The notes under the pieces were generated by a model that was not told where the DNA came from, searched no databases, and saw only the letters and a program-made list of their open reading frames with translations. Made by a program: the position numbers and the translations under genes. From NCBI RefSeq assembly GCF_009831105.1, contig NZ_WUUQ01000002.1, positions 30,001-62,000 on the forward strand: DNA of 32,000 nucleotides, given 5' to 3'. Below are positions 1 through 32,000 of the stretch, piece after piece. The stretch comes from Copranaerobaculum intestinale. Lineage in GTDB: Bacteria; Bacillota_I; Bacilli_A; Erysipelotrichales; Erysipelotrichaceae. Position 1 is the stretch's first letter, and each line of letters starts with the position of its first letter.

Positions 1-80
1 ATCTGATTGCAACACATATCAGACCGTTGTTTGATGCAATAGAAATATGAAGTTTATAGCCTTATATGAAAGACAATAGA

Positions 81-121
81 AAAAGTAGAACGTAATCGTT
101 TGCAGACACGTTCTACTTTTT
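81..121. terminator. Bidirectional intrinsic terminator downstream of pepF
   Basis: A 12-bp perfect stem AAAAGTAGAACG (81-92) pairs with CGTTCTACTTTT (109-120). T-runs follow the hairpin on both strands. It lies 14 nt past the pepF stop. Confidence 0.7.
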
Positions 122-134
122 GGTTATGAAACGT

Positions 135-1889
135 TTATTTTGTAAGCTCCAAAAATTCCTGAATACGTGCTTCCGCAGTCTTTAATGCGGATACCCAGAA
201 GGCTTTATCGGTAACATCGATATCTGCCATTTTCGCAACATCTTCAACACTGGATACGGTGGTCGCATGAAGCAGAGCCCGATATTTCGGTACAAAGCTT
301 TCACCCTCCTGCTGATATTTCACAATCAATCCACGGGCAAACAGTCCGCCGAATGCATATGGAAAGTTGTAGAAGCTTAAATCACTTCCATAATAATGAC
401 TCTTGCACACCCACATGTACGGATGCAAATACTCTTGATCAAGGCCATCACCATATGCTTTGCGCTGACATTCAAGCATTAGTTCCTTTAAATCCTTGGC
501 AAATAGGAAACGATCCTTACTTGCTTCAAATACTGCTGTTTCAAACAGGTAACGGGAATAAATATCACACATGATCTGGGTGAGATCCTGCAGTTGATTC
601 TCAATCAGGGCAATTTTTTCTTCACCTTCTGCCGCATCGATCGCCGCATTCATAATGATATTTTCGTTAAAGGTTGACGCTGTTTCTGCCACCGGCATAC
701 TGTAATCCCAATTCAACGGCAAATGGTCTTCAATCTGCTTGCCATGGTAGGCATGACCGAGCTCATGAGCCAGGGTTACCACATCGCCGATCGCGCCGTC
801 AAAATTGGTCAGAACCCGACTGGCTTTGAGGTAAGGTAAATTACTGCAGAAAGCGCCTCCGACTTTTCCTTTACGCGGGAAGAAGTCAATCCAATCCTCA
901 TCAAATGCGGTTTCGATCATATCGGCTAAATCCGGGGCAAATCCTTTAAAATGATCAATCAGATAGGCCTTGGCGTCTTCAATCGTAAAGGATTGATGGG
1001 ATGAACCAAGCGGTGCGAACAATTCGAACCAAGGAAGCCCGTTTTTATATCCCAACAGTTCTCCCTTACGTTTTAAATACGCATGGAAAACCGGCATATA
1101 TTCATCCATAGCCGCAAACATCGCATCAAGCGTTTGCCGCTGCATCCGACTTTGATGAAGTGTCATATCAAGTGGAGAATCGTAGCCGCGCAGACTACTG
1201 ATTGTGTTTACTTGGGATTTGATCTCATTTAAAGAAAAACTGATTGCATCATCAATTTTTTCATATGCTTTCAATTCAGCCTCATACGCTTTTTTACGAG
1301 TATCTTTATCTTCACTGTATGCCATGTTTCGAATTTCGGATAGCGTGACTTCTTTTCCTTCGTACTCGGCAGTGACAATACTTGTCAGGTAAGACTGCAT
1401 GTCTCCCCAGGCAGTACCTCCGGACAAATCCATTTTCGTGATTACTTCCTCAACCTCATCACTCAGCAGATATTTGGCATCCGCTTTGGTTTGGATAAGC
1501 ATGTATTGATAAGGCTGCAGTGCCTCATCCTGAGCGATCATGGCTTCCAAATCATCAATATTCGCAATAAAGCGATTTATCATCGCAATGGCTTTTGATG
1601 ATTCACTCAGCTTATGCTGAAAGCGATTCATCTGTGCCGTTGTTTCACTGTCCTGGGTATTTGTACTCTGACTAAGAGAAATAAAAGAGCCCAGTTTTGA
1701 TGACAGAGTTACCATTTCTTCAAGAACCTCAATAATATTTGTCAATGTTGCGTGCTTGTCATTCTCATTCTTCCAGTCCGGAAAAGCATTGATTTTATCT
1801 GTGCATTGATCCAGCTTCTGAAAATCCTGTTCATAAGCTGGGTCATCATATCCCTTATACAGACTGTCTAAAGACCAGCGTTCATTCAT
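135..1889 (-). CDS. pepF: Oligoendopeptidase F family zinc metallopeptidase (M3B)
   Basis: 584-aa ORF with the thermolysin-type zinc motif HELGH (LAHELGHAYHG). Length and overall pattern are typical of PepF. No competing ORF. Confidence 0.85.
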   Translation of the reverse strand: MNERWSLDSLYKGYDDPAYEQDFQKLDQCTDKINAFPDWKNENDKHATLTNIIEVLEEMVTLSSKLGSFISLSQSTNTQDSETTAQMNRFQHKLSESSKAIAMINRFIANIDDLEAMIAQDEALQPYQYMLIQTKADAKYLLSDEVEEVITKMDLSGGTAWGDMQSYLTSIVTAEYEGKEVTLSEIRNMAYSEDKDTRKKAYEAELKAYEKIDDAISFSLNEIKSQVNTISSLRGYDSPLDMTLHQSRMQRQTLDAMFAAMDEYMPVFHAYLKRKGELLGYKNGLPWFELFAPLGSSHQSFTIEDAKAYLIDHFKGFAPDLADMIETAFDEDWIDFFPRKGKVGGAFCSNLPYLKASRVLTNFDGAIGDVVTLAHELGHAYHGKQIEDHLPLNWDYSMPVAETASTFNENIIMNAAIDAAEGEEKIALIENQLQDLTQIMCDIYSRYLFETAVFEASKDRFLFAKDLKELMLECQRKAYGDGLDQEYLHPYMWVCKSHYYGSDLSFYNFPYAFGGLFARGLIVKYQQEGESFVPKYRALLHATTVSSVEDVAKMADIDVTDKAFWVSALKTAEARIQEFLELTK

Positions 1890-1963
1890 AGTATCCCTTC
1901 TTTCTTATTCACATGCTATTATTATACCATAATTCAAAGATTTCATGAGTACGAAAGAAGTGC

Positions 1964-2605
1964 TTAGCGCAAGGATCGGCGGGAGCGGGAGTATACGATA
2001 TAGGCGGTTGTCATCAAAACGATACTGTAGCCGACAATGATCGGAAAGCTGAATGGAATTGTCTCAAATAAATTGATCGATCCGAACAGAAAAAAGAAAC
2101 CGGCCGAAGCAACTTTTACAGTATTTTCACGCAGATGCGAAAAAATGATCTTTCCGGCGAAGATACCGAGGATATTAGCAAGGATAAGTCCTGCCGCGGC
2201 GCCAAGAAATATGGCAAAATGCTCCTGATGATGGGCGGCTATCGCTACGGTAGCCAGTTGAGTCTTATCACCGAGCTCAGCTAATAGAAATGCTCCGGCT
2301 ATTGATATCAGCGGGAAACGATAATTGACTCCTTGAGAACCGCCTGATTCATCTTCCGCTCTTAGAGAACTAAGTCCAAAGAATAAAAACAGCAGAGCTG
2401 CTACCGTTTGTACAATCTGCATGGGAATAAAGTCACCGATGATGTCACCGGCCAATACTGATAGACCGGAAATTGTCAGAACTCCCAAGATCATGCCGAA
2501 CGCGACTGTGCGTGCCCGATAGCGATTGGTAAGCGCCATTACCATCAATTGTGTTTTATCAGCCATTTCCGCGATAAAAACCAGTAAAAAAGTATGCATG
2601 AACAT
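1964..2605 (-). CDS. GDT1/TMEM165 (UPF0016) family Ca2+/Mn2+ cation transporter
   Basis: Two internal repeats each carry the E-x-G-D-K-T signature (AEMADKTQL, AELGDKTQL) within hydrophobic multi-TM halves. The ORF-track start 2659 was trimmed to the ATG at 2605, preceded by GAGGTGA with a 5-nt spacer. Confidence 0.8.
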   Translation of the reverse strand: MFMHTFLLVFIAEMADKTQLMVMALTNRYRARTVAFGMILGVLTISGLSVLAGDIIGDFIPMQIVQTVAALLFLFFGLSSLRAEDESGGSQGVNYRFPLISIAGAFLLAELGDKTQLATVAIAAHHQEHFAIFLGAAAGLILANILGIFAGKIIFSHLRENTVKVASAGFFFLFGSINLFETIPFSFPIIVGYSIVLMTTAYIVYSRSRRSLR

Positions 2606-2734
2606 GTTGGTCACCTCAGTCGAGTATATGAAGCGAAAAAGAAAAACATGTTTGATCATAACATAATCCTAAATTATGATTTTATGCTGATGATCGTAAA
2701 CATGCCAGTAGGATATTAATCCTTCCAACAAATA

Positions 2735-2776
2735 AAAAGTACACACTTGCTGATGCTGAGCAAATGTGCACTTTTT
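2735..2776 (-). terminator. Intrinsic terminator after the M42 peptidase gene
   Basis: On the minus strand: AAAAAAAGTGCACATTTGC-loop-GCAAGTGTGTACTTTTTATTT. The long GC-containing stem starts immediately after the TAA at 2777-2779. Confidence 0.7.
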
Positions 2777-3817
2777 TTATTGACAAATATAAGCAAATAC
2801 CAACTTCATGGTGTTTTCAATTCCCTGATAGTGCGTCCGTTCCATGCCATGACTTGCGTGAACACCAGGACCGATCAAGGCACCGCGAATATTATTTCCG
2901 CCTGCCATCGCGGCGCTGACATCACTGCCGTACATGGGATAAATATCCACAGCATACTGCAGCTTTTGTTCCTTGGCCAGCTTGATAAGCTTGTTTGTCA
3001 TATCATAATCATACGGACCACGGCTGTCCTTGGCACAAATGCTGACATCATATTCCGTACAGCTTAAGTCTGAACCGATACAGCCCATATCCACAGCCAG
3101 TAGTTCATTGATCTGCTTTGGAAGATTGGATGCACCGTGACCGACCTCTTCATAGGTAGACATAATAAAGATTGTATCCTGCATCGGTTTGATCGAATCG
3201 TCACGCAGCTGTTTTAAAACCCCAAACAACAGAGAAGCACTGATCTTGTCATCCAGAAAGCGTGATTTAACAAATCCGCTTTTGGTTATTTGTACCTTTG
3301 GATCATATGCGATGAAATCCCCATTATTGATGCCCAGCTTTTGTACATCTTCTTTTGATTCCACAATTTCATCAATGCGCACTTCCAGATGATCCAGATC
3401 GCGTGCAAGCGTGGATGCATCCGGATACACATGTGCTGCCGGAGAAGTGGAGAGAATCGTACCGGAATAGGTTTTGCCTTCACGGGTGTGGATGATGCAA
3501 TACTCACCGTCAAGCGTGGGGAGAATCGGTCCGCCGACATCGGTAACCGCGAGTTTTCCGTCTGCTTTGATCGAGCGTACCATCAATCCTAAGGTGTCGG
3601 TATGAGCGGATACGCCGATGGTTCGATCGTGATGCAAGCCTTCCACATGAATGAATAAATTGCCTTTTTCATTTCGTGATGTTGGATAGCCTAATTTCTC
3701 TGCTTCTTCCTGCAGGAAGGAAATCGCATGCTGGGTATAGCCGCTTGGACTATCAATGCTCAGCAGTTTGGACGCAATGTCCAATACATATGTTTTATCA
3801 AAGTTCATATCCAGCAT
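2777..3817 (-). CDS. M42 family metallo-aminopeptidase (PepA/YsdC/FrvX-like)
   Basis: 346-aa ORF. It shows the M42-type pattern VSAHTDTLGLMVRSIKADGKL...VGG followed by EEVGHGA. The start codon lies 2 nt after the pyrR stop. Confidence 0.8.
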   Translation of the reverse strand: MLDMNFDKTYVLDIASKLLSIDSPSGYTQHAISFLQEEAEKLGYPTSRNEKGNLFIHVEGLHHDRTIGVSAHTDTLGLMVRSIKADGKLAVTDVGGPILPTLDGEYCIIHTREGKTYSGTILSTSPAAHVYPDASTLARDLDHLEVRIDEIVESKEDVQKLGINNGDFIAYDPKVQITKSGFVKSRFLDDKISASLLFGVLKQLRDDSIKPMQDTIFIMSTYEEVGHGASNLPKQINELLAVDMGCIGSDLSCTEYDVSICAKDSRGPYDYDMTNKLIKLAKEQKLQYAVDIYPMYGSDVSAAMAGGNNIRGALIGPGVHASHGMERTHYQGIENTMKLVFAYICQ

Positions 3818-3819
3818 CT

Positions 3820-4335
3820 CTACTTTTCAATCGTGATGTTATCAATACCATCACATTCAACAACCTTAACCCGAATGACCTCCTCCAGGCTGGAAGGAAT
3901 ATTTTTACCAATATAATCAGCGCGGATCGGCAGCTCGCGATGACCACGGTCGACCAGTACCGCCAGCTGTATTTCCTGCGCTCTGCCATAATGCATGATC
4001 GCATCCATGGCGGCCCGCACGGTACGCCCTCTAAACAGTACATCATCGACTAGAATGACTTTTTTATCTTTAACGTGCAGATTACCGTCAGGGATTGGAT
4101 GTTCGACATCCAAATCATCACGCCAGTGATTGATATCCAGACTTTCACATTCCAGGCGAACCTGTTCGACCTGTTCGATCATATCGGCGATTCGCTGTGC
4201 CAGAAAAATTCCCCGGGTTTTGATACCGACCAGAATTAAATTATCCACTCCTTTGTTACGCTCAATGATCTCGTGCGTAATGCGGGTAAGTGAACGGCGC
4301 ATTCCTTGCGCGTCGAGTATTTCTTTTGTTTCCAT
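3820..4335 (-). CDS. pyrR: Bifunctional pyrimidine regulatory protein PyrR / uracil phosphoribosyltransferase
   Basis: N-terminal [24 protein letters not shown] and the PRPP-binding loop [20 protein letters not shown] are classic PyrR. The start was trimmed to ATG 4335 (METKEIL), preceded by AGGAGGAA. Confidence 0.85.
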
Positions 4336-4366
4336 AAGTTCCTCCTGCATTTTTTCAACTATCTTT

Positions 4367-4395
4367 AGTATAGCGAAAACTGCTTCGAATAGCAA
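4367..4395 (-). promoter_or_regulatory. Putative sigma-A promoter for pyrR
   Basis: Minus strand TTGCTA (4395-4390), 17 nt, TATACT (4372-4367), directly after the stop of the upstream 501-aa ORF. Sequence match only. Confidence 0.4.
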
Positions 4396-5901
4396 TTACA
4401 AACCGGTTTTAAAAAGGGCAGGAGAATCGCTTTGAAAAAAGTTTTCTTCCTCTAAAAACTGGAACAGAGCTTCTATGCTTTGCATGCAGGAATTGTGTTG
4501 ATTGGCAGAATCTGTTTGGGTATATATTTCACCCATCGCAATATTATTGATATACATCATATCTAGGAAATGATGAAGCAGCGGCAGGGTTTCGTCTTTT
4601 TGTTGGTCGACACCGGCGGTATTGCCAAGCACCGCATGACATGGTTTGCCCTGCAGCTGGTAACAGCCTTCTGAGCAGACACGCTTTGCTTCCTCTAAAC
4701 TGGCGAAGCAGCGAATACCGGTTTTCTCTTCATAATTGTTGACGTAGAAAAAAGCATGCACTTTATGAAAAGCGGCAGTTTGATCAAAGGATACAGCATG
4801 GTGGATCAGCATTGCTTCACCATTGGGATTCAGCCATATTCCCTGGTGCAGGTGAGCGAGCAGATATGCTTTATCCAAGCGCTTTAATGGGATCAGTGCA
4901 CCGGTCTGTGCACCGGTCGCAAAGATATCATTATCGAGAAAGTGCAGCGTGCCGCTCTGCTGAAATATCGATTCTATATGATACTGCGGATGTTGATCAC
5001 AATACTGTTTCAAGGCATAGCTAAGTTCATGGATACCGCATGCCTCACAGCCGTTGCATACCACGCTGATCGTTTTTTTATGTTTGGTGAGATTGAACAT
5101 AAAGCCATTGATCGGAAGATCGTGTTTATCTATGCAGATAGCATTATAAATCGTCTGAACCATTGTGACCATCAGCGGAAATGTTTCCATATCCGTATCA
5201 CCGCCGATATATCCGATATATTGTGCATTGGTCGCATCATAATAATACGCGGCCTGATTTTCTCGGGAAGCAATACCGCAGATGATCATAAAATCCTGAT
5301 GGGTCTGCGGACTTGCGCACTGATATAGCTGACTGAGTGCGATGGCAGATCCAAGCTGACTGCGCGGGATGAATACAATACCGCATTTATCTACGATGCG
5401 GATACTGACAGCGATGAAATTCTGGGCGTGCAGACTGAGATCGCGGTATAGAAAATCCTGACTGTGATGAATGATCATCGCTTTGGCATCCGGAGTCTTA
5501 AACAGCAGCGGTTTATGAAGATGAGTCATTTCCAGAAATAGTATTTTTGTCAAAGGCAGATGAGCGTATGGATTATGGAAGGAATGACGGCTGATCTGAA
5601 TCGTTGCATCGTACATAAACTGATGCATATGCAGGATGGATTCATGAAGCTGTAAAAGACTGCTCATACGTTCAGCGAGATCATGCAGATTATAGGTATC
5701 CTTGGTTTTATGATGAATGAGGTGATACTTAGGAATTTCTGTGAAATATTTTAAAAAGGCAATCAGTGCGGGATGCGGATACGTAGTTTTATTCAGCAGC
5801 GAATATACAGTATCATCATCGATCGTAAAGGGATATGCTTCAATTAAGGCTTTCAGATACGCTTTGGGGGAAACATCATCCTGTAATAGGATTTGATTCA
5901 T
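4396..5901 (-). CDS. Hypothetical 501-aa His/Cys-rich protein, no family recognised
   Basis: Long uninterrupted ORF whose ATG overlaps the TGA of the upstream aminotransferase (ATGA, 5898-5901). It has four HH pairs (IHHK, IIHHS, LIHHA, LLHHF) and a CNGCEAC motif. No TM segments or known catalytic motif seen. Confidence 0.6.
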   Translation of the reverse strand: MNQILLQDDVSPKAYLKALIEAYPFTIDDDTVYSLLNKTTYPHPALIAFLKYFTEIPKYHLIHHKTKDTYNLHDLAERMSSLLQLHESILHMHQFMYDATIQISRHSFHNPYAHLPLTKILFLEMTHLHKPLLFKTPDAKAMIIHHSQDFLYRDLSLHAQNFIAVSIRIVDKCGIVFIPRSQLGSAIALSQLYQCASPQTHQDFMIICGIASRENQAAYYYDATNAQYIGYIGGDTDMETFPLMVTMVQTIYNAICIDKHDLPINGFMFNLTKHKKTISVVCNGCEACGIHELSYALKQYCDQHPQYHIESIFQQSGTLHFLDNDIFATGAQTGALIPLKRLDKAYLLAHLHQGIWLNPNGEAMLIHHAVSFDQTAAFHKVHAFFYVNNYEEKTGIRCFASLEEAKRVCSEGCYQLQGKPCHAVLGNTAGVDQQKDETLPLLHHFLDMMYINNIAMGEIYTQTDSANQHNSCMQSIEALFQFLEEENFFQSDSPALFKTGL

Positions 5902-6971
5902 AGATGTATCTCCAATTCTTTCAGGGCATCTAACAGCTTGTTGATGTCTGCTTCCGTGATATAGTTCATACAGCCGATACGAAGAATCTTATCAGAGCTA
6001 TCCTGCAGTCCCAGCTCGATACGGATGTCGTAATGCTCCTCAAGCAGCTTTTGAAGCAGAGAGGCTTTTTGTTGATGCTTAGTGCGGATCAATACTAAAG
6101 AGTTGGTGGCATTTTGCTGATTGCAGACTGGATACTCAAGCTTGCTCAGTCCGGCTTCAAGCTGTTCGTGCAAAGCGGCGTAATAGCGATTCCACACCGA
6201 GATAGGATGTTGATTCAGGATGCAAAGAGCTTCATGAAGTGCCATATAAAGTGAAATAGCAGGAGTGGTATTGATTTTCGCATCGTCATGAAACTTACGG
6301 ATCATATTTTCAAAGCTGAAAGCGTAGGAGGCTGTCTTGTGATCGGTAACGGCTTTTACGGCTCGTACAGATAATGCGATCATGCTTAAACCCGGCGGCA
6401 TCATAAATCCTTTTTGCGAAGCCATGATCAGACAGTCGATATGGTCGTTATCAAAATGAAGCGGATTCATGATGATGCCTCCGATAGAATCTACAACCAG
6501 CAATGCACCATGCTTTTTACATAATTCACCAAGCGGTTTTAGGGTATTTAAAATTCCGTTGCTGGTCTCTGAATGAGTAACCAGAACTCCTTTAATATGC
6601 TCATGCTCCTCGAACATAGTTTCAATATCTTCGATATGATAAGGCTCATTGATATAGGTACATTCCAGTACCTCAAGCTTTTGCAGGCGGGCCATTGAAG
6701 CAAACCGTTCTCCAAAATATCCGGTATTAATAGCTATCACCTTATCATGAGACTGAAATAAATTCATCAGCGATGTTTCCATACCGGTAGAACCGCTGCC
6801 ATTTTGAAGAATGATTTCACACTTTTTACTCTGTACGATCATTTTCATCTGTGCGACGATCGAGTTGTAAACCGCTTTGAATTCTTCACTGCGGTGATGA
6901 ATGATCGGCATTGCCTCGCGGCGTTGAACAAAGGGATGACATACCCCGGGCCCGGGACTTAACAATAACAT
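5898..6971 (-). CDS. Class V PLP-dependent aminotransferase (serine-pyruvate / alanine-glyoxylate aminotransferase family)
   Basis: LLSPGPG N-terminus, a THSETSNG segment, and the PLP-lysine motif ASQKGFMMPPGL. The start was trimmed from 7025 to ATG 6971, preceded by AAGGAGTG. Confidence 0.8.
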   Translation of the reverse strand: MLLLSPGPGVCHPFVQRREAMPIIHHRSEEFKAVYNSIVAQMKMIVQSKKCEIILQNGSGSTGMETSLMNLFQSHDKVIAINTGYFGERFASMARLQKLEVLECTYINEPYHIEDIETMFEEHEHIKGVLVTHSETSNGILNTLKPLGELCKKHGALLVVDSIGGIIMNPLHFDNDHIDCLIMASQKGFMMPPGLSMIALSVRAVKAVTDHKTASYAFSFENMIRKFHDDAKINTTPAISLYMALHEALCILNQHPISVWNRYYAALHEQLEAGLSKLEYPVCNQQNATNSLVLIRTKHQQKASLLQKLLEEHYDIRIELGLQDSSDKILRIGCMNYITEADINKLLDALKELEIHL

Positions 6972-7023
6972 GACGACTTCACTCCTTTCATGGTATTGTA
7001 TGAGACAGCAAAGAAGACGGCAC

Positions 7024-7049
7024 AAAAAAAGACCCGCATATGCAGGCCT
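7024..7049 (-). terminator. Intrinsic terminator after the SNF2 helicase gene
   Basis: Minus strand GGCCTGCATATGCGGGTC imperfect hairpin followed by TTTTTTT, 5 nt after the TAG stop. Confidence 0.55.
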
Positions 7050-7053
7050 TTAT

Positions 7054-10000
7054 CTAAAATAAATCCAGAAGCTCATTGGTAGACATACGAGTAATAACGC
7101 CGCTGTTCTCCTGAATAATGGAGTCGGATAGCTGCTGCTTCTGAACTTGCAGCTGCATGATTTTTTCCTCGATCGTATTGCGTGCGATCAGTTGAAATAC
7201 CTGAACGTTGTTATGCTGACCGATGCGATAGGCACGGTCGGTTGCCTGATTTTGGGCGGAGAGATTCCACCATGGATCGAAGTGAATAACAACCTCAGCG
7301 CTAGTTAGATTTAAACCGGTACCTCCCGCCTTTAAAGAGATCAAAAAGACCGGGATCTGATTGGTGTTAAAAGCATTTACCATCTGCTGCCGCTGCATTT
7401 TCGGTGTGCTTCCTTTCAATAAATAATAGTCGATCTGCTGTTTTGTCAGCCGTTCTTCCAGGAGTGCCAGCAGTGATGTGAATTGTGAAAATACCAATAC
7501 TTTTTTCTGTGATTGCATACAATTTTCAATAAGCTCAACGCATGCCTCCAGCTTGGCACTCTCATGCGGATAATCATGGTAGACGAGTCGTGGATCACAG
7601 CACAGCTGACGCAGCCGCGTAAGCATGGATAAAATCATGATCTTATTCTTGCTTTGAGATCCGGACTCGCGCAGCTCCTGACGTGCTTGAGCCGCGTTTG
7701 CCTGATATAGCTTGCGGGCTTCTTCGTGCAGATCAATCAAAATGGTTGTTTCTACTTTATTAGGCAATTCTTTTAAAACATCCTTTTTGACTCGCCGTAA
7801 TATGAACGGCTCAACCAGCTTTTGAAGATTTCTGCGGATACCCTGATCCTGGTTCTTCACAATTGGCTGTTCATACATTTTTTTAAAATACGGATACTCA
7901 TAAAGATAACCGGGCATTAAAAAATCAAAGATCGACCAAAGCTCAGCCAATGAATTTTCGATCGGAGTGCCGGTCAAAGCGAATTTATGAATGCTGTTGA
8001 TCTGCTTTACCGACTGCGCATTCTTTGTGTTATGGTTTTTAATGAACTGCGCTTCATCAATAATTTGATAGGTGAAGGTTATCCCCTCATAAAAGGGGAG
8101 ATCGCGCTTAATATAATCATAAGAGGTAACGAGTACATCATACTTGCTCGCTAATGCAATTTTTCGCTGCCGTTGACTTGCATTGCCGTGAATGACGCAG
8201 CAGGTCAAGGTATCCGAAAATTTTGATATTTCACTTTGCCAATTTAAGATCAGCGAAGACGGGCAGATGACCAATGACTGTGCCTGCGGATTATTTATTT
8301 TTTCATCCTCCAGCAAGGTAATGATCTGAAGGGTTTTCCCGATTCCCATATCATCTGCGAGAATACCACCGAAACCATAATTTGACATCGTTTTCAGCCA
8401 GCGGTATCCGGCTTTCTGATAATTTCGTAAAATTGGCTTCAAATGCGCCGGTACTTCGAAATCATTATCCTGACTGCTGCGGATACCCTTGATGATATTT
8501 TTGAAGGTATGATCGCGTTCCATTTTCAGCTGACTATTTTCTTTTACAATATTGTCTACATATAGAGAACGGTAAGCCGGCACCTGAATAACTCCTGACT
8601 GCAGCGCCTTTTCACTCACGCGCATGCCGTCCAGCAATTGCGACAGCTCGTGCAGCGCATTATCTTCGATATTCACAAAGGAGCCATTTTTCATACGATA
8701 ATATTTTTTATGAAGATGGTAAGCCTTTAAGACATTTTGAAGCTCCTCGATCGGGAAATCATATGTATTCAGATCAATTTCCAAAAGATCGCTGTGCATA
8801 TGAACTCCCATGGTGATGGACACACTGTTTTTTATTTGCACATTTCTGATTTTATCTGTCGCGTAGATATCACATACTTCAGAAAGCAGCGGGAATCCAT
8901 TTTGGAAAAACTCATACAGCGCATCTTGACTATTTTCAATATAGGCGGTCTCCTGTTTGGGATCGATGCGGGTCATAAACCGTGTCAAAAGCATGCGAAT
9001 CTGGATTTCCTCATGGTAATTGCGGGCGGCGTTTCCGCTGAATGGGGCAAAGGCCGGATACTCTATGTCACCGTAATTGTAAATGAGTTTTGCGCTGAGG
9101 GTCTGTGCTTTTGGCATATCTAAATATAAACGAGCGGTTAACGGCTGCGGCGCATAGACAGAAATATCTGCACCGCTCAGCGGTATATAATCTTTGATTT
9201 GGGTAATGATGTGATGATAAAAGGCAGTCATATCCGATTCACTTACCAGCAGTGCGGAATGCTTGCGCTGGAGATGGATCAAAAACGATCCGCAGGCTTT
9301 GGAATATTCATGATCACAGCGATGAAGTCGGCGGTCAACCAGAAGATAAAGATATTGAGAACCCTCTGCAAACTGATAGTCATAACGATTTAAGTGGAAA
9401 AGATACTGCTTCTGCTGTTCCTCGACCAGCAGCGTGAATTCGGGATTGCGGTCACAGAAGGGAAGATTGGTGAGATGCTTGTCCGCATAGCGATACAGCA
9501 CCTCCTGATCCAGATACATGGTGAAAAATTCATCTAATGCATCCTTGGTAAGCGGAAGACAGCGTGATTCATACGGAATGCGGAACGGTCTTTCATTTTG
9601 AAAGTAATAACGATCACGACTGTGGCGCTGCACATATTCATAAAGGATACGGGAGGGTCCATCCAGGATCGATTCATGGTGGAAGAAAGCAAGATCACGG
9701 CCATAGCTTTTTTGCACATGCTCCTGCATATCCCGTACGAACTGCGGGATATCTTTGATGATATACATTTTATCAATACCGATTTTTAAGGTAAGAATCG
9801 CAATATCGTGATGAAATTCCAGCACCGGTTCCAGCTTCACCTGCTTTTGAATATTGAAGGCCAGGGATTGATATAATTCATTTCGTTCATAGGAGCTGAT
9901 GAGCTGCTTTGTCCATTCATCACTTGGTTGTCCCTCGGCTAAATGATTTTTATCCTGATGCAGGGTATTCCGCTCTAATACTTTAAACAGCACGGCGATA

Positions 10001-10257
10001 ACATGATAGCAGGTTAATTGATGATCGCAAGAGCATAGGTGTGTCTGAATCTGAAAGTCATCTTTATCAATGGAAAGGTTGATATCATAATATTGCTTGT
10101 GATCGATAACGGTGCCATGTACCATGATGAAATCGGGCTGTGAGTGCTCATCGATTTCCAAGGCCACGACGCCGCCCGCTTCATAACAGTTTTTTCCCTG
10201 CTCATAGATCGTTTCATCGAGGGCATAATCACGTATCTGTGCTTCACTAAGTTCCAT
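7054..10257 (-). CDS. SNF2-family helicase/ATPase with N-terminal SWIM zinc finger (YwqA-like)
   Basis: 1067 aa. SWIM CxC...CxH motif (CSCDHQLTCYH) near residue 75. Walker A ADDMGIGKT, DEAQ box (IIDEAQFIKN), and helicase-C motifs (LKAGGTGLNLT, QATDRAYRIGQ). AGGAGG lies upstream of the ATG. Confidence 0.85.
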   Translation of the reverse strand: MELSEAQIRDYALDETIYEQGKNCYEAGGVVALEIDEHSQPDFIMVHGTVIDHKQYYDINLSIDKDDFQIQTHLCSCDHQLTCYHVIAVLFKVLERNTLHQDKNHLAEGQPSDEWTKQLISSYERNELYQSLAFNIQKQVKLEPVLEFHHDIAILTLKIGIDKMYIIKDIPQFVRDMQEHVQKSYGRDLAFFHHESILDGPSRILYEYVQRHSRDRYYFQNERPFRIPYESRCLPLTKDALDEFFTMYLDQEVLYRYADKHLTNLPFCDRNPEFTLLVEEQQKQYLFHLNRYDYQFAEGSQYLYLLVDRRLHRCDHEYSKACGSFLIHLQRKHSALLVSESDMTAFYHHIITQIKDYIPLSGADISVYAPQPLTARLYLDMPKAQTLSAKLIYNYGDIEYPAFAPFSGNAARNYHEEIQIRMLLTRFMTRIDPKQETAYIENSQDALYEFFQNGFPLLSEVCDIYATDKIRNVQIKNSVSITMGVHMHSDLLEIDLNTYDFPIEELQNVLKAYHLHKKYYRMKNGSFVNIEDNALHELSQLLDGMRVSEKALQSGVIQVPAYRSLYVDNIVKENSQLKMERDHTFKNIIKGIRSSQDNDFEVPAHLKPILRNYQKAGYRWLKTMSNYGFGGILADDMGIGKTLQIITLLEDEKINNPQAQSLVICPSSLILNWQSEISKFSDTLTCCVIHGNASQRQRKIALASKYDVLVTSYDYIKRDLPFYEGITFTYQIIDEAQFIKNHNTKNAQSVKQINSIHKFALTGTPIENSLAELWSIFDFLMPGYLYEYPYFKKMYEQPIVKNQDQGIRRNLQKLVEPFILRRVKKDVLKELPNKVETTILIDLHEEARKLYQANAAQARQELRESGSQSKNKIMILSMLTRLRQLCCDPRLVYHDYPHESAKLEACVELIENCMQSQKKVLVFSQFTSLLALLEERLTKQQIDYYLLKGSTPKMQRQQMVNAFNTNQIPVFLISLKAGGTGLNLTSAEVVIHFDPWWNLSAQNQATDRAYRIGQHNNVQVFQLIARNTIEEKIMQLQVQKQQLSDSIIQENSGVITRMSTNELLDLF

Positions 10258-10393
10258 TGTACTGCCTCCTGTTTCGATATATCAGTGTTTTAAGCTTCTT
10301 ATTATTATATCATGGTTTATAGGATCGCTCACAGTTTTGGAAATGGAAATTATCAGGATATTATGTACATCGAAAGGTGTAAGAAAAAAATTG

Positions 10394-10402
10394 TGCTATA
10401 AT
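10394..10402 (+). promoter_or_regulatory. Possible extended -10 element (TGcTATAAT) upstream of pflA
   Basis: TGCTATAAT lies about 30 nt before the pflA ATG. No good -35 was found. Confidence 0.35.
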
Positions 10403-10430
10403 AAAAAAATAGGAAGCGGGGTAATCATAC

Positions 10431-11168
10431 ATGCTGGGAAGAATACATTCATTTGAGAGCTTTGGCACGGTTGACGGACCCGGCGTTCGGTTTGTCATAT
10501 TTGTACAAGGCTGTGTGATGCGCTGTCGCTATTGCCACAATCCGGATACCTGGGATCAAAGCGGAGGCAGCGAATATGAGAGTGAAGCCGTCCTTCAGGA
10601 AATTTTGAAATATCGGTGTTATATTGAAAAAGGCGGTGTAACGATCACCGGGGGTGAACCGATGATGCAGTTGGATTTTGTATTGGAACTCTTTGAAAAA
10701 TGTCATAAACAGGGTTTGCATACTTGTATGGATACATCCGGAATTGCTTTTGATAAGAGTGATCCGGTGTTTATGGCTAAAATTGATCGATTGATGCAGG
10801 TGTGTGATCTGTTTTTATTGGATATCAAACATATTGACAGAAAAAAACATCAGGAGCTAACCGGGCAAAGCAATGAACGGCCATTACAATTCGCGAAGTA
10901 TCTGAATCATTTTCATAAACCGATGTGGATACGGCATGTGCTGGTTCCCGGTTATACAACGGATGAAGATGATTTAAAACGGCTGCGCAAATTCCTGGAT
11001 ACACTCGATTCAATCGAACGGATTGAGGTGCTCCCTTATCATCGAATGGGAGAAGTAAAGTATGAAAAATTGGGTATACCCTATGTGCTGAAAGGAGTAG
11101 AGCCGCCAACCTCTGAACAGATACGGCAGGCAGAAGCTATTTTAGGATGTGATCGATATGGGAAATAA
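10431..11168 (+). CDS. pflA: Pyruvate formate-lyase activating enzyme (radical SAM)
   Basis: N-terminal GRIHSFESFGTVDGPGVRFVIFVQGCVMRCRYCHNPDTW contains the CxxxCxxC cluster motif. At 245 aa the length is typical. Confidence 0.9.
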   Translation: MLGRIHSFESFGTVDGPGVRFVIFVQGCVMRCRYCHNPDTWDQSGGSEYESEAVLQEILKYRCYIEKGGVTITGGEPMMQLDFVLELFEKCHKQGLHTCMDTSGIAFDKSDPVFMAKIDRLMQVCDLFLLDIKHIDRKKHQELTGQSNERPLQFAKYLNHFHKPMWIRHVLVPGYTTDEDDLKRLRKFLDTLDSIERIEVLPYHRMGEVKYEKLGIPYVLKGVEPPTSEQIRQAEAILGCDRYGK

Positions 11169-11436
11169 ACCTTATCAGCTCTTGGAAATTACGTCAGAGG
11201 GATGTGCGAGCTGTGTGACAATGAATGCGGTAATTCAGCAAATTGCCAAACAGCGAGATGATATGTCCGCAGAATCAAAAAATGTGAAACAATTTACCCA
11301 AGCCCAGCTGCAAAAGCTTGGGGTTGAAAAAGTTCCGGTACTTTTATTGATGTGTGATCAAGCGGTATTGGGCAGTGTCTACGGATATCAGCCGTATGAA
11401 ATATTGGAATTATGGTTGGAGAGTAAAATCGGGTAA
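11158..11436 (+). CDS. Small thioredoxin-fold protein with CxxC (CASC) motif
   Basis: 92-aa ORF overlapping the pflA 3' end by 11 nt. It has SEGCASCV near the N-terminus and a KVPVLL beta-strand motif typical of Trx-like proteins. The upstream AGGA is weak. Confidence 0.55.
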   Translation: MGNKPYQLLEITSEGCASCVTMNAVIQQIAKQRDDMSAESKNVKQFTQAQLQKLGVEKVPVLLLMCDQAVLGSVYGYQPYEILELWLESKIG

Positions 11437-11465
11437 TCTTTTTTAAGTAAATAAGATGTTTTGAA

Positions 11466-11494
11466 TTGACAAAAAAGAGACAGCTGAGTATACT
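11466..11494 (+). promoter_or_regulatory. Sigma-A promoter of pflB
   Basis: TTGACA (11466-11471), 17 nt, TATACT (11489-11494). This places the transcription start just upstream of the riboswitch P1 stem. Confidence 0.65.
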
Positions 11495-11504
11495 TTAAAC
11501 ATAA

Positions 11505-11572
11505 GTCATATGACTGACGGAAGTGGAGTTACCACGTGGAGTATGACCAATAGCAAGCCGACCGTCTGGGCA
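11505..11572 (+). promoter_or_regulatory. ZTP riboswitch aptamer (pfl motif)
   Basis: P1 is GTCATA/TATGAC. It encloses TGACTGACG (consensus UGACUGGCG), the P2 hairpin GTGG-AGTTA-CCAC and GTGGAG. After a linker comes the 3' subdomain GCCGACCGTCTGGGCA (consensus CCGnCCGCCUGGGCA). Pseudoknot partners show a compensatory change (GACG:CGTC instead of GGCG:CGCC). It lies directly upstream of pflB, the gene the motif is named for. Confidence 0.8.
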
Positions 11573-11606
11573 ATCTGAAAAGCCTGGAATGTCGGCTTTT
11601 CTCTTA
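11556..11606 (+). terminator. Riboswitch expression-platform terminator
   Basis: AAGCCGACCGTCTGGGC-loop-GCCTGGAATGTCGGCTT followed by TTTCTCTT. Its 5' arm is the 3' aptamer subdomain, so ligand-bound folding and the terminator are mutually exclusive (ON switch). Confidence 0.7.
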
Positions 11607-11626
11607 CTTTGGAAGGAGCAGAAAAC

Positions 11627-13624
11627 ATGCGCGATGAATGGTATGGATTTGAAGCCGGTACATGGACGAATGAGATAGATGTACGCGACTTTATTCAACA
11701 CAACTACACTCCCTATGAGGGCGATGACAAATTTTTAGCGGGTCCTACCGCAGCCACAAAACAGCTTTGGGATCAGGTTATGGAACTCAATAAACAGGAA
11801 AAGGATGCCGGGGGCGTGTTGGATGCGGATACTTCGGTTGTTTCTACGCTGACTTCTCATCCAGCCGGATATTTGAATAAAGAGCTGGAAAAGATTGTTG
11901 GATTTCAGACCGATAAGCCGTTCAAGCGAGCGTTACAGCCGGTTGGCGGAATTAAAATGAGTGAAAATGCATTAAAGGAATATGGATATGAAATCGATTC
12001 TAAGGTGAAGGAAATCTTCACAAAGTATCGGAAGACACATAACCAGGGTGTATTTGATGTATATACGCCGGAGATGCGCAAGGCACGTCATTGCGGTATT
12101 ATTACCGGGCTGCCGGATGCTTACGGCCGGGGAAGAATCATCGGTGATTATCGTCGTATTGCATTATACGGCATTGATCGTTTGATCGAAGAAAAAGAGG
12201 AAGTAAGAGCAATTCTTTGCGGGTCAATGAGTGAAGAAAAGATTCGTGACCGAGAAGAATTGATGGAACAGATCAGAGCTTTGAAAGCGATGATCGAAAT
12301 GGGCAATATTTATGGCTGTGATTTATCGCGTCCTGCCAAAACGGCTCAAGAAGCCATTCAGGCAACCTACTTCGGTTATCTGGCAGCGGTAAAAGATCAA
12401 AACGGCGCGGCGATGTCGATCGGACGTATTTCCACATTTTTGGATATTTATATCGAACGGGATTTAAAAAACGGCGTCATAACCGAAGCAGATGCACAGG
12501 AATTGATGGATCACTTCGTAATGAAGCTGCGTTTGATCAAGTTCATGCGTACTTCCGAATATAATGATTTGTTCAGCGGTGATCCAAACTGGGTAACCGA
12601 GTCGATTGGCGGTATGGGAGTAGACGGTCGTACATTAGTAACTAAGAACTCTTTCCGTATTCTGCATACACTGTATAATCTGGGACCGGCGCCGGAACCG
12701 AATCTGACAGTTTTATGGTCACCGCGTCTGCCGAAGGAATTTAAACGTTTCTGTGCAAAAGTTTCCATTGAAACAAGCTCGATCCAGTATGAAAACGATG
12801 ACCTGATGCGTCCGGATATGGGTGATGATTATGGAATAGCCTGCTGTGTTAGCTGCATGCGCATCGGTAAGGATATGCAGTTTTTCGGAGCTCGTGCCAA
12901 TCTTGCGAAAGCGTTATTATATGCGATCAACGGTGGAATGGATGAGAAGAAAAAGGAACAGGTATCGCCTCGGTTTGAACCGATCACCGGTGATTACTTG
13001 GAATTTGATGAAGTGATGATGAAATATGATCAGATGCTGGATTGGCTGGCAGGTTTATATGTCAATACTTTGAATATCATTCACTATATGCATGATAAAT
13101 ACTGCTATGAAGCAGCAGAAATGGCCCTGCATGACTATGATGTGCGCCGTTTCTTTGCGACTGGCATTGCCGGTTTATCGGTTGTCGCCGATTCTCTTTC
13201 GGCAATCAAATATGCGAAGGTGAAAGTTATCCGGGATGAAGACGGTCTTGCGGTTGATTTTGAAACGGAAGGCGACTTCCCGAAATATGGAAATAATGAC
13301 GATCGGGTTGATCTGTTAGCGGCAGATTTGGTGAAACGTTTCATGAACAAAATCAAACAGCATAAAACCTATCGTAATGGAGTACATTCAATGAGTATCT
13401 TGACGATTACAAGCAATGTAGTATATGGTAAAAAGACGGGTTCTACACCGGATGGCCGAAAGGGCGGCATGCCGTTTGCGCCGGGTGCGAATCCAATGCA
13501 TGGACGGGATACAAACGGCGCACTGGCTTCTTTGGAATCGGTCGCAAAATTGCCGTATGAATATTCCCGTGACGGAATCAGCAATACATTCTCCATAGTG
13601 CCGGATGCACTTGGGAAAAAATAG
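11627..13624 (+). CDS. pflB: Pyruvate formate-lyase (formate C-acetyltransferase), catalytic body lacking the glycyl-radical domain
   Basis: Collinear with canonical PFL. The catalytic Cys pair is in [28 protein letters not shown], and the ORF ends ...[20 protein letters not shown]. The start was trimmed to ATG 11627 (MRDEWYGF), preceded by GGAAGGAG. Confidence 0.85.
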
Positions 13625-13636
13625 GAGGGTAAGCAT

Positions 13637-13870
13637 ATGTCTGATAGAATTGATAATTTGGTTACACTGATCGATGGATATGCGCAAAATGGCGGACATC
13701 ATTTAAATGTAAATGTATTCAATCGGGAAACGCTGTTGGATGCACAGGAGCACCCGGAGAAATATCCACAGCTTACGATTCGTGTTTCTGGTTATGCGGT
13801 TAACTTCAACAAGCTGACAAAAGCGCAGCAGGATGAGGTTATATCCAGAACGATGCACGAAAGATTTTAA
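13637..13870 (+). CDS. Glycyl-radical domain of pyruvate formate-lyase as a separate 77-aa ORF (GrcA/YfiD-like module)
   Basis: [43 protein letters not shown] carries the RVSGYAV glycyl-radical fingerprint. It is in the same frame as pflB, 12 nt after its TAG. It has its own AGGAGG (13623-13628) 8 nt before the ATG. Confidence 0.8.
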
Positions 13871-13891
13871 GAGGCGAAAGCCTCTTTTTTG
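13871..13891 (+). terminator. Intrinsic terminator of the pfl operon
   Basis: GAGGC-gaaa-GCCTC followed by TTTTTT, immediately after the TAA. Confidence 0.8.
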
Positions 13892-13892
13892 T

Positions 13893-15172
13893 ATTATATA
13901 GGTAACTATTTTATAAATAAAAAGTAATTTGAAACTGCTTATCAAAACAAATGAAAATACATATATAGTCAAAATGAAATTAGAGTTATCTACTCTCCAA
14001 GATGAAATTATTATTAATGATTTCTATTATTCTTGGAGTAAGACAAAAATTTCATTTGATAAGAAAAAAGAATTGCAGTATCATGGAAAATTCAGTTTTT
14101 CAAAAATTCTTAAACGAAATTATGAAGTTTCGATTTTAAATGATGATTTGTTTAAAGAAAGTTCTTTTGATACCCGTAAATGGCTATTGCATAAAGGAAG
14201 TTTTGGAACAGGTAAGACAACACTTGATATTTTAAGTCTTAATAATTTAGGATATATACCAATCATAATTTCTCCATGGGAAGATAATTATGATGATGAT
14301 TTTTTATATCTCATATTTGATAAAATGAAAAAGAAAAGTAAGAAGATTTTCTTTTTACCAGAAAGGCATACGTTTATTATTTTTATAGTTTCTGTTTTTG
14401 CTGTTTTTACTGCTTTATATACAATGTTGAATAGTATTGATAATTTTTCAAAAGTCAATCATTTAGTGTTTTTTAATCTAACCAGTTATACATACTTATG
14501 TATATATCTATTAATCTTATTCATTTCATTCATGTCTATTTTATATTTGTTACCATATTTAATTATTTTTAAAAAGAATTCTTCTAGAATTTATCAGGAT
14601 TTTTATCTGAATAATATCAAATATATGTTGAATAGAAATAGTAAATTAATACTTTTGGTAGAAGATATTGATCGATTAGATCCTAAATATATATGCGATA
14701 TTTTAAGAATTCTCAGTAAACTGAATAATTCTCAATGGAATTCAGATCGTAAACTAGGTATCATATCGTGTAATCATAAAGTAATTGAAAATCATGATAT
14801 GACTTTTAATAAAATTGCATGTGGGGAGTTATTTGCAGATGTTAAATCGCGTAAATATATGTGGAAATTTCTAAGAAAGAGTTTGGAAGCATTGGAAAGA
14901 ATTAAAAAAATGAGTTTTCATATTGAATATTCAAGAATTTCTGAAGAGAATTTTATATCCGACATATCATTCAGACTAATAAAGGATACTTTGGAAAAAT
15001 TGATTAATGCTGAAGATAATGAAGAAGCAATATCCTATTTAAATGAGATTTTAATAATTGATTAAGACTAGTAAACTATATATGTTTTTTATCACGATCG
15101 CTTTATACAAACATAAGAAGAAGTTGTAAATGATTCCTAATTAGCAAATGTTAAATAGAAAATGAAAAATAT
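13893..15172. other. AT-rich single-gene insertion between the pfl terminator and the tRNA-Trp terminator
   Basis: By eye the base composition is far more AT-rich than the flanking genes. Codon usage is dominated by A/T-ending codons. It is bounded by two terminators and a tRNA 3' end. Confidence 0.5.
13974..15065 (+). CDS. Minimal KAP-family P-loop NTPase with membrane insert
   Basis: Walker A is GSFGTGKTT, followed by the KAP-typical SPWEDNYDDDF. Hydrophobic helices (FIIFIVSVFAVFTALY; YLCIYLLILFISFMSILYLLPYLIIF) are inserted before the Walker B LLVEDIDRLDP. The ATG at 13974 has no clear SD; an alternative TTG lies at 13929. Confidence 0.7.
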   Translation: MKLELSTLQDEIIINDFYYSWSKTKISFDKKKELQYHGKFSFSKILKRNYEVSILNDDLFKESSFDTRKWLLHKGSFGTGKTTLDILSLNNLGYIPIIISPWEDNYDDDFLYLIFDKMKKKSKKIFFLPERHTFIIFIVSVFAVFTALYTMLNSIDNFSKVNHLVFFNLTSYTYLCIYLLILFISFMSILYLLPYLIIFKKNSSRIYQDFYLNNIKYMLNRNSKLILLVEDIDRLDPKYICDILRILSKLNNSQWNSDRKLGIISCNHKVIENHDMTFNKIACGELFADVKSRKYMWKFLRKSLEALERIKKMSFHIEYSRISEENFISDISFRLIKDTLEKLINAEDNEEAISYLNEILIID

Positions 15173-15199
15173 AAAAAAACCTTTATAAAAAGGCTTACA
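15173..15199 (-). terminator. Weak intrinsic terminator after tRNA-Trp
   Basis: Minus strand AAGCCTTT-ttat-AAAGGTTT followed by TTTT. The stem is short and AT-rich with a G-U pair. Confidence 0.4.
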
Positions 15200-15207
15200 T
15201 AACAATC

Positions 15208-15281
15208 TGGCAGGGGTGACAGGAATTGAACCCGTATCAGCGGTTTTGGAGACCGTTATACTACCATTGTACTACACCCCT
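15208..15281 (-). tRNA. tRNA-Trp (anticodon CCA), CCA end encoded
   Basis: The reverse complement AGGGGTG-TA-GTAC...GTAT-A-ACGGT-CTCCAAA-ACCGC-TGAT-ACGGG-TTCAATT-CCTGT-CACCCCT-G-CCA folds as a 74-nt cloverleaf. It closely resembles Bacillus tRNA-Trp. Confidence 0.9.
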
Positions 15282-15298
15282 AATTCAATTGCTTAAAT

Positions 15299-15327
15299 AT
15301 AGTATCATATTCATCAGGAATTGACAA
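15299..15327 (-). promoter_or_regulatory. Putative sigma-A promoter of tRNA-Trp
   Basis: Minus strand TTGTCA (15327-15322), 17 nt, TACTAT (15304-15299), about 18 nt upstream of the tRNA 5' end. Confidence 0.5.
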
Positions 15328-15398
15328 TAATAAAGATGAAATAAAACGTTTTTATCCGCCAGAAAAAGAGATATAATAATAAAATACAAGGCAGGTAT

Positions 15399-15767
15399 GT
15401 GATGACACTTATTTTATCAGTATTACTATTATTTCATGTGAATGGATTTCTTTTATCAATCGTGATTTTAGGGTTCTGTTGGTTAAGCAAAATAATTTTG
15501 CACAAGAAAACCTGGACGGAGTTGTTTGATTATTTAGGCTTAATTGGTCTGATGATCATCATTCTAATCAGTTTGGTTTTCTTTACCACGGTTGCTTATT
15601 TTATAAATCATGCTGTCTTTCTGTATTTACATTCAAAATATGCGGTATTGCTTTCTTGGATTTTGCCAGTTATTATCGATGGCGCTATGATGACCCAGGT
15701 GAAACGAGGGAAAGAATGGCTGGTTCATGGGGATACAAAAAACGAACAGGAAACTATCTACAAATAA
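15399..15767 (+). CDS. Hypothetical small integral membrane protein
   Basis: 122-aa ORF (GTG 15399 or ATG 15402) with about four hydrophobic helices and a charged C-terminal tail. It ends at a hairpin terminator. No family recognised. Confidence 0.5.
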   Translation: MMTLILSVLLLFHVNGFLLSIVILGFCWLSKIILHKKTWTELFDYLGLIGLMIIILISLVFFTTVAYFINHAVFLYLHSKYAVLLSWILPVIIDGAMMTQVKRGKEWLVHGDTKNEQETIYK

Positions 15768-15788
15768 AAAAGCGCAGCCCGCGCTTTT
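15766..15788. terminator. Bidirectional terminator shared by convergent genes
   Basis: AAAAAGCGC-agccc-GCGCTTTT lies between the stop of the membrane-protein ORF and the stop of the Zn-ribbon ORF. Confidence 0.6.
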
Positions 15789-15996
15789 AGTTTGTCAGGA
15801 AGTCCAGAATATTCCATCCGGCATCGGTTTCAGAACGGTATAGCTCAGTAAATCCGCAGTTTGTACAACTGACAGTTATAAACTTTTTATTTTGCACATC
15901 GAAAATTTTAGCGAAGTTTCCTCCCGTAGCCTGGAATTGATCACTGACATAGGAATTACATCCGCATTTCGGACAAACAAACTGTTTCTTTTCCAT
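15787..15996 (-). CDS. Zinc-ribbon protein (predicted nucleic-acid-binding, COG3478/DUF2082-like)
   Basis: 69 aa with two CxxC knuckles (CPKCGC ... CTNCGF). Trimmed to ATG 15996 (MEKKQFVCPKCG), preceded by GAGAGGAGAA. Confidence 0.7.
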   Translation of the reverse strand: MEKKQFVCPKCGCNSYVSDQFQATGGNFAKIFDVQNKKFITVSCTNCGFTELYRSETDAGWNILDFLTN

Positions 15997-16101
15997 GATG
16001 TTCTCCTCTCTAACATAGCATATGCGTGTACACATTATACCATAATCATCGTCTGGTTAACTTTCATTTGTGTTATAATTCATGTGGAAAGAGGTGTTTT
16101 T

Positions 16102-16635
16102 ATGAAAGTAATGTGTATTCTAACAGATGGTTTTGAAGAGCTCGAGGCAGTTGGTACAATTGCTTTATTAAGAAGAGCTGGAATGGTAATTGATGTATAT
16201 GCGGTGGAAAGCACAGCTGCTACCGGAAGATTTCAGGTAACATTTGATCGTTTGCTGAACACGGATGATTTGTGTGTTGATGAATATGATGCATTGTTTA
16301 TTCCGGGAGGACCTCATTATGCGAAGCTAGAAGCGAATGCGTGTGTGAAGGCTGTCATCAAGCATTTCTTTGATCATCATAAGGTTGTATCTGCAATTTG
16401 TGCTGCACCGACTATCCTGGGGCATCTCGGCTATCTGAAAGGGAAAAAATATACATGTTTTACCAGTATGAATGAAGATTTTGGCGGTGTCTATATGGAT
16501 CAGTATGTGGCGATTGATGAGAACTTAATTACTGGAAGATCTGCGGCAGCTTCGATTGATTTTGCTTTTGCACTTATGGAAAAGCTAGCCGGTAAAGCAA
16601 AAGCAGATGAAATTAAGAAGTCTATTTATTATTAA
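16102..16635 (+). CDS. DJ-1/PfpI (ThiJ) family protein
   Basis: MKVMCILTDGFEELEAV..., the nucleophile-elbow AICAAP, and LITGR near the C-terminus. Trimmed from 15892 to ATG 16102, preceded by GAAAGAGGTG. Confidence 0.85.
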   Translation: MKVMCILTDGFEELEAVGTIALLRRAGMVIDVYAVESTAATGRFQVTFDRLLNTDDLCVDEYDALFIPGGPHYAKLEANACVKAVIKHFFDHHKVVSAICAAPTILGHLGYLKGKKYTCFTSMNEDFGGVYMDQYVAIDENLITGRSAAASIDFAFALMEKLAGKAKADEIKKSIYY

Positions 16636-16645
16636 GAGGCCGATT

Positions 16646-17095
16646 ATGAAAATCTATTTGGCGGGCAGTTTATTTAATGAAGCAGAGATCAAACAGCGAA
16701 AATGGGAAGGGCAGCGGATGCGGGAAGCTTTTCCGGAAGCAGATGTATGCAACCCTATTGATCAGCCGTTTAATGAAAATAAGGAATCTCTGCCGGCTCC
16801 GCAAACGATTTACAACAGTGATATAAAATCGATACGTTCATGTGATGTATTTGTGGCAGATTTGACGAATGAAGATCCCGGGGTGATGCTTGCCCTTGGA
16901 ATTGCGATTGAAGCAAAGGTTCCGCATGTTATAGGGGTCAACTCTGATTCTCGTATGACTTGTGCCAATCAATATGACATACCGAGCTACGGCATGAATC
17001 ATTTTGTGTTGGGGGCAGTCTTAGAAAATGGAATTTTAGTTTCTTCTTTTGAGAAAGCGGTAATAAAAATAAAAGAAATTATGAATAAGAAATAA
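16646..17095 (+). CDS. Nucleoside 2-deoxyribosyltransferase-like protein (PF05014-like), nucleophile Glu apparently replaced
   Basis: MKIYLAGSLFNEAE N-terminus, and YNSD plus EDPGVMLALGIA aligning by eye with YNND and EDVGLGMELGYA of Lactobacillus NDT. Trimmed to ATG 16646, preceded by AAGAGG. Confidence 0.65.
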   Translation: MKIYLAGSLFNEAEIKQRKWEGQRMREAFPEADVCNPIDQPFNENKESLPAPQTIYNSDIKSIRSCDVFVADLTNEDPGVMLALGIAIEAKVPHVIGVNSDSRMTCANQYDIPSYGMNHFVLGAVLENGILVSSFEKAVIKIKEIMNKK

Positions 17096-17118
17096 TCTGG
17101 TCAAATCCAGATTTTTTT
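17095..17118 (+). terminator. Intrinsic terminator
   Basis: ATCTGG-tcaaat-CCAGAT followed by TTTTTTT, overlapping the stop region of the NDT-like gene. Confidence 0.65.
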
Positions 17119-17172
17119 GATTACACAAAGCACATTACTTAAATTTAAGTTATAATAAATACAGGTGATATT

Positions 17173-18162
17173 ATGTTAGAAATAGAAGCGGGAACCATTT
17201 TTGAAAATTTCAAAGCTATTAAAGAAGCAACTGGTTGCGTTCCATATAGCGGGATTGCGATAAATAAAAAGAATAAACATATTTTACTTGTCTCAAAAGT
17301 GGAAGATAATATTTATCATGATCATCAAGAGGGACCTATTTTATTTTATCGAGGAGCTGGTCAAGTCGGAGATCAAACAGTTACTCGAGGTAGTAATAAA
17401 ACATTATATAATGCTCTGAAGAAGATAAATAAGTATCATGTGTATTTGGCAATAAAGGATAAAAACTATATTTTTAAAGGCGAAGTTATACTATCCAAAA
17501 ATTATTCAGATGTATTATATGAGAGAAAACCTGATAAAAATGGAGATGAACGGCAGGTTGTAATATTTCCATTAGAGATAAAGGATAATAATTATGAAAT
17601 GGAATTTAAGCTATTTAATGAAACACTTCATAATTTAAATATTGATAATGTGTTTTTGGAGGAAGATAAAGTACATACTAATTTACCAGCTAGTGGTTCA
17701 TATTCAAGCAGCAACAAGGTAATCAATCGTATTGCTTTTGAAAAGCAAAGAGAGCAAGCAAAGAGAATAGGAGATCTATCTGAACAATTAGTTGAAAAAC
17801 ACGAAAAAGCTTTCTTGGAAAGTATTGGCAGAATTGATTTGGCTGAGCAGGTTAAAATTATAGAAAATGATGGTGAAGGTTTTGATGTTCTTTCTTTTAT
17901 GAGTAATGGTGATAAGAAATTTATTGAAGTAAAAGGCACTACACTTGGAAAATTTACACCATTTTTCATTAGTGAAAATGAATTGCAGAAAGCAGAAGTC
18001 TTGGAAAATTATCGTCTATATCGTGTTTATCATTTAAGTAGTAAACCGAAATTCACTTCTTATACTTTGCGCGAATTTTATGAAATTTTTAATATGGAAC
18101 CAGCTTCTTACATATGCAAAGTACGAACAAAGGAAGATTATGAAAATCATCAAGATTCTTAG
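17173..18162 (+). CDS. Putative modification-dependent (type IV-like) restriction protein: N-terminal SRA/YDG-like domain + C-terminal DUF3883 PD-(D/E)xK-like domain
   Basis: The C-terminal 110 aa match the DUF3883 pattern (GDLSEQLVEKHEKAFLES...GFDVLSF...KKFIEVKGT...FFISENELQKAE...YRLYRVY). The N-terminus has an SRA-like signature (GIAI..., LFYRGAGQVGDQTVTRGSNKTLYNAL). The gene is visibly AT-rich. Confidence 0.65.
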   Translation: MLEIEAGTIFENFKAIKEATGCVPYSGIAINKKNKHILLVSKVEDNIYHDHQEGPILFYRGAGQVGDQTVTRGSNKTLYNALKKINKYHVYLAIKDKNYIFKGEVILSKNYSDVLYERKPDKNGDERQVVIFPLEIKDNNYEMEFKLFNETLHNLNIDNVFLEEDKVHTNLPASGSYSSSNKVINRIAFEKQREQAKRIGDLSEQLVEKHEKAFLESIGRIDLAEQVKIIENDGEGFDVLSFMSNGDKKFIEVKGTTLGKFTPFFISENELQKAEVLENYRLYRVYHLSSKPKFTSYTLREFYEIFNMEPASYICKVRTKEDYENHQDS

Positions 18163-18191
18163 TTGACAAATTGCTCTATTTCTTTTAATAT
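18163..18191 (+). promoter_or_regulatory. Sigma-A promoter of tRNA-Glu
   Basis: TTGACA (18163-18168) begins the nucleotide after the preceding TAG. Then 17 nt, then TAATAT (18186-18191). The tRNA starts 26 nt later. Confidence 0.55.
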
Positions 18192-18216
18192 ATAAAGGTC
18201 TCTTTAATCTTTATAT

Positions 18217-18291
18217 GGCGCGTTCGGCAAGTGGTTAAGCCATAGCCCTCTCAAGGCTACATCACGGGTTCGAGTCCCGTACGCGCTACCA
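18217..18291 (+). tRNA. tRNA-Glu (anticodon CTC), CCA end encoded
   Basis: GGCGCGT-TC-GGC-AAGTGGTTAA-GCC-A-TAGCC-CTCTCAA-GGCTA-CATC-ACGGG-TTCGAGT-CCCGT-ACGCGCT-A-CCA. This is a 75-nt cloverleaf with the short D-stem typical of tRNA-Glu. Confidence 0.9.
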
Positions 18292-18304
18292 AGTGATGAT
18301 ATAC

Positions 18305-18328
18305 AGCCTCTGTAATAGAGGCTTTTTC
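18305..18328 (+). terminator. Intrinsic terminator after tRNA-Glu
   Basis: AGCCTCT-gtaat-AGAGGCT followed by TTTTTC. Confidence 0.7.
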
Positions 18329-18387
18329 TTTGGGAATTGTGCCTAAATGAGGAAAAATGTATAATTATTATACTAGGAGGATAAAGC

Positions 18388-19203
18388 ATGAAAAAACATA
18401 AAATCTTAAGAATAGCCTTTCTGATGTTTATTATAGTATGTTTTTCAGTGGTATGTATTATGTTTTTCATGTCCCGGGAGACATCCTATCGGCCAAATAC
18501 CGATCATATCCCTATCATCGGATACCATAATCTTGCAAAGGATGAGGATAAAAACAAATATTGGCGTTTTGACCCCTGGACAGCCTCCCTTTCATCATTT
18601 GAAAAACAAATGAAATACCTGCATGATCATGGATATCAGACCATTAGTTTGGATGAACTGTATGCGTGGAAGCATAAAAAAAAGCAGTTTTCCAACAAAA
18701 CCGTTGTAATTACATTTGATGACAGCTATTATTCCACTTCGCTGTTGGCAGAGCCCATCTTAAAGAAATATGGGTTCCAAGCGGCTACCTTTGTCATCGG
18801 ATACAGTATTCCCAAACAAATTCAAACTTATGATGCGGCTAAAAAGCAGCATATACCGATTACATTGCTGAAAGACACCAAAACGATGAAATACTATTCC
18901 CATTTTTACCATCTTCACCGCAAAATTGACAATGAATATGCAATCAATACTTACACTGTAAAAGAGCTGCAAAAAGACATACAATCAGCAGGAGAAGCTG
19001 TCAGCACAGATTATGTTGCTTATCCATTTGGAAAGTATAACGATAATGTTCAAAAGGCCTTGTATCAGGAATCGGTGAAAATGGCATTCAGCTATAATCA
19101 ATTCCGAAGTATGAAGCGAAGCGACCCAATCTATGAGCTGCCGCGGTATTCGGTAAATGCATATACACCGATGTTTGTATTTCAATATATGATCAATCAT
19201 TAA
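18388..19203 (+). CDS. Polysaccharide deacetylase (NodB homology / CE4) with N-terminal membrane anchor
   Basis: Hydrophobic N-terminus (ILRIAFLMFIIVCFSVVCIMFF) and NodB motif VVITFDDSYYS. A strong TAGGAGGA SD precedes the start. Confidence 0.8.
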   Translation: MKKHKILRIAFLMFIIVCFSVVCIMFFMSRETSYRPNTDHIPIIGYHNLAKDEDKNKYWRFDPWTASLSSFEKQMKYLHDHGYQTISLDELYAWKHKKKQFSNKTVVITFDDSYYSTSLLAEPILKKYGFQAATFVIGYSIPKQIQTYDAAKKQHIPITLLKDTKTMKYYSHFYHLHRKIDNEYAINTYTVKELQKDIQSAGEAVSTDYVAYPFGKYNDNVQKALYQESVKMAFSYNQFRSMKRSDPIYELPRYSVNAYTPMFVFQYMINH

Positions 19204-19322
19204 GAGAATTCTGAAAGGTTTTCTCTTTTTCTTTGTTAAGATACTGTAAATGAATTTTAATTGCCTTTATCTTGCAGTATAATATGAGAAGATATTTTCA
19301 TGCTAAAAGAAGGGTGATATTT

Positions 19323-19886
19323 ATGGATCAGCAGCCATTTACTTATCGAAAGCTTTTCACTTCCACCTTTTTTTTGAGTGCCTTTACGTTCGGCGGCGGG
19401 TATGTGATCGTTCCGTTGATGCGGAAGAAGTTTGTGGAGCAGCTGCAATGGATTGATGAAGAAGAAATGATGGATATGGTGGCGATTTCGCAGTCAGCAC
19501 CAGGGGCGATGGCAGTGAATACATCGATTATGACCGGATATCGGCTGGCGGGAATAAAGGGCGTTTTGGTGAGCGTGACTGGAACCGTGCTGCCGCCGCT
19601 TTTGATACTTTCATTGATTTCTTATTTTTATATCGCATTTCGCGAGAATGCGGTCATAGGTGCTGTGATGAAAGGAATGCAGGCTGGAGTAGCTGCAGTG
19701 ATCGTTGATGTGGTTATCAATATGGGGCAGAATGTTGTAAAAGAAAAGGATATTCTATCAGATTTATTGATGATTGCAGTATTCCTTATAACATATTTAC
19801 TGGAAGTAAATGTAGCAGTCATGATTGCTTTTGCTGCGATAATCGGGGTTGTTCGATTTTATTACGAAAAGAGGAAAGCGGCATGA
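19323..19886 (+). CDS. Chromate transporter (CHR) family protein, first half-size subunit
   Basis: FTFGGGYVIVPLMR and the SQSAPGAMAVN motif of CHR domains. Trimmed to ATG 19323 (MDQQPF). It overlaps the next gene by 4 nt. Confidence 0.8.
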   Translation: MDQQPFTYRKLFTSTFFLSAFTFGGGYVIVPLMRKKFVEQLQWIDEEEMMDMVAISQSAPGAMAVNTSIMTGYRLAGIKGVLVSVTGTVLPPLLILSLISYFYIAFRENAVIGAVMKGMQAGVAAVIVDVVINMGQNVVKEKDILSDLLMIAVFLITYLLEVNVAVMIAFAAIIGVVRFYYEKRKAA

Positions 19887-20449
19887 GCGGATTTTTAGCA
19901 CTCTTGTGGAGCTTTTTCCAGGTCGGCTTATTCAGCTTTGGCGGTGGTTACGCAGCCTTGATGCTTATTAAGGAACAGGTTGTTACAATTCATCATTGGC
20001 TTTCAATGACACAATTTACAGATATTATAACGATTTCACAGATGACTCCCGGTCCAATAGCTATTAACTCCGCAACCTTTGTAGGAATTCAGGTAAAAGG
20101 ATTACCAGGTGCGCTGATAGCAACGCTGGGTTGTATTCTGCCAAGCTGTATCATCGTTATCCTGCTTGCGTATCTATATGATAAATATAAAGAGCTTCCG
20201 ATTTTAAAAGCAATACTGTCCGGATTACGACCAGCAGTTGTAGCTTTGATCGCAACGGCTGGAATGGCAATGCTGATGACAGCGTTTTATGGTTCTGAAG
20301 CTATTGTTCCAAAATCTTGGCTGTCAATCGATTGGATCGCGGTGTTCTTATTCGGAGGTAGTATTCTTGCTTTAAGAAAGTGGAGGCTTGATCCGATCAT
20401 AGTTATGATTGCCAGTGGTATCATCGGTGCTGTACTTTATCTTCTTTAG
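19883..20449 (+). CDS. Chromate transporter (CHR) family protein, second half-size subunit
   Basis: LFSFGGGYAALMLI and SQMTPGPIAINSATF motifs. It forms a paired short-chain CHR arrangement with the preceding gene. Confidence 0.8.
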   Translation: MSGFLALLWSFFQVGLFSFGGGYAALMLIKEQVVTIHHWLSMTQFTDIITISQMTPGPIAINSATFVGIQVKGLPGALIATLGCILPSCIIVILLAYLYDKYKELPILKAILSGLRPAVVALIATAGMAMLMTAFYGSEAIVPKSWLSIDWIAVFLFGGSILALRKWRLDPIIVMIASGIIGAVLYLL

Positions 20450-20476
20450 CATATCCTGAACGGATATGTTTTTTTG
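20450..20476 (+). terminator. Intrinsic terminator
   Basis: CATATCC-tgaac-GGATATG followed by TTTTTTT, directly after the TAG stop. Confidence 0.75.
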
Positions 20477-20636
20477 TTAAAGAGATATCTCATGATATTT
20501 GCCTACTTATATATAAAAAAATAAAGATAAAAGCTGATAAATTATGAAAACCCTGTTGCTTCGCCCAGGGGCAAATTGCTCACTTGCATAGGATGAACTG
20601 AGATAGGGATTATCTCTATGAAAAGGAGGAATATAT

Positions 20637-21203
20637 ATGATTGAATCTTCTCGTTGTGGATGCAATCGCTATGTATCTGAACGTTACAATGAACGCCGTA
20701 GCAACAATGAGCGCTTTGGTGAGTGCCGTGAAAGCAGACGCGGAAATTCCTGCGGATGTGACGGAACTTCCAATGGTCACTGCTGTGGCTGGCGTCCGGC
20801 TCCGGTTCGTCCATGCCGTCCTTGCGGCTGCCGTCTCAATACCTGTGGCTGTTCCAATGACAATAGCTGTCATGATGGAATAGGTTCTGGATGTGGATGC
20901 CGTCCGCGTCCATGCCCGCCAAAGCCATGTCCGCCACGCCCATGCCCGCCAAGACCATGTCCGCCGCGTCCATGCCCGCCAAGACCGTGCCCGCCGCGTC
21001 CATGTCCGCCAAGACCGTGCTGTTCCTGTGGCAATATGCGTCCGGAGCCATACTATGATCGTATGAATGAATATGATTTTTATGGTTATGATGGTATGGA
21101 TTATATGCCTGAAGGATATTGGAATGAAGAGTTTGAAGACGGATATGAAAAAGCTGCTGAAACTGTTGAGAAAGCAGTAGTTGAAGAAGAAACAAAAGAA
21201 TAG
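20637..21203 (+). CDS. Cysteine/proline-rich repeat protein with acidic-aromatic tail, function unknown
   Basis: A strong SD (AAAGGAGGAATATAT) precedes the ATG. There are 25 Cys by my count, all in the first ~130 residues, as CGC/CxC pairs and seven [R/K]PCPP units. The C-terminal ~55 aa are rich in E/D/Y with no Cys. A + strand terminator lies downstream. Confidence 0.7.
   Translation: MIESSRCGCNRYVSERYNERRSNNERFGECRESRRGNSCGCDGTSNGHCCGWRPAPVRPCRPCGCRLNTCGCSNDNSCHDGIGSGCGCRPRPCPPKPCPPRPCPPRPCPPRPCPPRPCPPRPCPPRPCCSCGNMRPEPYYDRMNEYDFYGYDGMDYMPEGYWNEEFEDGYEKAAETVEKAVVEEETKE
20907..21026 (+). repeat. In-frame 15-nt tandem repeat (30-nt super-period) encoding [R/K]PCPP x7 plus a degenerate eighth unit
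   Basis: Units start at 20907, 20922, 20937, 20952, 20967, 20982 and 20997, with a partial unit at 21012. They alternate between cgtccatgcccgcca and agaccatgtccgccg variants. Confidence 0.9.
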
Positions 21204-21430
21204 CTTGTAAAACTAAAGTAAACAGAAATCCTACGGATCGAGTTACCGGTTTCATGGCTGTGAACATCACATATGAATATTGATTTTCATAGGAAAAACT
21301 GATGCTTGCTGTGTGCTGAACGATTCCTGCTATGATAAAAGAGATGGAAAGAATGGCCGCTCTTTATCTCATTCGAAAATCGATCCGCTCGTATGCTTGT
21401 ATTGTAACCTTCGATAAATCACAAATAGAT

Positions 21431-21471
21431 AAGGGATGATGCTGAAATGCATAATCCCTTTTCGTTTTTTT
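21431..21471 (+). terminator. Intrinsic terminator about 230 nt downstream of the Cys-rich gene
   Basis: AAGGGATGATGC-tgaaa-TGCATAATCCCTT followed by TTCGTTTTTTT. Confidence 0.6.
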
Positions 21472-21949
21472 AATTATTTTTTAATGGCTGAATAACAATA
21501 CGGTTCCTAGTTAATTAACAAGCTTTTTTCATCCTATTCAAGTAAATCAATGTTGCAATTGTTTATATAGGTAATTGAATAAGGAATTGGTTGATAATCG
21601 GTATTCCCTCAGAGATCATACATTGACTCATACTGTTAGACTTTGCTTTTCCTTTGAAAGCCTGCTGTATTAATACTTTTGGCGGATGCAGAGTATCCTA
21701 AAAAGATAACTTGGTGATTTCTTAAATGATAGCGATACGGATATTATCTTCTATGTATTGCTGCGAATGTTTTTTTGTTGTGTTGTTAATTTTGGATGTA
21801 ATACTTTGTTAAAAATTTTTGATTGAAAGGGTAAATCAAAGTGGATGGTTTCACTCAGAAAATATACTTTTTTATCAGAATGCGAATTTTGGTTCGTATT
21901 GATCGGCACGAATGGTACAATAGATAGAAAGAAACCAGGAGGAATGATT

Positions 21950-23131
21950 ATGACATATGATTTTGATACAGCAAATGATCGACGCGGTACTGCTTCTACA
22001 AAATGGGATCGATATGAATCTCGGTACCATTTGACAGATGTAATCCCGCTGTGGGTAGCAGATATGGATTTCAACTGTCTGCCGGAAGTTTCCCAGGCGA
22101 TCATAAAGCGCGCTGAACATGGCATCTTTGGTTATACGGATGTTGTGGATGAGGTGTATCAAACAATTATTGATTGGGAATTAAAACATCATCAAAACAA
22201 TATTGAAAAAGCAGAAATCGTTATGACAACCGGAGTTGTCTATGCGATCTATTCACTGGTTGAGCTATTGGTGAAACCTCAGGAAAAAGTCATTGTGCAG
22301 ACGCCGGTCTATCCTCCGTTTTTCAATACACCCAAAAGCTTGGAGCGCACGGTCGTATATAATCCATTGTTGTATGATGGAAGCACTTGGACAATGAATT
22401 TTGAGGATTTGGATGAACAGCTTAGTAAGGATCCGTCCATTCGCATGATGATCTTATGCAATCCCCATAATCCGGTTGGCCGCTGCTGGAAATATGAGGA
22501 ATTGGAAAAGCTCTGTGAGATCTGCCGTAAGTATCATGTTTGGTTGGTATCTGATGAGATACATGGAGATTTGATTTTGAAACCCCATCAGCTTCATTCA
22601 ATCTATACGATGCCAAAACGATATCACGATAATCTGATTCTGTTAGGCTCTCCGACCAAGACATTCAATTTGGCCGGACTGAAAATTTCCTATGCTGTAA
22701 TAAAGAATCCTAAGCTTAAGGAAGCTCTGGCAGTTCAAGCAAAAGCATCCGGCTTGTCCAGTATCAATATATTCGGTTTAGAAGCATTAAATGCCGCATA
22801 TCGTTACGGTGATAAATGGCTTGAAGAATGTCTGGATTATATAGATCATAATTTTGATTATACGATTACCTATCTGCAGAAGCATCTTCCTAAGGCTGTA
22901 TGCAATAAACCGGAAGCTACGTATATGGCATGGGTAGACTTGCGTGCGATGATGCTGCCGGCTGATATTTGTGAACAATTAAAACAAAAGGGTCATGTTG
23001 AATTGCAGGGTGGAGCCGGTTTTGGGGCTGGATTTGAAGAGTGGCAGCGAATCAATTTAGCCTGTCCGCGTGCGACCCTCGAAAAGGGATTAAAGCGTAT
23101 GTGTGATACCTTAAATGAAATCAAACAATAA
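21950..23131 (+). CDS. MalY/PatB-type PLP-dependent C-S lyase (cystathionine beta-lyase-like aminotransferase class I/II)
   Basis: MTYDFDTANDRRGTASTKWD N-terminus is typical of the family. It also has NPHNPVGR, SDEIHGDL and the PLP-lysine region SPTKTFNLAGL. ATG 21950 lies 6 nt after AGGAGGA; an alternative ATG lies at 21944. Confidence 0.8.
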   Translation: MTYDFDTANDRRGTASTKWDRYESRYHLTDVIPLWVADMDFNCLPEVSQAIIKRAEHGIFGYTDVVDEVYQTIIDWELKHHQNNIEKAEIVMTTGVVYAIYSLVELLVKPQEKVIVQTPVYPPFFNTPKSLERTVVYNPLLYDGSTWTMNFEDLDEQLSKDPSIRMMILCNPHNPVGRCWKYEELEKLCEICRKYHVWLVSDEIHGDLILKPHQLHSIYTMPKRYHDNLILLGSPTKTFNLAGLKISYAVIKNPKLKEALAVQAKASGLSSINIFGLEALNAAYRYGDKWLEECLDYIDHNFDYTITYLQKHLPKAVCNKPEATYMAWVDLRAMMLPADICEQLKQKGHVELQGGAGFGAGFEEWQRINLACPRATLEKGLKRMCDTLNEIKQ

Positions 23132-23194
23132 TAAATACCTGTAATGAAGAGTATGTCTCTTTCTCCTGCATTTCGCTTTTATGGTATATTTTTA

Positions 23195-24352
23195 TCAAGA
23201 ATTTTCTTTTTGAATAACCTGTGCAAGACGATTGCAGAAGTCTTCGATAACCTTGCGGGAAACCCCAATATTTAAACGTATAAAGGGGTGTTTGCAGTCA
23301 AAATGGGTAAAGGTGTTCCCATATATATGACATTTATTTTCAAATAAATCGATCATTTCTGCTTCGGATTGCACATATTCACTGCAGTCCAGCCAAGCCA
23401 GAAATGTGGCTTCTAAAGGTGAAAAGGACAGCTTCAGATGATGTTGTTGGAAGTAATTGATCATATACATATAATTACCGTAAACATATTCCTTGGCTTG
23501 ATTCAGCCATTCATCACCATGCTGATAAGCAGCCTTGAAACCAGCTTCGCTGAAGCATTGATTGTTCATATAGCTGATTGCTGCTACAGTATGCTGATAG
23601 TCTGCAAGCATCTTCTTGTCGGGCAGAAAGATAAAGGATGTTTCGAGTCCCTGCAAATTAAAGGTCTTTGAGCCAGATACGATCGTAATGACGGAATCTT
23701 GAAACGTTGCTGCTGGCAGAAATGGCTTTTGAAAACACCAGTCGCAGTGTATTTCATCGCTGATGATGAGAACATGGTACTGATTGCAGAGATGAAGCAT
23801 TTTTTTCAGTTCATCTCTTGACCATACCCGGCTGATTGGATTATGCGGGGAACACAGGATAAACATTGAGGCTTCTTTGCATGCTTCCTCAAATGTTTGA
23901 AAATCAATTTCATATTGACCGTTTCGATAGTTCAGTTCATTTATCAGACACCGGCGATTATTTAGGATTATATTTTTGCGAAATGGTGAGTAAGAGGGAT
24001 TCTGTATCAAAATACCATCACCTGGTTTGGTAAAGGTTTGTATACACCAAGCGATTGCGGTATTTACACTTGGTGTAATTACGCAGGAATCTGGTGTAAT
24101 AGGTGTATCATACCGTTCTTGATACCAGGAACAGACGAGCTTCGGCAGTTCTTCTTTCAGTTCACCATAGCCGTAAACTGGATGATCACAGCGCTGATGC
24201 ATGGCATCCTTTACTTCCTTCATCACCGGTAGATCCATATCCGCCAGGGTCATGATAATACTGTCATCCGGGCGGTTCTTCATTAGCTGCTCTTTGTATT
24301 TGACACATGCGGTGTGTCGGCGTTCAATAATTGTATCAAAATCGTAGTTCAT
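23195..24352 (-). CDS. Second MalY/PatB-type PLP-dependent C-S lyase paralog
   Basis: MNYDFDTIIERRHTACVKY, SPHNPISR, SDEIHCDW and SGSKTFNLQGL. It is convergent with the first paralog. Confidence 0.8.
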   Translation of the reverse strand: MNYDFDTIIERRHTACVKYKEQLMKNRPDDSIIMTLADMDLPVMKEVKDAMHQRCDHPVYGYGELKEELPKLVCSWYQERYDTPITPDSCVITPSVNTAIAWCIQTFTKPGDGILIQNPSYSPFRKNIILNNRRCLINELNYRNGQYEIDFQTFEEACKEASMFILCSPHNPISRVWSRDELKKMLHLCNQYHVLIISDEIHCDWCFQKPFLPAATFQDSVITIVSGSKTFNLQGLETSFIFLPDKKMLADYQHTVAAISYMNNQCFSEAGFKAAYQHGDEWLNQAKEYVYGNYMYMINYFQQHHLKLSFSPLEATFLAWLDCSEYVQSEAEMIDLFENKCHIYGNTFTHFDCKHPFIRLNIGVSRKVIEDFCNRLAQVIQKENS

Positions 24353-24366
24353 AAATATATCCTTTC

Positions 24367-24391
24367 TATAAAAAGCAGGCTTGCACCTGCT
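24367..24391 (-). terminator. Hairpin terminator between nanE and the downstream lyase gene
   Basis: Minus strand AGCAGG-tgcaag-CCTGCT followed by TTTTATAG, starting at the nanE stop codon. The RBS of the next gene follows within about 10 nt. Confidence 0.55.
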
Positions 24392-25101
24392 TATTTATGC
24401 GCATTAAGATGTTTAACAAAACGCTGCGTGATACATTGCGGATCAGTCACGGCGCTTCCTACCACAATGGAGTCAGCTCCGCAGTCCATGGCAGCTTGGG
24501 CATCTTCGCGTGTCCAAATTCTACCTTCTGCAATGATAAATATATCTGGATACATACTGCGAATGTCCTTGATCAGTTGAAAATCACAGGTATCCGTTTT
24601 ATCAGCTGTATTCTCAGTATACCCGCTCATTGTTGTAGCGATGATATCGGCTCCAGCTTCATAGGAATACTTGGCATCTTCAATCGTACCGATATCAGCC
24701 ATGATAGCAATATTTGGATATTTAGCTTTTACTTTCGGAATAATTTCCCAGGCATATTCACCATCAGCATTTTTACGGTGCGTGCCATCTAGGGCAATGA
24801 TTTCACAGCCAATTTCAGCTATGCGGTCTACTTCACGCATCGATGGTGTGATATATACATCATTTCCAAAGGTATACTGTTTCCAGATACCGATCATCGG
24901 TACATCGGGATAGACGCGCTTAATCAGTGAGATAATTTCAGGCGTATTGGCTCGAAAACCGATACATCCGCCACGGTATGCAGCCTTTGCCATTAGCAGC
25001 AGGCGCTCGGGAGTATAGAACGGATTTCCCTTTGCACAGGTTCCTTGACAAGATACAAACATGTTTCCGCGTATATAATCAAAAAGTTCTTTTTTACTCA
25101 T
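24391..25101 (-). CDS. nanE: N-acylmannosamine-6-phosphate 2-epimerase-like protein
   Basis: It shows the NanE pattern VSCQ ... PMIGI ... YITP ... IIALDGT ... TTMSGYT ... IAEGRI ... VVGSAVT. It is 236 aa, with a strong AAGGAGGA SD. Confidence 0.8.
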   Translation of the reverse strand: MSKKELFDYIRGNMFVSCQGTCAKGNPFYTPERLLLMAKAAYRGGCIGFRANTPEIISLIKRVYPDVPMIGIWKQYTFGNDVYITPSMREVDRIAEIGCEIIALDGTHRKNADGEYAWEIIPKVKAKYPNIAIMADIGTIEDAKYSYEAGADIIATTMSGYTENTADKTDTCDFQLIKDIRSMYPDIFIIAEGRIWTREDAQAAMDCGADSIVVGSAVTDPQCITQRFVKHLNAHK

Positions 25102-25178
25102 AGAAAATGCTTATCCTCCTTATTTCCTATTCTGAAACAGAAATTTCATATGTTTTAACATCACTCCTTTTACAAAAA

Positions 25179-25188
25179 TGTATATACA
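25179..25188. promoter_or_regulatory. Candidate GntR/HutC operator TGTATATACA (nanE promoter copy)
   Basis: Perfect 10-bp palindrome of the GT-N-AC type, exactly 14 nt downstream of the nanE -10 box. An identical copy with identical spacing lies at the PTS promoter. Confidence 0.5.
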
Positions 25189-25202
25189 ATAAATATAAAT
25201 AA

Positions 25203-25231
25203 ACTATACATAAATGGAGTGATTATGTCAA
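25203..25231 (-). promoter_or_regulatory. Sigma-A promoter of nanE
   Basis: Minus strand TTGACA (25231-25226), 17 nt, TATAGT (25208-25203). Confidence 0.55.
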
Positions 25232-25259
25232 CAATAATTACAGTTTTTATTTTCAATCC

Positions 25260-25288
25260 TTGTAATTGTCTAATGCTGTTTGTATAAT
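25260..25288 (+). promoter_or_regulatory. Sigma-A promoter of the GntR regulator gene
   Basis: TTGTAA (25260-25265), 17 nt, TATAAT (25283-25288). Confidence 0.5.
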
Positions 25289-25321
25289 GAAGCTATAAAA
25301 ATAAGTAAAGGAGTCATATAC

Positions 25322-26044
25322 ATGAGTGCAGATCAGCCTATTTATTTGAAAATTGAAGAGGATATTAAGAAGCGGATCAAAGATGGAACCTACAAGGCGA
25401 ATCAAAAGCTGCCAACAGAACGTGAATTTATTGAAATGTATCACGTCAGTCGAATGACTGCCCGTCAAGCTATCAATAATCTAGTCGGTCAAGGATATAT
25501 ATATCGGATTAAAGGCAGAGGTGCGTTTGTCCACAAAAGTAATATTGTCCAAAAAAACCGTTCCTTTCTGAGTTTTAGGGAATCTATGAAAGAATACGGC
25601 ATTGAAATCACCAGTGAAATTTTGAATTTTAAAGAGGTTCTGCCGCCTGATTTGATCCGTTTGAATCTAAAACTCGATGTTGGACAGAAAACCTATTGTT
25701 TAAGCCGTATTCGCTATGCCGATGGGGAACCTATCGTTGTTGAAGATATTTATCTGCCGGCTGATCGTTATCCTGGCTTAATGAATTACGATTTCAGTAA
25801 AGACTCACTATATGGTGTAATGGAGAGGGATTATGATATTTTTATGTATTGCGTGGAAGAGACAGTAACTGCAGTCAATCTGAAAGAAGATATGAGTCTG
25901 TTGCTGTATGGCAAAAGTAAAGGAATCGCCCTGCGTTTGCTTGATGTTGTGAGTGATCAAAACGGTATTCCACTGAAATGCGGTGATTGCTTCTTCAATA
26001 ACGAAAAATACAGCTATTATAAAATCAATATACAGACCGAATAA
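25322..26044 (+). CDS. GntR family (HutC subfamily) transcriptional regulator with UTRA effector domain
   Basis: The winged-helix segment is PIYLKIEEDIKKRIKDGTYKANQKLPTEREFIEMYHVSRMTARQAINNLVGQGYIYRIKGRGAFV. The C-terminal ~150 aa are consistent with UTRA. Trimmed to ATG 25322, preceded by AAAGGAG. Confidence 0.85.
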   Translation: MSADQPIYLKIEEDIKKRIKDGTYKANQKLPTEREFIEMYHVSRMTARQAINNLVGQGYIYRIKGRGAFVHKSNIVQKNRSFLSFRESMKEYGIEITSEILNFKEVLPPDLIRLNLKLDVGQKTYCLSRIRYADGEPIVVEDIYLPADRYPGLMNYDFSKDSLYGVMERDYDIFMYCVEETVTAVNLKEDMSLLLYGKSKGIALRLLDVVSDQNGIPLKCGDCFFNNEKYSYYKINIQTE

Positions 26045-26057
26045 GGTCTGTTTTTTT
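26033..26057 (+). terminator. Intrinsic terminator after the GntR gene
   Basis: CAGACC-gaataa-GGTCTG followed by TTTTTTT. The stop codon lies in the loop. Confidence 0.75.
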
Positions 26058-26167
26058 ACAAATACTGGATTCACCGAAATAAGCTGGCAGAAATCTGGCT
26101 TTTTTTATATGATTAGATAGTAAACTTTTTGTGATGAAAAAAGATCATAGATTCCATAAATATTCTA

Positions 26168-26196
26168 TTGACAAGTTATAAGCGGTATTATATAGT
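26168..26196 (+). promoter_or_regulatory. Sigma-A promoter of the PTS-SIS operon
   Basis: TTGACA (26168-26173), 17 nt, TATAGT (26191-26196). Confidence 0.6.
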
Positions 26197-26210
26197 TTAA
26201 ATATAAAAAA

Positions 26211-26220
26211 TGTATATACA
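26211..26220. promoter_or_regulatory. Candidate GntR/HutC operator TGTATATACA (PTS promoter copy)
   Basis: The same perfect palindrome, again exactly 14 nt after a TATAGT -10 box and flanked by A-runs as in the nanE copy. Confidence 0.5.
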
Positions 26221-26303
26221 AAAATATTGTTTCGTAAGTACGAAAAAGCTTTGTTTCAAGTTTTATTCGTTTTCAAATTAGAAAAAGAAAAGGAGAAACT
26301 TTT

Positions 26304-27068
26304 ATGAACAATCTAGGTTTAGCACTCTTAGTCGGTGTCGTAGCTGGATTGCTGGAATGGGATATTTATGGGGGAATCCATTTAAAAGCAGCTCGACCGA
26401 TCATCACCGGAACCGTTATGGGACTCGCGCTTGGAGATTTGGAAACAGGACTGTATGTTGGCGGTACACTGGAACTTGTCTATTTAGGAAATATCACGGT
26501 AGGTGCGGCAATTCCGCCTGATGCGACATGCGGCACCGCGATTGCAACAGCCCTTTGTATCATATCCGGACTGGATCGTGAAGCGGCAGTCGCCCTGGCA
26601 TTACCGGTAGCAGTGTGTGCGCAGATGCTGCAGATGTTTATGTGGACGCTGAATGGCGGCTTCATGCATAAGGCAGATGCCTATGCGGCAGAAGGTGACA
26701 TTGATAAGCTTTGCCGGCTGCAGATCGGCGGATGTATTATGTTCTTCTTCCAAGGATTCATTCCTGCATTTCTTGCTATTTTTCTGGGCGCGGATGCAGT
26801 CAGCACACTCGTGAATAACATGCCTGATTGGATCAATACCTGGCTGAAAGTCGCAGGCGGCATGATGCCGGCACTTGGATTCGCTATGTTGTTCGTCATG
26901 ATGTACAAAAAGAAACTTCTTCCGTATTTCATCGCTGGATTTGTAATTGCAGCTGCATTCGGCGGAACGCTGATCAGCATTGGTGTGCTTGGTATGGCCG
27001 CAGCTCTGCTATATGTGAATTCTATGGATGAAAAAACCGAAAGACGCCGCGGTCGTGCGGGTAATTAA
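26304..27068 (+). CDS. PTS mannose/fructose/sorbose family transporter subunit IIC
   Basis: 254-aa polytopic membrane protein with an EIIC-Man-type N-terminus (LALLVGVVAGL...PIITGTVMGLALGD...GGTLELVYLG). AAAGGAGAA SD. Confidence 0.85.
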   Translation: MNNLGLALLVGVVAGLLEWDIYGGIHLKAARPIITGTVMGLALGDLETGLYVGGTLELVYLGNITVGAAIPPDATCGTAIATALCIISGLDREAAVALALPVAVCAQMLQMFMWTLNGGFMHKADAYAAEGDIDKLCRLQIGGCIMFFFQGFIPAFLAIFLGADAVSTLVNNMPDWINTWLKVAGGMMPALGFAMLFVMMYKKKLLPYFIAGFVIAAAFGGTLISIGVLGMAAALLYVNSMDEKTERRRGRAGN

Positions 27069-27082
27069 AGGAGGGTAGGAAT

Positions 27083-27964
27083 ATGGAAGAAATCAAGATG
27101 GAAATGGGAAATGCCGCATCTGAAGCGTTAAAAGGACGTTCTGAAGTGAAGGTAACAAATAAGGATATTCGAAAAGTCTTCTTCCGTTCACTATTTGAAA
27201 TGTGTACGATCAACTATGAACGTTTTCAGTCACTGGGCTATTTGTATTCGATCGCTCCGCTTCTGCGTAAATTTTATCCTGATAAAGAACGCAGAATAGC
27301 AGCGTGTAAGCGCCATATGGAAATGTTCAATACTCATAACTCCCTTATAAATCCAATCATGGGTACTTCGATTGCCATTGAAGAAAAAATTGCAAACATG
27401 CCCGAAGGTACCGATACAAAAGATTTGGAAGCTTCTGTTAACAATATCAAGGTTGGTTTAATGGGACCTTTTGCCGGACTCGGTGATTCAATCATCGGTG
27501 CAACGATTATTCCAATTTTGGGTGCGATTGGAGCGGGCATGGCATTAGACGGCAGTATTGCCGGTCCATTGTTTTTCTTAATCGTATATAATGTGATTGA
27601 TAAAGGCTTCCGTTATTATTCAACCTTCTATGGTTACCGCAAGGGTGTAAGTATTTTAAAAGATATCAAGACCAGCAATATCATTCAGAAGATATCCGAG
27701 GGAAGCAGTGTGCTCGGCTTGATGGTTCTCGGCTGTTTGGTATCTAGTTGGGTTGATTTCAAGATTACGAAGGTATTGAATTTTCAGGGTATGAGTCCAA
27801 TTGATATACAAAAGCTGTTGGATGGAATTATCCCAGGACTGCTGCCGCTAGGATTGACTCTGCTGCTGGTATTCTTCTTTCGTAAGAAATGGACATCAGG
27901 AAAATTGGTGTTTGTGATTTTCGCACTGGCTTTGGTTTTCACCTTAACAGGACTTTGCGGATAA
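27083..27964 (+). CDS. PTS mannose family subunit IID
   Basis: VFFRSLFEMCTINYERFQSLGYLYSIAPLLRKFYPDKERRIAACKRHMEMFNTHNSLINPIMG is the characteristic EIID N-terminal region. AAAGGAGGG SD. Confidence 0.85.
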   Translation: MEEIKMEMGNAASEALKGRSEVKVTNKDIRKVFFRSLFEMCTINYERFQSLGYLYSIAPLLRKFYPDKERRIAACKRHMEMFNTHNSLINPIMGTSIAIEEKIANMPEGTDTKDLEASVNNIKVGLMGPFAGLGDSIIGATIIPILGAIGAGMALDGSIAGPLFFLIVYNVIDKGFRYYSTFYGYRKGVSILKDIKTSNIIQKISEGSSVLGLMVLGCLVSSWVDFKITKVLNFQGMSPIDIQKLLDGIIPGLLPLGLTLLLVFFFRKKWTSGKLVFVIFALALVFTLTGLCG

Positions 27965-28350
27965 TGAATCGATTTATTCTGGCGGCGCACGGCCGATTGG
28001 GAGAAGCCTTTCTGGAATCCGCGGAAATGATTGCCGGAAAGCAGGACAGGGAGACGGTGTTTGCCGTCCCTTTCCTGCCGGATGATAGCTTAGACTGTTT
28101 AACCTGCCGTTTGCGTGCGATCATTGAAAAATATCCGCAAGATCAATTTTATATATTATGTGATTTAAAAGGGGGAAGTCCGTTTAATGCTTCCTTTCTG
28201 CTTTCCCGTAAGTTCAGCCGCGTCCATGTCATAGCAGGCTTGAATTTGGCAATGCTGCTGGAAGTGCTGCTTCAAAGAGAGACAATTCAAGGTATTGAGG
28301 ATATCACCAAAATTGTTGAAAACAGTAAAACGCTGATGTATGTGATATAA
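27964..28350 (+). CDS. PTS mannose family subunit IIA
   Basis: MNRFILAAHGRLGEAFLESAEMIAG contains the phospho-His context, and LCDLKGGSPFN follows. The ATG overlaps the IID stop (TAATG). Trimmed from ORF-track start 27889. Confidence 0.8.
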   Translation: MNRFILAAHGRLGEAFLESAEMIAGKQDRETVFAVPFLPDDSLDCLTCRLRAIIEKYPQDQFYILCDLKGGSPFNASFLLSRKFSRVHVIAGLNLAMLLEVLLQRETIQGIEDITKIVENSKTLMYVI

Positions 28351-28359
28351 AAAGGAGAG

Positions 28360-28845
28360 ATGGATATGTCAATTGTTTACAGTCGTGTCGACGGAAGAAT
28401 GATTCATGGTCAGGTAGCTTCTATTTTTGCTAAAGTGTATCAGGTCGATGAAATACTTGTTGTGAATGATAAGGCGGCGATGGATGATGATCAAATTATG
28501 CTTCTTGAATTAGCAGTGCCGTTTGGCTGTGATTTCCGGGTTCTTACCTGTAAAGAAGCAGCAGAATGCTTTTTAGATGAGGATTTTGACGGCAATCGTA
28601 CGATGGTTGTATATCGTGATGTTCAGGATGCTCTGAAAACAATGGAGGAAGGTTATCCGATCTCTACCCTCCATATTGGAGGCATGTATAACGAAGCAGG
28701 TAAGAAAGAAATCGATGTTGCACTGTTTGTTGATGATGATGATCGAAAAGTATTTCGACAGTTGGAAGAGAAAGGTGTAGAATTGATTTATCAGGTATCC
28801 AACATGAATAAGGAAGTAAAACTTTCAAAAGTGCTGGACTATTAA
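28360..28845 (+). CDS. PTS mannose family subunit IIB
   Basis: RVDGRMIHGQVAS phospho-His motif. 161 aa. ATG 28360 or 28366 after AAAGGAGAG. Confidence 0.85.
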   Translation: MDMSIVYSRVDGRMIHGQVASIFAKVYQVDEILVVNDKAAMDDDQIMLLELAVPFGCDFRVLTCKEAAECFLDEDFDGNRTMVVYRDVQDALKTMEEGYPISTLHIGGMYNEAGKKEIDVALFVDDDDRKVFRQLEEKGVELIYQVSNMNKEVKLSKVLDY

Positions 28846-28858
28846 AGGAGAACAGCTA

Positions 28859-29608
28859 ATGAAGGCATGGGAAAATTATTTTAAAACGATGCAGGACGTT
28901 GTATCAACAGTTTTAGAAACACAAGGCGAAGCAATCATGAAGGCCGCTGAGATTTTGGCTGATACAACGGAAAAGGGCGGTATTATTTATGGCTTTGGGA
29001 CCGGTCATTCGCATTTGGTGACCGATGATGCATTTTGGCGGGCGGCGACACCTGCCAATTACTGCGCTCTGTTGGAACAGAGTGCTACGGGCAGTTTTGA
29101 GATCACAAAAAGCTATTATGTTGAAAATACATATGGTATCGGTAAACTGATCGTGGATTATCACCGCATCACTTCCGATGATTGTATGATTATTATTTCA
29201 AACTCGGGAAATAATATTGCGCCGGTGGATGCTGCTATCCGGGCGAAAGAAAAAGGGATTCCGGTGATAGCGATCACGGCTGTAACATACAGCGATTTCC
29301 TGAAAACCAAACATAAGGACGGCGTAAAGCTGAAAGATGTCGCTGATGTTGTACTTGATAATTGTTCTTTGATTGGTGATGCAGCAGTGGATATCGAGGG
29401 CTTTCCGATGAAGGTTGGTTCAACAAGCACGATACCCAATGTGTTTTTGCAGAATGCTGTACTGACGCAGATGGTGGAGCTGCTGGTACAGCGAGGCTTT
29501 GAGCCGGATGTATATTACAATGGGCATATGGCATTTATGGATGAAAATTGTGCAGATCATAATGATAAAATCGTGGATAAGTATTTCCATCGCATCCGCA
29601 ATTTATAG
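28859..29608 (+). CDS. SIS-domain protein, UPF0309 family (paralog 1, most divergent)
   Basis: GFGTGHSH ... IIISNSGNNIAPVDAAIRAKEKGIPVIAIT ... DVVLDNC ... STSTI. Same length and motif order as the two downstream paralogs. Confidence 0.75.
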   Translation: MKAWENYFKTMQDVVSTVLETQGEAIMKAAEILADTTEKGGIIYGFGTGHSHLVTDDAFWRAATPANYCALLEQSATGSFEITKSYYVENTYGIGKLIVDYHRITSDDCMIIISNSGNNIAPVDAAIRAKEKGIPVIAITAVTYSDFLKTKHKDGVKLKDVADVVLDNCSLIGDAAVDIEGFPMKVGSTSTIPNVFLQNAVLTQMVELLVQRGFEPDVYYNGHMAFMDENCADHNDKIVDKYFHRIRNL

Positions 29609-29616
29609 GTGCGGAG

Positions 29617-30357
29617 ATGAGCTATAAGCAAAATTATATTGCGCACATTCATGAACTGCTCGATCAGATTCTGGATACTCAGGAAGCTGTGATCAATAGC
29701 TGTGCGGAAAGCATCTCAAAAGTGATTCAAGAGCAGCATGCGGTTTTTGTATTTGGTGCGTCACATGCAGGGATACTTGCCCAGGAAATGTTTTATCGAA
29801 CCGGCGGACTTGCGGTATTGAACCCAATCTTGCCATCCGAAGTTATGCTGAATACTCGTCCGGTGACGCAGACCTCGGCGATGGAGCGAATTGAAGGATA
29901 TGGTGAGGTGATTCTGAATCATACACAGATTCAAGCTGGAGATATTTTAATTATCCATTCTGTTTCCGGCCGTAATACCATCGCAATCGAAATGGCCTTG
30001 GCGGCAAAACAAAAAGGGATACAGGTAATAGCCATCACCAATCTGACTTACAGCAAGCAGGTAACTTCACGCCATCGAAGCGGCAAACGACTATACGAAT
30101 GCGCAGATTATGTAATAGATAACTGTGGTGATTTTGAAGACTCATGCATGCTGCTGGAGGGAATGGATCAAAAGATTGCCCCGACTTCCACAGTTTGCGG
30201 AGCAGCGATTGTAAATATGCTGCTGATCGAAGTAGTGGAATATTTACTGAAACAGGGAATAGAACCGCCGATTTTTCATAGTGCTAATGTAGATGGCGGC
30301 GATGCGTTTAATCAAGCCCTGCTTGAAAAATACAAAGACCAAATTTACTACATGTAA
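29617..30357 (+). CDS. SIS-domain protein, UPF0309 family (paralog 2)
   Basis: FVFGASHAGILAQEMFYRTGGLA ... SVSGRNTIAIEMALAAKQKGIQVIAITNLTYSKQVTSRHRSGKRLYECADYVIDNCG ... PPIFHSANVDGGDAFNQALLEKYKDQI matches my recollection of Bacillus UPF0309 proteins. Confidence 0.8.
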   Translation: MSYKQNYIAHIHELLDQILDTQEAVINSCAESISKVIQEQHAVFVFGASHAGILAQEMFYRTGGLAVLNPILPSEVMLNTRPVTQTSAMERIEGYGEVILNHTQIQAGDILIIHSVSGRNTIAIEMALAAKQKGIQVIAITNLTYSKQVTSRHRSGKRLYECADYVIDNCGDFEDSCMLLEGMDQKIAPTSTVCGAAIVNMLLIEVVEYLLKQGIEPPIFHSANVDGGDAFNQALLEKYKDQIYYM

Positions 30358-30372
30358 AATTTTTACAAATAC

Positions 30373-30408
30373 AGACTGTCGATATAGGAAATCTGACAGT
30401 CTTTTCTT
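30373..30408 (+). terminator. Intrinsic terminator after SIS paralog 2
   Basis: AGACTGTC-14 nt-GACAGTCT followed by TTTTCTT. Confidence 0.7.
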
Positions 30409-30606
30409 ATACGTGAGAAATCTATATAAGGAATACCTTCCTTTACGTGGCTTGATTACGTTTTCCTATATAATTTGTTTATTTTTAGGTGATGTTTTAA
30501 AAAAGATGATATTTTTCTGATTATATTATCAATATCTTAGTTATCCTCATATATGGATTGAGCAAAGTATTTTATTATTGTGCATTTAACTTTTTTGAAA
30601 AGGTGA

Positions 30607-30634
30607 TTGACAAAATGATTTTGCCAGTTATGAT
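30607..30634 (+). promoter_or_regulatory. Sigma-A promoter of SIS paralog 3
   Basis: TTGACA (30607-30612), 16 nt, TATGAT (30629-30634). No TGTATATACA operator nearby. Confidence 0.55.
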
Positions 30635-30665
30635 GAAAAGTAAGTGAGGAGAAAAGGAGGGCAAT

Positions 30666-31388
30666 ATGTACCATACCATTTTTGAAGTAGGAAAAAAAGT
30701 AGTTGATGCCATTGAAACAACTCAGCAGGAACCGATTGAAAGAGCTGCAGAGCTGATTGGAGAAGCGTTTGTGAAGGGACATAAATTCTTTGTAACTGGC
30801 AGCGGTCATTCCCATACAGTTGCGGAGGAGTTTTATGGAAGAGCTGGAGGCTTGGCTTGTGTTACGCCGATTTTAACTCCGGAATTAACGTTGACAGATC
30901 ATCCGACAAAGAGTTCACAGTTAGAACGTTTAGATGGTTACGCTACCATCTTAGTTAATTTATATGATATCAAAGCTGGTGATGTAGTTTTGATTGCCAG
31001 CAATTCAGGCCGTAATGCATATCCGGTAGAAATGGCTCTCGAAGCGAAGAAACGCGGGGCATCGGTTATCGCTATTACCAGTCGCAAGCATTCAGAAGCT
31101 TGTACATCCCGAGCGAAAAGCGGAAAAAAGCTGATGGAGGTAGCAGATGTTGTGATTGATAACTGTGGTATGCTGGGAGATTCCAGTCTGACGGTAGAGG
31201 GTATTGCCGCTCCATTACTGCCTACATCCAGCATTGCCAATGCATTTATTGCCCAGGCAATTACCGTATTAGCCGCAGTCTATATTCGTGATGCCGGTTT
31301 AGAACCGCCGGTTTTTATTTCTTTAAACGTAATGGGTGAAGATAATAAAAATGATGAATATTTCAAAAAATACGCCCGTATGTATTAA
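30666..31388 (+). CDS. SIS-domain protein, UPF0309 family (paralog 3, separately transcribed)
   Basis: FVTGSGHSHTVAEEFYGRAGGLA ... SNSGRNAYPVEMALEAKKRGASVIAITSRKHSEACTSRAKSGKKLMEVADVVIDNCG ... PPVFISLNVMGEDNKNDEYFKKY. Strong AAAGGAGGG SD. Confidence 0.8.
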   Translation: MYHTIFEVGKKVVDAIETTQQEPIERAAELIGEAFVKGHKFFVTGSGHSHTVAEEFYGRAGGLACVTPILTPELTLTDHPTKSSQLERLDGYATILVNLYDIKAGDVVLIASNSGRNAYPVEMALEAKKRGASVIAITSRKHSEACTSRAKSGKKLMEVADVVIDNCGMLGDSSLTVEGIAAPLLPTSSIANAFIAQAITVLAAVYIRDAGLEPPVFISLNVMGEDNKNDEYFKKYARMY

Positions 31389-31399
31389 TACAACAATAT

Positions 31400-31487
31400 A
31401 GCATGTGTATCCTATCTGGACTTTCTGATGCTGATAAGTGAAATATAAGCATTGAATGTGGAGAGGATGGGACACATGCTTTTTTTG
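31400..31487 (+). terminator. Long imperfect hairpin terminator
   Basis: AGCATGTGTATCC ... GGATGGGACACATGCT followed by TTTTTTT. The outer 9 bp are perfect and the interior is only partly paired. Confidence 0.5.
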
Positions 31488-31845
31488 TCTTTTTTAGGAT
31501 TTTTTCATAAGGTGTAAACAAATATGCATCACTTTTTTTTACATTGCTCCATATAAGGATTACGAATTGGCGTTATGAAGAGATTCAAGCAATACAATTA
31601 TGTGACTGTTTGGTGTCTTGATCTGCCGACTCGACAATGCTTTCATCGTTTTGTAATCAATAAAAAGTTATATCCTTTTGTATAACTCTGTATTTTTTAA
31701 GATAACTGCTTAGTATGCAGCATCTTGCCGCAGCAATCCTTCTTTTCTTCATAAAATCATGTGCATTGCTGCTTTTATCTTGCATTTTTTACACAGGATG
31801 AATATAATAGTAAAAATTAGTTATTCAATGAAAGAAGGCGGCTTG

Positions 31846-32000
31846 ATGAAACAAAAGAAGTATATCGTATGGGATTGGAACGGGACACTGTTTGATGATA
31901 TTGATGTATGCATGAAATCCTTGAATGAGCTGTTGGAACGCTACCACCTGCCGCTTGTAGATAAGACATCCTATCGCAATGTGTTTCGCTTTCCGGTGAA
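31846..32000 (+). CDS. HAD-superfamily hydrolase (phosphoglycolate-phosphatase-like), 5' fragment running off the window
   Basis: My translation from ATG 31846 is MKQKKYIVWDWNGTLFDDIDVCMKSLNELLERYHLPLVDKTSYRNVFRFPV, with HAD motif I variant DWNGT. It stays open to the window end. GAAGG lies upstream. Confidence 0.55.
   Translation, partial: MKQKKYIVWDWNGTLFDDIDVCMKSLNELLERYHLPLVDKTSYRNVFRFPV

Follow-up and report, generated by a model that had tools for sequence, protein, structure and literature searches.

A candidate two-subunit pyruvate formate-lyase encoded as separate catalytic and glycyl-radical chains in Copranaerobaculum intestinale

In the gut, both the anaerobic metabolism of pyruvate and the supply of formate depend centrally on pyruvate formate-lyase (PFL). 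In the 32-kb stretch of Copranaerobaculum intestinale DNA analysed here (the window), the PFL reading frame is interrupted by a TAG codon, after which a 77-amino-acid (aa) open reading frame (ORF) bearing the glycyl-radical loop starts from its own ATG. The question raised by this locus is whether the two pieces reflect an error or recent decay, a single chain made by read-through, a repair protein beside a dead enzyme, or the separately made parts of one functional PFL. The last of these is preferred here, with a probability of roughly 0.8: the two products would form an obligate two-subunit PFL, in which a radical set by PflA on Gly52 of the small subunit acts in trans on Cys406/Cys407 of the body. 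The features of the locus are collected in Table 1.

Table 1. Features of the pfl locus, in coordinates of the window.
Feature	Position	Strand	Remarks
pflA, radical-SAM activase	10431..11168	+	TIGR02493, 316.8 bits vs cutoff 231.75; Pfam Radical_SAM, Fer4_12
Thioredoxin-fold CxxC protein, 92 aa, CASC motif	11158..11436	+	Pfam Thioredoxin_3 and related families
Promoter-like site TTGACA-17-TATACT	11466..11494	+	11/12 consensus matches; consensus match only
ZMP/ZTP riboswitch aptamer (pfl RNA motif), 5' leader of the body gene	11500..11578	+	Rfam RF01750
PFL catalytic body, 665 aa, C-terminus ...ALGKK	11627..13624	+	Opens at ATG 11627
Body stop TAG, overlapping the Shine-Dalgarno of the small ORF	13622..13624	+	Same in 10 independent strain loci
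Shine-Dalgarno AGGAGG, 8 nt 5' of the small-ORF ATG	13623..13628	+	
Glycyl-radical small subunit, 77 aa, GrcA3-type	13637..13870	+	Predicted radical Gly52 in RVSGYAV
Intrinsic terminator hairpin AAGAGGC-GAAA-GCCTCTT, then T-run	13869..13886	+	Directly 3' of the small ORF

From the perspective of its sequence, the body is a PFL that lacks its end. The equivalog model TIGR01255 recognises it with 1115.8 bits (cutoff 994.2) over positions 2-661 of a 744-position profile, and the Pfam PFL-like model with 736 bits. Its IACCVS motif holds the adjacent catalytic residues Cys406/Cys407, the equivalents of C418/C419 in E. coli, which are unchanged across relatives (alignments of 28 and 23). The glycyl-radical loop (RVSGY), in turn, is missing from the body and sits on the separate 77-aa ORF, that is, it is present in trans only. 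The small ORF opens after a gap of 12 nt, in the same frame as the body, ends in ...HERF, and covers TIGR01255 positions 665-743; the two products tile the profile, with nothing lost and nothing duplicated. This clean partition bears out the original prediction that the frame is collinear with a canonical PFL, and the sequence elements that it had listed, namely the stop, Shine-Dalgarno (SD) and ATG at the junction, IACCVS in the body and RVSGYAV in the small ORF, were each confirmed.

Regarding the position of the cut, AlphaFold models were too poor to locate it in the fold, both for the body on its own (mean pLDDT 66.9) and for the closest fused homologue, P0184 (mean pLDDT 53.8), the underlying alignments being shallow; it was instead placed by sequence alignment to E. 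coli PflB. The alignment puts it between residues 677 and 678; Gly734 lies 57 residues beyond it, and the part of PflB that YfiD mimics lies 15 residues downstream of it. The small ORF aligns to PflB 678-756, with Gly52 matching Gly734 of PflB and Gly102 of YfiD, and its residues 18-75 align to residues 68-125 of YfiD, the structured part of that protein, as expected from its earlier identification with the C-terminal portion of GrcA/YfiD. The accompanying claim that the split lies at a domain boundary needs refining: the Gly_radical domain as Pfam defines it (106 positions) is bisected by the cut rather than cut at its edge, with positions 1-48 on the body and 52-106 on the small ORF.

Upstream of the pair, pflA occupies the same place in all strain loci, in Dielma and in Breznakia, and the gene for the thioredoxin-fold CxxC protein is likewise conserved in this type of pfl operon (around 30% identity to the same-position gene in Dielma/Breznakia, with C-A-x-C and GYQPxEIL invariant). 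The aptamer that precedes the body ATG scores 60.7 bits with RF01750 (gathering score 39), over model positions 1-86 of 86, and ZTP riboswitches are also found in strain L010, upstream of pflA in Dielma and at a fused pfl gene of Lachnospiraceae. The promoter-like site belongs to a kind of site that is, in general, no commoner than in shuffles. No terminator-like site was found between the body and the small ORF.

The exact 77-aa sequence is present in 86 collection blocks, each time next to a 665-aa body, and these blocks come from many independent samples and assemblers. The original prediction had proposed that orthologous loci be aligned, asking whether the stop is confined to this isolate; a 665-aa body followed by a 77-aa ORF was found in 10 of 10 strain loci (from independent samples and with differing downstream genes), the junction being invariant in nine of them, and most relatives are split as well. 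Purifying selection acts on both genes: relative to strain L010, the body shows 17.5 nonsynonymous and 216.5 synonymous differences, and the small ORF none and 21, respectively. For other genera pN (0.11-0.21) and pS (0.69-0.98) are given, since synonymous sites are saturated and dN/dS is mostly not computable. The comparative evidence, from strains and relatives alike, agrees with the original view of a functional split as opposed to decay or a base-call error.

Among the 80 species-representative PFL loci that best match the window locus, which are the most similar of the matches listed and not a random sample, 63 are split at the same "ALGK" site, and the split is the majority state of these nearest species-level relatives. 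The rarity and novelty that the original prediction implied for the architecture find no support, given this count, the deposition and annotation of both genes and the existence of an NCBIfam GrcA3 model. Split loci occur in Erysipelotrichia, Lachnospiraceae, Oscillospiraceae, Ruminococcus albus/callidus, Atopobiaceae, Gastranaerophilales and spirochaetes. Across the 59 split loci of other species that were parsed, the spacer between body and small ORF ranges from -17 to +406 nt, and an SD core lies within 15 nt upstream of the small-ORF ATG in 57, compared with about 10% of all ATGs. The junction takes several forms, each with its own SD and ATG: in Dielma, a TAA followed by a 10-nt, out-of-frame gap; in Breznakia, a TAA followed by a gap of 15 or 23 nt; and in Hungatella, a body with an extra tail and a 17-nt overlap.

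The same comparisons bear on the strongest rival explanation, according to which the enzyme does consist of two subunits, but its split is selectively neutral, a breakable ALGK linker having drifted between split and re-fused states without any gain in repair or as a "cartridge". In the tree, fused forms are interspersed among split ones and at least six state changes are counted, a number that is uncertain as it comes from a neighbour-joining tree without support values. Both the length and the sequence of the junction vary greatly, and the linker varies even among fused relatives. A point against the preferred reading is that a few fused PFLs, such as that of Massilicoli (81% identical), nest within split clades, so the split is not indispensable; alignment of the junction DNA with the fused Massilicoli gene reveals an indel hotspot, with no readable vestige of the direction of change. 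Neutrality is harder to reconcile with the persistence of the split state, with strong SDs, across two very large clades, and with the conserved tails that Clostridia-type bodies gained after the cut, which suggest adaptation to the two-piece state. We regard a neutral split as a real possibility, although not as the probable one.

It is improbable that the adjacent body is an inactive remnant and that the 77-aa product works as a GrcA-type module in repairing a different, full-length PFL elsewhere in the genome. Databases do give the small protein the name "autonomous glycyl radical cofactor GrcA/GrcA3" (the GenBank entry MXQ73291.1 bears the annotation "autonomous glycyl radical cofactor GrcA"), and related organisms possess fused PFLs in other genomic contexts. 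The body, however, which is identical to GenBank MXQ73290.1 (annotated as formate C-acetyltransferase), is under strong purifying selection, retains Cys406/Cys407 and exceeds the cutoff of the PFL equivalog model; the pair of body and small ORF, with pflA adjoining, is kept across genera; and no second PFL was found within the window. The small ORF itself is also ill-suited to such a role, as it is devoid of the N-terminal region of some 60 residues found in YfiD and falls below the cutoff of the GrcA model TIGR04365 (93.3 vs 170 bits). It passes the model NF038360 (rad_fix_GrcA3) narrowly, with 158.7 bits against a cutoff of 158, over model positions 4-77 of 78. In addition, it carries an extra N-terminal segment (E. 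coli 678-692) that would be needless for repairing an O2-cleaved full-length PFL.

Read-through or recoding, by which TAG suppression or pyrrolysine would carry translation across the 12-nt in-frame spacer to yield a single-chain PFL of about 747 aa, leaving the small ORF as incidental, is very improbable. The two ORFs share their frame in the window, as they do in 15 of 59 other split loci, but the in-frame state is not favoured, the three frame offsets being represented 15, 24 and 20 times among the parsed loci. Furthermore, close relatives combine TAA with out-of-frame spacers of 10 or 23 nt, some gaps extend over hundreds of nucleotides, and a consensus SD and ATG are kept ahead of the small ORF. 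TAG terminates 7 of the 28 long ORFs of the window, including all three that had been cited as evidence of its use as a genuine stop, and on this usage, together with the out-of-frame spacers of relatives, we reject pyrrolysine or TAG recoding, which had been judged unlikely from the start. Finally, base-call errors and recent pseudogenes most often show themselves by a lone in-frame stop, but such an origin in one isolate is refuted by the exact product recurring in the 86 blocks, by the invariance of stop, SD and ATG in strains that differ at synonymous sites, and by other genera and phyla having the same architecture.

The analysis shows how the genes are laid out, that many taxa retain the split, that both genes are under purifying selection and which regulatory signals are predicted; for the operation of a two-subunit PFL we infer that the chains assemble, that the small one is where activation takes place, that the radical is transferred in trans and that subunits are exchanged. 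Both genes would be carried by one transcript, with a promoter-like start, a ZTP riboswitch as its gate and a single terminator. Ribosomes would stop at the TAG that overlaps AGGAGG and then start the 77-aa subunit separately. The body would provide the barrel and the catalytic cysteines, whereas the small subunit, corresponding to E. coli residues 678-759, would provide a helix, the final strand of the barrel, the glycine loop and the helix at the C-terminus, and the two would assemble non-covalently. PflA, encoded upstream, would abstract H from Gly52 of the small subunit, and the radical would pass in trans to the cysteines of the body, where pyruvate and CoA would be converted into acetyl-CoA and formate. 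Since cleavage by O2 at the radical glycine would probably destroy only the small subunit (~9 kDa), a new copy of this chain could put the body back into service, and it is reasonable to suppose that the radical-bearing piece is natively detachable and replaceable. A broader version is rather doubtful: two-piece PFLs might predominate in gut Clostridia, Erysipelotrichia and Atopobiaceae and have a replaceable radical cartridge, with GrcA/YfiD and Y06I as evolutionary offshoots. The small protein would then be obligate and consumable, the ~75-kDa body being re-armed each time by a fresh copy and PflA.

The gene arrangement itself is not new, as it is on record in GenBank proteins, an NCBIfam model and PDB bodies, and the window locus is one regular example of a large class that has already been annotated. 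The PDB entries 38la and 38lb are truncated PFL bodies; in sequence, 38lb shares 89% identity with an Atopobium-like body, and 38la shares 83% with a body that has no tail. In the searchable literature, no paper was found that describes PFL as natively two-piece, nor were protein-level, EPR or activity data found on any natural split PFL, and a 2026 specialist review takes YfiD and Y06I as the sole such proteins and leaves split PFLs unmentioned. With the two-piece PFL undescribed in that literature, the "spare part" label on the small protein may play down an essential subunit. Should two-subunit enzymes indeed make up most of the clostridial and erysipelotrichial PFLs, this label and the ordinary-PFL annotations misdescribe that subunit, and models that score "PFL present" on the large gene alone may mislead. 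The natural pairs would, in that case, be ready systems for studying the exit of the radical domain to the activase, radical protection and the repair of O2 damage, and a detachable radical domain would give a starting point for engineering formate or acetyl-CoA pathways that tolerate oxygen.

Among known systems, the small ORF belongs to the same family as the NF038360 GrcA3 proteins (for example, those of Dielma fastidiosa and Traorella massiliensis), from which it shows no structural difference; the named members are 77 aa long and 82-92% identical to it. The GrcA3 operon of Dielma and Breznakia is composed as in the window, with pflA, a thioredoxin-like gene, a 665-668-aa body and the 77-aa gene. 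The name GrcA3 implies a repair part, while the genomic context points to a putative obligate subunit.

The likeness to E. coli GrcA/YfiD lies in a small, separate homologue of the PFL C-terminus that bears the RVSGYAV glycine loop. Nevertheless, PflB of E. coli keeps its own glycyl-radical domain, GrcA acting as a backup, whereas the PFL body of the window has none; in E. coli, moreover, grcA and pflB are presumably not adjacent. Unlike YfiD (~127 aa), the small ORF is without the disordered N-terminus of about 60 residues, and it has, in addition, a segment equal to PflB 678-692. GrcA/YfiD is activated by the PFL activase and passes its radical to the PflB cysteines in trans (PMC12338860, PMC8683613); as an experimental precedent in favour of the preferred reading, the Gly102 radical of GrcA acts intermolecularly on Cys419 of PflB (PMC12338860), and the N-terminus of YfiD matters for its activation (PMC8683613). 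The engineered tPFL(1-695):YfiD pair (Andorfer et al. 2021, PMC8683613) is similar to that of the window in that a PFL without a radical domain is complemented in trans, although it is artificial and its cut is placed 18 residues further downstream (695 vs 677). Once activated, PFL(1-695) with YfiD or truncated YfiD reaches 121-204 per second, but YfiD binding to the truncated PFL is undetectable by ITC and activation is 32-fold lower (PMC8683613). Given this weak binding and activation of the engineered enzyme in E. coli, efficient assembly of the natural pair is an assumption, and the segment 678-692 in the natural small subunit may provide the affinity that tPFL:YfiD is missing.

Stand-alone glycyl-radical modules are also known from bacteriophage T4 (Y06I) and its relatives, which, unlike the window pair, act on the full-length PFL of the host. 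The small ORF is matched by 1,585 phage records; Y06I and its relatives match it in its core only (query 18/19-75), as YfiD does. The phage idea was discarded, as the best gut "phage" match, MT838895.1, the one near-full-length match that was looked at, is a split pfl operon of bacterial type whose scaffold is unverified. Lastly, the combination of a large catalytic chain with one or more small chains is shared with benzylsuccinate synthase (alpha-beta-gamma) and 4-hydroxyphenylacetate decarboxylase. These enzymes keep the radical glycine on their large subunit, and their small subunits are unrelated proteins with an accessory role, whereas in the window pair the radical domain itself forms the small chain.

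The best-supported reading of the locus is an obligate two-subunit pyruvate formate-lyase (PFL), formed by a truncated 665-aa body and a 77-aa glycyl-radical protein encoded by the small ORF that follows it. The positions given for these ORFs in the original prediction, made from the sequence alone, proved exact on re-reading. Known PFL domains are divided cleanly between the two: the Gly_radical Pfam domain lies with its positions 1-48 on the body, together with PFL-like, and with positions 52-106 on the small ORF, and TIGR01255, the NCBIfam PFL equivalog of 744 positions, is covered by the body from 2 to 661 and by the small ORF from 665 to 743. The catalytic cysteine pair (Cys406/Cys407) is found on the body. 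When the two ORFs are aligned with PflB of E. coli, the ALGK lysine corresponds to Lys676, the end of the body to 677 and the start of the small ORF to 678, while Gly52 of the small ORF matches the radical site Gly734 and, in the E. coli spare-part radical protein YfiD/GrcA, Gly102.

Features of the split PFL locus and its surroundings, with comparison loci (positions are those of the window unless a locus is named)
Feature	Position	Strand	Details
pflA	10431-11168		upstream of body; TIGR02493, 316.8 bits
Thioredoxin-fold CxxC protein	11158-11436	+	92 aa; conserved in Dielma and Breznakia (also L011 1691-1990, L017 1534-1872)
Promoter-like site	11466-11494		near-consensus; between CxxC gene and body
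ZMP/ZTP riboswitch ("pfl RNA motif")	11500-11578	+	RF01750, full-length; 60.7 bits vs 39
PFL body	11627-13624	+	665 aa from ATG 11627; TAG stop 13622-13624
Shine-Dalgarno AGGAGG	13623-13628	+	overlaps TAG stop of body
Small ORF	13637-13870	+	77 aa; ATG at 13637, 8 nt past AGGAGG; same frame as body
Terminator	13869-13886		after small ORF
YobI-like P-loop NTPase ORF	13929-15065	+	
tRNA	15211-15281	-	
NOV_C-domain ORF	17173-18162	+	329 aa
tRNA	18217-18288	+	adjoins NOV_C-domain ORF
Massilicoli timonensis fused PFL	L100/L101 3001-5229		742 aa; flanked by HD-domain gene and EF-G-like gene
Tailed split pfl operon, MT838895.1	L102 204-3515		711-aa body, 80-aa small subunit counted from its ATG, pflA

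The assembly collection contains the exact 77-aa protein in 86 of its blocks, and at all ten loci from independent samples, which represent different strains since their downstream genes differ, the 665-aa gene is followed by the 77-aa gene. The junction of stop, Shine-Dalgarno (SD) sequence and ATG is identical in nine of these strain loci, and the tenth keeps all three elements with three spacer bases changed. Relative to L010, the strain that has diverged furthest, nonsynonymous differences number 17.5 in the body and 0 in the small ORF, as against 216.5 and 21 synonymous ones; in comparisons with other genera, divergence at nonsynonymous sites is 0.11-0.21 per site and at synonymous sites 0.69-0.98, near saturation. 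Because strain differences are overwhelmingly synonymous and nonsynonymous divergence is low, both ORFs are selectively maintained, which, together with the retention of the split across strains and other genera, bears out the earlier proposal of a functional split rather than decay. The split may be either adaptive or neutral. Oxygen cuts PFL at the radical glycine (PMC8683613, PMC13450708), so a split enzyme would lose the small chain only, and a hypothetical "replaceable cartridge" advantage is plausible. The small ORF could instead be taken as a classical spare part for a full-length PFL elsewhere in the genome, with the body inert, a reading in conflict with the selection acting on the body and with the conserved pairing of the two genes. 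Among the further large ORFs of the window that were scanned, none encodes a second PFL or glycyl-radical enzyme.

With few exceptions, small-ORF homologues sharing 81-99% identity are stand-alone proteins of 77-83 aa, and the closest relatives of the body (78-100% identity) are mostly 665-670 aa long. The operon of the window recurs in Dielma fastidiosa and Breznakia pachnodae, where pflA and a thioredoxin-like gene precede a body of 667/668 aa and a 77-aa gene, with a junction of ...SLGKD-TAA and an out-of-frame gap of 10 nt in Dielma, ...ALGKDDE-TAA and 15 nt in B. pachnodae, and a gap of 23 nt in B. blatticola. In Hungatella the cut falls at ALGK as well, but the layout differs, the body bearing an additional 44-62-aa tail of strain-variable length (body 727 vs 709 aa), followed by an 81-aa gene with its own SD and by pflA downstream. 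A scan of species-representative genomes, in which the best 80 loci listed by similarity to the window body were classified by direct translation, returned 63 split after ALGK, a share skewed towards kin of a split query and not a frequency over all PFLs, and 17 fused into a single continuous gene. Split loci include Ruminococcus albus, R. callidus, Blautia, Sellimonas, many Lachnospiraceae and Oscillospiraceae, Christensenellaceae, Olsenella and other Atopobiaceae, Gastranaerophilales and spirochaete MAGs; fused ones include Bacillus, Anoxybacillus, Neobacillus, Clostridium, Clostridioides difficile, Romboutsia, Macrococcus and a few others. The stop is therefore not confined to this isolate, a possibility raised with the original prediction, as all ten strain loci and most listed relatives are split.

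Across the 59 split loci with a parsable small gene, this gene encodes 77-83 aa, an SD core occurs in the 15-nt upstream window in 57 (background over all ATGs of this DNA, ~10%), the gap after the body is between -17 and +406 nt (median 193), and the three relative reading frames occur 15, 24 and 20 times. This even spread of frames, the relatives with TAA stops and out-of-frame small genes, and the ordinary usage of TAG in the window, where it was rightly taken as a genuine stop (7 of the 28 long ORFs end with it, including all three cited originally), make it very unlikely that read-through or TAG recoding yields a single-chain PFL. The 86 blocks, the junction kept across strains, the synonymous-dominated differences and the split relatives rule out a sequencing artefact and a recent pseudogene alike.

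Clostridia-type split bodies (L014-L016, L021-L099) carry acidic, often cysteine-rich tails of 13-62 residues after ALGK, with the recurring motifs VFxGDLDIE, DCACCEPN and GACxxPTLFEGLD; these tails might serve in small-subunit docking or metal binding. A bacterial-type tailed operon also lies on MT838895.1 ("UNVERIFIED: Bacteriophage sp."), a 4.8-kb human-faecal scaffold that is probably a mislabelled bacterial fragment, beside a 391-aa ORF that is malic-enzyme-like by eye. In a midpoint-rooted neighbour-joining tree of 203 body sequences, which carries no support values, Bacillus/Clostridium-type fused enzymes fall outside and two large split clades inside: a "no-tail" clade with 1-5 residues after LGK (window, Dielma, Breznakia, Traorella) and a "tailed" clade with 13-62 (Clostridia, Atopobiaceae and others). 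Nested within the split clades are a few fused lineages, and parsimony on this tree requires at least six changes between the two states, which may be re-fusions or repeated splits. One of these lineages, the fused group of Massilicoli timonensis (81% identical), is sister to the window's group; its gene has neither pflA nor a thioredoxin-like gene adjacent to it and may have been relocated or re-fused; alignment of the junction with this gene reveals an indel hotspot and nothing more.

The signals around the ORFs fit one riboswitch-controlled bicistronic transcript, as no terminator was found between body and small ORF and the only convincing one follows the latter. By eye, a GCCGAC...GTCGGC-TTTTCT hairpin over the riboswitch 3' end looks like an expression-platform terminator. 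The riboswitch also lies ahead of the operon in Dielma and in strain L010, and ahead of one fused Lachnospiraceae pfl. ZTP riboswitches are linked to folate stress, and the operon signals are in keeping with an active enzyme whose formate production is tied to one-carbon demand. The CxxC protein, located between pflA and the body in three genera, has an invariant C-A-x-C and a GYQPxEIL motif; a thioredoxin-fold protein in a glycyl-radical operon could function as a reductant, in thiol protection or in radical quenching. The slot right after the small ORF is strain-variable, being occupied by the YobI-like ORF in the window and by an unannotated 673-686-aa gene or a YbjQ-domain gene in L001-L010, and, with a tRNA close by, looks like a defence or mobile hotspot. 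In some strains an SRA/ScoMcrA + NOV_C gene is also present a few genes beyond this slot; the NOV_C-domain ORF of the window is annotated SRA_ScoMcrA + NOV_C in other strains and is a restriction-like element found in some strains only.

The split arrangement is already known to databases. For the source strain, Copranaerobaculum intestinale DONG20-135 (family Erysipelotrichaceae), GenBank has the body as MXQ73290.1 ("formate C-acetyltransferase") and, adjacent to it, the small ORF as MXQ73291.1 ("autonomous glycyl radical cofactor GrcA"). The latter narrowly passes NCBIfam NF038360, "rad_fix_GrcA3" (158.7 bits, cutoff 158), but stays below the cutoff of the classical GrcA model TIGR04365 (93.3 vs 170 bits). 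Two "Formate acetyltransferase" chains of the PDB sequence set, 38la (687 aa, no tail, 1204 bits vs the window body) and 38lb (739 aa, tailed, Atopobium-like), terminate at or slightly past the split junction and are solved bodies with a natural truncation; both are absent from a PDB structure copy ending 2026-04-08 and are probably recent releases, and split PFLs may be under characterisation by some group. The only small-subunit chain in the PDB is E. coli YfiD (6owr), and none accompanies 38la or 38lb. No description of a natural split PFL, GrcA3 included, was found in the literature searched; a 2021 study names YfiD and its phage T4 counterpart Y06I as the only validated spare parts (PMC8683613), and YfiD is the only such protein discussed in a 2026 specialist review. 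The earlier impression of an undescribed architecture thus fails for databases, where it is deposited, named and curated as GrcA3, and stands for the literature searched; the functional reading as an essential subunit, not a spare, appears under-described. The result is ordinary at this locus, whereas the split class, taken together, would probably come as a surprise to many glycyl-radical enzymologists; it is a natural system to study radical-domain dynamics and repair.

In the two-subunit mechanism, the body would provide the barrel and catalytic cysteines and the small subunit the equivalent of E. coli residues 678-759, glycine loop included; PflA would put the radical on Gly52, which would then work in trans on the body. 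Precedent for these steps comes from E. coli, in which the GrcA Gly102 radical passes intermolecularly to PflB Cys419 and formate is made in vivo with PflB-G734A plus GrcA (PMC12338860). Atopobium/Fannyhessea vaginae secretes formate, which is suppressed by hypophosphite, whereas no formate is made by a Gardnerella strain whose PFL gene has a premature stop (PMC12208373). This may lend indirect physiological support, to the extent that F. vaginae resembles the three Atopobiaceae loci examined, all of which are split. Engineered PFL(1-695), once activated, has a kcat of 121 ± 25 per second with YfiD and 204 ± 32 per second with N-terminally truncated YfiD; binding in the PFL(1-695):YfiD pair is too weak for ITC, its activation is 32-fold lower, and YfiD by itself is not activated (PMC8683613). 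The natural pair differs from the engineered one in being cut 18 residues earlier, so that its small subunit has an extra conserved segment (...DNLVxLIDGY...), which may supply the affinity between subunits.
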